The translations under genes and the position numbers were made by a program. Shown piece after piece: positions 1 to 64,000 of a DNA stretch of 64,000 nucleotides (positions within the stretch are counted from its first letter, which is position 1; each line of letters opens with the position of its first letter). The notes below the pieces were generated by a model, which was not told where the DNA came from, did no database searches, and saw nothing but the letters and a program-made list of their open reading frames with translations. Source of the stretch: an uncultured Armatimonadetes bacterium (GTDB taxonomy: Bacteria > Armatimonadota > UBA5829 > DTJY01); NCBI GenBank assembly GCA_963717145.1, contig OY970325.1, positions 3,392,001 to 3,456,000 on the forward strand. The letters run 5' to 3'.

Positions 1-1
1 C

Positions 2-541
2 CGTGGAGACCAGGGTCCGGTCCGCAAGTTCTGGATCGATGCCACAAAGTGGGTCAAGCTCAAGACTGAGGATGTCGCGCCGAACGGCGCGGTCGTTTCC
101 ACTTCGTACTACACGAGGATTCAGTACCTGAACGACGTACCGGATGGCAAGTTCCGCATCGAGCCGCCGCCGGGGTATCAAGTACAGCGCGATGTGGGCC
201 CCCCGGGTCTGCTCCCGATCGAGAAGGCCCTGAAGATGGTCAAGTTCGCGGTTGTTCGACCGGAGTACTTGCCGCCGGGGTTCAAGCTGGCCGGCGCGGC
301 GGTCGAACCTTTCCGCGGGAGTCATATTCTCGGGCTGAGATATACCAACAACGTGACCTCGTTCTCACTCTTTGAAACGCCCGAGAAGTCGCTGAATCCG
401 AAGTTCATGCAGCGTCTCCACGAGGGTCCGGTCCGCCCGGGCAAGGGGATTTATTCCTGGCGGAGAGGCGCTCTGAACCTCACACTGGTCGGAACTCTGC
501 CATCGGACCAGATCAAGCGGATCGTAGCTTCGATGAAGTAA
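2..541 (+). CDS. MucB/RseB/LolA-fold periplasmic protein, C-terminal part (5' end lies outside the window)
   Basis: Frame is open from base 2: RKFWIDATKWVKLKTE...YTRIQY...FRIEPPPG, then PEYLPPGF and LRYTNNVTSFSLFE, typical of MucB/RseB-like proteins. Confidence 0.6.
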   Translation, partial: RGDQGPVRKFWIDATKWVKLKTEDVAPNGAVVSTSYYTRIQYLNDVPDGKFRIEPPPGYQVQRDVGPPGLLPIEKALKMVKFAVVRPEYLPPGFKLAGAAVEPFRGSHILGLRYTNNVTSFSLFETPEKSLNPKFMQRLHEGPVRPGKGIYSWRRGALNLTLVGTLPSDQIKRIVASMK

Positions 542-583
542 GGCAATGGACAGCCGCTCCCCTCACCTGCTATAGTTCCCTCG

Positions 584-1726
584 ATGCTGCAAGTCCACGA
601 GATCGATGACGACCGCCAACTCGACGAGCTGACTCCGGAGTGGAATGACCTCCTCGGCCGATGCAGCCACGCCGGGATCTTTCAGACTCCGGAGTGGCTC
701 ACGACATGCCGCCGGTTCTTCGGACGCGGATCCTGTCTGACTGCGCTGGCGGTCAGGGACGGCGGTCTGCTGGTCGGCCTTGCTCCGTTCGAGATCGCGC
801 ACATCTACGGGCTGCCACTACGCAGGCTGCGCTTCGTCGGCAATGGGCGGTCAGACTACCTCGATATCATCGCCGATGACGGCTCGGCGGAGGATGTCCT
901 CCAGGCGGTCTTCGCATGGCTAACCGAGCATCGATCCCGATGGGACATCGTCGACCTGCAGGAGATCCCCGAGGGAGAGTATGGGAGTGTGGGAGTATGG
1001 GAGTGTGGGAGTCCGGATACCCCGACACTCCCATACTCCCACACCCCCACACTCTCCCACTCCCTCTTCGACCAGGAGCTGTGCCCGTACATGCCGCTCG
1101 CGCCGACGTGGGAGGAGACAATCGCGGGCCTGGGCAAGAAGATGCGGTACAACCTCGGCTACTACGAGCGCCTGATGCGCCGCCGGTTCGACGTTGAGAT
1201 GGGGACGTTCGACGGCGATCGGCTCGATGAAGGGTTGGACGCGCTGTTCCGGCTTCATACTGAGCGATGGAAGAAACGATGGCTCCCCGGCGTGCTCTCG
1301 GGCGACCACACTCGCGCCTTCCACCGAGAGCTGGCGGCACTATTCATGGGGCGCGGATGGCTCAGATTCCACACTCTCCGGCTCGACGGCGAGATCAAGG
1401 CCGTCCTCTACTGCCTCGCATACAAGTCGAAGACCTGCTACTATATCGGCGGATTCGACCCGGAGTTGGCCAGGTACAGCCTCGGCACCGTGCTCACCGG
1501 AAGCGCGATCAGTCAGGCCGTCCGGGAAGGCTGCACTGAGTTCGACTTCCTGCGCGGTGACGAGGGGTACAAGACGCATTGGACGGATCAGGCGCGCATG
1601 AATCGCAGGCTCATCGTCGGGAAACGCGGGATCCGTTCATCGGCGTGCTCGGGCGTGTGCCGATTCGAGATGAAGGCCGAGCACGCCGCGAAGAAATGGA
1701 TGCACCATCACTTCGCCTGCAGATGA
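584..1726 (+). CDS. GNAT-family acetyltransferase, CelD/BcsL type
   Basis: IFQTPEWL, SDYLDII, YIGGFDPELARYSLGTVL and FDFLRGDEGYK motifs; carries an in-frame repeat insert at 971-1066. Confidence 0.85.
   Translation: MLQVHEIDDDRQLDELTPEWNDLLGRCSHAGIFQTPEWLTTCRRFFGRGSCLTALAVRDGGLLVGLAPFEIAHIYGLPLRRLRFVGNGRSDYLDIIADDGSAEDVLQAVFAWLTEHRSRWDIVDLQEIPEGEYGSVGVWECGSPDTPTLPYSHTPTLSHSLFDQELCPYMPLAPTWEETIAGLGKKMRYNLGYYERLMRRRFDVEMGTFDGDRLDEGLDALFRLHTERWKKRWLPGVLSGDHTRAFHRELAALFMGRGWLRFHTLRLDGEIKAVLYCLAYKSKTCYYIGGFDPELARYSLGTVLTGSAISQAVREGCTEFDFLRGDEGYKTHWTDQARMNRRLIVGKRGIRSSACSGVCRFEMKAEHAAKKWMHHHFACR
971..1066. repeat. Hairpin of 8-nt tandem repeats (GGGAGTRT)n...(AYACTCCC)n, in-frame in the GNAT gene
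   Basis: 96 nt with ends gaggga/tccctc; encodes low-complexity EGEYGSVGVWECGSPDTPTLPYSHTPTLSHSL. Confidence 0.85.
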
Positions 1727-1916
1727 GGTCGCATCGGCAGGCGAGAGACCGAGGGACTAGAGAACGACTTATTTCATGGTTTATCGAGCGAGAAAGAGGG
1801 TATTGGAGCTACGATAGCGCATGTTGAATTGGATACGGTAAGAGATCAGCGCGGAACTCCCAATCCGTATCCCCATACCGGCGCGGGAGCGCGCCACAAT
1901 CAAGGAGGAAACTGGG

Positions 1917-2743
1917 ATGAAACTAAGGACTGTCTCACTCACGCTGATCGCACTGTGCCTCATCATTCTGGCAAGTGGCGCTCAGGCCGTGCCCACGGTC
2001 GAAGTCACCGGATCGTTCTTCAGCACCATGCCGAGTCCGCATGGCTTGTGCGCGCAGCTCTTACCATGGGCGAGCGGCAAACCGACCACGTTCACCGGGA
2101 TAACGCCCTACACCATCAAGGTGAAGGCCGGACCTGTGAACACGAATGCGCTTGGCATCGCGTGTGTGAATGCCAACTGGGCACAAAACATCTACACGGT
2201 CACGGCCTACTCGAAGCTGAACGGCACCGGGCCAACTTCGCCGCCGGTCGCGGTGTCGCGCTTCAACCCGAAGTACTTCTGTGGACTTCAGGGCGGCGGG
2301 GCGCTGCATCTCCTGAGCTACGATGTGTGGCCCAATATCCAGCATCAGGTCCTACCGGAGCGCCAGGCGACCTATGCCATAATCGACAAGAAGAACCCGG
2401 GGAAGAACTTCGGGATACTCTACTATGACAACGACAACCCGCTTGGGGCGGTTTCGTTCGTCGCCAAGAGCTACGAAAACGCCATGTATACGCCGGTGAT
2501 CGGAATTCCCCCTACACCACGGTACAATTCCTCGGCGTGGGACGGGCTGTGTTCGGCGGCGTTCCGAAGATCGTTCACTACGTGGTCAGGGCCGACAACC
2601 TCCCCGATGACAACCGGTTCTACATCGAGTTGTGGAGCATCGACTGGCACCTGCTGTATGAATCGGCCGGAACGAGTCTGGTTGATCAGGCCGCCGAGCA
2701 GCACGTGTATGACGGCAAGAACGTGATCGTCATCTGTCCGTAG
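1917..2743 (+). CDS. Secreted hypothetical protein, probable frameshift near 2540
   Basis: RBS aaggagg and signal peptide; C-terminus reads better in the 2537..2743 frame. Confidence 0.55.
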
Positions 2744-2778
2744 GCAGACTGCAAACTGCTGACGGAAGTAAATGCAAG

Positions 2779-2807
2779 TTGGGGCAGGAGTTGAACTCCT
2801 GCCCCAA
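2779..2807. repeat. REP-like hairpin, GGAGT-NNN-ACTCC family
   Basis: ttggggcaggagt-tga-actcctgccccaa; relatives at 20967, 42008, 50028, 53428-53605, 55568-55655, 58582. Confidence 0.8.
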
Positions 2808-2809
2808 AC

Positions 2810-2917
2810 TCATCTGAGCACCCCTATTCCAATCTGATACCGGCTGCCTATGCGAGCCACTTCCCAGCCGTTGTCTCTCAGTAGTTTGATGATCTCCCTG
2901 CCTGAGTAGGCCTTCAC
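2810..2917 (-). pseudogene. hicA: Truncated HicA-family toxin (35 aa), not in the ORF track
   Basis: GTG overlaps the hicB stop; VKAYSGREIIKLLRDNGWEVARIGSRYQ resembles the HicA N-terminus, but GSH is GSR and the ORF stops early. Confidence 0.7.
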
Positions 2918-3120
2918 ACCGAAATCTCCACGACCTCTCGCACCCTCTCGGGGGAACCCTTTCGGTCATTCAGGACCGCGAGGCAGCCGCGGATAGCCTC
3001 TCGCAGATTGTCGTGAAGCTCCTGGAGTGTCTCGCCCTGAGTCAGGCAACCGGGCAGCGCGGGGACCTCCGCCCAGTACCCGCCTTCTTCAGCATCGTGT
3101 ATGATCGCCTTGAACGTCAT
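2914..3120 (-). CDS. hicB: HicB-family antitoxin (short UPF0150 type)
   Basis: EEGGYWAEVPALPGCLTQGETLQE...LREAI. Confidence 0.9.
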   Translation of the reverse strand: MTFKAIIHDAEEGGYWAEVPALPGCLTQGETLQELHDNLREAIRGCLAVLNDRKGSPERVREVVEISV

Positions 3121-3252
3121 TGTCTTCGGACCTCAGTCAACGCAGTTAGGTGCAGCTTCATTATGCCACAATGCTCCGCTGAAACACGGTGCGCAAGTCC
3201 AACTCCCGCCCCCCGATGATGGAGTTCCTCCGTGTCCTCTGTGCCTCCGTGG

Positions 3253-4536
3253 TCAGCCCGCCAAACCTCGCAGAAGCTGACCCGCCGCGTTGGCCATCCG
3301 CACTCCCGCGGACGGCTCGAGGGTCGCCGAGAGGATCGGCATCGTCTCGTAGGTGCCGGGGTAGAACGCATCGAGCGTCGGGATGTAGCCGAATGTCCCG
3401 TTCGCAAGCTCGCCGACGAAGGTCTGATCGAACGGCGACCACTCCTTGATACTCAGCCCATACTGCACGAAGTACTCGCCCGGTATACCGACGAACGCCG
3501 TATCGCCGATGCGGAGCGCCTGCACCTCCGCATGCGCGGTCTGACCGTCGAGGTCGTACTCCTCGATGCGGATCGCCTGTGCGATCTCGATCTCGCTCGC
3601 CTTCTCGTCTCGGCGGATATCGGCCGCGCGCTCCCGGAGCGCTTGAGTCATAGGATGGTACATGATATCGAGCGTCTCCGCGGATACCCCCAGCTTCTCG
3701 CTCTCCATCGGTTTCGACATCTCGGACGCCGACAGGACCTTGCCGGCGATCACGCGGGCGATCCTCACCATCTCGGCTTCGTTGCTCTGTTGGTCGGGAT
3801 CATCGATGTCCCGATGGTTGATGTTTCCGCACGTGCCCTGCATGTAGATCACCAGCGGGTGATTCGGATAGAGCGAGCTGACGATGCGGGACATCTCGGC
3901 GGGATGGTCGCCGGAGATCTCGACGCCGCCGATGGTATCGGGATGGAGGGCATAGTTGGCGATGATGGCGACCGGCTGCTTGTCCGGGCCGTCGATGCGC
4001 AGGACGTTCACCTGCGGGTCGATCGGTCCGTCCGGGCCGACGATATTCGGGTCGCACTTCGCCGGGTTGAACTTGACCGTGCCGTCCTTCATCCGGAACC
4101 GGCGATTGAACGCGACGCCGTCCTCATACTCCTCGCCGAGCCGGAGCGTCGCCGGTCGGAGCGTCGCATTGGCGCGGATGATCGCATCGGCGACCATCTG
4201 AGGCAGCCGTCCGATCCACGCCTGGTTGATCGGAACGTGCTTGTTCGGATGCGTCTCCGGGCCGGTGTGTGTATGAGTCGCCGAGACCCAGATGTTCTCA
4301 GCGGGGATGCCGGTCGCCTCCGAAACGATCTGTCGCGTCTTGTCGACCTCCCCGCGCATCATCCGGCACAGGTCGCACACGACGAACGCGACTCTGATGC
4401 CGCCGTCATCGAGGACGACGGCCTTCGCCTGCAGGTCATCGCGTACCCCGGTGGATACCCGATCGTGGAAATACCCGGCGAGCGACGTGCCCACCGGCGG
4501 TGTGATCACCGAACTGCCGACTCCGACTTTGATCAT
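3253..4536 (-). CDS. Neutral/alkaline ceramidase-like metallohydrolase
   Basis: ITPPVG, ATHTHTGP, NRR, NYALHP, GIPGEYF, ELANGTFGYIPT. Confidence 0.8.
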   Translation of the reverse strand: MIKVGVGSSVITPPVGTSLAGYFHDRVSTGVRDDLQAKAVVLDDGGIRVAFVVCDLCRMMRGEVDKTRQIVSEATGIPAENIWVSATHTHTGPETHPNKHVPINQAWIGRLPQMVADAIIRANATLRPATLRLGEEYEDGVAFNRRFRMKDGTVKFNPAKCDPNIVGPDGPIDPQVNVLRIDGPDKQPVAIIANYALHPDTIGGVEISGDHPAEMSRIVSSLYPNHPLVIYMQGTCGNINHRDIDDPDQQSNEAEMVRIARVIAGKVLSASEMSKPMESEKLGVSAETLDIMYHPMTQALRERAADIRRDEKASEIEIAQAIRIEEYDLDGQTAHAEVQALRIGDTAFVGIPGEYFVQYGLSIKEWSPFDQTFVGELANGTFGYIPTLDAFYPGTYETMPILSATLEPSAGVRMANAAGQLLRGLAG

Positions 4537-4640
4537 GGTTTTCTCCTCTTAGCTTCTCAGAAGCTAGCCCAATCCACACACACCGCACATCTGGCGGCCT
4601 GGTAAGGAAAGCTAGACTCTGCTAAGTTCTTCAAGGTTCT

Positions 4641-4710
4641 TTCAGAACTTTCAGAACTTTTCAGAACTTTTCAGAACTTTTCAGAACTTTTCAGAACTTT
4701 TCAGAACTTT
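4641..4710. repeat. 10-bp microsatellite (TCAGAACTTT), about 7 copies
   Basis: Directly visible; overlaps the stop of the 4681..6426 ORF. Confidence 0.95.
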
Positions 4711-6426
4711 TGTTGCTCTCCTGCGAGCGGATATAAACCTCGCAGGCGATATCGTCATGCCTCTCGTCCTGCCTTCAGATCGCAGAATACCCAAGCTAAC
4801 CATGCGCTTGAGTACGTAGGATGCCCGGCTGTAGTCCACATTCAACAACCCCCGTACAGCAGGATTGGTCACATATTCGTGACTGGCAAGATACTCGACT
4901 ACCTTAGCCTCGCTTTCTGATAGACTCGGCAACGATATATCGTGCTGCCCTAGGTGATTCGCCAATGTATAGTGGGCTCCCCCTCGCGTACTGTGCTGAT
5001 AGATCAGCCCTTGGTCTACCAGGTTGCGTAGGTCCTTTGTGGCCGATCGCCCATCAACGAAACTGAGCCTTTGATGGTCTCTATTGGCGATATGACCATG
5101 GCGTCGCATGTACACCAACGCTAGCCGTTGGTGATCGTTCAGCTTCATACCTGAGAACTGTCCTAGCCATTGCACCGCTCGCGCATCCATCATTGTGTGG
5201 TTCTGAAAGGTAACGCAGAATGATGCCTTGCGATCTGCAAACTGAGGCGGTTCAAGACTCGCTTGACGCATTGCCTGAACGATCGTCATGATTCCAGATC
5301 CTCGATTCTCGACTAACCGAAAGTCTTCGAGCATACGCATTAGTATTGAGTTGCGTGTCGACCGCTCATGATCGATATTGTCCTCAGTAACAGCCCCATA
5401 TAGACCTCCCGGGCTTTGGATCTCCAGCCGATCTGCGAACATGCGCACCTGGATGTACGAGCCCTTCACGTAATCGCTGTAATCCCTATGTGCGACGGCA
5501 TTCACAAGAGCTTCCCGGATGGCAACAACAGGGTACTCGGGTATGTCCTGCCTTAGAAGGCCGGTGATGAGCGCGCGAGTCTGCATCTGAGCTTCTATAC
5601 GATTGAGAGTATCGTTCAACAGCTCAGGAATTCTGCCTTCGAACTTCCTGTTATCGAGGAATCGCTCACCATGTGGCCCGGGCGTTGTCTCATCAGTCCC
5701 TGCGAATCGAAGAAACGTCACGACCAGAGAGGGGAAGAACTGCTGAGGATACTTGCCGAACATCAACACTCCGGCCAAGGTCGGATACACCAGTCCATCC
5801 TGTTCTACTGCAATCCGGAGGGTGGTCAGTTGTCGCCCTCGCGGCATCTCTTGGAGGTGTAGCCTTGGCATGGCCTTGTGGCGTAGAGCGACGTACTCAT
5901 CAACGAGCGTATGCTCGAGATCGTCCAGCGACGCCTCTCTGACTGGTTCGACATCATTCCTTGGCTGCTTTCTCGCGCTGATGCAGAGGTAGATCTCGTA
6001 GTCACTCATGCGACGATTGCTGGCCCCCACTCTGACATACGAACCCTTGTACAGGCCAGCAGTCTTGACGTAGCATGGTTTCCTGGCCGGGTCGCATTCA
6101 GGCACTTCAGCAGCCAACACTATTTGTCCGCCGAATCGCGTCACTGAAGGTTCCACTCGAATCGGCGGTTCCATGCTATCCGCGGCCAAACTGACGATGT
6201 CTGCCTGCATCTTGGCGACATCTTGTACTCCGGTGACAGCAAAGCCCTTGTTCTCGTCTACTCCGAGCAGTATTACCCCTCCCCCTCTCTGGTTACTGAG
6301 AGCGGAGAGTGATTCATGGAGTCGCGGCAACTCGGAAGCCGCCGTCTTGGCTTCCACGTCGCATAACTCCAAGCGCCTGGTCTGCAATCCCTCGATCAGT
6401 TCCTGCACCTGCTGTGCGTCAAGCAA
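4681..6426 (-). CDS. AlbA_2/Schlafen + HATPase_c_4 ('RecG C-terminal-like') + winged-helix protein; lower GC
   Basis: VEAK...SALSNQRGGGVILLGVDE, REALVNAVAHRDY, DRLEIQSPGGL, VENRGSGI, C-terminal wHTH segments. Confidence 0.85.
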   Translation of the reverse strand: MLDAQQVQELIEGLQTRRLELCDVEAKTAASELPRLHESLSALSNQRGGGVILLGVDENKGFAVTGVQDVAKMQADIVSLAADSMEPPIRVEPSVTRFGGQIVLAAEVPECDPARKPCYVKTAGLYKGSYVRVGASNRRMSDYEIYLCISARKQPRNDVEPVREASLDDLEHTLVDEYVALRHKAMPRLHLQEMPRGRQLTTLRIAVEQDGLVYPTLAGVLMFGKYPQQFFPSLVVTFLRFAGTDETTPGPHGERFLDNRKFEGRIPELLNDTLNRIEAQMQTRALITGLLRQDIPEYPVVAIREALVNAVAHRDYSDYVKGSYIQVRMFADRLEIQSPGGLYGAVTEDNIDHERSTRNSILMRMLEDFRLVENRGSGIMTIVQAMRQASLEPPQFADRKASFCVTFQNHTMMDARAVQWLGQFSGMKLNDHQRLALVYMRRHGHIANRDHQRLSFVDGRSATKDLRNLVDQGLIYQHSTRGGAHYTLANHLGQHDISLPSLSESEAKVVEYLASHEYVTNPAVRGLLNVDYSRASYVLKRMVSLGILRSEGRTRGMTISPARFISARRRATKVLKSSEKF

Positions 6427-6453
6427 GACCGGTACTCCTCAGTCGCGGTAACC

Positions 6454-7620
6454 CTACCCCTTGATCCCCGACATCACGATGCCCTTCACGAAGTACTTCT
6501 GCGCCGAGAAGAAGATGATCAGCACCGGCATCAGTACCGCGATCGACGCGGCCATCATCAGGTGGTACTCCGTGCCGTGAAGACTCTTGAACGACGCGAG
6601 CCCGAGGGCCAGGGTCTTGTTCTCCATCGACTGTATGTAGATCAGCGGGCCCATGAAGTCGTTCCAATGGGCCATGAAGCTGAACACCGCCACCGTGGCC
6701 AGCGCCGGCTTCGAGAGCGGTATGCACACGTTCCAGTATATACCGAGCGGGCCGCATCCGTCTATCTTGGCCGCATCCTCGAGTTCCTTGGGCAGCGTCA
6801 TGAAGAACTGCCTGAGCAGGAAGATGAAGAACGCGCCGCCTCCGAAGAACGCCGGGACGATCAGCGGCTTGAGCGTATCGATCCATTGCAGGTGAGTATA
6901 GAGGATGAAGGTCGGGATCTGAGTGACCTGCGCGGGGAGCATCATCGTCGAGAGCACGAGGATGAAGAGCGCGTCCCGGCCCGGGAACCGCATCCTGGAG
7001 AAGCCGAATGCGACCAGCGAGGCGCTGAGCACCTGCCCGATGATGCACGCGAGCGTGATGATGAGCGTGTTCTTGAGGAACAGGTGGAACGGCAGCACGG
7101 TCAGCGCGTCGGCGTAGTTCTTCCAGACCGGAGCGAATCTGACGACCTCAATCAGTCTATCGTCTGCATATGCCCGTGATTCGCCTACCAACCTGCTATC
7201 TACTAATCGCCAGGTCTTCCTGCCCTCAACGACCTGCCGCACCACTCTTCCGCCGACTACACGACGCACCGTCTTGTGGCCGTCTGGAGAAATCCCGACT
7301 GCTGCTACGCGTACATCACCCCGCGCCGAGCGGAGCAGAATATGCCAGAGAATCTGATATGATCTGCTATGATTGCAGATTCGGTAAAGAGGGTGTGCGC
7401 TGCCGTTCACCTCGGCAACTACCTGGCTTGATGGGATATACGAGCGATCCTTCACTGTGATCTTCGACTTATCAGTGAGCGAGGTCGACAGCATGAAAAG
7501 GAAGGGTACGAGGAAGACGATCGACAGCCCGACGAGCACCAGGTAACTGAGTCCCATCTTCAGGACTTCGTTACGCCGGGCCCGAGGGTCCCTAATCCTC
7601 CGACCGATCGTTGTTGCCAC
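6454..7620 (-). CDS. Carbohydrate ABC transporter permease (MalG type) with extended loop
   Basis: EAA motif LPKELEDAAKIDG, WNDFMGPLIY. Confidence 0.9.
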   Translation of the reverse strand: MATTIGRRIRDPRARRNEVLKMGLSYLVLVGLSIVFLVPFLFMLSTSLTDKSKITVKDRSYIPSSQVVAEVNGSAHPLYRICNHSRSYQILWHILLRSARGDVRVAAVGISPDGHKTVRRVVGGRVVRQVVEGRKTWRLVDSRLVGESRAYADDRLIEVVRFAPVWKNYADALTVLPFHLFLKNTLIITLACIIGQVLSASLVAFGFSRMRFPGRDALFILVLSTMMLPAQVTQIPTFILYTHLQWIDTLKPLIVPAFFGGGAFFIFLLRQFFMTLPKELEDAAKIDGCGPLGIYWNVCIPLSKPALATVAVFSFMAHWNDFMGPLIYIQSMENKTLALGLASFKSLHGTEYHLMMAASIAVLMPVLIIFFSAQKYFVKGIVMSGIKG

Positions 7621-7639
7621 AAGTTACCTCTCAGCATAG

Positions 7640-7756
7640 GTAGGGAACGGGCGCTGTCCCGTTCCGTGGATGCATGTCCGCAGCAGAGCGGAACGCGACG
7701 GCGGGCGTTCCCTACATTCGTGTCTCCAACACCCAACACCCGACACCCAACACCCG
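7640..7756. repeat. GTAG...CTAC REP doublet plus 7-nt CCAACAC tandem repeats
   Basis: gtagggaacg...cgttccctac (7640-7715), same family as 30337-30412; ccaacac repeats at 7726-7756. Confidence 0.75.
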
Positions 7757-7757
7757 C

Positions 7758-8699
7758 TTACTGGTAATGAACCCACTTGGGCGCTAGCTTGAACTGGATA
7801 AGCGTCAGTGTCATGATGATGATGAACAACAGCCATGCCATCGCCGACGCGTAGCCCATCCGGAAATACATGAACGCGTTCTGGAATAGATACAGGACGT
7901 AGAACAGCGTCGCGTTCATCGGGCCGCCGCCGGTCATGATGAACGCCGCGCCGAATACCTGGAACGCGCCAATGATCGACATGATCAGGTTGAAAAAGAT
8001 CGTCGGGCTGAGCATCGGGATAGTAACGTACCGGAACTTCTGGATGTTGCCCGCTCCATCGAGCAGGGCCGCCTCGTAGAGTTCCTCCGGAATGCCCTGG
8101 AGGCCCGCAAGATAGATGATCATCCCGCCGCCGACTCCCCAGAGCGCCATGATGATCAGCGCCGGCATCGCCCACGCCGGATCCCCGAGCCACTTCGGCG
8201 GATCCGCGACGAGCGGGATATGAGTGACGGCGAAACCATGTGCCCAGGTGATCCACGGGATCTCATGTCTGAGCGCCCGGTTCAGCAGCCCGAGTTCGGG
8301 GTTGAAGATCCAGGTCCAGAGCAGAAAGGTTGCAACACCCGCCGTGACCGACGGCACATAGAAGAGCGTTCGGAAGATGCGCATCCCGGTGAGCTTCTGG
8401 TTGAGCAGGAGGGCGGTCGAAAGCGCGCCGACCATCCCGAGCGGGATGGCAAACGCCGCGTAATACAACGTGTTCATCAGCGACTTGCGGATCAGCGGGT
8501 CTTCCATCATCTTGGCGTAGTTGCCGAATCCGACGAACTTGGCGGGCGTGAGGATGTCCCACTTGCAGAAACTGATGCACAGCGATGCGATGACCGGCCC
8601 GGCGGCGAAGACCAGGAACCCGATGATCCACGGCGATATGAACAGGAAGCCCTGTATCGCCTCCATCCGCTGCAACTTCGAAGTCTTCTCTTTCGTCAT
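7758..8699 (-). CDS. Carbohydrate ABC transporter permease (MalF type)
   Basis: YLAGLQGIPEELYEAALLDGA, MGYASAMAW. Confidence 0.9.
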   Translation of the reverse strand: MTKEKTSKLQRMEAIQGFLFISPWIIGFLVFAAGPVIASLCISFCKWDILTPAKFVGFGNYAKMMEDPLIRKSLMNTLYYAAFAIPLGMVGALSTALLLNQKLTGMRIFRTLFYVPSVTAGVATFLLWTWIFNPELGLLNRALRHEIPWITWAHGFAVTHIPLVADPPKWLGDPAWAMPALIIMALWGVGGGMIIYLAGLQGIPEELYEAALLDGAGNIQKFRYVTIPMLSPTIFFNLIMSIIGAFQVFGAAFIMTGGGPMNATLFYVLYLFQNAFMYFRMGYASAMAWLLFIIIMTLTLIQFKLAPKWVHYQ

Positions 8700-8713
8700 G
8701 ATCTCACTTCTCG

Positions 8714-8864
8714 GAGAACACGGAAACACGGAAGCAGACGGAAAGCACGGAAAGGTCCTTTATCAGGAAGCCAGGAATGTAGGAATCCATGAACCGTTCG
8801 AAGTTGGATGTTCGATGTTCGCTTCCTTCTGTGCTTCTGTCTCCCTCTGTGTTTCTGTGTTCTA
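8714..8864. repeat. GAACAC...GTGTTC 9-nt-periodic palindromic element with nested arms
   Basis: gagaacacggaaacacggaag ... ctctgtgtttctgtgttcta; inner caggaagccaggaa and gttggatgttcgatgttcg. Confidence 0.8.
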
Positions 8865-10160
8865 CCACACCTCTCCGCCGATTGCGGCGTTGACATCGGC
8901 GGCGAACTTCTTGCACGCCTCGTCGACCGTGCCGTAGCCGAGCCAGGCGCCCTCAAAGTTGGCCATCGCCTGGTTGAACTCTGTGTACTGCGGCGGGAAC
9001 GGCGCCTGACGCCCGTACTCGATCGCCTCGAGGAATACCCTGTCGCTCGGAGGCGAGATCGGCGATTTCAGCACCAGGTCGGACATGGCGACCTTCTTGT
9101 ACGCCGGGAATGCGTTCCCTGCCTTGACGTTCAGGAGCGCGCCCTCGTAGCCGGAGAGGAACTTCAGGAATTCCCACGCCTCCCGGGGATGCTTCGTCGT
9201 CTTGAGGATGCAGTTGCCGCCCCAGATGAATGTCGTCGCGCGGCCCGCGGGTCCCTTCGGCATGTGCGCCACGTCCCACGGGAACTCCAGGCCCTTGGAG
9301 AATATCTTGTAGGCATACCGGCTGTCCGCGATAATGCCAGCCCGCTGGGCCATGAACATGTCCTGGAAGCTCTGCCCGAGGCCCTGAGTGGCGGTCGGCG
9401 CGACGTGCTCCTTCATCGAGAGGTTGACGTAGAACTCCAGGCCGGCGATCGACTTCGGATCGTCCATCAGGCATTTCTTCGTATCCTTCGAGAGGATGTC
9501 GCCGCCGTTCGCCCAGACCCACGCGGGCCAGCGGTTATATGAGTTGATATTGACGAATCCGAACTGGTCGATCGTGCCATCGTGATCGGTATCTTTGGTC
9601 AGCTTCTTCGCAGCCCACAGGAACTTCTTCCAATCCCAGGTGTCGTCCGGGTAGGGAACACCGGCTTCGTCGAAGAGCTTCTTGTTGTAGACGAGCGCGA
9701 TCGTCGAGAAATCGCTCGGAAGGCCGAGGAGCTTGTCCTGGTAGCGCATGCCGTCGAGCACCTGATCGAAGTAGTCGTCGATGTCGAACGCCTTGTCTCC
9801 GGCGATGATCGGATTGAGGTCGACGAGCAGGTCTTTCGCTGCGTAGAACGGGAAGTTCTGCTGGGTGACGTGGAAGATGTCCGGCGAGATTCTGCCGGCG
9901 ACCAGGGTGAGCAGCTTGGCGTCGTAGCCGGTATCGCCCATGCTCGAATTAAGCCTGATCTTGATCTTGGGATGAGTGCGCTCGAACTCCGGGATGAGGT
10001 ACTTCTCGTACAGCTCGAGGAACTCCGGCGTGGCGTAGTTGTACCACTCGATGACGACTCGCCCGCCGTCATACTCCTGCCGAACCTTCGGCTGCATGAC
10101 CCACCGACCGAGTGCCACCAACACGACCAGGATTATCAGATAAGTTAGTGCTTTTCTCAT
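8862..10160 (-). CDS. Sugar ABC transporter substrate-binding protein
   Basis: N-terminal anchor, YNKKLFDEAGV, WDWKKF, EAWEFLKFL. Confidence 0.9.
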   Translation of the reverse strand: MRKALTYLIILVVLVALGRWVMQPKVRQEYDGGRVVIEWYNYATPEFLELYEKYLIPEFERTHPKIKIRLNSSMGDTGYDAKLLTLVAGRISPDIFHVTQQNFPFYAAKDLLVDLNPIIAGDKAFDIDDYFDQVLDGMRYQDKLLGLPSDFSTIALVYNKKLFDEAGVPYPDDTWDWKKFLWAAKKLTKDTDHDGTIDQFGFVNINSYNRWPAWVWANGGDILSKDTKKCLMDDPKSIAGLEFYVNLSMKEHVAPTATQGLGQSFQDMFMAQRAGIIADSRYAYKIFSKGLEFPWDVAHMPKGPAGRATTFIWGGNCILKTTKHPREAWEFLKFLSGYEGALLNVKAGNAFPAYKKVAMSDLVLKSPISPPSDRVFLEAIEYGRQAPFPPQYTEFNQAMANFEGAWLGYGTVDEACKKFAADVNAAIGGEVW

Positions 10161-10171
10161 GCTTACTCAGT

Positions 10172-10313
10172 GAGAACACAGATTACACAGATTGCGGAGG
10201 ATCACACAGAATGGAGAAAAGGGGGATCGGGAGATCCGGATCCCCCACTCACACAATCCCGTTCAGCATTCCATCTGTGCTATCTGTGTTTCATCTGTTC
10301 CATCTGTGTTCTA
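10172..10313. repeat. GAACAC...GTGTTC palindromic element
   Basis: gagaacacagattacacagatt ... atctgtgctatctgtgtttcatctgttccatctgtgttcta. Confidence 0.85.
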
Positions 10314-11108
10314 ATGTATCCCAAATATGCGTGCTGCGTTGAGGCCGAAGACCTTGCGCTTGTCGTCGTCGCTGATCTTCGCGAAGGCGACTCGCCCGAC
10401 CTGCGGACGGATGTCGATGAACGGCAGGTCGGTCCCGAATAGCACCCTTTCCGCGCCGAGACGGTTGACCATCCGCTCGAGTGTTCCATAGACGATGACG
10501 GAGCCGGTGATCTCGCAGTACAGGTTCGGGAACTTCAGACATGCCTCGATACACTGATCTGCGCCCTCCGAGCCGAAGCCCGAGTGCCCGAGCAGGATCG
10601 AGACATTCGGGTACATATCCGCCAGTTTCTCGAACGTCTTGATCGGGTTCCGTCCGCCGACGCCGGAATGCGAGAGGAGCGGGAGCTTCCGCTCGTTCGT
10701 CCACTCCCAGACGGCGCGGTACTTGTCATCGTCCACATTGGTCTGATGCAGGTCCGGATGGAGCTTGACGCCGACCATACCCGCCCCGACACAACGCTCC
10801 AGTTCGGCGATCAACTCCGACTCGGGGTAGTTCGGATTGACGGTCGCGTAACCGTAGATCCGACCCGGGAAGTCGGTCATCGCCTGCAGGACTTCGTCGT
10901 TGCCGAATCGGAAATCGGGTGCGATGGCGGCGTGGTGCGCGGCGACACATGCCCTCACTCCCAGGCGGTCCATCCATCGGACCATGTCGGCACCACTCGG
11001 CGCCGGGACGTTGAAGTTGGAGTAGTACCCCATGTGGCAGTGGGCATCTATCACCAGCTCATCGGTCAGGGGAATCCCCTGCAAAACCTTTTGTTGTAGC
11101 TCAGACAT
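10311..11108 (-). CDS. Amidohydrolase (Amidohydro_2 type)
   Basis: IDAHCH, GVKLHP, LLGHSG, VLFGTDLP. Confidence 0.9.
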   Translation of the reverse strand: MSELQQKVLQGIPLTDELVIDAHCHMGYYSNFNVPAPSGADMVRWMDRLGVRACVAAHHAAIAPDFRFGNDEVLQAMTDFPGRIYGYATVNPNYPESELIAELERCVGAGMVGVKLHPDLHQTNVDDDKYRAVWEWTNERKLPLLSHSGVGGRNPIKTFEKLADMYPNVSILLGHSGFGSEGADQCIEACLKFPNLYCEITGSVIVYGTLERMVNRLGAERVLFGTDLPFIDIRPQVGRVAFAKISDDDKRKVFGLNAARIFGIH

Positions 11109-11122
11109 ATTGCTCTAACCCT

Positions 11123-11260
11123 TAGAACACAGATGGCACGGATGGGAAGGGATGATGGGGATGGGGAATAGGGAATGGTTTATGGTTGGCACACTGAACC
11201 ACTAACAATTCCCCATCCCATCTGTTCCATCCTCTGCCATCTGTGTTATCTGTGTTCTCA
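11123..11260. repeat. GAACAC...GTGTTC palindromic element with nested GGGGAT/GGGAAT repeats
   Basis: tagaacacagatggcacggatgg ... ccatctgtgttatctgtgttctca. Confidence 0.85.
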
Positions 11261-12007
11261 TCCTTCCCACCTCAGCAGTGAGCGCAGGGTGTCGCCGGCG
11301 ATGAGGCGCTTGTCGGCATCGCTGATGTCGGCGTAGGTGATCTGCGCGATCGACGGACCGGCCTCGGTGACCGGAAGCCCCGATCCGAAGAGCAGCCGCC
11401 CTGCCCCGAACCGCCCGCAGACCTCCTCGATCCCGGACGGAACCGCATACGTCGCCACGTCAATCCGCAGGTTCTCGTACTTCTCCATCAGCGGGTACAT
11501 CATCCGGTCGCCTCGGTATGAGGGCTTGAGCAGACAGAGGTTGAGCTTCGGATGCGCCATTAGGAGGTCCGCCACGATATCCCAGTTCGTCTGGTCCATA
11601 TCGAGAAAGAGCGGGATCCGGTGTCCCTCCAGCATGTCGAGCAGATCGCCCGCGCACCAATCCGAGAGCCGCCATGAATGCGCGACAGGGAACGCGCGAA
11701 CAGCCCGGACGCCCGCCTGCTTCATCTGCGCGAGCAGATCGTCAGGTCCGGGCATCTCATCGGTATGATGCGGCATGACGACCCAGCAGGCATGCATGGC
11801 ATCTCGCCCTCTGGTCTCATCGAGGAGCATCTGGTTCCCGACCTTGGGCGCGTATTCCTTCGCCATCGAGTGCATCACGAGCGCCTCGGAGATGCCGACG
11901 CGCGCCATCTCGTCCGCGAGCGCATCCGCGGTCGTGAACGCCTCCGGGTGCTTGACCCCGTATCGCCCGATCTGGGCATTGCAGTCGAAGAAGCTCGGTT
12001 CACTCAT
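11258..12007 (-). CDS. Amidohydrolase-like protein with degenerate metal ligands
   Basis: FFDCNAQIG and LLFGSGLP in place of DxHxH and FGTD. Confidence 0.75.
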   Translation of the reverse strand: MSEPSFFDCNAQIGRYGVKHPEAFTTADALADEMARVGISEALVMHSMAKEYAPKVGNQMLLDETRGRDAMHACWVVMPHHTDEMPGPDDLLAQMKQAGVRAVRAFPVAHSWRLSDWCAGDLLDMLEGHRIPLFLDMDQTNWDIVADLLMAHPKLNLCLLKPSYRGDRMMYPLMEKYENLRIDVATYAVPSGIEEVCGRFGAGRLLFGSGLPVTEAGPSIAQITYADISDADKRLIAGDTLRSLLRWEG

Positions 12008-12018
12008 ATTCAAACCTT

Positions 12019-12184
12019 GGAACACAGATGACGCAGATTGGAGAAGATGACACGGAAAGCGCTTCCTATCAGGAAACCAGGAAACAAGGAATCAAGAAGA
12101 GTGTTCTTCCTTCCTGCTTTGCTGGCTTCCTCATAGAATTCCATCTGTTCCATCCGCTTCTCCATCTGTGTGATCTGTGTTCTA
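12019..12184. repeat. GAACAC...GTGTTC element containing a nested CAGGAA/TTCCTG element (12066-12136)
   Basis: ggaacacagatgacgcagatt [ctatcaggaaaccagg...ctggcttcctcatag] ccatctgtgtgatctgtgttcta. Confidence 0.85.
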
Positions 12185-13405
12185 CAACAGCTCCCCCACG
12201 TTTGCCTTGATCTTGACGATCGCGGCGGCGATGTCGTCCATGTCGGACTTCGGGCCGAGGAGTTGGTTCTGGCCGAGCCAGACCGCCTCGTTCGCGCAGG
12301 CGTTCTCCGCGACCGGGCAGCAGACCTGGGCGTAGTCCATCTTCCGACCCGCGAAACTGCATTCGATCGGGCAGCCGTCGAAGTAGAACATCTGCTCCTT
12401 GTAAAGCGGCACGTATCCGGCGGAGCATCCGATGCCCTCCGCGTTCAGCGCCTGGAGGAACTTCTCCCTCGGGACGTCCTGGAACGCGGCGGCAATGTAT
12501 CGGAATACGTACAGGTGATAGGCGTGCGTCGTCACCCTGGGATCTCGCTTGAGCGGGTTGATGCCCTCGATCCCGGAGAGCAGGCTGTCGAGGTAGAGCG
12601 CATTCTCCTCGCGGGTCTTCATCTGCCCTTCGAGCCGCTTCATCTGGGCAAGCAGGATCGCGCCCTGGAACTCGGTCATGCGCAGGTTGCTCCCGAGGAC
12701 GTGGTGCTCGTACCATCTGCCTTCGGGGACTCGCCCGCAGTTGTGGATCGACCATGCCGCCGAGTAGACCTTCGGGTCGTTCGTGACTACGATGCCGCCC
12801 TCGCCCGAGTTCAGGTTCTTGCTCGACTGGAAGCTGAACGTGCCCGCGTCGCCGAGCGCGCCGATCCGCTTGCCGTTCCATGCAGCCCCATGCGCCTGTG
12901 CGGCGTCCTCGACGACTTTCAGGCCGTGCTTCTTCGCGACCGCCAGGATGCCGTCCATGTCCGCCGGACCGCCGCCGATGTGAACCGCGAGGATCGCCTT
13001 CGTTTTCGGAGTGATCGCGGCTTCGATCTTGGCGGGATCGAGGTTGTATGTGTCATCGTCGATGTCGACGAAGACGGGGATCGCGTTGACCATCAGCACG
13101 GCGCTGGCGGAGGCGATGAACGTGTATGGCGGGACGATTACCTCGTCGCCCGCCCTGACGCCGACCGCCCGGAGAGCGACTTCGAGCGCCGAGGTGCCGT
13201 TCGTCACGCAGACGCCGTACTCAGCGTCCTGGAATGCGGCGAACTTCTTCTCGAACTCGTCGATCTTCCCGCCCGTGAGGCAGCCCCAGTGTCCCGATCG
13301 GACGACCTCCTCCAGTGCCTTGACCTCTGTGTCATCGAAAACCGGCCAACCCGGGAATGGTTTCGTGCGCGTCTTCTCTCCGCCGTTCATCGCCAGTTGC
13401 GCCAT
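12182..13405 (-). CDS. DegT/DnrJ/EryC1/StrS PLP aminotransferase
   Basis: NGTSAL, EDAAQAHGA, FSFQSSKNLNSGEGG; RBS aaggag. Confidence 0.92.
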   Translation of the reverse strand: MAQLAMNGGEKTRTKPFPGWPVFDDTEVKALEEVVRSGHWGCLTGGKIDEFEKKFAAFQDAEYGVCVTNGTSALEVALRAVGVRAGDEVIVPPYTFIASASAVLMVNAIPVFVDIDDDTYNLDPAKIEAAITPKTKAILAVHIGGGPADMDGILAVAKKHGLKVVEDAAQAHGAAWNGKRIGALGDAGTFSFQSSKNLNSGEGGIVVTNDPKVYSAAWSIHNCGRVPEGRWYEHHVLGSNLRMTEFQGAILLAQMKRLEGQMKTREENALYLDSLLSGIEGINPLKRDPRVTTHAYHLYVFRYIAAAFQDVPREKFLQALNAEGIGCSAGYVPLYKEQMFYFDGCPIECSFAGRKMDYAQVCCPVAENACANEAVWLGQNQLLGPKSDMDDIAAAIVKIKANVGELL

Positions 13406-13534
13406 CGCAATCGCTCCTTGAGTCAAGATATCGGCCACCAAGTCAGGCGGCTTGGTATATGTTCAACACTCGCGCGGCACTTCCTCCGGGGGATTGCGGA
13501 ACCACGGAGGCACGGAGGACACGGAGAAGAACAT

Positions 13535-14407
13535 TCAGTGAAGCTCAGACACGGAGCGGGCGATGCGGGCGAAGTCGTCGAGGGAGAGCGTCTCTGCGCG
13601 GAGGGTCGGATCTATGTCGGCATCCTGGAGCACGCGGGCGACCTGCTCTTTCGAGAGGCCGAGCGCCGGGCAGTCGGACAGGCTGTTCAGGAGCGTCTTC
13701 CGCCGCTTCCCAAACCCGCAGTGTACCAGATCGAAGAACAACTCCTCGCTCGGCACATCGACCGGTGCCTCGGACCTCGGGTGGAGTCGCACGATCGCGC
13801 TCTCGACCTCGGGCGGCGGAAGGAAGACGTTCTTCGAGACGTGAGCGATGATCTCGACTTCGGCGTAGAACTGCACGAAGATGCTCATCGAGCCGTAGTC
13901 CCTCGTGCCGGGAGACGCATGGAGGCGCTCGCCGACCTCCTTCTGCACAGTCAGGATCAACCGCTCGATCCGATCCCGAACGGCGAGCGTCTCGGTGATG
14001 ATCGGGCTGGTGATGTAGTACGGGAGGTTGCCGATGACCTTGATCTTCGAGTCGCCGTAGTGGTCGGCGAGGAACTGTGGCAGGTCCAGGCGTAGGATGT
14101 CCGCGTTGACGACCTCCAGGTTCGGACGGTCCGGCAGGACCTCCTGCAGGACGGCGATCAGGTAAGGGTCGATCTCGACGGCGACCACCTTCGCCCCGCG
14201 CTCGACGATCGCCTGGGTGAGCGTACCGGCGCCGGGCCCGATCTCGAGGACGGGATCGCCCTCATGGATGTCGGCGGCGTCGATGATCTTGTTGACGATG
14301 TTCCGGTCGACGAGGAAATTCTGGCCGAACCGCTTCCTGGCGCGGAATTCGTGCCTTCGGAGGAGTTCCTTCAGTTGTGCGGGCGACGTCAGGTCAATGG
14401 GAGGCAT
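13535..14407 (-). CDS. rsmA: 16S rRNA A1518/A1519 dimethyltransferase
   Basis: KRFGQNFL, LEIGPGAG, GNLPYYITSP, RRKTLLNSL, RAETLS. Confidence 0.97.
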   Translation of the reverse strand: MPPIDLTSPAQLKELLRRHEFRARKRFGQNFLVDRNIVNKIIDAADIHEGDPVLEIGPGAGTLTQAIVERGAKVVAVEIDPYLIAVLQEVLPDRPNLEVVNADILRLDLPQFLADHYGDSKIKVIGNLPYYITSPIITETLAVRDRIERLILTVQKEVGERLHASPGTRDYGSMSIFVQFYAEVEIIAHVSKNVFLPPPEVESAIVRLHPRSEAPVDVPSEELFFDLVHCGFGKRRKTLLNSLSDCPALGLSKEQVARVLQDADIDPTLRAETLSLDDFARIARSVSELH

Positions 14408-14499
14408 GGTTGATGGTTGATGGTTCATGGGGAATCGGGAATGGTTGAGGCGGGATGAGTCTGCCATTGACCATTAACCATCAGCCATCAACCATTCCC
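14408..14499. repeat. 7-nt tandem-repeat hairpin (TGATGGT)n...(ACCATCA)n
   Basis: ggttgatggttgatggttcatgg ... ccattgaccattaaccatcagccatcaacc fills the gap upstream of rsmA. Confidence 0.75.
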
Positions 14500-15339
14500 T
14501 TACCTAAGAACGTGAACGGTTACGTACTTGCGGCCGAAGCGGATCGCCTCCCCGTAGGTGTTGTAGCAGAGGTCGATCTTGTTGCCCTTGATCGCGCCAC
14601 CAGTGTCGGCGGCGATGCAGTAACCATAGCCCTCGACGTAGAGCCTTGTGCCGAGCCGGATCACGCGCGGGTCAACGGCGACTACGCCTTTGCCGGCGTG
14701 CATGCCGTTCGCGCAGTGGCCGGTCGCCCTCGGTCCGCAGCTTCTCGGGCCGGGATCGTAGGCGGTGGCGAGCATTCTGAGCGTTCTCACCCGCGTCCCG
14801 CCACGCGACGTGAGTTCCTGTCTCTGCGAGCTAGCGACAATTTGGTCTTTCGGCTGCCTGATAACCTTTACCTCAAGCGTCTGCACGGTACTCTGGACGC
14901 CGTCCTTGTAGAAGATCCGGAGCTTGACTTCCTTCTCGCCGGGCTCGCCCTTCCGGAAGACTGCGTTGGCGCCTCTGTGCCGAGGGTCATACTTTACGAC
15001 CGTCTCGAACGGCACCGGTCGCTTTGTCGTGACGACCTTCTCCTCGATTCGAGTTATCCGAATCGTCATGCCGGTCACAACCTCGGTGTCGAGCTTGTAA
15101 CTGCACCGGTCGAGCTTGCCGAGCGTAACGCCGGCTTCCTTGAGGACTCCGCCCACTGTATCCGCGGTGGAGACATACTCCCACTCCTGACCGTCCGCAA
15201 GGATCGTAACCTTGATGGCGGAACCGCTCTGCGCGGTGACAACAGCGCCGAGGACAACTATCAGTGCAATCAATAGTGCAAGGCCGAAACGCCGCCTTGC
15301 CGCTCGTAGATTCTTTAGAATCAAGTATATCGCCTCCAT
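14500..15339 (-). CDS. YabE/RpfB-like cell-wall protein (DUF348 + G5 + 3D domains)
   Basis: TM anchor, TVGGVLKEAGV, G5 GEPGEKE, 3D ATAY...VAVDPRVIRLGT...AADTGGAIKGNKID; upstream of rsmA. Confidence 0.9.
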   Translation of the reverse strand: MEAIYLILKNLRAARRRFGLALLIALIVVLGAVVTAQSGSAIKVTILADGQEWEYVSTADTVGGVLKEAGVTLGKLDRCSYKLDTEVVTGMTIRITRIEEKVVTTKRPVPFETVVKYDPRHRGANAVFRKGEPGEKEVKLRIFYKDGVQSTVQTLEVKVIRQPKDQIVASSQRQELTSRGGTRVRTLRMLATAYDPGPRSCGPRATGHCANGMHAGKGVVAVDPRVIRLGTRLYVEGYGYCIAADTGGAIKGNKIDLCYNTYGEAIRFGRKYVTVHVLR

Positions 15340-15512
15340 CCGGCGGTCGGATTACCCACAAAGACACGCGCACAAAACATCACATTGGGAAAAATGATGG
15401 CTGGAATCTGCGACACCGCGCATATGTGTCAGGTGGCACACGGTGTCCTGGTGGGCTTGAGAACCGTATTCGGATTTGACCTGCAGATTGTCCGCCCGCC
15501 ATGGGACGGGCG
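15340..15512 (-). promoter_or_regulatory. Structured 5' leader, candidate RNA switch
   Basis: Hairpin CCGCCCG/CGGGCGG, long-range AAUCUGC/GCAGAUU, mutually exclusive partners for GACACCGUG; no known riboswitch recognised. Confidence 0.45.
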
Positions 15513-15516
15513 GGTC

Positions 15517-15545
15517 ATTCTAACACATGCCGTCTGCTAAGTCAA
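15517..15545 (-). promoter_or_regulatory. Sigma70 promoter of the G5-3D/rsmA unit
   Basis: TTGACT-17-TAGAAT with extended TG. Confidence 0.75.
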
Positions 15546-15684
15546 ACAACCGCTTTGGTGTGTGTGGATAATCGCGTCCCCTACTGAGTTGCTGGTTCGC
15601 AGTGCTGCCGAAAACCGCAATTCCCTTTCATTATGGGCGTCAACGCGGCTATCTGGAGGTTTTTCCCGGTGTTTCTGCCGGGAT

Positions 15685-15747
15685 GCGGGAGGGCGAGGCT
15701 CCGTCCGAGCCACAAGTGGCGGCTCGGACGGAGCCTCGCCCTCCCGC
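15685..15747. repeat. REP doublet GGGAGGGCGAGGCTCC family
   Basis: gcgggagggcgaggctccgtccgagcc-9-ggctcggacggagcctcgccctcccgc. Confidence 0.85.
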
Positions 15748-15758
15748 CAAACAAGGCG

Positions 15759-15796
15759 AAAAAACGGCCCGGACGCCTGCAATACGTCCGGGCCGT
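15759..15796 (-). terminator. Intrinsic terminator
   Basis: 12-bp stem ACGGCCCGGACG/CGUCCGGGCCGU followed by a U-run on the minus strand. Confidence 0.85.
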
Positions 15797-15910
15797 GGGA
15801 GACGGAACAGATCGGATAGGGAAGGAGAGTCCATCCGACCGTTCCCTGGGATTTGCACTTCAGCGCACAATAGCCCGATCGCCGGTCCGGCGACCCTGCT
15901 ACGGCTGAGT
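15759..15910 (-). ncRNA. Candidate ~150-nt small RNA
   Basis: Lies between a near-consensus promoter and a terminator; three hairpins plus terminator; no credible ORF. Confidence 0.55.
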
Positions 15911-15916
15911 TAAGAG

Positions 15917-15945
15917 ATTGTAAACCATAGCCCCGATAATGTCAA
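15917..15945 (-). promoter_or_regulatory. Sigma70 promoter
   Basis: TTGACA-17-TACAAT. Confidence 0.8.
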
Positions 15946-15986
15946 GAGAAACTCAGCAGCAGGCAGGGCGAACGCATCAAAACACA

Positions 15987-16086
15987 ACGATGCCTCGGTA
16001 GCAGAGGCCCGGCGGCGCTGCCGAAGCATGTCACGACACCGTGGTGCTTCGGCAGCGCCGCCGGGCCTCTGCTACCGAAGCATCGT
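15987..16086. repeat. Long inverted repeat (42-bp arms, 1 mismatch)
   Basis: acgatgcctcggtagcagaggcccggcggcgctgccgaagca and its reverse complement. Confidence 0.85.
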
Positions 16087-16179
16087 ACTCCCGAATCGAG
16101 ACGATTGGATGCGTTCGCCCTGAGCGGCAGGGGAGTTGGGCCTGGTTGGCGAATACCCAGAGAGGGATTTGATGCCATT

Positions 16180-17612
16180 GTGAAGCAAGTCGCGCTCGTG
16201 AATCCGAACCGGCTTTGGCCGGGAGTTGCTCCCATTGCACTCGACTACCTGGCGGCGGAACTCGACCGCCGGGGGATCGGCGTGCGGATCCTCGACCTCT
16301 GTCACGCCAGGAAGCCCCTCGACGCCATCCGCTCGTTCTTCAGCGAGAACAGCCCCGACCTGATCGGCATCTCGATCCGCAACATGGACGATGTCGTCTA
16401 CAATTGCTTCCTCGCGCGGGAGATGAAGGTCCTGGTCGACGAGATCAAGCGGTGCACAACCGCGCCGATCGTCCTCGGCGGGAGCGGGTTCTCGATCGCG
16501 CCCGAGTTGCTGCTCGACTTCTTCGACGTCGATCTGGGCGTCGTCGGCGAGGGCGAGGAGGCGATTGCACTATTGGTGGAGCGGCTCCAAGAGCCGCTCG
16601 ATCCCGAGACGACTCCCCAGACTGGACCCCGACGATCTCAGGCGACTCCGTCGCCGGCGGCCGGCGACGGAGTCGCCTGAGATCGTCGGGGGTCCAGTCT
16701 GGGGACATCCCTGGACTGATCAGCCGAGCGGAAGGCGATTTCCAGCGGAATGAGCCCGGGTGCATGGACACGGGATGCCTGCACGTCTCGAAGCGCGCGT
16801 GGATTAGGCATTCGAGCTACATATATAAGGACGGGAGGAAGGGCAGCGCGGGCGTCCAGACCAAGCGCGGATGCCCGAACCGGTGCATCTACTGCGTCGT
16901 GCCGAACATCGAGGGCCGGACGGTCCGGCTGCGCGATCCGAAAGATATCGCCGATGAGATGGAGAACCTCGCGGCGGCCGGTGTGAAGCGCATCTTCCTC
17001 GCCGACAGCGAGTTGAACTACCCTCTGGAGCATGCGATGGGCGTCTGCGAGGAGATCATCAACAGGGGACTCCCGGATCGTGTCACCTGGCAGGCATATG
17101 CGTCGCCGGGGGACTTCGATGTCCGGCTGGCGAAGTTGATGAAGGAGGCGGGCTGCGACCTGCTGATCACGACATTCGACAGCGGCGACGACTCGATCCT
17201 CGAGCGGCTCGGCAAGCCGTTCCGCACCGAGGACACGGTCGCGACCATTCGAGCGATCCAGGAGGCGGGGCTGAACGCGCCCTGCTGCCTGACGCTCGGC
17301 GGTCCGGGCGAGACGATGGATACGCTGCTCAAGACGCTGCAGTTTGCCCAGTCACTCAAGCCGATGCACGTGACTTGGGGCGAGCCGCCTGGACTCCGCA
17401 TCTATCCTGATACGCCGCTCGCCGACATCGTGCGCGAGGAGGGGTTCACTCCGTCGAACCGCAACCTGCGCGGGAAGATCAGGGGCAACGAGGACTTCCT
17501 CGAGCCGGTGTACTACATGTTGGCGGGGATGGGCGTCCTGATCCCGATGATCCAGGCCTGGCGTAAGGTTGGCGAGTGGCACCATCGGCTGGCGGCGGGG
17601 AAACACGAATAG
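16180..17612 (+). CDS. B12-binding radical SAM enzyme (TsrM-like class B methyltransferase); 1-nt frameshift near 16630 and palindrome insert
   Basis: VALVNPN..P.VAPIALDYL, IGISIRNMD, VGEGEEA in frame 1; RGCPNRCIYC in frame 3. Confidence 0.85.
16634..16684. repeat. 51-bp perfect palindrome, copy 1 (extended to 16614-16705)
   Basis: gatctcaggcgactccgtcgccggc-g-gccggcgacggagtcgcctgagatc. Confidence 0.95.
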
Positions 17613-17627
17613 CACGAATGGACGAAT
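17598..17627. repeat. Left arm of a long-range inverted repeat (partner 21180-21209)
   Basis: gggaaacacgaatagcacgaatggacgaat; 27/30 match to the reverse complement of the partner. Confidence 0.75.
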
Positions 17628-17747
17628 GATTCGGGAAAAGCCGGCATGTTGGAATGCGCTGACTTTGGTGAATAGGCGGTAGGTCATGCTGCCAAGGGAC
17701 CGGCACACGAATGGGATGGCAAATGTCCTCCGTTAGGTGGTGATCAT

Positions 17748-18488
17748 ATGTGGGAACCGGGAGAACGGATGGAACGAGAGCCACTGGAGCCGTTGTGGGA
17801 GAACGAGGAAGAGCCCGACTTCGAGAAGGAGTACTGGGATGAATATGACTGGGAGCGGATGTTTGCTCTCAATGACCGCAAGGTCGACGAACTGATCAAG
17901 TTCGAGAAGGTCTTCCACGATTCGGACATGAAGAGCCGCGATCTGGAGTTGCTGGGCTACGAGGAGTGCGACCACAATTGCCCCGATTGCGGGAAGCGGC
18001 ATTCCTGCTGGGAGTTTCAAGAGAAGCTGGCGGCGGAGTCACGGGAAGCCACCGGCACGCCCGAGCCCATCGACAGGGAGGAATATCAGCGGGAGAACTT
18101 CCGCGAGTCGCCCCTCTACCGGCTGTGCTTTGATTTCGGCATGAGAGTCCATGACTTCCTCAAACCATACCGGGAAGAGCAGTATGACGAAGACCCGGCC
18201 CTCTTGCAGCTTGCGGAGAACTGGGGTATCCCCGGCGCAAAGATCGCGGGCGCCAGCGCGTTTGGACTCAGACCGGACTCGATCGGCGGGAACATCGCGA
18301 ACTGCAAGCGGGCGGCGACGGCTCTGAGCAAGTGCGTAGAGGCGCTGGGAAAGCTGTCCGAACGGCCCGAATGCGGCAAGGAGGCCGAGGAACTCAGGCG
18401 GGCAGGACAGGAGGCGCTCTGTATGCTGCACGCCCGGATTGAGGAGCTACGCGTCGAGGCCCGGCGTCTCTGGGGCTTGGAGCCGTGA
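17748..18488 (+). CDS. Hypothetical protein: acidic N-terminus, Cys cluster, helical C-terminal domain
   Basis: CDHNCPDCGKRHSC; IPGAKIAGA...GGNIANCKRA. Confidence 0.7.
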   Translation: MWEPGERMEREPLEPLWENEEEPDFEKEYWDEYDWERMFALNDRKVDELIKFEKVFHDSDMKSRDLELLGYEECDHNCPDCGKRHSCWEFQEKLAAESREATGTPEPIDREEYQRENFRESPLYRLCFDFGMRVHDFLKPYREEQYDEDPALLQLAENWGIPGAKIAGASAFGLRPDSIGGNIANCKRAATALSKCVEALGKLSERPECGKEAEELRRAGQEALCMLHARIEELRVEARRLWGLEP

Positions 18489-18499
18489 CGTCAAAGGCA

Positions 18500-18604
18500 T
18501 GATGTTGAAGCATCATGCTACCCTGGAGAAGCATGCTGAAGCAAGCTGGCATGGTAACAGCTTGCTTCAGCATGCTTTGGCAGTAGCCTGATGCTTTAAC
18601 ATCA
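18500..18604. repeat. Imperfect long palindrome
   Basis: Core aagcatgctgaagcaagctg/cagcttgcttcagcatgctt plus outer arms. Confidence 0.75.
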
Positions 18605-18614
18605 GGGAGGCAAC

Positions 18615-20750
18615 ATGCGGTATCTGATCCTGGTTCTTCTGATCACCATCCCAATCACGTGCCGAGGTGAGGCGATGAGTATTCCGAACGATTTTCCACG
18701 GTTCGCGGTCCCCGGCTTCGAGGCGCAGATGGAGAGCCTGCGGGAGATGTATTGGCTGCACTACCCCGGCGCCGGCCCGAAGGCGACTCTGTGGGACCCC
18801 TGGCTCCCCACCCCATCCCTCTGGCCGGCGGTCGAGGGCTCGTCGGAGGCGTTCCGGCAGCAGTGGAACGACACGCTCAGCAACCGGATCATGGACAAGG
18901 AAGGCTACGTCTCTGTCCATCAGCACGCGTCGATCGCCCATCCGCTCGGCTCGGCCGTTCCCGTACTGGCATGGCGGAGAGGGAGGCATGGGCTGGCACT
19001 TCTCTTTCAAGGATACCGTCGACGGTCACTGGCGGCCCAGACCCTGAGCACCACCGAGGGATGGCAGGCACGTGGCATCGAAGACAAGGGCATCGGCGAG
19101 TATGGCTGGGACCTCAAGCTGACCGAGCCGCATGCGATCATCACCGCGCCCGAGCATGACATCGACACCTTTCAGTCGCCGTTCCTGCAGCTCAGATGGA
19201 AGGCGTCCGGCCTCGGAAACGCCAAGCCGTTCATCGAGTGGACGACGAAGGATCAGCCCGCTTTCGGCCCGGACCGGCGTATCTACTTCGATCCCTATGA
19301 GGGCGGCACGATCACCTACACCATGATCCCGATGTACAAGCACGCGAAGTGGAACGGGCATATCACCGGCCTGCGGATCGGGTTCGGCAATCAGATCCCG
19401 GATCAAGTCCGGGACGGCGCTGAGGTGACGGTCCAGGCATTCTTCACCACCTACGACACGCGGCATGACATCAACAGCCAGAACTACGTCATCGGCTGCT
19501 CGACCTACTTCCACTGGACCGGCGACATCAACTTCCTGCGCCGGAACGTCAACCGCATGCGGACCGCTCTCCGATACGTCATGACCGAGCACCAGGCGCT
19601 GGAAAAGAAGTTCGTCTTCAACACCTGGGTCGGCCACGACGGACGCAGCGGCCTGAAATTCGTCGATGGCAAGAAGGAGTTGGCGTACGGGCACGGGATC
19701 GGTGACAACTACTGGGATATCGTCCCCTTCGGCTACAAGGACTGCTATGCGAGCATGATGTACTACGCAGCGCTCCTGAGGTTGGCCGAGATCGAACGTG
19801 AGATCAGGGAGCATCCCGAGTGGAATATGCCGATCGGGACACTCGCCTTCGAGCCGGATATGCTCACCAAACACGCGGCCGAGGTCAAGACGGTCGGTAA
19901 CAAGATGTTCTGGAACCCGAAGACCGGGCGCTTTATCCCCTGCATCGACTCCGAGGGGAAGATCCACGACTACGGCATGACCTCGCCGAACATGGAGGCG
20001 GTCTACTACGATTTCGCCACGCCGGAGCACGCCCGCTCGATCATGGCCTGGCTTAACGGCGATCGAGTCGTCAACGATGACACCGCTCAAGGCGCGGACA
20101 TCTATCACTGGCGGTTTGCGCCCAGAGGAACGACGAAGCGGAACATGGAGTACTATTTCTGGGGCTGGTCTGCGCCCGAATCGCTTGAGTGGGGCGCGCA
20201 GGTGCAGGACGGCGGCGCGGTGCTCGGATGGAGCTACCACGACCTGGTTGACCGGGTGCGGATCCTCGGGCCGGACAACGCCTGGGACCGCCTAAGGGAG
20301 ATAATCCGCTGGTTCGATGAGGTCCAGGCGGCGGGCGGCTACCGGAAGTACTACGACGGCTCGCGGGAGGGAACGCTTCAGGGCGGAGGGACCGCCGGCG
20401 GCCTCGGGCTCGACTCGGAGTTCTTCGAGAGCGTGCTCGTCCCGCAGGTGATGATCGATGGATTCCTCGGCTTCACGCCGATGGTCGACGGCTTCCGGCT
20501 CGATCCGAAGCTTCCCACTTCCTGGCCGGAACTGACGATGGACCGCATCCACTGGCACGACCTGGTCCTGCGCGTGAAGGTCACGAAGGATTCGATCGAG
20601 GTCCATCGGGAGGGCGAAGCTCCGTCTGAGCCATGCTTCATCCGGCTTCCCGAGGGCGACTGGAAGGTCTCCTACCTCAAGACCGATGGGAAGGTCCGCG
20701 AGGGCTCGGCTCAGAGGCGGGCATCCGATGGGGCGTATGAGGTTCATTAG
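18615..20750 (+). CDS. Secreted six-hairpin glycosidase-like protein; compensating indels near 18950 and 19040
   Basis: Signal peptide; YFHWTGD.NFLR, FWNPKTGRF, GFLGFTP...LDPKLP. Confidence 0.6.
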   Translation: MRYLILVLLITIPITCRGEAMSIPNDFPRFAVPGFEAQMESLREMYWLHYPGAGPKATLWDPWLPTPSLWPAVEGSSEAFRQQWNDTLSNRIMDKEGYVSVHQHASIAHPLGSAVPVLAWRRGRHGLALLFQGYRRRSLAAQTLSTTEGWQARGIEDKGIGEYGWDLKLTEPHAIITAPEHDIDTFQSPFLQLRWKASGLGNAKPFIEWTTKDQPAFGPDRRIYFDPYEGGTITYTMIPMYKHAKWNGHITGLRIGFGNQIPDQVRDGAEVTVQAFFTTYDTRHDINSQNYVIGCSTYFHWTGDINFLRRNVNRMRTALRYVMTEHQALEKKFVFNTWVGHDGRSGLKFVDGKKELAYGHGIGDNYWDIVPFGYKDCYASMMYYAALLRLAEIEREIREHPEWNMPIGTLAFEPDMLTKHAAEVKTVGNKMFWNPKTGRFIPCIDSEGKIHDYGMTSPNMEAVYYDFATPEHARSIMAWLNGDRVVNDDTAQGADIYHWRFAPRGTTKRNMEYYFWGWSAPESLEWGAQVQDGGAVLGWSYHDLVDRVRILGPDNAWDRLREIIRWFDEVQAAGGYRKYYDGSREGTLQGGGTAGGLGLDSEFFESVLVPQVMIDGFLGFTPMVDGFRLDPKLPTSWPELTMDRIHWHDLVLRVKVTKDSIEVHREGEAPSEPCFIRLPEGDWKVSYLKTDGKVREGSAQRRASDGAYEVH

Positions 20751-21179
20751 GGCGGGCACGGACGCCGTGAAATTTGTCACAAACCGATGAAACATTTTCG
20801 AGCGCTCGTGCGTCTAAGGAGTTAGAGAAGAGGGCCACCCGTGCTCCGAGCCACTGGCACTCATACAATCGATACGGCGTCAGCAGACTGTCACCTCCCT
20901 TGATGACGTCGAGGGTTACAACAGGCTGAGGCTTCTGTGGTTTGCGAGCGCGTTCTCTTTCTCTCCTGGGGCAGGAGTACAACTCCTGCCCCAACCTATT
21001 TGTGTGCCCCAACTTGTTTGTGGTCGCCCAAGCTTAGTTGTCCTGCCCCAATTCCCTATTCCTTAGCCCGTCTACTCCTGAGTCCGCATCCGGAATCCCA
21101 TTCGTGTGCTGGTACCTTGACAACATGAGCTACCATCCGCAACCGCGACCTCGGGCATGCAAATAACCTGGTTTTCCCC

Positions 21180-21209
21180 ATTAGTCCATTCGTCCCATTC
21201 GTGTTTCCC
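21180..21209. repeat. Right arm of the long-range inverted repeat (partner 17598-17627)
   Basis: attagtccattcgtcccattcgtgtttccc. Confidence 0.75.
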
Positions 21210-21215
21210 GAAAGA

Positions 21216-21245
21216 TTGACACTCCAGAGTAGCCGGTGATAGACT
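21216..21245 (+). promoter_or_regulatory. Sigma70 promoter of galE
   Basis: TTGACA-18-TAGACT with extended TG. Confidence 0.55.
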
Positions 21246-21268
21246 TGGCTCGGAATGGAGGCTCACCG

Positions 21269-22253
21269 ATGATTCTTGTCACAGGCGGCGCGGGGTATAT
21301 CGGCTCACATACGGTCAAGCTGCTGCTCGAAACCGGCCGCGAGACGGTCACGTTCGACAACATGGAGTTCGGGCATCCGGAGGCAGTGGTCGGCGGCGAG
21401 ATCGTCCACGGCGACTTGATGAGCATCGAGTCGCTGAACTCGGCGTTCGACAAGTACCCGATCGACGCAGTCGTCCACTTCGCGGCATATGCGTCCGTCG
21501 GCGATTCGGTTGCCCGGCCTCAGAGATACTTCCGGAACAACATCAACGGCGGGCTGAACCTGCTGCAGACGATGCTCGATCACGGCGTCAAGCGGATGAT
21601 CTTCTCGTCCAGCGCCTCGACCTTCGGCGAGCCGAACTACATCCCGATGGATGAAAACCATCCCCAGAATCCGGTGAACCCCTACGGCGAGTCGAAGCTG
21701 ATGTACGAGAAGATCCTGAAGCTGGTACGATGTGGCCTACGGGGTGAAGTCGGTCTGGCTTCGATACTTCAACGCATCCGGCGCGGATCCGAGCGGCAAG
21801 ATCGGCGAGGACCATGCGCCGGAAGAGCATCTGATCCCCATCGTGCTGCAAGTCCCGCTCGGCAAGCGGGAGAGCGTCAAGGTGTTCGGCACGGACTGGG
21901 ATACGCCGGACGGCACGTGCCTCCGCGACTACATCCACGTGAACGACCTCGCGGAGACGCACGTCCTGGCCCTCAAGGCGCTCGAACAGGGAGCGGCGAC
22001 GACGGCCTACAACCTGGGGAACGGCGACGGCTACTCGGTTAAGCAGGTGATCGAGACGGCGGAGAAGGTGGTCGGCCGCAAGATCGCATGGGAGCCTGCG
22101 CCGAGGCGTCCGGGCGACCCTGCGCGTCTGGTGGCAAGTTCGGAGAAGCTTCGGAAAGAGTTGCACTGGCAGCCGAAGTTCCCGCGCCTCGAGGAGATCA
22201 TCGAGACAGCTTGGCGCTGGCATAGCAGCCACCCGAATGGATATGAAGGTTAG
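21269..22253 (+). CDS. galE: UDP-glucose 4-epimerase, frameshift near 21725
   Basis: [20 protein letters not shown]; continues LRYFNASGA...[11 protein letters not shown] in another frame. Confidence 0.93.
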
Positions 22254-22263
22254 TCACGCTTGG

Positions 22264-22351
22264 CCGATGCTGCGGGAATGCTTCTCTTTCCCGCAGCAGG
22301 GGTAACTTGGAGGCTCTGCTGCGGGAAAGAAAAGCATTCCCGCAGCATCGG
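22264..22351. repeat. REP-like doublet (36-bp arms)
   Basis: ccgatgctgcgggaatgcttctctttcccgcagcag / ctgctgcgggaaagaaaagcattcccgcagcatcgg. Confidence 0.85.
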
Positions 22352-22376
22352 AACAGGTGTGAGTAGGAGTACCTCA

Positions 22377-23801
22377 ATGCCTCGTCCAAACATACTCTGG
22401 ATCTGCACCGACCAGCAGCGGTTCGATACGATCCGCGCTTTCGGTAACCCGCATATCAACACGCCGAACCTCGACCGGCTCGTCGCCGAGGGAGTTGCCT
22501 TCACGAACGCGTTCGCCCAGAGCCCGGTATGCACGCCGAGCCGAGCCTCCTTCCTCACGGGACGGTATCCTCGCACGACCCGCGCCCGTCAAAACGGCCA
22601 GTGTATCCCCGAGGACGAAGTGCTCGTCACGAAGATGCTCGCGGATCAGGGCTATGACTGCGGGCTCTCCGGCAAGCTCCATCTCTCCGCGTGCTGCAGG
22701 CGGGTCGAGCAGCGGATCAATGACGGCTACCGGGAATTCCACTGGAGCCATCACCCGAACCCCGACTGGCCGGAGAACGCGTACATCCACTGGCTGGAGT
22801 CGAAGGGCTACCATTGGAAGGACCTCTACGAGGGATCGAAGGGCAGGAACGTCTTCCCCGGCGTCCCGGCCGAACTGCATCAGACGACATGGTGCATCGA
22901 GAAAGCGATGGAGTTCATCGAGGAGGAGCGCGAGGGCCCCTGGTGCATGAGCGTTAACATCTTCGATCCGCATCACCCGTTCGATCCACCGCAGGAATAC
23001 CTCGACCGCTATGATCCGGACAAGCTCCCGGATCCGAAATACAGGCCCGGCGAACTCGACAACAAGCCGTTCTTTCAGCGCATCGACCACGACAGCGCGT
23101 ATGGAGGCAGATGTCTCGGCTACAGCAAGATGACTCCCCGGGAACGCCGCGAAGTCACCGCCGCATACTACGCGATGGTCGAGCTGATCGATGAGAACGT
23201 CGGTCGGATCATGCGCATGCTCGACGAAACAGGCCGGCGCGAGAACACGATCGTCATATTCCAGAGCGATCACGGCGAACTGCTGGGCGACCACGGCATA
23301 TACCTGAAGGGCCCTCACATGTACGACTGCTCGGTGCGCGTGCCGCTGATTCTCTCGTGGCCCGGGCATTTCAAGAGCGGGCTGATGAGTGATGCCCTGG
23401 TCGAACTGGTGGACATCGTGCCGACGCTCCTCACAGCCGTCGGGATGCCGATTCCGAGTCGCGTGCAGGGCAAGTCGTTCTACGATATCTGCACCGGAGA
23501 GGCCGATCCGCATACCCATCGAGACTCGGTGTTCACGGAGTTCTACATCTCGCAGCCGTTCCACAAGCAATTCGATCCTCAGGCCTACGCGACGATGGTC
23601 CGCACCCGCACGTATAAGCTAGTGGTCTATCACGGCATGGACGAGGGCGAGATGTACGACTTGAGCGCGGATCCGGACGAGTTCGATAACCTGTGGGACA
23701 GCCCGACGCACAAGGATGTAAAGCTCGAGATGATGAAGAAGTGCTTTGACAGAAGTGTGTTCACGATGGACCCTCTGCCTGACCGAATCGCGGAGTACTA
23801 G
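22377..23801 (+). CDS. Sulfatase (S1), no signal peptide
   Basis: PNILWICTDQQR, CTPSR, GKLH, SDHG. Confidence 0.93.
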   Translation: MPRPNILWICTDQQRFDTIRAFGNPHINTPNLDRLVAEGVAFTNAFAQSPVCTPSRASFLTGRYPRTTRARQNGQCIPEDEVLVTKMLADQGYDCGLSGKLHLSACCRRVEQRINDGYREFHWSHHPNPDWPENAYIHWLESKGYHWKDLYEGSKGRNVFPGVPAELHQTTWCIEKAMEFIEEEREGPWCMSVNIFDPHHPFDPPQEYLDRYDPDKLPDPKYRPGELDNKPFFQRIDHDSAYGGRCLGYSKMTPRERREVTAAYYAMVELIDENVGRIMRMLDETGRRENTIVIFQSDHGELLGDHGIYLKGPHMYDCSVRVPLILSWPGHFKSGLMSDALVELVDIVPTLLTAVGMPIPSRVQGKSFYDICTGEADPHTHRDSVFTEFYISQPFHKQFDPQAYATMVRTRTYKLVVYHGMDEGEMYDLSADPDEFDNLWDSPTHKDVKLEMMKKCFDRSVFTMDPLPDRIAEY

Positions 23802-23802
23802 A

Positions 23803-23885
23803 TGCCCTCAACGTTGTAGGGGCGTGCCTTGTGCCGCCCATAGCAGTCTGGCGGCACAAGGCACGCCCCTACAACGTTGAGGGCA
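23803..23885. repeat. GTAG-REP doublet with extended perfect 36-bp arms
   Basis: tgccctcaacgttgtaggggcgtgccttgtgccgcc and its reverse complement. Confidence 0.9.
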
Positions 23886-23901
23886 ACACAGGAGTAACAA
23901 C

Positions 23902-25416
23902 ATGGCGAAGGACGATGGCCTGACGCGGCGTGATTTCATAAAGGGGGCCGGAGCGGCCTCGATCGGGCTCGCGATTGCGAGTCGCGGTAAAGCCCAGGCC
24001 GAAACAGAGGCTACCACGGACCGTCCGAACATCCTATGGATATGCACCGACCAGCAGCGTTCTGACACGATCGGCTCGCTGGGCAACAAGCACATCCGCA
24101 CGCCGAATATCGACCGCCTGGCGTCCGAGGGAGTGGCGTTCACCCATGCCTACTGCCAGAGTCCGGTCTGCACGCCGAGCAGAGCCTCGTTCCTGACCGG
24201 GCGATATCCCCGCACGACTCGCGCTCATGACAACGGCCAGAATATTCCGGCCGATGAGGTGCTCGTCACCAAGATGCTCGCGGATGCCGGTTATGACTGC
24301 GGACTCTCGGGGAAGCTGCACCTCTCCGCATGCAACGGACGAGTCGAGAAACGCATCGACGACGGGTACCGCGTGTTCCATTGGAGTCACGGTCCGTCCG
24401 GGCACTGGAAGGACAATGCCTACATCCAATGGCTGGAGTCGAAGGGCTACAAGTGGGACGACCTCTATCATCCCGAGGGTCACGCCTGGGCCGGAATACC
24501 GGCGGAACTGCATCAGACGAAGTGGTGCATCGACAAGGCGATCGACTTCATCAATGAGGACCGCAAGGGTCCCTGGCTGATGAGCGTCAACATCTACGCG
24601 CCGCATCATCCATTCGATCCGCCGAAGGAGTACCTGGACCGTTATGACCCCGATACCCTGCCCGATCCCGACTACAGGGATGGCGAACTGGCTGACAAGC
24701 CGTCGTTCCAGGGCGCCGGTCACGACGGCTCGGACGGTCGGCCGTCGTTCAGCAAGATGACTCCCCGCGAGCGGAGAGAGATCAAGGCCGCCTACTACGC
24801 GATGATCGAGCAGATCGATGACAACGTCGGCCGAATCCTGAAGATGCTCGACGACACGGGCCGGCGGAAGAATACGATCGTTATCTTTATGAGCGATCAC
24901 GGCGAACTGCTCGGCGACCATGGGATATTCCTGAAGGGGCCGTACACCTACGATTGCTCGGTCCGCGTGCCACTGATTATCTCGTGGCCGGGACACTTCA
25001 GGCAGGGGGTCAGGAGCGACGCGTTCGTCGAGTTGCTCGATATCGCACCGACTCTGCTCACCGCCGCGGGGATGCCAATCCCGGATCGAGTCCAGGGCAG
25101 ACCGCTGACTGACCTTCTTGCGGGCAAGACGGACAAGCACAGGGACCACGTCTTCTGCGAGTCATACGGCGTCAAGGTCGGTTCCACCGAACCGAGCCTC
25201 AACGTTTCGATGGTGCGCACCCGGACGCACAAGATCGCTGTGTGCCACGGAACCGGCGAGGGTGAATTGTACGACTTGCAGGCCGATCCCGGCGAGCACG
25301 AGAACCTGTGGCACAGCTCGGCTCATGCGGGATTGAAGGCAGAGATGATGGCGCTCTGCTTCGATGCGAGCATCGCGACAATCGACCCGATCCCGGAGCG
25401 GATCGCGCCGTGGTAG
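23902..25416 (+). CDS. Tat-exported sulfatase, paralog of 22377
   Basis: TRRDFIK, CTPSR. Confidence 0.93.
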   Translation: MAKDDGLTRRDFIKGAGAASIGLAIASRGKAQAETEATTDRPNILWICTDQQRSDTIGSLGNKHIRTPNIDRLASEGVAFTHAYCQSPVCTPSRASFLTGRYPRTTRAHDNGQNIPADEVLVTKMLADAGYDCGLSGKLHLSACNGRVEKRIDDGYRVFHWSHGPSGHWKDNAYIQWLESKGYKWDDLYHPEGHAWAGIPAELHQTKWCIDKAIDFINEDRKGPWLMSVNIYAPHHPFDPPKEYLDRYDPDTLPDPDYRDGELADKPSFQGAGHDGSDGRPSFSKMTPRERREIKAAYYAMIEQIDDNVGRILKMLDDTGRRKNTIVIFMSDHGELLGDHGIFLKGPYTYDCSVRVPLIISWPGHFRQGVRSDAFVELLDIAPTLLTAAGMPIPDRVQGRPLTDLLAGKTDKHRDHVFCESYGVKVGSTEPSLNVSMVRTRTHKIAVCHGTGEGELYDLQADPGEHENLWHSSAHAGLKAEMMALCFDASIATIDPIPERIAPW

Positions 25417-25460
25417 ACGTATGGGACATATGGGACGCATGGGACCGATAGGAGGCATAC

Positions 25461-26948
25461 ATGACAGCCGATAACGCCATGACGCGACGGGAGTTCATCA
25501 GAACGGCAGGCACGGCCGCAGCAGGGCTGGCGCTGACGAGCTTTGGGGTGCTGCCCTCAGAGGCGGCGGCTGACGAGCGGCCGAATATCCTCTTCGTCAT
25601 CGCCGATGACTGGTCTTATCCCCATGCTGGGGCATACGGCGACAAGGTCGTCAAGACGCCGAACTTCGACCGTGTGGCGAGGGAGGGGGCACTGTTCACC
25701 GGCTCCTACTGCGCCGCTCCGACGTGTACGGCATCGAGGGCCGGCATCCTGACCGGTCAGTGGGTCCATCGCCTGGACGAAGGGGCTAATCTGAATTGCT
25801 TCCTGCCCAGCAGGTTCAAGTGCTATCCCGACATCCTGGAGGAAGCCGGCTACTCCGTCGGTCAGACCGGCAAGGCGTGGTCACCGGGGACGCTGGAGGG
25901 CAGCGGCCGGACGCGCAACCCCGCCGGCCCCGGGTTCAAGGACTTCAGTACGTTCCTCGACCAGGCACCCAAGGACGCGCCTTTCTGCTTCTGGTTCGGC
26001 AGCACGAACCCTCACCGGCCCTATGAGTTGGGAACAGGCGCCGGATCGGGCATGAAGGCTGAAGATGTGACGGTCCCCGGCTTCCTGCCCGACACGCCGG
26101 AGGTCCGCAACGACATTCTGGACTACTACTACGAGGTCCAGCTCTTTGACCGGCAGCTCGGCGAGCAGCTTGCCGTCCTCGATGAGCGAGGCCTGGTGGC
26201 GAACACCATCGTCGTCGTGACGAGCGACAACGGGATGCCGTTCCCGCGCTCGAAGGCCAATACCTATGATATCAGTTGCCACATGCCACTCGCCATCCGC
26301 TGGCCCGCGAAGGTCAAGGGCGGACGCAAGGTCGGCGGCTTCGTGAGTCACACCGACTTCGCCCCCACGTTCCTGGAGGCGGCCGGGATCAAGCCGCCGT
26401 CGGACATGACCGGCAAGAGCCTGGCAGGAGTGCTGACCAGGGGCAAGTCGCCGGAGCGAGACTGCATCTTCCTGGAGCGCGAGCGTCATGCCAACGTCCG
26501 CAAGGACAACGTGGCTTATCCCATGCGGGGCGTCCGCACGAACGACTTCCACTACATCTGGAATCCTTTTGCCGAGCGATGGCCGGCCGGAGATCCCAAG
26601 GAGTATACGCCCCAGGCGCTCGGCTTCGGGGATATCGACGGTAGCCCGACCAAGACACTGGTAGTCACCAGGCATGAGGAAGAGGGCATCGCGAAATACT
26701 CCCATCTGGCGATCGGTAAGCGCCCGGAGGAGGAGTTGTATGACCTCAAGAAGGATCCCTGGCAACTCGACAACGTCGCCGACAAGCCCGAGTATGCGGC
26801 GGCCAGGAAGGAGATGCGCGCGCGGCTCGACAAGTGGATGAAGGAGACCGGCGATCCCCGGGCAGTCAATCCTCGCGACGAGCGGTGGGACAAGTACATG
26901 TATCGCAACGCGGGGCTGACTCCCAAACCGCCGGCAATTGGCAAGTAG
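25461..26948 (+). CDS. Tat sulfatase (N-sulfoglucosamine sulfohydrolase-like)
   Basis: TRREFIR, CTASR, SDNGMPFPRSK, RERH. Confidence 0.9.
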   Translation: MTADNAMTRREFIRTAGTAAAGLALTSFGVLPSEAAADERPNILFVIADDWSYPHAGAYGDKVVKTPNFDRVAREGALFTGSYCAAPTCTASRAGILTGQWVHRLDEGANLNCFLPSRFKCYPDILEEAGYSVGQTGKAWSPGTLEGSGRTRNPAGPGFKDFSTFLDQAPKDAPFCFWFGSTNPHRPYELGTGAGSGMKAEDVTVPGFLPDTPEVRNDILDYYYEVQLFDRQLGEQLAVLDERGLVANTIVVVTSDNGMPFPRSKANTYDISCHMPLAIRWPAKVKGGRKVGGFVSHTDFAPTFLEAAGIKPPSDMTGKSLAGVLTRGKSPERDCIFLERERHANVRKDNVAYPMRGVRTNDFHYIWNPFAERWPAGDPKEYTPQALGFGDIDGSPTKTLVVTRHEEEGIAKYSHLAIGKRPEEELYDLKKDPWQLDNVADKPEYAAARKEMRARLDKWMKETGDPRAVNPRDERWDKYMYRNAGLTPKPPAIGK

Positions 26949-26977
26949 GGTAACCGTCCTTCGATATGCTTAGCAGC

Positions 26978-27028
26978 GATCTCAGGCGACTCCGTCGCCG
27001 GCGGCCGGCGACGGAGTCGCCTGAGATC
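26978..27028. repeat. 51-bp perfect palindrome, copy 2
   Basis: Identical to copy 1. Confidence 0.95.
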
Positions 27029-27071
27029 AGGAGCGCCCGTGTCCTCATGGGCACTTCGGCAGGAGAGATAG

Positions 27072-28543
27072 ATGGGTAGCACCAGACGAGAGTTCATAAA
27101 GGCCGGCCGGAACCGCGGCGGCGGGGATCGCGCTGAGCAGCTTCGGAGTCCTGCCGTCGGAAGCAGCGGGCGACGAGCGGCCGAACATCCTCTTCATCAT
27201 CGCCGACGACTGGTCCTATCCGCATGCAGGCATCCTCGGCGACAAGGTGGTGAAGACGCCGAACTTCGATAAGGTCGCAAAGGAAGGTGTCCTGTTCACG
27301 AATTCGCACTGCGCCGCCCCGACGTGCACGGCATCGAGGGGCGGGAGTCCTCACCGGCCAGGCAATCCATCGGCTCGACGAGGGCGCGAACCTCTACGGC
27401 TTCCTCCCGGGCAGGTTCAAAACATACCCGGACATGCTGGAGGCTCAGGGGTACTTCATCGGACTGAACAGCAAGGGATGGGCGCCCGGACCGCTCGAAG
27501 GCCGGCACCCGCAATCCCGCCGGTCCGGAGTTCGTCAACTTCAAGGAGTTCATTACCCAGGCCCCGAAGGACAAGCCGTTCTGTTTCTGGTTCGGCAGCC
27601 ACTTCCCGCACCGGGACTATGAAGCCAGGCTCCGGCGCAAGGTCAGGGATGAAGCCGGAGGACGTGGAAGTGCCGCCGTTCTTCCCGGACACGCCCGAGG
27701 TCCGGAACGACATCCTCGACTACTACCTGGAGGTCCAGCGGTTCGACGAGCAGGTCGGCGCGATCCTCAAGAACTTGGAGTTATCGGGACGCGCCGAGAA
27801 CACGATCGTGGTCATCACCAGCGACAATGGCATGCCGTTCCCGCGGTCGAAGGCCAATCTCTACGAGATCGGCACGCACATGCCGCTTGCCATCCGGTGG
27901 CCCGCGAAGGTGAAGGCCGGGCGCACGGTCGATGACACCCGTCGGCCACACGGATTTCGCACCGACGTTCCTCGAGGCCGCGGGGCTCAAACCGACCCCT
28001 GAGATGGATGGAAAGAGCCTGATTGGTGTCTTGACGAAGGGCGAGCCGCTCGGCCGTGATGCGGTATTCATCGAGCGGGAGAGGCATGTGAACTGCCGGA
28101 AGGGCGACTTAGCGTATCCGGCTCGGGCGGTCAGAACAAAGGATTTCCTCTACATTCGCAACTTCCGGCCCGGGTTGTGGCCCGCCGGTGACCCGGAGAT
28201 GTGGGTGGCGGTCGGCCCATTCGGCGACATCGACACCAGCCCGACCAAGTACCAGTTGCTGGACGAGAGATACGATCCGAAGATCAAGCCGTACTTCGAA
28301 CTGGCGACTGCCATGCGCCCTGCCGAGGAGCTTTTCGACCTCAGGAAGGACCCCTGGACACTCCGCAATATAGCCGAAGACCCGGAGTATGCGGAGACCA
28401 GGAAAACGCTATCGGAACAACTGAGGGCCTGGATGACGACGACTGACGATCCGCGCGCGATTGATCCCAACGATGCCCGCTGGGATGAGTATGCATACCC
28501 CGGCAACCTCGGCGAGTGGGTCATCAAGAAGCCGAAGAAGTAA
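27072..28543 (+). CDS. Tat sulfatase, paralog of 25461, several frameshifts (errors or pseudogene)
   Basis: TRREFIK, CTASR, SDNGMPFPRSK split over frames. Confidence 0.8.
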
Positions 28544-28563
28544 CGCTTAGAGGTCGATGCACT

Positions 28564-29268
28564 ATGGAACGACCGGCAGCTAACCGAGCACGCTCTGCCG
28601 ATCTGTGGGTGACGGCGGCGATCCTGGCGACTTGCCTGGGCTTGTTCGCTGCTAGATGGCTGGTCGCAGGCCGGTTGTGGGGCGTGCGATGGGACTTCCT
28701 TGCGTCGTGGTTCGATGGGCCTGCCGGCAGAGGGTTTGTTGACTGGGGATTCGTGTTCTGGAGCTACCTTGCCGGCATATTCGGATGCTCGGCCTGCATC
28801 TATGCGTTGGCCCGTAGATTGGGCGGCGTAAGGTGGATGTGGGTACTGGCAATACCGCTTGCTGTGATGCCGCTATTGGGACTGCAGCGCAGTCCATCGA
28901 AGTGGGACGTTCCGGTGGTGATCCGGAATGCAGAGCCACTCATCCTGGCACTTGGCAAGTACCGACAGGATCACGGAGCGTATCCTCTGGCTCTAGGCGA
29001 TCTGGTTCCCGAGCATATCAAGGCCATACCTGACACAGGCTTGATCCAGGGCCGGCGATTTGTATACATACGGAAGGATGCGAAGCCCACATCGGAAGAT
29101 GATCTGAGGCACCTCACCAGGACGACGAGGAAGCTAGCTGGCAATACCTATGCGCTGGCCGTGCCCCTGATACCGGCTGGAACACTTGTCTACCGCCCGA
29201 ATGGCGACTATCAGGACCTGCCGGGGCGGGACGCAGGTAAGGGCTGGCGCTGGACAGGCATCGACTAG
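28564..29268 (+). CDS. Hypothetical membrane protein
   Basis: About 3 TM segments followed by ALGKYRQDHGAYP..L.DLVPEHI. Confidence 0.6.
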   Translation: MERPAANRARSADLWVTAAILATCLGLFAARWLVAGRLWGVRWDFLASWFDGPAGRGFVDWGFVFWSYLAGIFGCSACIYALARRLGGVRWMWVLAIPLAVMPLLGLQRSPSKWDVPVVIRNAEPLILALGKYRQDHGAYPLALGDLVPEHIKAIPDTGLIQGRRFVYIRKDAKPTSEDDLRHLTRTTRKLAGNTYALAVPLIPAGTLVYRPNGDYQDLPGRDAGKGWRWTGID

Positions 29269-29288
29269 CAGGAGAATGAGCGACGAAC

Positions 29289-30308
29289 ATGGCTAGAATG
29301 ATCATCATTGCATTACTGATTCTGGGGGCATTGAACATGGGAATCTGTGCAGGCACATCAACCGATCGGCCGGTTAAGCTGATCTTCGACACCGACATCG
29401 GCAACGACATCGACGACGCATTGGCGCTGGCGATGATCCACACACTCGCCGACAGGGCGGAGGTCGATCTGCTCGCCATCACCGTGAGCAAGGACAACCC
29501 CTGGGCGGCGGTCTACGTCGATCTGGTCAACCGGTTCTATGGTAGGCCGGATGTCCCGATCGGTGCGGTGCGGAACGGCAAGACGCCGGACGACGGGAAC
29601 TACGTCCGCACGGTCGCCGAGCGGAAGGTTGACGGCAAGGTCGTCTATCCACGCACGCTGAAATCGGGGGCGGACGCGCCTGAGGCGGTCGGCGTGCTCC
29701 GTCGGGCGCTGGCGGCTCAGCCGGACGGATCGGTCGTGATCGTCAGCGTCGGGTTCATGACGAACCTCGCGCGGCTCCTCGACTCCAGCCCGGACGCCGA
29801 CTCGCCGCTCAATGGCATGGAGTTGGTCAAGCGAAAGGTCAAGCTGTACGTCTCGATGGCCGGCGCATTCGGGCCGAATGCCGAGCCGGAGTACAACGTC
29901 TTCATCGACATCGACGCCGCCCGGACGGTCTTCGAGCGCTGGCCGACGCCGATCGTCGCGAGCGGATTCGAGATCGGCGTGGCGATACTCTATCCGGCGG
30001 AGAGCATCGAGAAGGACTTCGGATACGTGGCCAACCATCCGATCGCGGAGGCCTACCGCGCGTTCGAGAAGATGCCCTACGACCGTCCGACCTGGGACCT
30101 CACGGCGGTCCTCTACGCGATCCGTCCCGACCGAGGTTACTTCGGCCTCTCACCGAACGGCAGGATCACGCTCGACGACAAGAACGTCACGCGCTTCACG
30201 CCCGATACCAGCGGCATGCACCGCTTCCTGACGGTGACCCCGGAGCAGATCATCCGCGTCCGTGAGGCATGCACGCTCCTCGCATCGGCTCCATCCGGAA
30301 CACCGTAG
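29289..30308 (+). CDS. Nucleoside hydrolase family protein, secreted
   Basis: DTDIGNDIDDALAL, EYN, TWDLTAV. Confidence 0.88.
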   Translation: MARMIIIALLILGALNMGICAGTSTDRPVKLIFDTDIGNDIDDALALAMIHTLADRAEVDLLAITVSKDNPWAAVYVDLVNRFYGRPDVPIGAVRNGKTPDDGNYVRTVAERKVDGKVVYPRTLKSGADAPEAVGVLRRALAAQPDGSVVIVSVGFMTNLARLLDSSPDADSPLNGMELVKRKVKLYVSMAGAFGPNAEPEYNVFIDIDAARTVFERWPTPIVASGFEIGVAILYPAESIEKDFGYVANHPIAEAYRAFEKMPYDRPTWDLTAVLYAIRPDRGYFGLSPNGRITLDDKNVTRFTPDTSGMHRFLTVTPEQIIRVREACTLLASAPSGTP

Positions 30309-30325
30309 GGGATGAGCGCATCTAC

Positions 30326-30423
30326 CTGAAGCCCACGTAGGGAACGGTCGCCGTCCCATTCCGCTGTGCTGGAAACTGACGATCACGGAACGGGAAGGCG
30401 ACCGTTCCCTACGTGGGCTTCAG
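30326..30423. repeat. GTAG-REP doublet with extended flanks
   Basis: ctgaagcccac-gtagggaacggtcgcc ... ggcgaccgttccctac-gtgggcttcag. Confidence 0.85.
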
Positions 30424-30498
30424 TGCGGGCCTTTCCCACCTTGACGCACCGCCGGCTCCGATGATACTCTGAGCGTAACCTGATCAGGAGAACACACA

Positions 30499-31381
30499 TT
30501 GAAGTTCAAGAACCCCTTCGAAAGTCCGGGAAGTTGGTACAAGGCCAACCTCCACACCCATACCACGGTGTCCGACGGGAACGTGTCCCCGGCGGAGAGA
30601 GCGGCTCAGTACCGAGAGCGGGGATACCAGATCCTCGCCTTGACCGATCACCATAAGACTAGCGATGTCAGCGGCCTGTCCGGGGAAGGCTTCCTCGTCA
30701 TCAGCGGCATGGAGACGCATCCCGACTGTCCCGGCGGCGACCCGTACCACTTCGTCTGCCTGAACGTCCCTCATGGCTTCGACCTCTCGTCCGAGCCGGA
30801 TCCGAACGCGCGCATCCGTATGGTCAGGGACGCCGGCGGTGAGTCGATCGTCGGCCATCCGTACTGGTGCGGCCACAACATCACGCACCTGATGCCGATC
30901 GAGGGCGTGATCGGCGTGGAGGTCTTCAACGGCACTTGCACTGGGATCGGCAAGGGGTTCAGCTCCGTCCACTGGGACGATCTGCTCGACGCCGGGAAGA
31001 TCCTCCCGGCAATCGCCGTGGACGATGTCCACCACGGAGGCGACATCTTCCTGGGCTGGACGTGGATCCGGGCCGAGAGCCTGACCGTCGGGTTGGCGAT
31101 GAACGCCCTCCGCTCGGGGTGCTTCTACGCCTCGACCGGCCCGACGATCGAGGATGCTCGAAGTGGTGGACGGCGTGGTCAGCGTGAAGTGCTCGCCGGT
31201 CTCCGAGATCCAGTTCATCGCCCAGAGAAGCGCGGGCCGAGTCGTCCGCGCGAAGGACGAGCCGCTCACCTCGGCGGAACTCCCGTTCAGCCCGATGTGG
31301 GACTACGTGCGCGTCGAGATCATTGATGCAGATGGCGGCCACGCGTGGACGAACCCCTTCTTTCCTGAGAAGAGCGGCTGA
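30499..31381 (+). CDS. PHP-domain (CehA/McbA-like) metallohydrolase, frameshift near 31158
   Basis: NLHTHTTVSDG, LTDHH, GHPYW, DDVH; AWTNPFF in a second frame. Confidence 0.85.
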
Positions 31382-31524
31382 TCGGTGAACAATCTCTGCC
31401 TTAGGGCCGTCTGGAGTATCAGTAAAGGACAGGCGATACGTCACGGCGAAAAGGCTATTGGGAAGCGAACATCGAACATCGAACGTCGAACATCCAACTT
31501 TGAACCCGGATGGAGGGAGACACA

Positions 31525-32508
31525 ATGCGAATCTGCATGCTTGTCTTACTCGCAGCGGTCGTACTAGCCGCAATACCAGCGACAGGAGCCTCAACAGTGA
31601 AGATCGAGAAGACGCCTTTTTTCAACCAGCCCAACTGCTATAAGCTTTCGAACGGCACGGTCGAAGTCATCGTCACCACCGACATCGGCCCGAGGGTGAT
31701 GGCCTACCGGTTCGCCGGCGGACAGAACATGCTGGCCGAGCTGACCGCCGACGCGGCGGTCAAGACGGACCTCGGGGTGTGGCATCCCTGGGGCGGCCAC
31801 CGACTCTGGCACGCGCCGGAGAACCTGCCACGAACCTATCAGCCCGACGACGAGCCGGTCCCCTTCGAGATCAAGGGCGACACCATCCGCCTGATGCCGA
31901 AGGTCGAGGCCGCATCGCAGATCCAGAAGGTGATCGAGGTCAAGCTGGACGCCGACGGATCGCACGTGACGCTCACTCAGACGCTCACGAACAAGGGCCG
32001 CTGGCCGATCGAGCTGGCGGTCTGGGGGCTGACCATCGTGCGCGGCGGTGGGACGACCATCTGGCCGCAGGAGCCGTTCGTCTCGCACGACGACGAGCTG
32101 CTCCCCGCACGGTCGATGACTCTCTGGGGCTACACGGACATGAGCGACCCGCGCTATCGATTCGGCAAGAAGTACGTCACCCTTAGCACCGACTCGAAGC
32201 TGAAGTTCCCGCAGAAGATCGGCGTGGCGAACAAGCAGGGCTGGGCGGCATATCAGCTCGGCGATCTGCTCTTCGTCAAGCGGTTCCCATATGTGGAGGG
32301 CGCGAAGTACCCGGATTCCGGCTGCAATTTCGAGACGTATACCGACGGCGACTTCATGGAGGTCGAGGACCTCGGGCCGCTGACGATGCTGGATCCCGGC
32401 GAGAGCGTCACCAACGTCGAGCACTGGTATCTCTTCAAGGACGTGAAGCCCTCGAAGGACGACGCGGCGATCGATGCCAACATCCTGCCGCTCGTCAAGA
32501 AGACGTAG
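31525..32508 (+). CDS. Secreted galactose-mutarotase-fold protein (DUF4380-like)
   Basis: IGPRVMAY, GGHRLWHAPE, YPDSGCNFETY, EVEDLGPL. Confidence 0.65.
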   Translation: MRICMLVLLAAVVLAAIPATGASTVKIEKTPFFNQPNCYKLSNGTVEVIVTTDIGPRVMAYRFAGGQNMLAELTADAAVKTDLGVWHPWGGHRLWHAPENLPRTYQPDDEPVPFEIKGDTIRLMPKVEAASQIQKVIEVKLDADGSHVTLTQTLTNKGRWPIELAVWGLTIVRGGGTTIWPQEPFVSHDDELLPARSMTLWGYTDMSDPRYRFGKKYVTLSTDSKLKFPQKIGVANKQGWAAYQLGDLLFVKRFPYVEGAKYPDSGCNFETYTDGDFMEVEDLGPLTMLDPGESVTNVEHWYLFKDVKPSKDDAAIDANILPLVKKT

Positions 32509-32524
32509 ATAGGCGGAATCCCCG

Positions 32525-32591
32525 GTAGATCCTGAATCAAGTTCAGGATGACAACCATACGCTGTCATCCTGAACTCGATTCAGGATCTAC
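32525..32591. repeat. REP doublet GATCCTGAATCAAGTTCAGGATGAC family
   Basis: Inverted pair; relatives at 51573-51637 and in-frame at 19393-19418. Confidence 0.85.
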
Positions 32592-32611
32592 GAGGTTCCC
32601 GCGCTTCCGAC

Positions 32612-32662
32612 GATCTCAGGCGACTCCGTCGCCGGCGGCCGGCGACGGAGTCGCCTGAGATC
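32612..32662. repeat. 51-bp perfect palindrome, copy 3
   Basis: Identical to copy 1. Confidence 0.95.
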
Positions 32663-32693
32663 GATAGGGCATCGCACTCCAAAGGAGCAACAC

Positions 32694-34223
32694 ATGAACA
32701 GACGAGATTTCCTCAGGACGGGGCTGATGGCCGGGGCATTCGCCGGGCTGTCGAGCGCGCTCCCGGACCTCGCATTCGGCGCGGATGAGACTCAGTACAA
32801 CGTGCTCTTCATCGCCGTGGACGACATGCGCACGACGCTGGGATGCTACGGCGCGCCGATCATCAAGACGCCCAATATCGACAAGCTGGCGGCGAGTGGC
32901 ACGCTCTTCAACCGCGCCTACTGTCAGCAGGCCGTATGCAGCCCGACGAGGACATCGCTCCTCACGGGATGCAGGCCGGACACCACCAAGGTCTACAACC
33001 TCGAGGACCATTTCCGCAAGTTCATCCCCGATGTGGTCACCCTGCCCCAGCAGTTCAAGGAGCACGGCTACTACTCCGCGGGGTTCAGCAAGATCTACCA
33101 CGGCGGCCTCAACGATCCGGCGTCCTGGTCCGTCCCGCACTGGGTTCCGCAGGCAGCCACCTACCACAAGCCGGAGAGCCTTGCCGCTCAGAAGGACTTG
33201 GCGGACAAACTCAAGGCTCAGGGCAACGCGCGCAAGGACGTGGTAGTCGAGACCGATCCCAAGACTGGCATGCCGCTGAGGATCACTCGGGGCGGGGCCG
33301 CGCTGAAAGGCCCGGCGTGGGAGGACCCCGATGTGGCGGACAATGCGCTTGCGGACGGCATGACCGCGAACGAGGCGATCAAGGCGCTACGTGAGTCGAA
33401 GGACAAGAAGTTCTTCCTGGCGGTCGGATTCCTGAAGCCGCACCTGCCGTTCATCGCGCCGAAGAAGTACTTCGACCTCTACAAGCCCGAGGAGATCAAG
33501 CTCGCGCCGAACCCGGACAAGCCGAAGGACGCCCCCGATGTCGCGTTCACGACCTGGGGCGAGCTTCGGGCCTACACCGACATCCCCGACGTCGGCCCGA
33601 TGGACGACGCTAAGGCGCGCGAACTAATCCGTGCCTACTATGCGGCGTTGAGTTACACCGACGCGCAGATCGGGCGCGTGGTCGACGAACTCGACAGGCT
33701 CGGCCTCCGGGAGAAGACGATCATCGTCCTCTGGGGCGACCACGGCTGGCAGCTCGGCGAGCACAGCATGTGGTGTAAACACACGAACTTCGAGGAAGCG
33801 ACACACGTACCGCTGATCATCAGCGCTCCCGGCCAGAGGAACAGGGGTGCGAAGACCGATGCCCTGGCGGAGTTCGTCGATATCTATCCGACGCTCTGTG
33901 ACCTCGCGGGCATTCCCACGCCGTCGACCTGCGAAGGCACGAGCTTCGCGCCGGTCATGAGTGATCCCAAGCGCTCGTGGAAGAAGGCCGCGTTCAGTCA
34001 GTATCCGCGCGCCGGCGGAATCATGGGCTACTCGATGCGGACCGACCGCTATCGGTACACCGAGTGGCAGAAGCAGGGCTCAGACCCGGTCGGCGTCGAG
34101 TTGTACGACTACAAGGCCGATCCGCTCGGCAACGTGAACGTCGCCGGCCTGCCGGAGAACAAGGAGCTTGTGGCGAAACTGAGTCAGCAGCTCAAAGGTG
34201 GTTGGAAAGCGGCGAAGCCGTAG
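32694..34223 (+). CDS. Tat sulfatase (iduronate-2-sulfatase-like)
   Basis: NRRDFLR, NVLFIAVDDMR, CSPTR, GFLKPHLPF, WGDHGWQLGEH. Confidence 0.92.
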   Translation: MNRRDFLRTGLMAGAFAGLSSALPDLAFGADETQYNVLFIAVDDMRTTLGCYGAPIIKTPNIDKLAASGTLFNRAYCQQAVCSPTRTSLLTGCRPDTTKVYNLEDHFRKFIPDVVTLPQQFKEHGYYSAGFSKIYHGGLNDPASWSVPHWVPQAATYHKPESLAAQKDLADKLKAQGNARKDVVVETDPKTGMPLRITRGGAALKGPAWEDPDVADNALADGMTANEAIKALRESKDKKFFLAVGFLKPHLPFIAPKKYFDLYKPEEIKLAPNPDKPKDAPDVAFTTWGELRAYTDIPDVGPMDDAKARELIRAYYAALSYTDAQIGRVVDELDRLGLREKTIIVLWGDHGWQLGEHSMWCKHTNFEEATHVPLIISAPGQRNRGAKTDALAEFVDIYPTLCDLAGIPTPSTCEGTSFAPVMSDPKRSWKKAAFSQYPRAGGIMGYSMRTDRYRYTEWQKQGSDPVGVELYDYKADPLGNVNVAGLPENKELVAKLSQQLKGGWKAAKP

Positions 34224-34254
34224 CCTTGTGGTTTCGGCTGCGGATTCTGACAAC

Positions 34255-34305
34255 GATCTCAGGCGACTCCGTCGCCGGCGGCCGGCGACGGAGTCGCCTG
34301 AGATC
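34255..34305. repeat. 51-bp perfect palindrome, copy 4 (extended to 34246-34314)
   Basis: Identical core; flanks tctgacaac/gttgtcaga. Confidence 0.95.
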
Positions 34306-34339
34306 GTTGTCAGACCTACATAGCATTGGAGGACTTGGA

Positions 34340-35872
34340 GTGTTTACAAGACGGGAGTTCCTGAGAACGAGCCTGATGGCCGGAGCATGCGCGGGGCTGT
34401 CCGGTGTAATGCCGAATCTCGCATTCGGAGCGGATGAGACCCAGTACAACGTGCTGTTCATCGCAGTCGATGATATGCGCACGACCCTGGGATGCTACGG
34501 CGCGCCGATCGTCAAGACGCCGAACATCGACAAGTTGGCGGCAAGTGGCACGCTCTTCAACCGCGCGTACTGCCAGCAGGCGCTCTGCAGCCCAACGCGC
34601 ACGTCGCTGCTCACCGGAAAACGGCCGGACACCACGAAGATCACCAGCCTGGAGGACCACTTCCGCAAGTTCCTGCCGGATACCGTGACGCTCCCTCAGC
34701 ACTTCAAGCAGCACGGCTACTTCACCCAGGGGCTGAGCAAGATATACCACTCCGGGCTCGATGATCCGCAGTCCTGGTCGGTCCCTCACTGGGACCCGAA
34801 GCAAGCCGGCTACCTCAAACCGGAGAGTCTGGCGGCTCGAAAGGAACTCGAGGAGAAGCTCAAGGCCCAGGGCGTGGACTACAAGGAGCACATCCTGGAG
34901 ACCGATCCGAAGACCGGGATGCCGACGAGGATCGACCGGCCGAGTGTCAAGCTCAAAGGCCCTGCCTGGGAGGACCCGGACTGTGCGGACAATGATCTCG
35001 CGGACGGCAGGACCGCGGACAAGGCGATCGAGTGCCTGAGCGAGATCAAGGACAAGCCGTTCTTCCTGGCGGTCGGCTTCCATAAGCCGCACCTGCCGTT
35101 CATCGCGCCGAAGAAGTACTACGATCTGTACGACCCGAAGGCACTGAAGCTCGCGCCGAATCCGTTCCCGCCGACTGATATGCCTGAGGTCGCGTTCTAC
35201 CCGTCATCCGAGATGCGCGGATATACCGACGTACCGGATGTCGGCGATATCGACGACAAGAAGGCCCGCGAGTTGATCCACGCCTACTATGCGTGCGTCA
35301 GTTACACCGATGCCCAGATCGGCAAGGTCATCGGTGAGTTGGAGAGGCTCGGCCTGCGGGACAAGACGATCATCGTGCTCTGGGGCGATCACGGCTGGCA
35401 GCTCGGCGAGCACGACATCTGGTGCAAGCACACGAACTTCGAGGAAGCGACACACGCGCCGCTGATCATCAGTGCGCCGAATCAGAAACACAAGGGCGAC
35501 AAGGCCGAGGGGCTCGCGGAGTTCGTGGACATCTATCCCACCCTCTGCGACCTTGTCGGCCTCCCAATCCCGAAGGACCTCGAGGGCACGAGCCTGACGC
35601 CGCTGATGTCATTCCCGAATCGACCGTGGAAGCGCGCCGCATTCAGCCAGTACCCTCGCCCCAAGGGTGTCATGGGCTACTCGATGCGCACGGATCGGTA
35701 TCGGTACACCGAGTGGATCAAGGAGGGCACCGAGAACGTGGGGACCGAGCTGTACGACTACAAGACCGATCCGCAGGGCAACGTGAACATCGCCCTGAAG
35801 CCGGAGCACAAAGAGCTTGTGGCGAAGATGGCCCAGCAGCTCAAGGACGGCTGGAAGGCAGCGAAACCGTAG
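34340..35872 (+). CDS. Tat sulfatase, paralog of 32694
   Basis: GTG start after ggagga; TRREFLR, CSPTR. Confidence 0.92.
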   Translation: MFTRREFLRTSLMAGACAGLSGVMPNLAFGADETQYNVLFIAVDDMRTTLGCYGAPIVKTPNIDKLAASGTLFNRAYCQQALCSPTRTSLLTGKRPDTTKITSLEDHFRKFLPDTVTLPQHFKQHGYFTQGLSKIYHSGLDDPQSWSVPHWDPKQAGYLKPESLAARKELEEKLKAQGVDYKEHILETDPKTGMPTRIDRPSVKLKGPAWEDPDCADNDLADGRTADKAIECLSEIKDKPFFLAVGFHKPHLPFIAPKKYYDLYDPKALKLAPNPFPPTDMPEVAFYPSSEMRGYTDVPDVGDIDDKKARELIHAYYACVSYTDAQIGKVIGELERLGLRDKTIIVLWGDHGWQLGEHDIWCKHTNFEEATHAPLIISAPNQKHKGDKAEGLAEFVDIYPTLCDLVGLPIPKDLEGTSLTPLMSFPNRPWKRAAFSQYPRPKGVMGYSMRTDRYRYTEWIKEGTENVGTELYDYKTDPQGNVNIALKPEHKELVAKMAQQLKDGWKAAKP

Positions 35873-35995
35873 GGGCGGGATTCCACGCCCGCCCACGTGT
35901 AGGAGGGATTTTGGGGGATGGTTCGTGCCCCCTAATCCCGACGGTCGGCGGTCGGGATTAGGGGGCACGAACCATCCCCCAAAATCCCTCCTACA
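35869..35995. repeat. GTAG hairpin plus 45-bp perfect inverted repeat (35898-35995)
   Basis: tgtaggagggattttgggggatggttcgtgccccctaatcccgac, 8-nt spacer, reverse complement. Confidence 0.92.
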
Positions 35996-36014
35996 TAGAT
36001 GGGAGAGAAGCTAT

Positions 36015-37502
36015 ATGCAGAGCAGACGTGAGTTTCTGAAGAGGACCGGTGCGGTTGCCGCCGGGATAGCACTCAGCGGGCTCGAGTGCCTGGCCGCGGA
36101 CTCGGGGCGCAAGCCGAATGTCATCTTCGTCTTCGCGGACCAGTTGAGGTCGCAGGCGCTCGGATGCTATGGAGACAAGCAGGCAAAGACTCCCAACATC
36201 GACAGGCTCGCGTCGCAGGGAGCGCGGTTCACCAACGCCATCAGCACCTGGCCGATATGCTCGCCGTTCCGAGGCATGCTGATGACCGGATGCTACCCGA
36301 TGACGAATGGCGTCATTGCGAACAACATCCCGATCTGGGACGGCCAGACATGCATCGCCGATGTGCTCAAGGCTCAGGGCTACAAGACCGGCTACATCGG
36401 CAAGTGGCACCTCGACGGCGGGATCCCGAATAACCTCCCCGGACGGCGGCTCGGCTTCGATGACTGGATCGGGCCGGCGGGCGAGAAACTGACTACCGCC
36501 GCGGACGGCACGCAGACCTGGAAGCCGGACCTGGAGACCGACGTGGCAATCGGCTACATCAAGAAGAACCAGGACAAGCCGTTCTGCCTCTTCATGTCAT
36601 GGACCCCGCCCCACGATCCCTACATCGCGCCCGACAAGTATATGAAGCAGTTCCCGAAGACCCAGATCGAGTTCCGGCCCAACGTGGCGGAACGCGAGCT
36701 TGTTGACAGAGAACTCGAGAAGCATCCGGTAGGTCCGAATGATCCCGTCGCGAAAGACCGTGCGGAATGGCGGAAGATGCTGGATACGGACGATCTGCTC
36801 CGGGAGTCCCTGTCCGGCTACTATGCGGCGATCCACAGCCTGGACGACTGCATCGGGCGGATCATGAAGGCACTCGACGAGGCGGGAATCGCGGAAGATA
36901 CGATTCTCGTCTTCTCCTCCGACCACGGCGACATGATCGGCTCACACCGAATGTGCCTGAAGCAGGAACCTTTCGAGGAGTCGATCAACATCCCGTTCAT
37001 CGTCCGCTATCCCCAGCGCATCCCCAAGGGCACGGTCACCGATGGAATCGTCTCGCCGATCGACATGATGCCCACTCTGCTCGGTCTTGCCGGAGCACCG
37101 ATCCCGAAGAGCGTCGAGGGCATCAGCCTCGCCGACGCGGCTGAGGGCAAGCGGTCGAATCAGCAGGATGCAGTGCTCCTGATGAAGATGGTCCCGGGAG
37201 GCATGCCGTGGATGTGCAACGCGGCCACTCCCTGGCGAGGGGTCCGCACCAAGACGCACACGTACGCCCGCCTGGCCGACGGCGGCCCGTGGGTGCTCTA
37301 CGACAACAGGAACGATCCGTATCAGATGAAGAACCTGGTGAACGACCCGGCGCACAACGCGCTCCGGGACGAGATGGAAGCGAAAATGCAGGCGCTCCTG
37401 GAGAAGGCACACGACCCGTTCGATGCGGACAAGATCAAGAAGGAGATCGCCAAGAAGAGCAAGACGCGCCTGAAGTACAGCGCAAGGAAGCAGAAGGAAT
37501 AA
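36015..37502 (+). CDS. Tat sulfatase
   Basis: SRREFLK, FADQLR, CSPFR, GKWHLDG. Confidence 0.92.
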   Translation: MQSRREFLKRTGAVAAGIALSGLECLAADSGRKPNVIFVFADQLRSQALGCYGDKQAKTPNIDRLASQGARFTNAISTWPICSPFRGMLMTGCYPMTNGVIANNIPIWDGQTCIADVLKAQGYKTGYIGKWHLDGGIPNNLPGRRLGFDDWIGPAGEKLTTAADGTQTWKPDLETDVAIGYIKKNQDKPFCLFMSWTPPHDPYIAPDKYMKQFPKTQIEFRPNVAERELVDRELEKHPVGPNDPVAKDRAEWRKMLDTDDLLRESLSGYYAAIHSLDDCIGRIMKALDEAGIAEDTILVFSSDHGDMIGSHRMCLKQEPFEESINIPFIVRYPQRIPKGTVTDGIVSPIDMMPTLLGLAGAPIPKSVEGISLADAAEGKRSNQQDAVLLMKMVPGGMPWMCNAATPWRGVRTKTHTYARLADGGPWVLYDNRNDPYQMKNLVNDPAHNALRDEMEAKMQALLEKAHDPFDADKIKKEIAKKSKTRLKYSARKQKE

Positions 37503-37505
37503 CAG

Positions 37506-39008
37506 ATGCAGACACGACGCGAGTTTCTGAAGAAGACAGGCGCGGTTGCCGCCGGAATGGCCATTGGCGGCGCACTCGGAGGACTGGAGTGCCTGGCCGC
37601 CGAGCCGAAACGCAAGCCGAACGTCGTGTTCGTCTTCGCGGACCAACTGCGAGCTCAGGCGGTCGGATGCTATGGTGACAAGCAGGCCCGCACGCCGAAT
37701 ATCGACAAGCTGGCGGCGGAGGGCGCCCGATTCACCAACGCCATCAGCACGTGGCCGGTATGCTCGCCGTTCAGGGCGATGCTGCTCACCGGACGCTATC
37801 CGATGTCGAACGGCGTCGTCTACAACGACCTGCCGATCTGGGACGGCCAGACCTCGATCGCCGACGCGCTCAAGGCACAGGGCTACGAGACCGGCTACAT
37901 CGGCAAGTGGCATCTCGATGGCGGGGTCCCCAATACCCTGCCCGGACGCCGGCTCGGATTCGAGCATTGGATGGGGCCGGTGGGAGAGACGCTGGCCACA
38001 TCCGCCGACGGCAAACAGACATGGAAGCCCGACGGCCAGACCGACGCGGCGATCAAGTATATCGAGTCCAACAAGGACAAACCGTTCTGCCTCTTCATGT
38101 CCTGGAACCCGCCGCACAATCCATATATCGCTCCCGACAAGTATATGAAGCTCTTCCCGAAGGACAAGATAGAGTTCAGGCCCAACGTCGCTGAGCGGGC
38201 ACTCGTCGATGAGCAGCTCAAGAAACATCCAATACAGCCGGGCTCGGAGAAGAACCGAGTGGACTGGCGTAGGACCATCGACACCGACGATGAACTGCGG
38301 GAGATCCTTGCGGGCTACTACGCGGCGACGCACGGCATCGATGCCTGCGTGGGGCGCATCATGAAGGCGCTCGACGACCTCGGGATCGCGGACGACACGA
38401 TCCTGGTATTCAGCTCCGACCATGGCGACATGATCGGCTCGCACCGGATGTGTCTCAAGCAGGAGCCGTTCGAGGAGTCAATCGGCATCCCATTCGTCGT
38501 GCGCTATCCGCGCAGGATACCGAAGGGCACCGTGACCGACGGCCTCCTCAGGCCGATGGACATGATGCCGACGCTGCTCGGACTGGCGGGCGCTCCGATA
38601 CCGTCCGGCGTCGAGGGAATCAGCCTCGCCGACGCGGCTCTCGGCAAGCGGTCCGATCAGCAGGACGCGGTCCTCCTCATGAAGATGCAGCCCGGGGGCG
38701 GCCCGTGGGTCATCAATGCGGCGACCCCATGGCGAGGCGTCCGCACCAAGACTCACACGTATGCGCGCCTCGAAGACGGCGGCCCGTGGATCCTCTATGA
38801 CAACAAGAACGATCCGTATCAGATGAAGAACCTGGTGAACGATCCGGCGCATAAGGCACTTCAAGACGAGATGGAAGCGACAATGCAGGCGCTCCTCAAG
38901 AAGGCGCACGACCCGTTCGACTCGACAGGGATCGCGAAGGAGATCGCCCAGAAGAGCAAGACGAACCTGAACGTCCAGCCGAAGAAACCGGCGGCCGGCG
39001 CGGGGTAA
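37506..39008 (+). CDS. Tat sulfatase, paralog of 36015
   Basis: TRREFLK, CSPFR. Confidence 0.92.
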   Translation: MQTRREFLKKTGAVAAGMAIGGALGGLECLAAEPKRKPNVVFVFADQLRAQAVGCYGDKQARTPNIDKLAAEGARFTNAISTWPVCSPFRAMLLTGRYPMSNGVVYNDLPIWDGQTSIADALKAQGYETGYIGKWHLDGGVPNTLPGRRLGFEHWMGPVGETLATSADGKQTWKPDGQTDAAIKYIESNKDKPFCLFMSWNPPHNPYIAPDKYMKLFPKDKIEFRPNVAERALVDEQLKKHPIQPGSEKNRVDWRRTIDTDDELREILAGYYAATHGIDACVGRIMKALDDLGIADDTILVFSSDHGDMIGSHRMCLKQEPFEESIGIPFVVRYPRRIPKGTVTDGLLRPMDMMPTLLGLAGAPIPSGVEGISLADAALGKRSDQQDAVLLMKMQPGGGPWVINAATPWRGVRTKTHTYARLEDGGPWILYDNKNDPYQMKNLVNDPAHKALQDEMEATMQALLKKAHDPFDSTGIAKEIAQKSKTNLNVQPKKPAAGAG

Positions 39009-39011
39009 CCG

Positions 39012-39698
39012 ATGCGCTGTCTGGTGATTCTCATGCTGGTGGTCATGGCGATGAGCGCCGAGAAACCGGTGACCGTCAAGCTCGACAAGGATACCCACCG
39101 CGTCGAGTGGCTTCACCGCGAGAAGTGGGACGCCAAGTGGGCCTCGCGGTGGGTCGTCGAGGGCGACGCCGAGGTCAAGGTCAAGGACGGCATGCTGTGG
39201 GTGCAGTCGCTCGATCCGTCCAAGCCGAAAGCCGCCACCATCTGGTACAAAGAGGACCTGCCGGATAACGTCATCGTCCGCTTCAAGGCGAAGGTGCTGC
39301 CTCCCGAGGAGCAGAACGCCGCGAACCTGAACGTGTTCCTCCACGCCCGCGAGCTTGACGGGAAGCCGCTCAGGTTCGGGCGGTCAGGCGCGTACACGGA
39401 CTACCACAAGATCCCCAACTACATCGTCACGCTCACCGGCGGCGTCCAGCCCGGTTGGAGCAGAGTGCGCCGAGACCCGGGCTTCGACATGATCCACGAG
39501 TCGGAGGTCCGCTCGGAGGTCGGCAAGGAATACGAGATCGCGGTCACGGTGCAGAAAGGGCGGATCCGCTACTACCTCAACGGCCGCCTGTGCCACGATG
39601 TTACCGATCCGAAGCCGCTCAAGGGTGGGAAGTTCGCCCTCCGCACCTGGAGCACGAACGCCTGCTGGGATGACATCGAGATCGGCCGGCTGAAGTGA
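39012..39698 (+). CDS. Secreted concanavalin-A-like protein (YesU/DUF1961-like)
   Basis: ATIWYKEDLP, NLNVF, RVRRDPGF, DPKPLKGGKFALR. Confidence 0.6.
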   Translation: MRCLVILMLVVMAMSAEKPVTVKLDKDTHRVEWLHREKWDAKWASRWVVEGDAEVKVKDGMLWVQSLDPSKPKAATIWYKEDLPDNVIVRFKAKVLPPEEQNAANLNVFLHARELDGKPLRFGRSGAYTDYHKIPNYIVTLTGGVQPGWSRVRRDPGFDMIHESEVRSEVGKEYEIAVTVQKGRIRYYLNGRLCHDVTDPKPLKGGKFALRTWSTNACWDDIEIGRLK

Positions 39699-39720
39699 GA
39701 CTGTGCACGCAGATGGGAGC

Positions 39721-40110
39721 ATGTCGATGACAGACGAGACCATCGGGAAGGTCTTTGTCGCAGCAATCGTTCTGATATTGCTCGTCACGTTCAACAAGTG
39801 GCGGCCATTCCTGCAGGACTACCGGTTTACCGGCGAGGGAATCGATATCGTGATACTGGGAGGCTCGGTGAGGGTGTTTCGCATCTGGAGGAAGAACATC
39901 CGAAACGCTTCGGTTGTTTCCATGTTCAGGTCCCCTCCGTGGCCCGTCCTGGGTTGGTGTGGTCTGGCCAACCGCTTGACAACCAGGTTGCTGTGGATCA
40001 GGACGACCGGGATTACATCATATATCCTGACTCCTGCCGATCGTGAGGCTGCGCTTGAGGCGCTCGGTTTCCGTCCTGAGAGTCACGGCGGGCGTTCACG
40101 ACGACGATAG
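39721..40110 (+). CDS. Small membrane protein
   Basis: N-terminal TM, YILTPADREA. Confidence 0.5.
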   Translation: MSMTDETIGKVFVAAIVLILLVTFNKWRPFLQDYRFTGEGIDIVILGGSVRVFRIWRKNIRNASVVSMFRSPPWPVLGWCGLANRLTTRLLWIRTTGITSYILTPADREAALEALGFRPESHGGRSRRR

Positions 40111-42366
40111 CTCAAGTATCTCCTGGCCGAGGGGTGGGAGTGAGAGGTGCAGCTTGCCCTTCTGCAGGTCCGAGCCGGTGAGTGTGCCGAGGGATTTGCC
40201 GGTGAAGAGCGCCGTCACCTGGTAGGTACGATCGGGGAGGACCCAGGGGATGTTGATCGCCCGCTCGTCCGATCCCGCGCTGCCTCGGATGACCACCACT
40301 GCCCCGCAGCCCTCGTCGTTCAGCTTACCCCACCAGTGCCAGTCGGTGTCGGTCGGCGCGGGCACTCCGCTGTATTCGAAGTAGCGGTAGATGTCGTAGG
40401 TCTCCCTTAGTCGCCTCACGATGGCGAACCGGTCGTGGTAGCGCTCGATCTGGTCCGGCGTCAGTGATGCCAGGTCCCCCGCGAAGACCGTCGGAGCGCC
40501 CATCAGCCAACTGCAGACCTGCCGATCCTGCACCTCCGGCGTCAGGCTGCCCCGGAAGTTGACCGTCGCCGCGGCGTAGTACTCGATGCAGTAGAGCGGA
40601 AGCCCTCGGTGGGCATACAACCTCTGGCGGGCATTCAGGCATCCCTGGACAAGCTGTTTTCGAAGGTCCTCGGGCTTGTAAGTCCAGCTTTCGTTCGGTC
40701 GCTCTCCCCGGTTGCCGCAGCCCGAATAGTCGTTCGGCGGGATGTGGTACGAGCCGGCGTGCTTCAGGGCGGCGACATCCGCCGGCACACCGGGCGTGCC
40801 CCAGTAGATCTCGTGGGTGATCTCCGGCTTCATGTCAGGCGCGGCCCGCCGTACCCTGTCCTGCGCGTCGAGCAGACCTCGCAGTCCCCGGAGGAGCGAT
40901 TCCTTCTTCGTGCGGCTGTCGTGTCCCTCAGCAATATCGCCGAACTTGACGTTGCTGAGGTCCTGCTTCACGTAGGTCACACCCCAGCGAGTGTTAAGCC
41001 CGATCAGGGTGTCGGCATAGTAGTCGCGCCACGGGCTCGCGAAGCTCATGCCGAGTCCTCCACCGCGCTTGATCTCCGGGAGACTCGGCGTGAACCGACG
41101 CAGATCGTCGGAATCCGGTCGGCGAAAGTCGGAGACCCACACGCCGAGTTGCAGTCCGATGTCGCAGACGTGCCGAGCGAAGGCATGGAAGCCCGGGAAC
41201 TTGGCGGCATCGGGCGTGCCGTCACCGCAGTCCCAGGAGGGACCGGCAGTCCACCCGGCGTCGATCTGCAGGCAACGGAACCCGGCTCTTGACGCGAGAT
41301 CGGCCATCTCCCGCATGTTCGCTTCGTTCACTACCTCACCAAAATTCGACCAGGAGCACCACAGCGGCACGGGCAGATCGCTCGGCTCGGCGGCGACGCC
41401 GATTTGCTGCTCCAGAAACCTCTTGAACGGGCGCTCGATGGCCCGGTCGAGCGGAGTCGCGACGCCTGAGATCGTCTGTTCGACCCGGCCGCTGTACGCA
41501 TAGAGGAACACCGGCTCGGAGGTGAACCGCTCCATCGGGCCGAGCACCCACTCGAAGTGCTCGTCGGCGTAACCCATCGCGCCGGCCTCGGAGATTGACC
41601 GGAGCGCGGAGGGAATCTCGCTGACCGCGAGCACTCCTCGCGACTGGTCCTCGGTCCCGAATGCGATCACGCTCGAGCACGCGCCTCGCTCCTCGGGAGT
41701 CAGCAGCGTTCGATGGCGGAACTCCCCGGAGAGCGCAATGTCGTCGATCACCAGCTTCTCGATCTTGAGCCACCTGCGGCTCATGTTCCGGACCTCGATC
41801 CATTTGCGCACGACCGGATAGCCTTCGTAGACCTCGTAGAACAGGTCGATCGAGACCGCCGTGAGCGGGCCGGAGATCGACCGGACGCGGGTATTCAGGC
41901 GCGTCACCCCCGGCGACGGCGTGGTGATCCGACTGCTTATGAGGCTGAACTTGTCACCCCACGAGTCAGCGCAGACCGTGACAGGATCCACCCACGCCAC
42001 GGACCTCGTTCGGGAGGGAGTTGCACTCCCTCCCGCCCCGCTCTCCTTCACGTCCAGAGCATCGGTGCCGCCAGCCACAGTGGCCTGCTGCTCGACCGCT
42101 TCGGCCTCGCCGGGTTTCAGTCCCTTCGGACGCTCATTCGGCTCGGCGCGGGTGAACGTCACCGCGAACTCCCGCGCGGGACCCGCGAGGATCTCCCGGC
42201 CATCGACACTGAGACTGGTGGTGCTGACGTTCCTGCCGTCGAACGAGATCGTCCGATCAAGGATTCCCGCCTTGATCCGGGCTTGCTTGCCGATGAGGGC
42301 GATGCCGCCGTTGCATGGGCATGCGGCCAACACGATCACCGCCAGGATGAAGAAGAGTTTTGCCAT
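40096..42366 (-). CDS. GH36/GH27-like alpha-galactosidase-fold protein
   Basis: Signal peptide, WCSWSNF, QIDAGW, KFPGF, LGVW, YVKQD. Confidence 0.65.
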   Translation of the reverse strand: MAKLFFILAVIVLAACPCNGGIALIGKQARIKAGILDRTISFDGRNVSTTSLSVDGREILAGPAREFAVTFTRAEPNERPKGLKPGEAEAVEQQATVAGGTDALDVKESGAGGSATPSRTRSVAWVDPVTVCADSWGDKFSLISSRITTPSPGVTRLNTRVRSISGPLTAVSIDLFYEVYEGYPVVRKWIEVRNMSRRWLKIEKLVIDDIALSGEFRHRTLLTPEERGACSSVIAFGTEDQSRGVLAVSEIPSALRSISEAGAMGYADEHFEWVLGPMERFTSEPVFLYAYSGRVEQTISGVATPLDRAIERPFKRFLEQQIGVAAEPSDLPVPLWCSWSNFGEVVNEANMREMADLASRAGFRCLQIDAGWTAGPSWDCGDGTPDAAKFPGFHAFARHVCDIGLQLGVWVSDFRRPDSDDLRRFTPSLPEIKRGGGLGMSFASPWRDYYADTLIGLNTRWGVTYVKQDLSNVKFGDIAEGHDSRTKKESLLRGLRGLLDAQDRVRRAAPDMKPEITHEIYWGTPGVPADVAALKHAGSYHIPPNDYSGCGNRGERPNESWTYKPEDLRKQLVQGCLNARQRLYAHRGLPLYCIEYYAAATVNFRGSLTPEVQDRQVCSWLMGAPTVFAGDLASLTPDQIERYHDRFAIVRRLRETYDIYRYFEYSGVPAPTDTDWHWWGKLNDEGCGAVVVIRGSAGSDERAINIPWVLPDRTYQVTALFTGKSLGTLTGSDLQKGKLHLSLPPLGQEILELSSS

Positions 42367-44487
42367 CAGTTCCCCAATCCGATCTTCGCGCGTTCCGCCC
42401 TAACGCGAGCGAGGACTTCTTTGTCGTTGAGATTGACCCCCAGCACCATCACCCCGCGCGGCCCGATCCGCAACTCGCCCGTGGGACGATCGAGCCCCTG
42501 AGTGCTGAGCGGTTTGAAGCCGGTCATCGCGGTCCAGTCGCTCAGGGCCACCGACTCACCGGTGAGTTCGAGTTCCGGCTCCCAGAGGATCGAGCGCCAC
42601 GTCAACTCCCTGCTCGCGGTCGGACGGGTTGAACAGGAAGATGAAACCCCGCCCGTCCACGAGATGCCCCGCCCCATCGATGCCCTTCCCGTCCGGCGCG
42701 TCGAGGACGTGCTGGTAGACTGTGAGGTATGACCGATTCGCCTTGAACCAGGCGGTGCACTCATTGTGCAGGTCGAGCGCCGCTGGCCTGAGCATCGCGG
42801 GATCGTCGCCCCACTGGTAGTTGAATCGGCAGGCCAGATACGTGTAGATCCTGTCCCGCAACTGCTCGATCGGCCGGTTCTCGAACCAGGTCCATCCGTT
42901 GTGCGGCGGCGATATGCAGTTGAACGGCCATGCCCACTCGGCCTGGTACGCTGCCGCCCGAGTGATGAGGTCGCCCGCATATAGGTCGTGCCTGCTGAAG
43001 AATCGGTCCGCCTCAGTGCGCTGCGGGAACAGCGGGTCCTCGCGCGGCTCGATCGTGGCCTCGGGCAGGATGTTGCTCCACGCCCAGAACTGACCCTCGC
43101 CGAAGTAGACCTGGTTCACATCGCACAGGAAGTGGATATTGCCCCACGGCCACCAAGCGCTGCGGGATGTGCTGTTGTGGCAACTCGTCGAGAATCCGGG
43201 ATGCCTGGCTCTCACTTTCTCCACGGCTTCGATCGTCGTCTCGGTCACCTTCCGATCCATGAACAGCCGCCCGAGGTTGCTCTTCTCGATCAGGTCGAGA
43301 AGGAACTCCGCGGAATCGGTCGTCCCGTCGTTCATCCAGAGGTGAAACGCGAGGCCATTGGCTCGGTTGAAGTCTCGCAGCTTTGCCCATCCGCCGGGGA
43401 AGCGATCCGGGTCGAGCTGCCAGCCATCGCCCTGCCAGCCCGCGTCGAGGTGGAACTCCTCCATGCCCATCTTCACCTGTCGCGGCAGCACGTCGAACAG
43501 CCGCTCCTGGGTGACGACTCGCTTGTCCACAGGGGTCGGGCCGCCCTGCCACAGCCAGAACTGGTTCCACTCGTAGAGCGACGGCGTATCACCCTGGACG
43601 GAATAGCGCGTCTGGATGAACCGCCGCAGGTCGAGGAACCCGATCTCCACCGGCCCGTGGAATGTCTGGATGACGAACGGCCCTGACCGGCCGCTCCTCC
43701 GCGTCCGGAACGACGGGTTCTGGATGAGGGCAAACTGCCCCTCGGCGATCCGCTCCTGGCCGCCGATCTCCGCGACGAATCCCCAGATGCCCGTTTCGGT
43801 CTGCGGATCGTAGCAGAGATGATCGGATTCCGTAGTGACCTCGAACCGCCGCCGATCGGGGATGTTCGGCCTGCCGTCGGTGAAGCCTCTCGCGAAGAGG
43901 TTCGCCGGCATGACGGGCCTGAGTGACTGCCTGACGCTCAGCACCTGGCCGATGACCGTATCGCCCAACTGCGCTTCGAAGTCCTGCTCGAGCTGGGGGC
44001 GCGTCCGAGACAGGCGCGCTCGCCAGGTGATCGCCGGTTCACCCTTGAACTGAACCACCTGTTCCGCGTAGTCCGGATACTGGTAAGCGTCCCAACGAGC
44101 GACCTGGAAGTCGTCGGATGAACGCTTGTCGCTGAGGTAGAAGACCTGGCTCGCGGCGGAGAGCAGTTCCTCGCCGGTGAGGTTGTCCCGCAGGCTCGTG
44201 ATCGTCGCGCGGCCGGCATCGATGGTCACGCACAGGGACAGCGCGGCATTCGATAGCGTGATCGATTGGCCGCTGCTGGTGATCTTGGGAATCCCGAGAT
44301 CGGCGGGGAAGCGTCGGATCTGCCTGGGATTGGTGAGATGCGACGGAAGAGGCGTTCCAGTCGCGGACGGCGGCGGAATGCTGCTCGGGTCGAGCATCAC
44401 ATATGGCGTCTTCAAGTTCTCATCACCTGCTGATGGGATGACCATCAGCACGGCGAGTACACTCATTGCCAGGAATCGGTAGTCCAT
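42366..44487 (-). CDS. GH36-like protein, frameshift near 42603
   Basis: FHLDAGWQ...DPDRFPGG...FHLW; C-terminus WRSILWEPEL in another frame. Confidence 0.6.
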
Positions 44488-44559
44488 CTTGCCCCCAGAC
44501 TGTCATTGCGTTCAGGTATGAATTCAGGCATGCGGTGTCGAATACCTCCTGTGAAAGAT

Positions 44560-44658
44560 GTCCCCCTTGCGAAGGGGGACCGGCCTCTGGGCCGAGGGGG
44601 TCTGTGTATGCGAACCTCCCCCGGCCTGCTGGCCGGCCCCTCCTTCGTAAGGAGGGGC
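44560..44658. repeat. REP-like element CCCCTT-NNN-AAGGGG doublet
   Basis: gtcccccttgcgaagggggac ... gcccctccttcgtaaggaggggc. Confidence 0.65.
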
Positions 44659-44674
44659 AGATCAGGAGAAAGAC

Positions 44675-46894
44675 ATGAAACTCATCCTTGCCGCAATGAT
44701 ACTGATAGTCGCCGTGCCGAGCATGGCGGCGAAGATACCGACCGTCGAGCAGGCGATCGCCTCGAAGACCGACCTCTGGGGCGAGATGTCCATGCGCCTG
44801 CCGAACGGACCGACCTACGAGTTCTTCCGGGATCTGCTCCCACCCCTCAGATACGTCGACGCGCCCTTCCTGCACTATCCGATCGTGCTCAGCCCGCCGT
44901 GCAGCAAGGTCAAAGCCCGGTTCATCAGCAACGGGAGCGCCGTCAATGCGCTCGCGAGACAGATCAACTGGCGCGGCGAGACCGGCATCCCCGTGAGGTT
45001 CTACCTCGGCGAGTACGGCTCGGTATTCGGCGCGGACCTCCATGACCTCGACGGCCCGCGTTACGCGAAGGGCTACCTGCCGATCGTTCAGAATCAGTAC
45101 CGGCGCGGGGATGCCGTCGCCGCCCAGGAGGCGTTCTGCAGCACGGACCCGACCTACGCCGAGAACGGGCTCGTGTTCGTGAGGTTCACCGGCAAGGGTA
45201 AGCTGATCGCCCAGATCTCGCTGACCGTCGAATCGGCGATGACCGGCGTGGATGGCGTCGTGAGAGATGCAGAGGGGAATGCGATCGCCTGGTATGATGA
45301 GAGCTGGAAGTGGACCCCCGGCGCTCAGCGGCTCGTCGCGAACCTCTCGCCTGGCAAGCCGGCGCATCTGGCAGTTTTCACGAAGACCACCACGAATCAA
45401 CTCCCGAAGCTCGACGCCGGTGTCTACAATGCGCATAGAGCCGGGTGCATCGAGACCTGGGATTCCGTGCTCAGCAAGGGAGTGCAGATCGAGACGCCCA
45501 AGCCGGTCGTCAACGATGCCTGGCGGTCGCTCGTGATCGGCACACTCGAGCTGATGAACGGCGATGAAGTCCACTACAGCATGGGCAACCAGTACGCTAA
45601 GATGTACGTCGGCGAGGGCGGCGACACGATCCGGGCGCTGGCGCTCTTCGGCCAGACGGAGGTCGCCCGGCGGCTGCTCGTACCGCTCATGGACTACAAG
45701 CGCGACGACCTGCTCTTCCATCAGGCCGGCAAGAAGCTCCAGCTTCTCTCCCATTACTACTGGCTCACCCGCGATGAGTCCTGGTTCGATGAGCAGACCG
45801 ACCGCGTGATGTTGCAGGTCAATCGCCTCGTGAACGGACGCGAGCCTGAGAAAGGCCTCGCGCCTAGGGAGAGCTACTGCGGCGACATCCACACGCCGGT
45901 GTACTCGTTCAACTCGAATGCGAACGGATGGGGCGGGCTCGTCGAGTTCTCGGCGGTCCAGGCCGATATGGGCGACCACGCGGAGGCGCGACGGCTCGCT
46001 CAGTCGGCGGCTGAATGGAAGCCGAAGATCCAGGACGCCGTCGATAAGAGCGTCCGGAAGGATGTCGATCCGCCGTTCGTTCCGGTTGCCATGTTTGGCG
46101 AGGAGCAGCCATACGATCCGCTGACGGCGACCCGGCTCGGCGGATACTATGACCTCATGGCGCCGTACATGCTCGGTTCGGGATTCTTCCCTTACGATTC
46201 GGATGAGGCCGGGTGGATCACCAGCTATCTGGAGCAGAAGGGCGGGCTGATGATGGGCATGGTTCGCGTGCGACCGGATTCGGACTTCTACATCGCGAAC
46301 CAGAACATCGACGATCTGTACACGCTCCGGTACACCGTGAACCTCCTCCAGCGGGACGAGGTGGATCGGGCGCTGGTGAGCTTCTATGGCAAGCTGGCCC
46401 AGGGTTTCACGCGCGACACGTTCATCGGCGCGGAAGGGAGTTGCCCCACGCCGCTCGATGAGTTCGGCCGGCAGTTCTACCTCCCACCGAACAGCGCCTC
46501 GAACGCGTTCTTCCTGTGGATGCTCAGGTATCTCATGGTGCAGGACTGGGACATGGACGGTGACGCCCGGCCTGATACCCTGCGCCTGATGTATGCGACT
46601 CCCAGACCGTGGCTCAAGGACGGCAAGACGATCAGGATCGAGCGCGCGCCGACCGCGTTCGGCGAGGTGTCGGTCGTGATGACCTCGCATCTGAGCAAGG
46701 GGGAAGTGACCGCAGATGTCACCGCCCCGAAGGAGTCGCCGAAGAAGATGCTCCTCCGCGCGCGCCTGCCCGAGGGATGGAAGGTAAAATCGGCGTCGGT
46801 CGGAGCGAAACCGCTCCCGGTCGATCTGACCGGCGCGGTCGATCTCACTGGCATAACCGGCAAGTTCACGATCAAGTTCGAGGTGACAGAGTGA
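44675..46894 (+). CDS. Secreted (alpha/alpha)6 glycosidase-like protein
   Basis: Signal peptide; C-terminal LMYATPRPWL...RAPTAFGEVS. Confidence 0.55.
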   Translation: MKLILAAMILIVAVPSMAAKIPTVEQAIASKTDLWGEMSMRLPNGPTYEFFRDLLPPLRYVDAPFLHYPIVLSPPCSKVKARFISNGSAVNALARQINWRGETGIPVRFYLGEYGSVFGADLHDLDGPRYAKGYLPIVQNQYRRGDAVAAQEAFCSTDPTYAENGLVFVRFTGKGKLIAQISLTVESAMTGVDGVVRDAEGNAIAWYDESWKWTPGAQRLVANLSPGKPAHLAVFTKTTTNQLPKLDAGVYNAHRAGCIETWDSVLSKGVQIETPKPVVNDAWRSLVIGTLELMNGDEVHYSMGNQYAKMYVGEGGDTIRALALFGQTEVARRLLVPLMDYKRDDLLFHQAGKKLQLLSHYYWLTRDESWFDEQTDRVMLQVNRLVNGREPEKGLAPRESYCGDIHTPVYSFNSNANGWGGLVEFSAVQADMGDHAEARRLAQSAAEWKPKIQDAVDKSVRKDVDPPFVPVAMFGEEQPYDPLTATRLGGYYDLMAPYMLGSGFFPYDSDEAGWITSYLEQKGGLMMGMVRVRPDSDFYIANQNIDDLYTLRYTVNLLQRDEVDRALVSFYGKLAQGFTRDTFIGAEGSCPTPLDEFGRQFYLPPNSASNAFFLWMLRYLMVQDWDMDGDARPDTLRLMYATPRPWLKDGKTIRIERAPTAFGEVSVVMTSHLSKGEVTADVTAPKESPKKMLLRARLPEGWKVKSASVGAKPLPVDLTGAVDLTGITGKFTIKFEVTE

Positions 46895-48267
46895 TGACCC
46901 GCGCGTCCCATAAGTCCCATATGTCCTATATGTCCTATATGTCCTATTCGGCCTGCCTTGCCGCCCTGCTTCTCCTGGCAATCCCCGCATGTGCATGGGG
47001 GCCGCACACGCAGGTCACCCAGGCCGCGCTCGATGCCATCGACGCCCAAGATCCGATCGTCAAGCATCTCGGACCGTCGTTCGAGGAGCTTCCGGCGTAT
47101 TCCTGGATGGGCGACTATAACCGCAGCATCAGGAAGGACACCGACGGCGGCCTCTACTACGCGGACGACTACCTGCTGTTTCCCGCGATGCAGAAGCACA
47201 CCAACCATGTAATGCCGGGCGTGCGGGAGTCTCTCAAGCCCTACTTCCAAAGAAGCGTGCAGGCCCTCCGAACCGAGACGCCGACCAATGCCGCGCGTTG
47301 GGTCGGTACGCTTCTGCACTTCACTGAGGACGCCGGCGCTCCCCCGCATGCGTACCCTGATGTCGGCAACCTGCACCACAAGATGGAGAACTGGATCGAT
47401 AGCGATCGGATCGGCATAGGGGGATATGAACCTCAGTTTCTCGGCACGACCGAGGACGAGGCGCTCGTGGCCTACCTGAAGCGCATGGATGCCCTGATTG
47501 CGTTCTCGATCGAGCGCGCGAAGAAGATCATCCCCCTCGCCAAAGTGGACGACCGAGCCGCCGTCGAGCCGCTCGAACTCGAATGCGCCAATGAGTGCAG
47601 CCGTGTGGTCGCCGATCTGCTCCACACACTCGGACAGATCGCGCTGTCGCCGGTTCCGGACTCGGCGAGCATCGGAGGCACGATCAAGACGAAGCCGGAT
47701 GCTCCGATGGACGGCCGGCTCGCGAAGATCGTCATCTCCGGCACGAACTACTCGACAGTGGCCGATCCCTCAGGCAAGTGGCAGCTTCACAACCTGCCTG
47801 CGGGGACGTATATGGGGAAGGTCCATTACCCCGGCTGCCGGATGGACAACTTCACGGCGAGGCTCGAGCCGGGACAGAGCCGAACGATCAACATCCTGAT
47901 GGTGACCCTGAAGCCCGTCGGAAACCTGCTCCGTAACCCGGATCTCCGCGTTCAGTGGAAGTCGCCCGGCGCGCCCGACTCGTGGTTTGTGACCAAGACG
48001 GGCTGGGAGAGCGATGTCGTTCCGGTCACAGCGGGGCAGAAGTACGAGTTGAGCGTTCGATGGAAGCATGGCGTCACCGGATCCGCGTCCGTGCGCTGGT
48101 ACACGAACCTGTCTCCCGGAATCGCGGAGTCGAAGGACGAGCAGCCGGTTGAGAAGCCTTCCATCTTCACCGCGCCCGAGAAGATGGAATCGGCATGCGT
48201 CATCATCAATACCGACCGCCCGATCGCCGATGTCTGCGAGGCGATTTCGTTCTCGGCGGTGAAATAG
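46894..48267 (+). CDS. Zn-dependent phospholipase C/S1-P1-fold protein with carboxypeptidase-regulatory-like and CBM-like domains
   Basis: Predicted cleavage ACA/WGPH gives an N-terminal Trp; HFTEDAGAPPH, HHKMEN; TVADPSGKWQLHNLPAGTY. Confidence 0.6.
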   Translation: MTRASHKSHMSYMSYMSYSACLAALLLLAIPACAWGPHTQVTQAALDAIDAQDPIVKHLGPSFEELPAYSWMGDYNRSIRKDTDGGLYYADDYLLFPAMQKHTNHVMPGVRESLKPYFQRSVQALRTETPTNAARWVGTLLHFTEDAGAPPHAYPDVGNLHHKMENWIDSDRIGIGGYEPQFLGTTEDEALVAYLKRMDALIAFSIERAKKIIPLAKVDDRAAVEPLELECANECSRVVADLLHTLGQIALSPVPDSASIGGTIKTKPDAPMDGRLAKIVISGTNYSTVADPSGKWQLHNLPAGTYMGKVHYPGCRMDNFTARLEPGQSRTINILMVTLKPVGNLLRNPDLRVQWKSPGAPDSWFVTKTGWESDVVPVTAGQKYELSVRWKHGVTGSASVRWYTNLSPGIAESKDEQPVEKPSIFTAPEKMESACVIINTDRPIADVCEAISFSAVK

Positions 48268-48282
48268 ACAGAGAGGAACCAC

Positions 48283-48414
48283 CCGTCAGCCCTGAGTGCG
48301 CCGGTGAATGACGGCGTGTATCGAAGGGCGGCCTGCGGAGCACCGAGGGTTTGGTGGATGTGCCACCGCCCTTCGTTACACGCCGTCATTCACCGGCGCA
48401 CTCAGGGCTGACGG
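48283..48414. repeat. Palindromic element CCGTCAGCCCTGAG...TCGAAGGG family (49-bp arms)
   Basis: 1 mismatch between arms; relatives at 61395-61500 and 62939-63052. Confidence 0.9.
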
Positions 48415-48458
48415 TTCTTCAGAATCCAAGTATCACGACAATGGGAGGTAGATAAGTC

Positions 48459-49988
48459 ATGCGTACGATTTCCCTGGCGGCTCTGGTGATCGTCCTGAGC
48501 TGCATGATGATCCCGGCGGCGGCGAACATCCAGGCGCACAGCACGTTCAGCGATAATATGGTCCTGCAGCAGGGCATGAAAGTCCCGGTGTGGGGCACGG
48601 CGGCTCCCGGCGAGAACATCCGCGTGCATTTCAACGGCCAGACGGCGAAGACCACCGCCGACTCCGACGGCAAGTGGATGGTCAGACTCGAGCCGATGAT
48701 GGCGGGCGGGCCGTTCAAGATGCTCCTCGTCGGCAACAACAACGTCCTCTTCGAGAACGTCATGGTCGGCGAGGTCTGGGTCTGCTCCGGCCAGTCGAAC
48801 ATGTGGTGGACGGTCAAGGCCTCGAATAACGCCGAGCAGGAGATCGCCGACGCGAAGTACCCGAAGATTCGCCTGTTCACCGTCCCTGCGGCGATGGCTG
48901 CCGAACCAACGAGCAATCTCAACAGCAAGTGGGTCGAATGCAGCCCGGAAACCGTCCCGACCTTCTCCGCGGCGGCGTACTACTTCGGACGAGAGCTGTT
49001 CAAGTCGCTGAACGTCCCGATCGGGCTGATCCATACCTCCTGGGGCGGCACTCCGGCCGAGTCGTGGACGAGCCTCGCGGTCCTGAAGTCCGATCCCGAC
49101 TTCGATGCGATTGTGAAGCGATATGACGATCAGATCGCCGGCTACGAGAAGGTCAAGACGGAGTACCCGGGCCTGCTTGCACAATGGGAAAAGGACGCGG
49201 AGACGGCGAAGGCGGAGGGCAAGCCCGCCCCCGAGAAGCCCAAGGAAGCTGCATACAATCCGTGGATCCCGTCCAGCCTCTACAACGCCATGATCGCGCC
49301 GCTGATCCCGTACGGCATCAAGGGAGCGATCTGGTACCAGGGTGAGTCCAATGCGGCGAGGGCATATCAGTACCGCAAGTTGTTCCCCGACATGATCAAG
49401 AACTGGCGCAAGGATTGGGGCGAGGGCGACTTCCCGTTCCTGTATGTCCAACTCGCAAACTGGGCGCCCAGTCCACCGGAATACAACGACACCTGGGCGG
49501 AGCTTCGTGAGGCGCAGACGATGACGCTCTCGCTGAAGAACACGGGGATGGCGTTGGCGATCGATATCGGCGACACGGGCAGCATCCATCCCACAAACAA
49601 GCAGGAGGTCGGGCGGCGCTTGGCCCTGAACGCGCTGGCGATCGCCTACGGGAAGAAGCTCGTCTACTCCGGGCCGATCTACCGCGCGATGGAGCCGGAA
49701 TACGGCACCATCGTCCTGGTGTTCGACCACCTCGGCGGCGGACTGGTGGCGAAGGACGGCGACCTGAAGGGCTTCACTATCGCAGGCGCGGACAGGAAGT
49801 TCGTCCCGGCGCAGGCGAAGATCGTCGGCAACACGGTCGTCGTCAGCAGCCCTGAGGTGAAAGACCCGGTGGCCGTGCGGTACTCGTGGAAGATCAATCC
49901 GGGCGGCAACCTGTACAACAAGGCCGACCTTCCCGCATCGCCGTTCCGCACGGACGACTGGCCCGGCGTGACGGCGGACAAGAAGTAG
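48459..49988 (+). CDS. Sialate O-acetylesterase (SASA/SGNH)
   Basis: FSDNMVLQ, GEVWVCSGQSNM, WYQGESN, DIGDTGSIHP. Confidence 0.93.
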   Translation: MRTISLAALVIVLSCMMIPAAANIQAHSTFSDNMVLQQGMKVPVWGTAAPGENIRVHFNGQTAKTTADSDGKWMVRLEPMMAGGPFKMLLVGNNNVLFENVMVGEVWVCSGQSNMWWTVKASNNAEQEIADAKYPKIRLFTVPAAMAAEPTSNLNSKWVECSPETVPTFSAAAYYFGRELFKSLNVPIGLIHTSWGGTPAESWTSLAVLKSDPDFDAIVKRYDDQIAGYEKVKTEYPGLLAQWEKDAETAKAEGKPAPEKPKEAAYNPWIPSSLYNAMIAPLIPYGIKGAIWYQGESNAARAYQYRKLFPDMIKNWRKDWGEGDFPFLYVQLANWAPSPPEYNDTWAELREAQTMTLSLKNTGMALAIDIGDTGSIHPTNKQEVGRRLALNALAIAYGKKLVYSGPIYRAMEPEYGTIVLVFDHLGGGLVAKDGDLKGFTIAGADRKFVPAQAKIVGNTVVVSSPEVKDPVAVRYSWKINPGGNLYNKADLPASPFRTDDWPGVTADKK

Positions 49989-50254
49989 GTGGCCAGACAC
50001 TAGACGTTAGACTTTGGACCGTGGCATGTTCGGGAGGGAGTTGTACTCCCTCCCGGTAGACCGATTGGGGAGTTGAACTCCCACGCCGGTGCGGCGAAAC
50101 ATTGCCGTACAGTGGAGGTGAAGTGGCTTGACCAAGAAGGTTCTGTTAGTGGCAGCAGGGGTGGTGGTGGGCTATGCGCTTATCTCACTCATCATGTGGC
50201 TAATATATGGCAGGTAAATCTCCGAAGAGGAGCAGTCTTAGAGAGGAGCACCCC

Positions 50255-51553
50255 ATGTCCGACTTTCCGAAAGGCGACACAAGCTGGTTCGTGAATGACC
50301 GCTTCGGCATGTTCATCCACTGGGGCATCTACGCCGCTGGCCGCCCGCCACGAGTGGGTCAAGCAGCTACGAGCAGATTCCGCGACGAGGACTACCAGAA
50401 GTACTTCGACCACTTCGACCCCGACCTCTACGACCCCAGAGTCTGGGCGCAGGAGGCGAAGAACGCCGGCATGAAGTACTTCGTCGTCACGACCAAGCAC
50501 CACGACGGCTTCTGCCTGTGGGACTCCGCGCTGACCGACTACAAGGCGACCGAACACGCCCTGCGGCAAACGGGATCTGCTGCAGCCCGATGGTCGAGGC
50601 GTTCCGGGACGCAGGAGCTGAAGGTCGGGTTCTACCACTCGCTCATCGACTGGCATCACCCCGAGTTCACCGATCGACGGCCTCCACCCGATGCGCAACA
50701 ATGAGGAGTTCCGCGAGGCGAACAAGGACCGCGACATGCGCAAGTACGCCGAGTACCTGCACGGCCAGACGCGCGAGCTGCTGACCCAGTTCGGCAAGAT
50801 CGACATCATGTGGTTCGACTTCTCCTATCCCGGCTCGGACTCGGGGATGGTCGAAGGGCAAGGGCCACGAGGACTGGCAGTCGGAGAAGCTGGTCAAGAT
50901 GGTCCGCGAGCTCCAGCCGCATATCATCCTCAACGACCGCCTCGACCTGCCCGACGCATGGGACGTCAAGACGCCGGAGCAGTATCAGCCGCACGAGTGG
51001 GTGAAGGTCGACGGCAAGCCGGTGGTCTGGGAGGCGTGCCAGACCTTCAGCGGGAGCTGGGGCTACTACCGGGACGAGTACAGTTGGCGCGAGCCCGACG
51101 AGCTGATCCGCACGCTGATCGACACGGTGTCGAAGGGCGGCAACCTGCTGCTCAACGTCGGCCCGAACGCGCGGGGCGAGTTCGACCCGCGGGCCATCGA
51201 GCGGCTCAGGGCGATCGGCGAGTGGATGCGGCTCCACGGCCGCTCGATCTACGGCTGCACCGCGAGCGAGTTCACCCCGCCGCCGGACTGCCGCTTCACG
51301 CAGAACGGCAAGCGGCTCTACCTGCATCTCTTCGCCTGGCCGTACAAGCACGTCCACCTCGATGGGCTGGCAGGCAAGGTCGCAGTACGCCCAGTTGCTG
51401 AACGACGCGTCCGAGGTCAAGATGCGGGAGATCGATCCGAGCCAGCAGGCACAGAATACCACGATGCCGGGCCAGGGTGGCGTGCTCACTCTCGAGTTCC
51501 CGCAGCCAAAGCCGTCTGTGGCCGTGCCCGTGGTGGAGTTGTTCCTGAAGTAG
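50255..51553 (+). CDS. Alpha-L-fucosidase (GH29), multiple frameshifts
   Basis: FGMFIHWGIY, TTKHHDGFCLWDS, IMWFDFSY, GGNLLLNVGP spread over frames. Confidence 0.88.
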
Positions 51554-51572
51554 TATCGCCGAGAGGGTTCCA

Positions 51573-51637
51573 CGTCATGCTGAACTTGATTCAGCATCCA
51601 CAGACGATTGGATGCTGAATCAAAGTTCAGCATGACG
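51573..51637. repeat. REP doublet, same family as 32525
   Basis: cgtcatgctgaacttgattcagcatcc / ggatgctgaatcaaagttcagcatgacg. Confidence 0.85.
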
Positions 51638-51674
51638 CCAAGCCGTTAGCTGTTCCAGGAAAGACCAGGTAGTA

Positions 51675-53420
51675 ATGCAATCGATCCGCGTGTACGTGCT
51701 CCTCGCCCTGTGCCTCTGCGTCTCCAGCAGCCTGTGGAGCCAGGATAGTCCCTACAACGGGGAACAAAGAGAGATCGTCGCCCCCGCGTCGCTCACGCCT
51801 CCTGTGATCGCGAACACCGGCCAGTTCGATGAGGCGGTCCGCTTCATCATCCCGGGGCCGCATGGGACGGTCATCTTCATGAAGCGCCAGGTGGTACTCG
51901 CACTTGAGCGGACGGACGACGCCAATCCGACTGCCGGCAAGGACTATCTCCGGCTGCTCCCCGATGAAGTGCGCGAGGCGGCGCTCACCCGACGGATACC
52001 GTCGCTCTCATCACCCGCCGAGGTCATCCGCATTGTGTTCGTGAAGGGTGATCCCGAAGCCGCGATCGAGGGGGTGGACAAGCAACCGACGTGGGCCAAT
52101 CACCTCGTCGGTAACGATTCCTCGAAGTGGGCCAGGGGCATCCCGATGTTCAAGGGAGTGGCATACCGCAGCGTGTGGCCCGGCGTGGACCTCATCTTCA
52201 AAGTCGATGGCGGCAAGATCACCTGCACCCCGGTTGGCAACGACCTGGACCTCGTGGAGTTCGAGCGCACTGCGAACCAGAGCCTCGGATCCGATGAAGT
52301 CGGCGAGACGCTTTCCAGCGCGCTCGGCGGCCGATGGACCGTTCGGAAGGGCAGACGAGTCATGCTCGACCGGCAGGGTGTCTTCGTGACCGGACCGGTG
52401 TACACCCCGGTCAGCGGGTCGGCCCTCGACGAGCCATCCGACTACACCGCCAACTGCTTTGTTCTCAGCGCCGATCTCTCCTCGGGCCGGCCGCGCTGGA
52501 TCACGATCCTCGGCGGCGGACTGCAGGACTCCCCCAATGGCGTCGCCGTCGACCGTCACGGATATGTGTACCTGACCGGATTCACGCGCTCGGCGGACTT
52601 CCCGATGGCGGTCGGCGACTGGGGGCAGTATTTCTCCGCGAAGCTCAATCCTTCGGGGAGCAGCCTTGCCCGGTCGACCTACCTGACATCCGGCGGCGGT
52701 GGACTCGGACTCGAGACTTTTGCGACTGAGTGGATGACTCATTCGGGGTACAAGGGTCCGCGGATGATTGCCATCGTGATAGACGACGGCAGGGATGAGG
52801 CTCAGATCAAGCCGTTCCTCGACCTCGGCATCCCAGTGACGTTCGCAGTCATGCCCTGGGTTGACCCGACGTCCATACGGCGGATCAAGTCGCGCGGCTG
52901 TGCGGCATTCCTCCATGCGCCGATGGAGGCCCTCGGATCGGTCAACACGCGCAGCGAGGAGATCACAATCGGGCAGACGGCGGCGCAGGTCAACGAACTG
53001 CTCGAGAGCTGGCTCGCGTTGACTCCCGGCGTGGTCGGAATCAGCAACCACAGAGGCTCGGCGGCGACCAGCGATCCCCAGACCATGAGATATGTCGCCG
53101 CCTTTGCGAAGAAGCACGGGCTTTTCCTGTACGATTCGAACACGTCGCCGGTGAGCATCGCGGTCAATATCGGCCGGGAGATGGGTGTTCCATGCATGCA
53201 GCAGGACTTCTTCCTCGACGAAAGAGAGCCGTCGCTGGTCAGGGCGCGTCTCCTGGCGATGGCGGACCTGGCCGAGCGCACGGGATACGCCACCTGCATC
53301 TGCCATGTGGGACGACCGGTCGTACCTGAGACCATTCGCGCGATGATTCCCGAGCTTAGGGCGCGGGGATTCCGGTTCGTCACCGTGCCGGAACTCCATG
53401 AGGCGCTCACAAAGCGGTAA
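51675..53420 (+). CDS. SBBP-repeat N-terminus fused to a divergent polysaccharide deacetylase
   Basis: VAVDRHGYVYLTGFTRSADFP; IAIVIDD, LHAPME, GISNHRGS, CICHVGR. Confidence 0.8.
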   Translation: MQSIRVYVLLALCLCVSSSLWSQDSPYNGEQREIVAPASLTPPVIANTGQFDEAVRFIIPGPHGTVIFMKRQVVLALERTDDANPTAGKDYLRLLPDEVREAALTRRIPSLSSPAEVIRIVFVKGDPEAAIEGVDKQPTWANHLVGNDSSKWARGIPMFKGVAYRSVWPGVDLIFKVDGGKITCTPVGNDLDLVEFERTANQSLGSDEVGETLSSALGGRWTVRKGRRVMLDRQGVFVTGPVYTPVSGSALDEPSDYTANCFVLSADLSSGRPRWITILGGGLQDSPNGVAVDRHGYVYLTGFTRSADFPMAVGDWGQYFSAKLNPSGSSLARSTYLTSGGGGLGLETFATEWMTHSGYKGPRMIAIVIDDGRDEAQIKPFLDLGIPVTFAVMPWVDPTSIRRIKSRGCAAFLHAPMEALGSVNTRSEEITIGQTAAQVNELLESWLALTPGVVGISNHRGSAATSDPQTMRYVAAFAKKHGLFLYDSNTSPVSIAVNIGREMGVPCMQQDFFLDEREPSLVRARLLAMADLAERTGYATCICHVGRPVVPETIRAMIPELRARGFRFVTVPELHEALTKR

Positions 53421-53427
53421 ACACGTC

Positions 53428-53605
53428 GTTCGGGAGGGAGTTATCGTTCGGGAGGGAGTTGTACTCCCTCCCGCGCCACTGAATACTTCGTTCGGGAGGG
53501 AGTTGCACTCCCTCCCGGCCTGCCAAACGCGGAGTTGTACTCCGCCGGCGCATGCAGGGAGTACAACTCCCGATTGAGTGCTGCGTGCCGGAGTACAACT
53601 CCGGC
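53428..53605. repeat. Cluster of about 6 GGAGT-NNN-ACTCC REP hairpins
   Basis: Repeated gttcgggagggagttg(t/c)actccctcccg and ggagtacaactcc. Confidence 0.85.
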
Positions 53606-53641
53606 ACGAACATAGGCGAACATAGGTGATTGGTGAATGAG

Positions 53642-55537
53642 ATGAGACCACTGAGAGTACCCGAATCCATCGAGATGTGCGCGGCGGAGCCTGAATATGC
53701 AAAGGCGGATGAGAGGGGCTCGTGGACCCTGCGGTTCGTGCTCGCCGAACCGGTGACGCCGGAGCAGGACCTGTGGCTTCATATCCATGGCGGGCGAAAC
53801 ATGGCCAGTCGGTGGCCGGGCTTCCAGGCGGATGACGAATCGGCGGAGGGGTATCTGTCGCTCAGGACCGCATCCGGCGAGAGGCTGCGGGTGAAGGGCC
53901 GAACCGACGACGCCGGGGTCTTTTCGTTCGAGGTCCCATCGACCGGCTTCAAGAAGGGTGAGATACTACTCGCCGATCTGGGCGGTCAAGCGGGCATCGT
54001 CGCGCCGAAGCTCTCCGTTCCCGACCGGTTCTTCCTCCTCCACGCCGTGCCTATGGATACCGAGCTGCGGCATCCCGTGCTATTCGGCGAGCGGCCCGAG
54101 CGCGTCGTCGGCCTCTGCATGATCGACATCATCGGGAGCGATCCGGTATCGATCCGCGCCCTCGCGCCGAGTGTGGTCTCACCAGGGGAGGAGTTCTCCA
54201 TTCTGGTCAGGCCGGAGGATAGGCATCGGAACGTCGCATGCGCCGCGCCCGGCGAGCTGATCGTTCGACTGAACGGGCGCGAGATCCCTGCCAGACGCGT
54301 CCCCGTCGAGGGCTCGACCTGCTGCCGTCTCGAGGGAATCATCCTTCCGGACGAAGGTGTCTGTCGGCTCGAGGTCGAGGATCGCTCGAAGGGCTCTCGG
54401 GCGGTCACGAATCCGATCGTCGTGCAGAACGGCGTGCAGCTTCTTTGGGGCTCGATCCACGGCCACACGCAGGTCTCGGACGGCACGGGTTCGCTCGACC
54501 GGTACTTCACTCAGATGCGGGACGAGTGCGCGATCGACTTCGGCGCGACCGCCGACCACGACCACGCCGAGTTCCTTCCCGAGGAGATATGGCAGCTCAG
54601 CCAGGAAGCGGTCGTGAGGCACAATCAGCCCGGCCGGTTCACCGCGTTCCTCGGGTATGAGTGGGCGAAGTGGCGGAAGAGGGGCGACGGCGACCGGAAC
54701 GTCTACTTCCTGCGCGACCGCCGGCCGATCTACCGTTCGGACGACGATGCATATCCGACTCCGCAGGCGCTCTTCGAGGCGCTCAGGGACGAGGAGGCGC
54801 TCGTCATCCCGCATCACCCGGCGCATATCGGCAACCACAACGACTGGAAGGACCACGATCCCGACAAGGAACGCCTGGTCGAGATCCACTCGTACTGGGG
54901 CTGCTCCGAACGTAGCGCCGAGGACGGCAATCTGTACAACGGCATGCCGGTTGCGGAGAATCCCAATTCGGGCGTCAATCCGCTCGGATTCGTCCAGCGT
55001 GGCCTGGCGATGGGATGGCGAGTCGGATTCGTCGCGGCGGGTGACGATCATCACGGGCATCCGAGCGACATGACGATCAGGAGCAAGTCATCGGGAGACT
55101 ACCCGGGCGGATTCACGGCGGTCTATGCGAGGGAGAACACTCGTGAGGCGATCTTCCGGGCCATGTACGACCGACGCTGTTATGCAACCACCGGCGCCAG
55201 GATCGTCGCGGACTACTCGGTCAGCGGCCATCCGATGGGCTCGGAGGTCAACCTCCATAAGCATCCCGATCTGGCGAACGAGCGCAGGATCGAGGTGTCG
55301 GTCCACGGCACGGCGAAGATCAAGACGGTCGAGATCGTTCGGAACAACATCGATGTCCACACGGTCCGACCGGACGGCCCGGATGCGGAGTTCGAATGGA
55401 CCGACCCTGATCCGTTTTCGGAGATCAACCTGCCGCCGGCGAAGTACTCGGCGGTTCCGTTCACGTTCTACTACATCCGGGTCACCCAGGAGGACGACCA
55501 GATCGCCTGGCTCAGCCCGGTGTGGATCCTGCCGTAG
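53642..55537 (+). CDS. DUF3604/PHP-like metallohydrolase
   Basis: WGSIHGHTQVSDG, ADHDH, GDDHHGHP, RRCYATTG, AWLSPVW. Confidence 0.8.
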   Translation: MRPLRVPESIEMCAAEPEYAKADERGSWTLRFVLAEPVTPEQDLWLHIHGGRNMASRWPGFQADDESAEGYLSLRTASGERLRVKGRTDDAGVFSFEVPSTGFKKGEILLADLGGQAGIVAPKLSVPDRFFLLHAVPMDTELRHPVLFGERPERVVGLCMIDIIGSDPVSIRALAPSVVSPGEEFSILVRPEDRHRNVACAAPGELIVRLNGREIPARRVPVEGSTCCRLEGIILPDEGVCRLEVEDRSKGSRAVTNPIVVQNGVQLLWGSIHGHTQVSDGTGSLDRYFTQMRDECAIDFGATADHDHAEFLPEEIWQLSQEAVVRHNQPGRFTAFLGYEWAKWRKRGDGDRNVYFLRDRRPIYRSDDDAYPTPQALFEALRDEEALVIPHHPAHIGNHNDWKDHDPDKERLVEIHSYWGCSERSAEDGNLYNGMPVAENPNSGVNPLGFVQRGLAMGWRVGFVAAGDDHHGHPSDMTIRSKSSGDYPGGFTAVYARENTREAIFRAMYDRRCYATTGARIVADYSVSGHPMGSEVNLHKHPDLANERRIEVSVHGTAKIKTVEIVRNNIDVHTVRPDGPDAEFEWTDPDPFSEINLPPAKYSAVPFTFYYIRVTQEDDQIAWLSPVWILP

Positions 55538-55655
55538 GGGAGGCCTTCAACGGCCTCCCGGGGGTTGTTCGGGATGGAGTTGTACTCCATCCCGCGCCAC
55601 AGAATGAGGAGTTGAACTCCTCGGGAAGTACCGGGTGCTGGAGTACAACTCCAGC
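55534..55655. repeat. GTAG hairpin plus GGAGT/ACTCC hairpins
   Basis: gtaggggaggccttcaacggcctccc; gggatggagttgtactccatccc; ctggagtacaactccag. Confidence 0.75.
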
Positions 55656-55687
55656 ACCAACGACGTGGTGTTTTTCTGAGGGTTTGA

Positions 55688-57070
55688 ATGGCCAACAACC
55701 TTACAAGAAGAGAGTTCCTGAAAACATCAGCGGCGGTGGCCGCATTGGGAGGGATAGGCATGTCTGACGCAATCGGCGCGACAGAGCGCACCACGAAGCC
55801 GAACTTCGTCGTCATCTACTGCGACGACCTGGGATATGGCGACCTGAGCTGCTTCGGCTCGAAGGATATAAAGACGCCGCACCTCGATGCGCTCGCGATG
55901 GATGGCGCGCGGTTCACGAACTGGTACTCGAACTGCCCGGTCTGCTCGCCGTCGAGGGCGTCGCTGCTGACCGGCCGATATCCCCAGAACGCCGGGGTCA
56001 CGAGCATCCTCGCGGGCAGGCGGGATACCCCCGGCCTCAAGCCGGATCAGGTCACAATCGCGAAGGCGCTCAAGCCTTTGGGGTACCGGACCGCGCTCTT
56101 CGGCAAGTGGCATCTCGGCCTCGCGGATGGATGCCGTCCGAACGACCACGGGTTCGACGAGTTCTATGGCTTCATGGCCGGCTGCGTCGATTACTACTCG
56201 CATATCTTCTACTGGGGAGTCGGCAAGGGCGTCAATCCCACGCATGACCTATGGCACAACGAGCAAGAGGTCTGGAACAACGGGCGGTATCTGACCGAAC
56301 TGATCACCAAGAAGTCGGTCGAATTCATCTCTGAGCAGGACTCGCCGTTCTTCCTATATGTGCCGTACAACGGACCGCACTACACGATGCACGCGCCTCA
56401 GGAATACCTCGACCGCTATCCCGATCTGCCGTGGGACAAGCAGATCATGGCCGCGATGATATCGGCGGTGGATGACGGTGTCGGCGAGATCGTGGAGGCG
56501 CTCAAGAAGTCCGGGCAGTACGAGAACACGGTGATCTTCTTCTCCAGCGACAACGGGCCCTCTGTCGAGACGCGCAACTGGCTCGACGGCACGGAGGACC
56601 CATACTATGGAGGCAGCGCGGGGATTTTCCGCGGGCACAAGGGCAGCCTGTTCGATGGTGGGATCCGCGAGCCGGCGATCATTTCGTGGCCCGAGCGCAT
56701 CAAGGCCGGACAGACCTGCGACACGGTTGGCGTGATGATGGACATCTTCCCGACGATCCTGGGGATCGCGGGCGGTCAGGCGCAGGACATCGACGGCTCG
56801 GACATCCTGCCGATGGTGACATCGGGCGCTCCGAGTCCACACGATCGGGTGTTCTGGGACTACAACGGCCAGCTCGCGGTCCGTCAGGGGAAATGGAAGC
56901 TCGTGCTCAATGGCCGGCTCGATTTCCAGCGAGGTGTGGCGGATGAGGTACATCTCTCCGACCTGGAGGCGGATCCCGGCGAGCGGACGAACCTCGCGGG
57001 AGAGCAGCCGGCGTTGACCAGGCAGTTGACCGAGGCCGTCCAAGAGTGGCAGAAGTCGCTGCAGGAATAG
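55688..57070 (+). CDS. Tat sulfatase (arylsulfatase/GALNS-like)
   Basis: TRREFLK, DDLGYGD, CSPSR, GKWHLG. Confidence 0.93.
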   Translation: MANNLTRREFLKTSAAVAALGGIGMSDAIGATERTTKPNFVVIYCDDLGYGDLSCFGSKDIKTPHLDALAMDGARFTNWYSNCPVCSPSRASLLTGRYPQNAGVTSILAGRRDTPGLKPDQVTIAKALKPLGYRTALFGKWHLGLADGCRPNDHGFDEFYGFMAGCVDYYSHIFYWGVGKGVNPTHDLWHNEQEVWNNGRYLTELITKKSVEFISEQDSPFFLYVPYNGPHYTMHAPQEYLDRYPDLPWDKQIMAAMISAVDDGVGEIVEALKKSGQYENTVIFFSSDNGPSVETRNWLDGTEDPYYGGSAGIFRGHKGSLFDGGIREPAIISWPERIKAGQTCDTVGVMMDIFPTILGIAGGQAQDIDGSDILPMVTSGAPSPHDRVFWDYNGQLAVRQGKWKLVLNGRLDFQRGVADEVHLSDLEADPGERTNLAGEQPALTRQLTEAVQEWQKSLQE

Positions 57071-57140
57071 GACCGTCTCGCGCGGAAAGTGTTAACGCGT
57101 GTATCGTGATCGAGACCCTTGATCGGAGGTAGCTGGGAGT

Positions 57141-58505
57141 ATGACGAATCGGATGAACCGCAGGGAATTTCTGGGAAATGGCGGCAAGGCCGCGCTCGGA
57201 GTCGGCCTCGGGATGACCGTCGCCAGTGCGCTCGCCACGCCTGCGCTCGGCCAGCAAACGACGGTTGGCGCAAATGACAAGATACGCATGGGAGCCATCG
57301 GAGTCGGCGGCATGGGCACCGGCAACATGAATGCGTTCATGGAGCAGCCGGAAGTCGAGGTGGTCGCCGTATGCGACGTGGACGAGAACTTCCTGAACAG
57401 GGCGTCCGGCCTGGTTGAAGCGAAGTATGGCCGGAAACCGCTGGCGACTAAGGATTTCCGCAAGGTCCTGGACATGAAGGAAATCGACGCGGTGATGATC
57501 GGCACACCCGATCACTGGCACGCGCTTCCGTTCATCATGGCATGCGAGGCCGGCAAGGACGTGTTCTGCGAAAAGCCGATCTCACATGACATCTACGAGG
57601 GCCGGATGATGGTCGGAGCGGCGAGAGACAACAAGCGTGTCAGCCAGATCAACACCTGGCAGAGGAGTTCGGGGTTCTTTCGCCAGGCGATCGACTTCGT
57701 CCGGACCGGCGGCATGGGCAAGGTCCGCGTGTGCCGGGCATGGGTCAACGGTCCGGCCGGGCTCGGCAAGAATCCGATCAAGGATCCGCCCGCACATCTC
57801 GACTGGGATTTCTGGTGCGGGCCCGCGCCGAAGAACCCGTATCACGACACCTATCATCCCGGCATGTGGCGGCTCTATTACGACTACGGCACCGGCATGA
57901 GCGGCGACTGGGGCGTCCACATGATCGACATCATCCTGCTCGGCATGAACGCGACCTCTCCGCTCGAGGTATCGTCGGTCGGCGGCAAGCTCTTCTGCGA
58001 CCCGGACGATGATCGGGACAGCCCGGACACGATGATGGCGGTCTACAGGTTCCCCGACTGGGTGATGAACTGGGAGATCAAGTGCGGCGGCGAGGGCCTC
58101 GACGGAAGCAAGGTCGGCCACGGCGCTGAGTTCATCGGCGAGAAGGGCAAGATGATCATCACCCGCGAGGGCATCAACTGGAGTCCTTACGGCGACAACC
58201 CCGGCCCTCAGGATGCCGGCAAGGATCAGGGCGGCGATGCTCCGAACCGATGGTCGGACGCTAACCACATCGGCGACTTCCTGGAGAACATGAAGACGCG
58301 CGGCAAGTGCCGGTCGGACATCGAGTCGATGTACTACACGACGACCGCCTGCCATCTGTCGAACCTGTCGTACCAGGCGGGCCGGAGCATCAAGTGGGAC
58401 GGCGCGAAGGGCGTCGTAATCGGCGACGACAAGGCGATGCAGTTCCGCGCCTACAAGACGAACTACCGCAAGCCCTGGAAGCTCCCGAAACACGAGTGGG
58501 CCTAG
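57141..58505 (+). CDS. Tat Gfo/Idh/MocA oxidoreductase
   Basis: NRREFL, IGVGGMG, TPDHWH, CEKP, DWGVHMID. Confidence 0.93.
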   Translation: MTNRMNRREFLGNGGKAALGVGLGMTVASALATPALGQQTTVGANDKIRMGAIGVGGMGTGNMNAFMEQPEVEVVAVCDVDENFLNRASGLVEAKYGRKPLATKDFRKVLDMKEIDAVMIGTPDHWHALPFIMACEAGKDVFCEKPISHDIYEGRMMVGAARDNKRVSQINTWQRSSGFFRQAIDFVRTGGMGKVRVCRAWVNGPAGLGKNPIKDPPAHLDWDFWCGPAPKNPYHDTYHPGMWRLYYDYGTGMSGDWGVHMIDIILLGMNATSPLEVSSVGGKLFCDPDDDRDSPDTMMAVYRFPDWVMNWEIKCGGEGLDGSKVGHGAEFIGEKGKMIITREGINWSPYGDNPGPQDAGKDQGGDAPNRWSDANHIGDFLENMKTRGKCRSDIESMYYTTTACHLSNLSYQAGRSIKWDGAKGVVIGDDKAMQFRAYKTNYRKPWKLPKHEWA

Positions 58506-58721
58506 CGGAATGCGGAATGGCGAATGCGGAACGCGGAGTGGGCCGCGGACTGCACGCAGGGAAATACGATAGGGAACACGTTCGGGCAGGAGTTGGACTC
58601 CTGCCCGATCTGTTTATCTGCCGGTCGGATTGAAGTGGCCGTGCCCGGGCCGACCTCCCGGCAGGACCTGGTAGAATTGCCGGTCTTTCGCTCTACGCTT
58701 GGTCGCTGGCACATCGGCCTA

Positions 58722-58749
58722 TTGACTTTTTCAGTGATTGGAGTAAAAT
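58722..58749 (+). promoter_or_regulatory. Sigma70-like promoter of the lower-GC insert
   Basis: TTGACT-16-TAAAAT. Confidence 0.5.
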
Positions 58750-58859
58750 GGTCATAAGCTCGTAGCCATACCGGGGCTGCTCAGAGCAGTTTGAGGTAGT
58801 GCCAGCGGGCGTTCTGTTTGCATCAGCCCCGAAGAGGGCGGAAACGGGTGGAGAGAAGA

Positions 58860-59983
58860 ATGAGGAATGTTAGAGCTAGTACCCTTATGTTCCTAGTGCT
58901 GTATGCCGGCAGCTCTTGCCAAGCCGCTTGGCGGGTTCAAACAGTGGCAAGCCAGGGCGATGTAGGGCCCTGGTGCTCGATGGCGCTGGATGGCAACTCG
59001 GAGCCTTGCGTCAGCTACTCCGACGCCAACAACCAAGCGTTGAAATACACAAAGCACGTGGGCTCAGTATGGACAACAGAGACAGTTGATACTGGCGGCA
59101 CAGACAACTCAATTGCGTTCGACCCCGGTGGGAGACCCAGTATAGCCTACTGGTGGGGGGGAAGCTAAGGTGTGCCAGGTGGAACGGCTCGACTTGGACC
59201 AAGGAGACCTTGGGCACAGGATATCATGCATGCACTTCCATTGCGTTTGACAGTATTGGCAATCCGCATGTCGCTTCCATTGTCACGGAAACGAGCTCTC
59301 TACTATACGCCTATTGGAACGGGTCCTCGTGGTCGCACCGGGACATGACAGCCACGAATGGCTACCTCACTTCAGAGGTTTCCTTGGCTCTTAACGCCAC
59401 TGGAGGTCCATCTGTCACGTACCACGAGCAGATTATGACCCTGGGCTATGCCTACTGGAATGGCTCTTGTTGGGTGCAGACTACTGTTGACAACGGGAAC
59501 GTAGGCCACTGCTCTTCGCTCAAGTTCGATGCTCTGGGGCGGCCCCACATCGCCTATTCGGACTACCGTAACAGCAGTCTGAAGTATGCTTGGTGGAACG
59601 GGGTGTCGTGGGCATTGGAGACGGTGGATTCCACGGGAGACTGCTGGCGAGACCCATCCCTCGAGTTGGATGCGTTCGGCAGACCACACATCGCCTACTT
59701 TCGACAAGACCACCACGACGTTGGGTACGCAAGGTGGAACGGTACTGCTTGGGTCAAGGAGATAGTGGACCGCGGAACGTATCCCGACGACAACGTTGGT
59801 GCCGATGTTACGCTGGAATTGGATAGCGGGGGATACGCCCACATGTGCTATTACGACGCAACAAACGAAAATATCCGGTATGCAACCAACAAGCCGGTAT
59901 CGGAACCGTCTGGGCTGTTAGCCCTCGCCTGTGGCGTGAGCGCAGTCGCCGGCATGGCATGGCGCGGGAGAAGGCAGGACTGA
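58860..59983 (+). CDS. Beta-propeller repeat protein with PEP-CTERM-like tail; frameshift in a G7 run near 59158
   Basis: Repeats S(L/I)xFDxxGxPHIAY...YAxWNG; tail VSEPSGLLALACG...WRGRR. Confidence 0.75.
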
Positions 59984-60012
59984 GCACGGATGCGTGCTAG
60001 CGCTGAGGAGTC

Positions 60013-61373
60013 TTGAAGGAGCTGTCAGGTATGAATAAGGTCAGGTTACTCCCGCTTTGTGTGTTGGCCGTCGTTTGCTCTGCGTCTCTGCTCAGTGGGG
60101 CGTATGAGGAGTATGACCCCAAGACGCTGTTGCCCTCCACCTCCGACGTTGTGGCATATGCAAAGCCGGCGGTTGTGTTTATTCACCATCGTGACACGGC
60201 AGGGGTGCATTCCATGGGTACCGGTTTCCTCGTTCACGCGGACGGAACTGTGGTAACCTGCGCGCACGTTGTGGAGCCGAGAACAGAATCGTCTGCAAAG
60301 ACCCCCAAGATTTCTGATAGGATATGGGCGCGACTGTACGACGGTTGCGTCTATGAAGCATCCAGGATATACTGCGACACCGACACAGACATCGCCCTCT
60401 TATCTATCAACGTTCGCGGATACCCATATCTAGACCTCGAAACATCGGTGCCCAAGCTGGGAGAAGAAGCAGTGCTAATCGGGTACCCGCTGGGCGACAT
60501 GCTTGGACAGGAATCGAGTGTCACCAGGGGCATAATCAGCTCCATCCGGTTCTCCAACACAGCTTATCAGTTCGATGCGGCGGTAAACCCTGGGAACTCC
60601 GGAGGGCCTGTGCTGAACAAGAGCGGTGATGTCCTCGGCGTTCTGAGTTTCAAGGTCAAGGGCGCCGAACGGTCTGGCCTTCGCAGTCGCCTCCTCGCTT
60701 CTACCTATAGAAGCGTCAAGGGATGGTTTCAAGCGGATTCCGCAGCCGCAGAGCCCCGGGGTCAATGCGGACTTCTACCGATTCGACCAGTTCCTGGGTA
60801 GACGTAGCCACATGGTGCACAATACCCGTTCCCCGCTGCATAGGGCGGCGGATGCGGGTGAATTGGAGCAAGTCCGCAGGCTGTTGGCCGGAGGGCAGAG
60901 TGCTAATGTGAAGGGTACTGACGGCCAAACACCGCTTCATTACGCAGCGTTGCTGAATCTTAACATCGACAAGGTAGATAAGACCTATAAAGCCGACAAA
61001 CTCGAGATAGCTAGACTGTTGATAGGCAGGGGGGCGGATGTAAATGCCAAGGATGACGGGGGGAAACCAGCCCATCCACCGTGCAGGAATGACGGGCTTC
61101 TTTGATTGCGCACAATTGCTTGTCAATGCTGGGGCAAGCATAAACAGCAAGGACCCGATAGGACATACACCCTTGAGGTGGGGGGTTATAATCGGGGACG
61201 ACAGAATGGTAGGTCTGTACCTCGACTTGGGCGCTAGTGTGAACGTATCGGATATGTTGGGCAAGACGCCCCTCGCACAGGCCACTGAGTCCTTGAAGGA
61301 TGCGACAGGCGAACGTGCCGAGAAGCTGAAGATTATCATCCAAATGCTGAAGGACCACGGGGCCACCGAATAG
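60013..61373 (+). CDS. Secreted trypsin-like serine protease fused to ankyrin repeats (frameshifts near 60670 and 61062)
   Basis: TCAHVV, DIALL, GNSGGP; removing 1 nt gives EGLAFAV and reads through to SPLH/TPLH ankyrins. Confidence 0.75.
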
Positions 61374-61394
61374 CCTGAGTCGCATGGGATGGGG

Positions 61395-61500
61395 CGTCCA
61401 GTCTATGGGTGCCGGTGTATGAAGGCATGTATCGAAGGATGTTCTTGCTGCAGGAGGCCGTCCTTCGATACACGCCCAGAGGCGCACTCAGGACTGACGG
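61395..61500. repeat. Degenerate copy of the 48283 family
   Basis: tgtatcgaagga ... tccttcgatacacg...ggcgcactcaggactgacgg. Confidence 0.75.
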
Positions 61501-61515
61501 TTATTGACCTGTCTC

Positions 61516-62901
61516 TTACTTCAGGTTGGGATCGTATGCCGGGTTCGGGGTCGGCATGGGGGCGTCGACGGATTTGCGCCAGGCGGCGAGCTTCTTCCTG
61601 AGTTCCTCGGCCTTTTCGGGGACCTGCTGCGCCAGATCGCAAGTCTCGCTGAGATCGTTCCCCAGGTTGTACAGCTCGACTCGGCCGCCGTCTTCGAAGT
61701 ACTCGATCAGCTTCCAGTCGCCGGACCGGACCGCGCCGCCGGGGAATGCGCCCGCGGGATGGTAGTGCGGGTAGTGCCAGTAGATGTCCTTCCGCTCGAG
61801 TTTGCCCTTCTGCTTCAGGAGCGGGACGAAGCTGACGCCGTCCTTCGCGGTCTCAGCGCCTTTCTTGATGCCGGCGATCTCAAGGAGCGTGGGGAAGAAG
61901 TCGGTGCTAATCACGACGCCGTCGCAGGTCGTGCCGGGCTTCACGACTCCCGGCCAGCGCACGAACATCGGCTCGCGGATTCCGCCCTCGTAGAGCATGC
62001 ACTTCCCACCTCGGAGCGGCGCATTGGAGGTCGAGCTGAGAAGGCCGCCGTTGTCCGACATGAAGACCACCACCGTGTTATCGGTCAGCTTCAGGTCGTC
62101 GAGCTTCTTCATCAGCCGTCCGATGTTCTTGTCGGCATTCTCGATCATGGCCGCGTACACCGGCTTGCTCTGGACCGTGTCTGAGCCAGCCTTCTTCGTG
62201 TACTTTGCGACCAGTTCTTCCGGCGCCTGGAGCGGGGTGTGGACCGCGTGGTGTGGCAGATAGAGGAAGAACGGCGTGTCCTTGTTCCGATCGAGGAATT
62301 TCAGAGCCTCGTCCGTCAGGCGATCGGTCAGATATTCACCGTCCGGGCCGTCGGGGAGCGTGGTGATATTGAAGGGGTCGAAGTAGCTCGGCGGGCTGCC
62401 CCTGTGCGTGCCGCCGACATTTACATCGAAGCCCTGCTTGTCGGGATAGAACGGCTCCGTGCCGAGGTGCCACTTGCCGATGCTTCCTGTGGCGTACCCG
62501 TTCGCCTTGAGCACCTCGGCGATGGTGACCTCCTCGAGCGGAAGTTCCTGATGGAATGCGGGAACGAGCAGCTTCGGGTTCTGCTTCTTGTGGCCGGCGA
62601 TCCAGTCGGTGAGTTTGAGGCGGGCGGGGTACTTGCCGGTCATGATGCTGGCGCGCGTCGGGGAGCAGACGGGGCATGCGGCATAGGCGTTCGTGAACCT
62701 CATGCCCTGCCCGGCGAGCTTGTCGATGTTCGGCGTCTCGTGGTACGTGCTGCCGTAACAGCCCAGGTCGGCCCAGCCCATGTCGTCCATCAGGATGAAG
62801 ACGAAGTTCGGCTTCCGAGCGGCTTCCGCGGATCCAAGACCGCCGAATCCGCCGATCAGTGCCGCCGCCCCGAGTCCACTCAGGAATTCACGTCTGTTCA
62901 T
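61516..62901 (-). CDS. Tat sulfatase
   Basis: NRREFL, DDMGWAD, CSPTR, YWHYPHY. Confidence 0.93.
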   Translation of the reverse strand: MNRREFLSGLGAAALIGGFGGLGSAEAARKPNFVFILMDDMGWADLGCYGSTYHETPNIDKLAGQGMRFTNAYAACPVCSPTRASIMTGKYPARLKLTDWIAGHKKQNPKLLVPAFHQELPLEEVTIAEVLKANGYATGSIGKWHLGTEPFYPDKQGFDVNVGGTHRGSPPSYFDPFNITTLPDGPDGEYLTDRLTDEALKFLDRNKDTPFFLYLPHHAVHTPLQAPEELVAKYTKKAGSDTVQSKPVYAAMIENADKNIGRLMKKLDDLKLTDNTVVVFMSDNGGLLSSTSNAPLRGGKCMLYEGGIREPMFVRWPGVVKPGTTCDGVVISTDFFPTLLEIAGIKKGAETAKDGVSFVPLLKQKGKLERKDIYWHYPHYHPAGAFPGGAVRSGDWKLIEYFEDGGRVELYNLGNDLSETCDLAQQVPEKAEELRKKLAAWRKSVDAPMPTPNPAYDPNLK

Positions 62902-62938
62902 AGGAAACCTCCCACTTCAACCCTTTGCGCACCAACAA

Positions 62939-63052
62939 CCGTGAGTCCTGAGTGCGCCGGTGAATGACGGCGTGTATCGAAGGACGGCTCGGTGGAGTAA
63001 GGCCGCCCTTCGATACACGCCGTCATTCACCGGCGCACTCAGGACTAGACGG
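62939..63052. repeat. Copy of the 48283 family
   Basis: cctgagtgcgccggtgaatgacggcgtgtatcgaagg and its reverse complement. Confidence 0.9.
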
Positions 63053-63079
63053 TGCCTATCCCATTACTCCACCACTCCC

Positions 63080-63583
63080 TCACTCCACTCCCACGTTCTC
63101 CGCGATGCGGTCGACGACCTGCTGGTGTGAGAGGTCGGAACAGTCGAGAATCACGTCGGCGTATCGTTCATAGAGCGGCAGTCGCTCCGCGTACATGTCG
63201 CGGAATGTCTGCGGGGATGGCAGCACGACACCCCGCGTGTCGAGGTCCTCGATCCGGCGGAGGAGAACCTCGCAGGGCAGGTTGAGGAAGACGACCCTGC
63301 CGATCGACCTCAGGTGAGCCATCGCCACCGGGCTGTAGACGACGCTCCCGCCGGTCGCGATCACATGCCGACCGAGGTCGAGCGCCAGGATGTGCCGCTC
63401 CTCGATCTCGCGGAAGGCATCCGTACCCTCGGCATCAAGGATCGCCTGCAGGCGGCGTCCCTCCGCGGCCTGGATCAGGATGTCGGTATCGGCGAACGGC
63501 ATCGAGAGCGCCTTCGCGAGGAGCACTCCGACGGTGCTCTTACCGACGCCCGGCGGCCCGATGAGAATGACGTTTCCGTTCAT
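63080..63583 (-). CDS. aroK: Shikimate kinase
   Basis: GPPGVGKST, DTD, VIATGGSVV, ERLPLYERYAD. Confidence 0.9.
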   Translation of the reverse strand: MNGNVILIGPPGVGKSTVGVLLAKALSMPFADTDILIQAAEGRRLQAILDAEGTDAFREIEERHILALDLGRHVIATGGSVVYSPVAMAHLRSIGRVVFLNLPCEVLLRRIEDLDTRGVVLPSPQTFRDMYAERLPLYERYADVILDCSDLSHQQVVDRIAENVGVE

Positions 63584-64000
63584 CCGTCGAGTTCCTTCAA
63601 GACCATCACGCCATACGGCGGGACGTCGATTCCGCCCTCATGCTCCCTGCCGGTCAGCAGATCGACCACCGGCCCGCGAGTCACCAGTCCGCCGGCGCGG
63701 TTCTCGACCTCGACGACCACCATGCCCCGGCCCGAGTCGCCCTCGCGCGGCACGACGATGAGGCTCTCGGTCGCTTCGGCGGTGCGATGGATCCCCGCCG
63801 TCTGACCGATTGCTGCGAGCAGGAGTTGCAGGTCCTTCGGCTGAGGCATCGTGCCCAGCACGACGATCTGTCCCTTGCCCATCTTGCGCTGTGCGACTGC
63901 CGCGAGCCCCTTCATCGGGCCCTCGGTGTATGTGGCGAGCGCCGCTGCCCCCTGAGTTCGAAGCTGTCGTACTGCACCGAGCCCTGCGACTCCCGACCGT
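63580..64000 (-). CDS. C-terminus of a GH42-like beta-galactosidase (partial)
   Basis: ATYTEGPMKGLAAV..KMGKGQIVVLGT, VDLLTG, VPPYGVMVL. Confidence 0.6.
   Translation of the reverse strand, partial: RSGVAGLGAVRQLRTQGAAALATYTEGPMKGLAAVAQRKMGKGQIVVLGTMPQPKDLQLLLAAIGQTAGIHRTAEATESLIVVPREGDSGRGMVVVEVENRAGGLVTRGPVVDLLTGREHEGGIDVPPYGVMVLKELDG

Follow-up and report, generated by a model that had tools for sequence, protein, structure and literature searches.

Layered hairpins at four consecutive operon junctions of an Armatimonadetes genome, probable gene-less relics of hairpin-armed cassettes

In the window, i.e. the whole stretch of 64,000 nucleotides analyzed here, each of four consecutive gene junctions of a sugar-transport operon is filled by a long, layered hairpin. 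What are these sequences, and how did they come to lie between the genes of one operon? Its gene order is shared by five genera of the family and by three metagenome contigs. The genes, the hairpins and the adjoining signals are located as follows.

7758-13441, minus strand: host operon, encoding an ABC permease, a solute-binding protein (SBP), two Amidohydro_2 proteins and a DegT/DnrJ aminotransferase
7758-8699, minus strand: permease gene
8700-8715, minus strand: 16-nt tail from element 1 to the permease ATG, with Shine-Dalgarno-like GAGAAGTGAG
8716-8862, minus strand: element 1, SBP>permease junction (MFE -58.2, z -6.2)
8862-10160, minus strand: solute-binding protein gene
10174-10311, minus strand: element 2, amidohydrolase-1>SBP junction (MFE -59.5, z -5.4)
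10311-11108, minus strand: amidohydrolase-1 gene (amh1)
11125-11257, minus strand: element 3, amidohydrolase-2>amidohydrolase-1 junction (MFE -64.7, z -7.4)
11258-12007, minus strand: amidohydrolase-2 gene (amh2)
12020-12182, minus strand: element 4, DegT>amidohydrolase-2 junction
12182 onwards, minus strand: DegT aminotransferase gene
8862-8864 (SBP), 10311-10313 and 12182-12184, minus strand: TAG stops whose G doubles as the element's first base
11258-11260, minus strand: TGA stop, directly followed by GAACAC
10161-10173 (13 nt), 11109-11124 (16 nt) and 12008-12019 (12 nt), minus strand: tails equivalent to that of element 1

Sequence reading and an inverted-repeat search confirmed what the earlier note had described at the stops of these junctions: four imperfect hairpins, 133-163 nt long, with ends GAACAC...GTGTTC and arms complementary at 74-89%. 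On the coding strand, three elements start as TA/GAACAC, the G being common to the TAG stop, and one as TGA/GAACAC; the GTGTTC of elements 1-4 ends 16, 13, 16 and 12 nt upstream of the next ATG. None of the four contains an ORF. The outer arms of element 1 are of GAA-type (GAACACGGAAACACGGAAGCAGACGGAAAGCACGG ... CTGTGTTTCTGTGTTC) and its interior holds half of one CAGGAA layer and a GATGTTCGATGTTCG (CGAACAT) arm. The other three have GAT-type arms, which in element 2 are made of four units each and enclose a central GGGGGATCGGGAGATCCGGATCCCCC hairpin, in element 3 surround inner layers of GGGGAT/GGGAAT and GGTTTATGGTTGG, and in element 4 flank a complete CAGGAA/TTCCTG hairpin at about 12066-12136. 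The inner pair, the CGAACAT arm and the GGGGAT centers listed in the earlier note are all present. The same genome also carries separate GTAG-type REPs, for example in the junction 7558-7757.

Allowing at most one mismatch, the window contains 10 copies of the motif GAACACAGAT, compared with 3.5 +/- 2.1 in shuffled sequences, none of 100 shuffles reaching 10; genome-wide, a 19-nt arm pattern gave 31 + 33 matches and its backwards control gave 0. Folded as RNA, elements 1-3 reach -58 to -65 kcal/mol, with z between -5.4 and -7.4, a stability attained by none of 200 shuffles. An Rfam scan of 8000-13000 at E <= 1 returned three chance matches to microRNA models, far under their gathering scores.

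In keeping with the earlier note, the elements belong to a dispersed family and are no local oddity. Searching the genome with custom arm HMMs produced 101 arm matches, which resolve into 41 automatic pairs and 16 further arms, the majority of these with degenerate partners, i.e. about 50-57 such elements. At the 41 paired loci four-unit arms are found in plus-then-minus order. The terminal inverted repeats, with arms of ~40 nt, share a common consensus at about 50 loci, and this four-unit consensus includes, at unlinked loci, a distinct third unit GGCRGAGGAT. Arms from different loci are identical at up to 40/40 positions, with 41 cross-locus pairs at 36/40 or above; the two arms of a single element agree in register at just 13-34/40.

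The family follows a placement rule, and its association with stop codons, claimed in the earlier note, is far above chance. Among stop-side arms, 19/47 share the G of a TAG and 34/47 overlap a stop or lie within 7 nt of it; 27/50 start-side arms are located 10-18 nt from the called start, gene calls being those of a crude codon-score caller which misplaced some start codons. Paired elements lie between co-directional genes in 34/39 cases and between convergent or divergent genes in 5/39. Once the element is subtracted, at most 25 nt remain between the genes at 23 of the 34 co-directional elements, whereas gaps this small make up 28% of all co-directional junctions. Target-site duplications were not detected, the anchored direct repeat measuring 0 nt in 32/39 elements and 2 nt at most, and no palindromic extension into the flanks was found in this genome. 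Flanks of the same locus are slightly more similar than those of different loci (4.54 vs 4.14, permutation p = 0.012), a difference which was not taken as duplication. Inner CAGGAA hairpins, searched with one regular expression, were found exclusively inside GAACAC (A-type) arms (16/16), and the joint between the two layers appears conserved by eye; composites may therefore be copied whole, without repeated nesting. The same 19-nt end is found in many phyla, where an ORF stop lies within -1 to +9 nt of 20/124 arms against 4.5% of control positions, an adjacency weaker than in this genome.

Presence or absence of the elements, inner layers included, varies among relatives. The empty orthologous sites proposed as a check in the earlier note exist in related genera: the corresponding junctions often lack any insert, their gaps being -13 to +18 nt, or else contain hairpins built from different types of unit. 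In the nearest relative (L147, amh1 92% identical) element 1 is absent, gtgtggTGAtATG being found at that site, and so is the 16-nt tail; element 2 is nearly identical; the element 3 site has only a 44-nt mini hairpin, and in L149, L150 and G006 this site has no insert. L147 keeps the outer arms of element 4 at its degT>amh2 junction and lacks the inner CAGGAA hairpin, so the nesting proposed earlier is real; moreover, arm types seen here as inner layers occur elsewhere as the arms of separate gene-carrying cassettes. Eight further junctions have empty sites in related genera, again with gaps of -13 to +18 nt. Any insert between genes so close must touch the stop. The placement at stops thus gives no evidence for the targeting of stop codons suggested earlier, and target-site duplications were not found.

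The ribosome-binding tails of 12-16 nt are absent from the empty sites. Derivation of the element 1 tail from the SBP 3' end, by copying and divergence, was considered and rejected, since 8/16 positions match by eye and the likeness fails at the other junctions. The first unit at the amh1>SBP junction is of AACRCRGAT-type in six lineages, the most distant at about 72% protein identity, a pattern expected of long residence or of selection no less than of repeated targeting. One-armed arrays were also found, TAGaacacagattacacagaaaaccacagatagcacagATG in G007 and L150 and a two-unit array in L148. As the nearest relatives are at about 90% protein identity and no copy was caught moving, insertion and precise loss look alike in these comparisons. 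Among the sequencing runs listed as sharing sequence with the window none was RNA; two soil DNA runs of one study contain 6-7% of the sampled words; their contigs are fragmentary and come from a relative, with 67/74 (run X1) and 66/73 (run X2) less than 95% alike. One soil contig of 321 nt spans 11022-11336, element 3 included. No joint in the soil contigs removes a single element cleanly, and the listed joints connect different repeat copies.

The same arm types surround genes for GxxExxY and for 23S-rRNA-IVS proteins. In this genome, a GxxExxY gene (PF13366, PD-(D/E)XK) at 4778441-4778782 is enclosed by A-type arms, and a second one is found within CAGGAA arms, with no A-type arms. The four PF05635 (23S-rRNA-IVS-protein) genes are all enclosed by other kinds of tandem-unit arms, among them the GGTTGATGG type of element 3. 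In other genomes of the phylum, 24/29 GxxExxY genes have inverted arms of the same unit core on both sides, compared with 0/55 shifted control windows; these cassettes adjoin stops (e.g. aaaTAGAACGCAAAT) and end 4-17 nt ahead of the next ATG. In other phyla, a GxxExxY ORF was found right behind the arm in 2/121 loci (L066 and L125), by a motif regular expression applied to 300-400 nt of flank. PF05635 cassettes also occupy the same operon junctions in relatives, at degT>amh2 in L150 and, in G009, at a junction where the genome under study carries a composite element.

GxxExxY (TIGR04256/PF13366) is a large family of unknown function. Over 27 sequences E39 is invariant and D78, E88 and K90 are conserved in at least 90%. 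The predicted model (pLDDT 91) finds its best fold matches among PD-(D/E)XK nucleases, by Foldseek matches that are weak and generic (E about 1e-3, TM <= 0.52), and a sequence search of the PDB retrieved nothing meaningful. The protein is putatively a nuclease-like PD-(D/E)XK protein, which may bind the arms. The earlier note had suggested looking for RAYT, HUH, tyrosine recombinase or small nuclease genes flanked by the same arms: the gene enclosed by full copies is a small nuclease-like one, and no RAYT, HUH or tyrosine recombinase; the gene of the A-armed copy encodes no known transposase.

On balance, we think that the four elements are probably gene-less, MITE-like, nested relics of promoter-less hairpin cassettes which colonize tight operon junctions. 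A full cassette would be a long imperfect stem, with arms of about four tandem units of 8-10 nt each, the 5' arm being purine-rich, with core CAC(A/G)GA(T/A/G), and the 3' arm its complement; the loop would hold a small promoter-less gene, here for a GxxExxY PD-(D/E)XK nuclease-like protein. Cassettes would lie in line with host operons, in junctions at first only a few nt wide, the 5' arm beginning at or in the upstream stop codon and the 3' arm ending a few nt before the ribosome-binding site of the next gene. Folding of the stem would take the insert out of the path of the mRNA, leaving the operon functional and the insertion nearly neutral. Cassettes of other arm types (CAGGAA, GGTTGATGG, GGGGAT and others) may subsequently enter the apex of a hairpin already in place or, alternatively, composites may be copied as one unit; either route would give the layered structure. 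Genes would later be lost, leaving nested arm pairs. Three points are inferences: mobility of the elements, their movement by the GxxExxY nuclease acting on the arms, and folding-out as the cause of their tolerance. Points against this reading are the lack of target-site duplications and of copies caught moving, the tails missing from empty sites, the first unit kept at amh1>SBP in six lineages, the possible whole copying of composites and the weak fold matches of the GxxExxY protein.

The hairpins could instead be host-selected RNA elements of the polycistronic mRNA, either processing or stabilizing stems, of the type represented by REP/BIME in malEFG (an RNase III site or a barrier to 3' exonucleases), or coupling devices by which the relative expression of adjacent cistrons is set, their spread being due to selection. 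The stems are indeed very stable (-32 to -153 kcal/mol over 38 elements, z -5 to -7) and their position between stop and ribosome-binding site is strict; an A-type first unit persists at one junction in six lineages, and RNase III cuts 23S rRNA intervening sequences (IVSs) built in a similar way (PMC4990558). However, no RNA strand bias was found in 27 co-directional elements, the coding strand folding better in 16 and worse in 11 (Wilcoxon p = 0.92). A search for intrinsic terminators found no U-tract after the outer stems and no enrichment of terminator-like sites (5 vs 2.5 +/- 1.7). Many junctions of relatives are empty or carry unrelated unit types, some elements (5/39) are not between co-directional genes, and the same arms surround selfish-looking genes; we consider this origin unlikely. 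Less likely still is formation in place, in which slippage would expand units beside stops and strand-switch (fold-back) synthesis would mirror the array, likeness among loci being due to mutational bias or gene conversion. The lack of target-site duplications, the change in unit number at one site, from the 44-nt mini hairpin of L147 to four-unit arms here, and the one-armed arrays would be expected from it, but unlinked loci share a four-unit consensus more closely than do the arms within an element, the same 19-nt end recurs in many phyla, and whole elements are present or absent between relatives.

The earlier note had read the hairpins as a site-specific element comparable to integron attC sites. 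attC sites are imperfect palindromes located right after cassette ORFs, at times overlapping the stop, with core sites RYYYAAC ... GTTRRRY. Imperfect palindromes over stops, four junctions in a row and nested, recall such sites, or REP/RAYT-like ones, at which a tyrosine recombinase or an HUH enzyme would read the folded strand and insert at stops. The element ends, (T)AGAACAC ... GTGTTCT(A), i.e. TAGAACAC/GTGTTCTA, do not fit the attC consensus in the letters before AAC and after GTT. The best match of the integron integrase profile TIGR02249 in this genome scores 92 bits against a 265-bit cut-off, hence only generic tyrosine recombinases are present. Unlike exchangeable cassettes, the elements have fixed flanks, the conserved operon being syntenic in six other lineages; they lack the GTAG head of REPs, and the enclosed gene encodes a PD-(D/E)XK protein. 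Such an origin is therefore very improbable. From the earlier reading, the family, the stop link and the nesting stand; the attC analogy, stop targeting and a recombinase do not.

How do the putative cassette relics relate to other known repeats? REP/BIME and MITE-type repeats (REPIN-RAYT, Correia, ERIC) are dispersed intergenic palindromes co-transcribed with operons, often near stops, and include gene-less derivatives of a gene-carrying parent. The elements are likewise dispersed intergenic palindromes, but their A-type arms have no GTAG head and consist of tandem units, there is no target-site duplication, and the gene carried by the parent encodes something other than a RAYT or an IS transposase. 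STRR and heptamer arrays have been known for decades, their origin and function being still open. This repeat class is already published, as pairs of G-rich heptamers, GGGAATC in Xanthomonas and GGGGAYT in Nostoc, related to cyanobacterial STRR (Rehm et al. 2015, PMC4692102). They are tandem short units, mostly four per array, forming 70-75 convergent pairs per genome, preferentially between aligned ORFs, with the purine/G-rich array of the sense strand overlapping a stop or within 50 bp of it, and its complement shortly ahead of the following ORF; they were interpreted as G-quadruplex-forming simple repeats (PMC4692102). Inverted four-unit arrays between aligned ORFs, with a purine-rich sense-strand arm at or over the stop, are common to both sets, and the GGGAAT-type heptamers resemble inner layers found here. 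In contrast, the present units are 9-10 nt long, with a CACAGAT core, are not G4-prone, and have a defined GAACAC...GTGTTC terminus; enclosed genes, nesting of unit types and presence/absence between relatives do not figure in the consulted parts of the Rehm description.

IVSs with an S23p/PF05635 ORF are known from the 23S rRNA of Coxiella and Leptospira; pairing of their terminal inverted repeats gives a long stem, of 28 bp in Coxiella, the small promoter-less ORF in the loop is transcribed with the host gene, and they are viewed as selfish elements of unknown mobility, for which excision by RNase III was shown (PMC4990558). The long stem is a common trait, and PF05635 genes of this genome and its relatives sit in similar tandem-unit hairpins; the elements here lie between protein genes and their A-type arms enclose GxxExxY (PF13366), whereas IVSs lie in 23S rRNA helices (25 or 45) and carry PF05635. 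Direct repeats of the heptamer TAACTGA, described in Beggiatoaceae, Cyanobacteria and Bacteroidetes, are mostly single arrays just upstream of starts, with one indirect repeat reported, and vary in unit number between strains, a mobile origin being suspected (PMC4679880). Both sets consist of short tandem units hugging start or stop codons in many phyla, but the sections of that report consulted describe neither a hairpin architecture nor an enclosed gene.

Tentatively, and with less than even confidence, STRR-like tandem-unit hairpins, 23S rRNA IVSs and the present elements may form one widespread, hardly described class of mobile cassettes. Their stem arms would be arrays of protein-binding units, and the loop would carry a promoter-less gene for a GxxExxY PD-(D/E)XK nuclease or a four-helix-bundle IVS protein. 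Insertion, without duplication, would take place in the few nucleotides separating a stop codon from the start that follows it, or at the apex of a hairpin already there, and the cassettes would be harmless because the stem folds them out of the message; the GAACACAGAT flavor would be a lineage across many bacterial phyla, reaching Thermoplasmatota archaea. A literature search found no link of such repeats to cassettes in print, and querying full texts with the end sequence yielded nothing but primers; the hairpin-armed cassette looks like a widespread, barely described arrangement. If true, STRR/heptamer repeats would receive a concrete source, i.e. hairpin-armed cassettes with GxxExxY or IVS-protein genes, GxxExxY (TIGR04256/PF13366) would gain its first biological context, and rRNA intervening sequences would be connected to elements in ordinary operons. 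The reading would also show how an insert of 130-250 nt can lie inside translationally coupled gene pairs with the operon unsplit, which is of relevance for annotation, as such inserts affect stop and start calls, 'intergenic' sizes and operon prediction alike.

The four hairpins lie at the gene junctions of a minus-strand operon spanning positions 7758-13441 of the window, in the following order.

Genes of the operon and hairpins at their junctions (window coordinates; SBP, solute-binding protein; amh1 and amh2, amidohydrolases)
7758-8699, minus strand, ABC permease (BPD_transp_1)
8716-8862, minus strand, imperfect hairpin, SBP to permease junction
8862-10160, minus strand, solute-binding protein (SBP_bac_1)
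10174-10311, minus strand, imperfect hairpin, amh1 to SBP junction
10311-11108, minus strand, Amidohydro_2 protein (amh1)
11125-11257, minus strand, imperfect hairpin, amh2 to amh1 junction
11258-12007, minus strand, second Amidohydro_2 protein (amh2)
12020-12182, minus strand, imperfect hairpin, DegT to amh2 junction
12182-13441, minus strand, DegT/DnrJ aminotransferase

On the coding strand three of the four elements start TA/GAACAC, the G of the TAG stop codon doubling as base 1 of the element, and one starts TGA/GAACAC; the terminal GTGTTC precedes the next ATG by 16, 13, 16 and 12 nt. The description of these junctions in the earlier note was accurate. RNA folding of three of the elements gave -58 to -65 kcal/mol (z from -5.4 to -7.4), a value equalled by none of 200 shuffles. 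The window contains 10 matches to the hairpin motif, where shuffled sequences average 3.5 +/- 2.1, and a 19-nt arm pattern has 64 matches in the source genome (G000) and none in a reversed (backwards) control, which indicates that the motif is not due to chance. The junction hairpins are real and highly non-random. A different repeat set, kept in the nearest relative (contig L147), fills the 200-nt gap at the permease to permease junction (window 7558-7757): GGGTGTT tandem units are followed by a REP-like double hairpin, GTAGGGAACGCC...GGAACGGG, and an akin hairpin, GTAGGGAACG, is found at another junction in the related genus G001.

Each outer (A) arm consists of roughly four 9-10-nt units in tandem and is of one of two flavours, GAACACAGAT GRCACAGAT GGCRGAGGAT GRAACAGAT GG and GAACACAGAA GCACGGAA GG..GGAA ACACAGAA, and the purine-rich arm is the 5' arm in every case. 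Many copies enclose additional mirrored layers, among them the CAGGAA/TTCCTG hairpin (layer B, TATCAGGAAGCCAGGAA.../...TTCCTGGCTTCCTGATA) and layers of the GGGAAT, GGGAG, GGTTGATGG and GGGGATGGAGTTGGACTCCATCCCC types. The joint between A and B appears conserved by eye, and composites may therefore be copied whole. No Rfam family matches the hairpins. At G000:C1:3322789-3323055 one outer arm pair contains two tandem inner CAGGAA hairpins, each plus a partial right arm, which looks like an internal duplication inside one element.

Genome searches with HMMs built on the arms detected 101 arm matches in G000, resolved into 41 automatic pairs and 16 further arms, most of which show a degenerate partner on inspection; the genome thus holds about 50-57 elements. 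Their placement was evaluated relative to 4216 genes predicted by a crude in-house gene caller. The G of TAG is also the first base of the arm in 19 of 47 stop-side arms, and 34 of the 47 overlap the stop or lie at most 7 nt from it. Start-side arms are located 10-18 nt before the called start in 27 of 50 cases, several outliers being miscalled starts, and GTGTTC is followed by a tail of 2-5 nt, a ribosome-binding site of the GGAG/AAGG type, 6-9 nt and the ATG. Flanking genes are co-directional for 34 of 39 paired elements; after subtraction of the element, the residual gap is 25 nt or less at 23 of these 34 junctions, versus 28% of all co-directional junctions. Upstream of the A-type element at 2569250, at a distance of one gene, lies a gene for a generic tyrosine recombinase (G000:C1:2567851-2568681; its score is XerC/D-like), with no sign of a connection.

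Five further genera of the family (G001, G005, G006, G007 and G009) have the operon in syntenic form, and it is also found on three metagenome contigs; gene order is kept in L147 and L150, while in L148 an interruption of about 1.1 kb separates the two amidohydrolase genes. In L147, identical to G000 at 92% in amh1 and 97% in DegT, the SBP to permease junction reads gtgtggTGAtATG, where G000 carries a 147-nt hairpin and a 16-nt tail. Its DegT to amh2 junction has the same outer arms as G000 without the 76-nt CAGGAA hairpin, amh2 to amh1 holds a 44-nt mini hairpin with flanks as in G000, and amh1 to SBP a 150-nt element almost identical to that of G000.

In more distant relatives junctions of the operon are empty (TAGcatATG, TGAgtggaATG, TAG+11 nt+ATG, or a TGA/ATG overlap). 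The C-termini of the upstream proteins are conserved within one residue among relatives, which places the elements precisely at the stop, with no truncation of the upstream gene. The same pattern was found at eight more G000 junctions, with empty-site gaps of -13, -4, 1, 4, 13 and 18 nt; at one of them the two genes overlap as ATGA in G006 and G007, whereas G000 reads TCG TAG / gaacac...gtgttc / taaaggcttt ATG. Empty orthologous junctions thus exist in relatives; their absence would, according to the earlier note, have counted against its reading.

The same junctions often contain other unit types in other genera, such as GGAGTNNT, GTCAGAC, GGGNGTG and GATGAGTGA. At the amidohydrolase to SBP junction, one-armed arrays without a second arm are present in the G007 lineage (L146 and L150; TAGaacacagattacacagaaaaccacagatagcacagATG in G007) and in L148. 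One junction may have stayed occupied over a long period. Hairpins of GATGAGTGA units are located at the amh2 to amh1 and SBP to permease junctions of G009 (L145); at one of these the gene upstream ends in codons supplied by the 5' arm (...atgacgagtgacaagTGA), so that its C-terminus is longer than in the orthologues.

Some arm pairs enclose genes. The earlier note had suggested looking for small nuclease genes between the same arms, and one nuclease-like gene was found: the A-armed pair at 4778375...4778891 of G000 encloses a 137-aa GxxExxY protein (125 bits against PF13366; E = 9e-39 against TIGR04256). Of the two remaining GxxExxY genes in G000, one is surrounded by layer B (CAGGAA) arms and one by CACGAATG arms, and all four genes for 23S rRNA IVS proteins (PF05635) are enclosed by other tandem-unit arms, one type of which, GGTTGATGG, also forms an inner layer of the window hairpin at 11125-11257 (element 3). 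PF13366 genes are present in 58 of 151 genomes of the phylum, and inverted arms bracket 24 of the best 29 loci outside G000 but none of the 55 shifted windows that served as control. Arm units at these loci share a core with the window arms (ACCACAGAGGCACAGAGG, CACCGCAGAGACGCAGAGG, GAACACGG...CACGGATTTT, GAACGCAAATTACGCAAAT, AACAGGATAGTCAGGATGG). The gene-carrying cassettes are aligned with flanking ORFs of the same strand. Several of them begin at a stop (aaaTAGAACGC, aaaTAAACAGGAT, tttTAACACAGAGG), and the distance from their end to the next ATG is 4-17 nt. PF05635 cassettes were also found at the DegT to amh2 junction of L150 (E = 3.5e-13) and, in G009, at a junction holding a composite element in G000 (E = 5e-40).

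The GxxExxY family retains E, D and ExK residues: in 27 sequences E39 never varies, and conservation is at least 90% for D78, E88 and K90. The best fold matches of a structure model (pLDDT 91) are PD-(D/E)XK nucleases, although these matches are weak. Function is given as unknown for GxxExxY/PF13366 in the table of a PD-(D/E)XK survey.

Outside the lineage, the pattern GAACACAGATNNCACAGAT was detected at no fewer than 121 loci in contigs representing one genome per species. Chance expectation is about 70 by arithmetic, but most matches are not fortuitous because further units follow. Among about 125 arms, 44 are closed by a strict GTGTTC-type partner and many of the rest have a degenerate one. 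Hosts include Bacteroidota, Ignavibacteriota, Chloroflexota, Gemmatimonadota, Verrucomicrobiota, Planctomycetota, Acidobacteriota and Thermoplasmatota, and the letters between unit cores track host GC content. Stop adjacency in other phyla (20 of 124 arms, versus 4.5% of control positions) is weaker than in G000.

Individual loci add further arrangements. In L019, a Bacteroidia MAG contig from a genome of 34% GC, a stretch of 330 nt (about 401-730) contains three GAACACAGAT-type hairpins arranged head to tail, a GC-rich CCGCCAGTGGGCGG hairpin being inserted in the left arm of one of them. Short GAACACAGATTCCACAGAT...ATCTGTGGAATCTGTGTTC hairpins in Thermoplasmatota MAG contigs of 63-67% GC (L031, L055, L090) indicate that the arm type is not restricted to bacteria. 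In L128, L113 and L099, from other phyla, host flanks prolong the palindrome by locus-specific bases (tagagtgatg...catcactcta, cgacgg...cccgtcg and gaatt...aattc, respectively), as would be expected if the elements had entered an older palindrome at its centre; such extensions were not seen in G000 elements.

Taken as host-functional RNA elements, the hairpins would be expected neither to lack strand bias (16 versus 11, p = 0.92) nor to be missing from many orthologous sites, and this explanation is weakened. So is generation in place: arms at unlinked loci are identical at up to 40 of 40 positions, with 36 or more in 41 cross-locus pairs, while the two arms of one element, compared in register, match at only 13-34 of 40, which favours copying from shared templates and counts against local mirroring. 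The analogy drawn in the earlier note with integron attC sites, which also overlap stops, fails the defining tests, as both the integron integrase search and the synteny of flanking genes are against it.

Most likely, the elements are a family of promoter-less cassettes living within operons. In such a cassette the 5' arm would begin at the stop, the stem would hold the insert, and the 3' arm would end just before the ribosome-binding site; the window elements would be gene-less, partly nested relics. Folding-out of the stem would keep the two cistrons functionally adjacent, and the enclosed predicted nuclease may act on the arms. No target-site duplication was found at G000 elements.

The repeat class, similar to the cyanobacterial STRR sequences, is already known. 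The closest published description found is that of Rehm et al. 2015 (PMC4692102), which reports GGGAATC/GGGGAYT heptamer arrays, mostly of four units. Each genome has 70-75 convergent pairs; they lie between aligned ORFs, on the sense strand at the stop or overlapping it, and the authors read them as G-quadruplex repeats. TAACTGA repeats (PMC4679880) and rRNA intervening sequences (PMC4990558) are themes related to the CACAGAT-type hairpins. Literature tying such hairpins to GxxExxY cassettes, nesting or operon-junction insertion was not found in a search of open-access articles. The CACAGAT-type flavour, the nesting, the presence or absence among relatives and the tie to cassettes of GxxExxY and IVS-protein genes appear to be new, and with them the nature of STRR-like repeats, a long-standing question, becomes directly testable.

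Follow-up and report, generated by a model that had tools for sequence, protein, structure and literature searches.

In Staphylococcus aureus, RsaE and RNAIII are described as combining a 5' hairpin, UCCC motifs located in loops or linkers and a classical terminator, and the UCCC motif of the Rsa RNAs and RNAIII is reported to bind Shine-Dalgarno regions and thereby to prevent initiation (PMC2790875). The Listeria sRNA LhrC contains three UCCC sites, two in loops and one in a linker, all of which bind a G-rich sequence upstream of the lapB start codon, and in the account of this RNA the UCCC motif is regarded as typical of low-G+C bacteria (PMC4132741). The locus described here lies in a 64,000-nt stretch of DNA (the whole of which is referred to below as the window) from a genome of the Armatimonadota, and includes a putative non-coding RNA of comparable build on the minus strand. 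Like RsaE/RoxS, LhrC and the hairpins of RNAIII, the candidate stands alone and falls in the size range of about 100-150 nt; a hairpin at the 5' end, a terminator, and loops and linkers that carry several UCCC motifs are likewise common to them. Unlike RsaE/RoxS, LhrC and RNAIII, it has no similarity to the corresponding Rfam models; also, unlike the C-rich sRNAs of Bacillota, it occurs in another phylum, in a genome with 61% G+C, and is known from sequence alone. The best reading of this locus, to which a probability of roughly 40% is given, is an sRNA specific to this lineage which acts in trans by pairing with G-rich ribosome-binding sites.

The candidate occupies a gap between two genes, where a strong promoter and a strong terminator frame a region of about 150 nt on the minus strand (15945-15759). 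The promoter P1 (15917..15945, minus strand) is composed of a -35 TTGACA (15945-15940), a 17-nt spacer and a -10 TACAAT (15922-15917), exactly as had been predicted originally, and matches the consensus at 11 of 12 positions. From the spacing, transcription is predicted to start at A 15911 or 15910. The intrinsic terminator (15759..15796, minus strand) has a G+C-rich stem spanning 15796-15764 with a 7-nt loop and is followed by a T-run extending to 15759; the stem is of 13 pairs when the outer A-U is included and of 12 pairs when it is not, in agreement with the 12-bp terminator and U-run that had been described for this site, and the tail after the hairpin would be U5-6. Because the next gene upstream is divergent, the terminator does not belong to an upstream gene. 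The view that this is a stand-alone unit is thus upheld: it has its own strong promoter and terminator, contains no ORF and matches no known family. Within its own genome the candidate is single-copy: at E<=0.001 it matches only itself, the next best being two matches of 21-24 nt that are attributable to chance (E 0.2-0.8), and the many copies characteristic of REP/REPIN-type elements are not found for the candidate itself.

The significance of the two signals was assessed by scanning the whole genome (5.37 Mb, 60.6% G+C), using the reversed and complemented genome as the null. Promoters matching at least 11 of 12 consensus positions number 269 in the genome versus 6 in the null, and perfect matches number 38 versus 0. 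Strict terminators, defined by a perfect G+C-rich stem of at least 7 bp and a T-run, are found 204 times versus 26 times, and those with stems of at least 12 bp 67 times versus once. Transcription signals are non-random in this genome. Because the null counts are so low, the promoter and the terminator of the candidate are each very probably real, and as promoters and terminators of such strength almost never arise by chance in this genome, a transcript of about 150 nt is likely; we infer from these signals that the candidate RNA is made.

A scan for short units, in which a promoter of at least 10/12 is followed on the same strand within 450 nt by a strict terminator, yielded 18 units genome-wide, including the candidate. 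Six of the 17 others have an Rfam match at E<=0.001, namely three T-box leaders (113.9, 85.2 and 47.5 bits; gathering score 93), two tRNAs and one PyrR site (51.1 bits; gathering score 54); the remaining 11 have no Rfam match. Thus, the scan recovers real RNA units, many of them attenuators, so that a reading of the candidate as a cis-acting leader was worth testing. Like the T-box leaders and the PyrR site of its own genome, the candidate has a promoter of the same type and a strong terminator within a few hundred bases; unlike them, it matches no family and lacks both a predicted antiterminator and a gene directly downstream, and the next gene has its own conserved promoter. Two of the units, L041 (G000:C1:3107862-3108465) and L042 (G000:C1:1363910-1364565), are T-box leaders whose long insertion is made up of heptamer repeats (GATCACC/GATCACT and their complements) and forms an extended hairpin, which may explain their sub-threshold Rfam scores (85.2 and 47.5 bits versus 93). 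In two of the units without an Rfam match (G000:C1:1938030-1938250 and 1496977-1497184), small ORFs seem to follow ribosome-binding sites of the GGGGG type.

The candidate has no discernible coding capacity. No ORF starting inside the transcript closes there except one of 2 codons, consistent with the earlier statement that no credible ORF is present, and none of six longer ORFs overlapping the region on either strand has a Pfam match at E<=0.1. Over the whole window, Rfam 15 gives no match at the gathering score, so that the search which the original prediction had proposed supports its view that no known family is involved. When the region 15300-16300 is searched at E<=10, the matches overlapping the candidate (ncS037, scr5239, CC0196, Mcr7, sX13 and HBV PRE) score 9.5-19.7 bits versus thresholds of 35-380, and no partial similarity to a riboswitch or leader family appears on the candidate. 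RsaE/RoxS, LhrC and other curated sRNA families are ruled out, as no score reaches a gathering threshold.

sX13 of Xanthomonadaceae is an sRNA with C-rich hairpin loops. The candidate is similar to it in that C-rich hairpin loops are the presumed seeds, and sX13 is the only model of a C-rich-loop sRNA that aligns to the candidate; membership in this family was rejected, as a score of 13.7 bits versus a gathering score of 50 (E = 7.8) is noise. Housekeeping RNAs are located elsewhere in the genome, 6S RNA at G000:C1:3075589-3075774 (78.7 bits) and SRP RNA at G000:C1 1237014-1237114 (65.5 bits), and the candidate is therefore not a diverged copy of either. Overall, the candidate is outside every curated family and is built like the C-rich-seed sRNAs.

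The full-length RNA is predicted to fold with -75.8 kcal/mol (z = -5.0), a value equalled by none of 200 shuffles; for the body without the terminator, z is -2.9 and one of 200 shuffles is as good. In both the minimum-free-energy and the centroid folds, the 5' stem-loop SL1 (15857..15910, minus strand; RNA nt 2-55) is a long irregular stem enclosing an 8-bp hairpin, GGUCGCCG-GAC-CGGCGAUC (15895-15877). SL1 is followed by an 11-nt single-stranded linker, GCAAAUCCCAG (15846..15856, minus strand), with a mean probability of being unpaired of 0.93, and then by SL2 (15804..15845, minus strand), which has a 15-pair stem and the 11-nt loop ACUCUCCUUCC (15830-15820; mean probability unpaired 0.95). 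A second single-stranded linker of 7 nt, GUCUCCC (15797..15803, minus strand; mean probability unpaired 0.91), leads to the terminator.

Each of these three elements contains a UCCC motif. The first, in the linker GCAAAUCCCAG (15851-15848), is unpaired with a probability of 0.99 per base; the second, at the SL2 loop (15822-15819), has a mean probability of 0.68, and the third, in the GUCUCCC linker (15800-15797), of 0.97. At least three unpaired UCCC motifs occur in only 1% of 400 random genomic windows of equal length. Thus, by prediction, the candidate has the feature that defines the C-rich-seed class, i.e., several unpaired UCCC motifs in a stand-alone RNA. Of 165 hairpins with C/U-rich loops in the genome, SL2 is the only one followed within 80 nt by a strict terminator, and among these hairpins no sibling RNA of the same design was found.

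Of the three hairpins that had been proposed for the RNA body, two are present in the minimum-free-energy fold, GUCGCCG/CGGCGAU and GGAACGGUCGGAUGG/CUAUCCGAUCUGUUCC with the loop ACUCUCCUUCC. The middle hairpin GGG..UUGUGC/GUGCAA..CCC can form, but its ensemble probability is below 1% (-69.2 versus -76.2 kcal/mol), and the model favours the long 5' stem (nt 2-55) over it. The proposed accessibility of the C/U-rich loop agrees with the folding prediction, and the two UCCC motifs in the linkers extend the earlier claim.

These features suggest how the RNA could act. A sigma-70-type promoter would fire at about 15911 and the intrinsic terminator would end the RNA at about 15760, producing a molecule of about 150 nt that would fold into the 5' stem-loop, the second stem-loop with its 11-nt C/U-rich loop, and the terminator hairpin. 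The three UCCC motifs, two in linkers and one in the loop, would stay unpaired, and at least one of these patches would pair in trans with the G-rich Shine-Dalgarno regions (GGGA / GGAAGGAG) of distant mRNAs, thereby hindering ribosome binding. Hfq may assist in this pairing: the protein is encoded in the genome and the RNA would end in a hairpin and a U-tail. We infer this mechanism solely from the anatomy of the RNA, and both the action in trans and the type of target are put forward on the basis of the structural model. In Hfq-dependent sRNAs, a terminator hairpin with a U-tail is the module bound by Hfq; here the terminator hairpin is followed by a U5-6 tail and the genome has an hfq gene (101.2 bits), and the candidate may bind the protein. 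A csrA gene is also present.

For target prediction, 4168 crudely defined start regions were used, of which 600 were sampled for a comparison with 20 shuffled loops of the same composition. The mean duplex energy of the loop region is -11.8 kcal/mol with the 4168 start regions and -11.9 kcal/mol with the 600 sampled regions, versus -11.3 +/- 0.6 kcal/mol for the shuffled loops. With respect to these crude start regions, the loop, for which pairing with ribosome-binding sites had been suggested, does not outperform its shuffled counterparts. None of the best predicted targets among the 4168 (-25 to -22 kcal/mol) is a clear outlier, and the start regions of yabE and rsmA, the genes downstream of the candidate, are merely average (-11.4 and -11.7 kcal/mol). 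Neither the seed-based target scan nor the start-region scan has discriminating power. One segment of 24 nt (genome 4137349-4137372) is complementary to both the loop and the 3' arm, but was rejected as a target because it lies antisense inside a 427-aa ORF, where the mRNA has the same sense as the sRNA.

The original prediction had proposed a homologue search around yabE-rsmA loci and had counted a lack of conservation against itself; no conservation was found at those loci. BLAST of 40 relatives gave only a 27-nt chance match, in G003, inside an 894-aa ORF which we take to encode the RNA polymerase beta subunit. Searched with blastn-short, the 1,560 nt that precede yabE in the 10 family genomes yield no match longer than 13 nt. 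A covariance model, R1, built from the candidate body as a single sequence and hence weak, gave no match at E<=1 in the 10 family genomes and three weak matches at E<=0.1 (31.5, 25.3 and 21.9 bits) in 150 genomes sampled from the phylum. The best of these (31.5 bits) was rejected as a homologue, being the 3' end of a 503-aa ORF and its terminator; in the other two, which were seen as alignments only, the greater part of SL2 falls into an insert that is left unaligned.

The pattern formed by the loop and the top of its stem has three matches in metagenome contigs, and these were rejected as homologues: two look coding in our reading, one is an unrelated combination of promoter, hairpin and terminator, and by BLAST only the 18-23-nt seed is common. 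A 23-nt pattern has no match in genome contigs, the loop pattern has none in viral contigs, and plasmids and phages contain no match to the candidate. In all, no convincing homologue was found among 190 genomes or in three contig collections. One metagenome contig (L035:1-260) combines TTGACA-17-TAGAAT and a terminator with a C/U-rich run for which a purine-rich run containing GGAGG is a possible pairing partner; this unit is unrelated to the candidate, with only the CUCUCCUUCCCU stretch in common.

sRNAs are often not conserved between genera, and many are no older than a genus. The source genome is the only member of its genus in the genome set, which covers 199,900 species. As the nearest genome is of another genus (yabE 71% identical), the absence of conservation weakens the sRNA reading and does not refute it. 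At that distance the yabE leader is still recognisable in the closest relative, G001, and the unit must therefore be either truly missing from G001 or unrecognisable there.

Downstream of the candidate and on the same strand lie a gene for a yabE-type protein with DUF348, G5 and 3D domains (15339-14500, minus strand), then, after 32 nt, rsmA/ksgA, encoding the 16S rRNA dimethyladenosine transferase (14467-13535, minus strand), and next a DegT-type aminotransferase gene. The distance from the candidate to yabE is 420 nt and holds a repeat element and a second promoter, P2 (TTGACT-17-TAGAAT; 15517..15545, minus strand). An equivalent of P2 with at least 9/12 matches is present in all 10 family relatives, nine of which have at least 10/12, at 174-321 nt upstream of the yabE homology, and the leader that begins at P2 is identical at 165 of 204 positions to that of G001 and at 143 of 199 to that of G006. 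The candidate had been regarded as separate from the yabE-rsmA operon, and the conserved promoter which the operon keeps for itself confirms this; the unit is independent of the yabE promoter. A further promoter with a strong terminator upstream of the P2 equivalent occurs in none of the 10 family relatives. Weak traces there are limited to a 9/12 site in one relative and a 6-bp terminator-like hairpin in another. Rather than a conserved yabE leader, the unit is something that this lineage has in addition, at a point where gene order breaks.

On either side of the candidate, and outside the RNA, lies a repeated palindromic element. On the promoter side, a palindromic repeat of about 160 bp (15964..16122) has five other copies, with 94-98% identity over 145-167 nt and all ending at 15966-15963, and the family related to it has 28 loci in the genome at E<1e-5. 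This repeat ends 18 nt upstream of the -35 box, and the idea that it carries P1 is ruled out on that account. On the terminator side, a palindrome with a 27-bp stem (15680..15755) begins 4 nt past the T-run and occurs at 30 loci at E<1e-5. With 28 and 30 loci, respectively, both flanks have the many copies typical of REP/REPIN-type elements. Half-units of the repeat of about 160 bp also form a tandem array at G000:C1:4377245-4377851, with a 64-bp period and at least 7 units, and one of the short units mentioned above (1938030-1938250) directly adjoins another copy of the palindromic repeat family flanking the candidate. Gene order breaks at this locus: in G001, G006 and G008, a different gene precedes yabE. 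Here, the divergent gene upstream is a B12-binding radical-SAM gene, whose B12-binding domain ORF (16105-16680) and radical-SAM domain ORF (16215-17612, both on the plus strand) are in different frames, which points to a frameshift near 16580-16680, i.e., either a broken gene or a sequencing error.

This setting, between two mobile-type palindromic repeats at a gene-order break, counts against an sRNA function, as non-functional leftovers are plausible there. The closest rival to the sRNA reading is that the transcription unit is young or a relic and regulates nothing. The promoter and terminator would then be real and an RNA might be made, but this RNA would be left over from a rearrangement, for example as the leader of a gene since lost, or would have arisen recently and do nothing specific. 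This explanation is only somewhat less probable than the sRNA reading: the unit is present in one genome only, the upstream gene differs among relatives, repeats stand on both sides, the apparently frameshifted B12/radical-SAM neighbour suggests a decaying neighbourhood, and target prediction reveals nothing beyond composition. The tidiness of the unit speaks against it: the promoter is close to consensus, the 5' hairpin is stable, three UCCC motifs are accessible (1% of random windows) and the terminator is very strong. Nor does even partial similarity to a riboswitch or leader family appear at E<=10. A cis-acting module of yabE-rsmA, in which transcripts from P1 would under some condition pass the terminator and raise operon expression, or the terminator would insulate the operon promoters, is unlikely. 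The same orientation at a distance of 420 nt and the frequency of attenuators (T-box, PyrR) among the short units of this genome are compatible with such a module, but no antiterminator is predicted: when the 3' arm of the terminator is blocked, the best remaining fold is less stable by 23.5 kcal/mol and leaves the 5' arm unengaged. Moreover, the repeat element and the conserved P2 intervene before yabE, the arrangement of a second promoter and strong terminator upstream of P2 is missing from all 10 family relatives, and Rfam finds no leader or riboswitch here or in the yabE loci of 16 relatives, where a single tRNA is the only match. An attenuator or riboswitch leader of the T-box, PyrR or c-di-AMP ydaO type was rejected on the same grounds, i.e., no family match, no antiterminator and a yabE gene 420 nt away.

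That the region is not transcribed at all, its promoter-like and terminator-like sequences having arisen by chance, is quite improbable. The region is G+C-rich and packed with palindromes, so that stable folds come cheaply; nevertheless, the null counts are 6 versus 269 for the promoter class and 1 versus 67 for the terminator class, and both signals stand 150 nt apart, in the right order, on the same strand and in a gene-free region. A protein-binding or decoy RNA is very improbable; in its boldest form, such an RNA, encoded beside rsmA, would imitate the 16S rRNA 3' end. The RsmA enzyme methylates helix 45 of 16S rRNA, where the GGAA loop carries the methylated adenines, and because the gene for this modifier adjoins the candidate downstream, a resemblance to 16S rRNA was tested. 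The first 29 nt of the RNA are identical at 22 positions to the 16S stretch running into helix 45, the 8-bp hairpin then stands at the place of helix 45, and the SL2 loop, with CUCCUU, resembles the anti-Shine-Dalgarno tail. Random windows match the last 60-62 nt of 16S rRNA equally well in 19 of 5995 and 24 of 4992 cases, in a comparison that was made after the fact, and longer alignments are not significant, being equalled by 298 and 212 of 4992 windows. According to the mimicry idea, the 5' end would copy the strand leading into helix 45, the hairpin would replace that helix and the loop would imitate the anti-Shine-Dalgarno tail, so that the RNA might titrate RsmA or another 16S 3'-end factor, or vie with ribosomes for Shine-Dalgarno sequences. 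Autoregulation of KsgA is background to this idea, and a literature search turned up no paper on it. Unlike the 16S 3' end, the candidate has a hairpin loop of GAC and not GGAA, its anti-Shine-Dalgarno-like loop is about 48 nt further on. The similarity covers a short stretch and is absent in relatives: nothing comparable was found upstream of yabE in 29 of them, the single high score falling on the ribosome-binding site of a divergent gene. The resemblance is thus probably due to chance, and the decoy modelled on the 16S 3' end is, of all the explanations considered here, the hardest to credit. With csrA and hfq both in the genome, a role in binding one of these proteins is conceivable within the broader class, but in our reading a single GGA in a hairpin loop is unlike CsrA sponges.

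The reading as a lineage-specific trans-acting sRNA thus stays the preferred one. Provided that the RNA exists and is active, Armatimonadota would have a first candidate regulatory sRNA; in the literature naming both Armatimonad- and sRNA, no paper on regulatory sRNAs of this phylum was found, judged by titles. The design of low-G+C Gram-positive bacteria, with an exposed UCCC seed, a 5' hairpin and a terminator, would then have arisen independently in a genome of 61% G+C in another phylum. Orphan sRNA candidates of such a kind are common, and this one, a well-formed prediction from a single genome, matters little until a transcript is shown.

Several additional features were noted in the leader of yabE itself. 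The leader from P2 (15545-15325, minus strand) is 81% identical to that of G001, above the 71% identity of the protein. A hairpin right after the P2 start site seems, in our reading, to be kept by differing sequences in several relatives; RNAalifold detects no conserved RNA structure in the yabE leader, giving 3 pairs without covariation for 19 sequences and none for 7 leaders. Just upstream of the yabE start, a motif GTTT-N15-GGGTAA is located at 15378-15352 (minus strand), of which GGGTA is invariant in all 19 aligned yabE leaders from several families of the class and is found at 21 of 30 loci (L004-L030 included). The consensus given for SigB-type promoters is GTTTAA-N15(+/-2)-GGGTAT (PMC9847131), and yabE seems, from the fit of its motif to this consensus, to have a stress-sigma promoter besides P2. 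The real start of yabE is probably the TTG at 15324 (15324-15322, minus strand), with GGAGG 8 nt upstream, and not the ATG at 15339; the yabE relatives have in common the arrangement ...AAGGAGGCGAT-N3-5-TTG.
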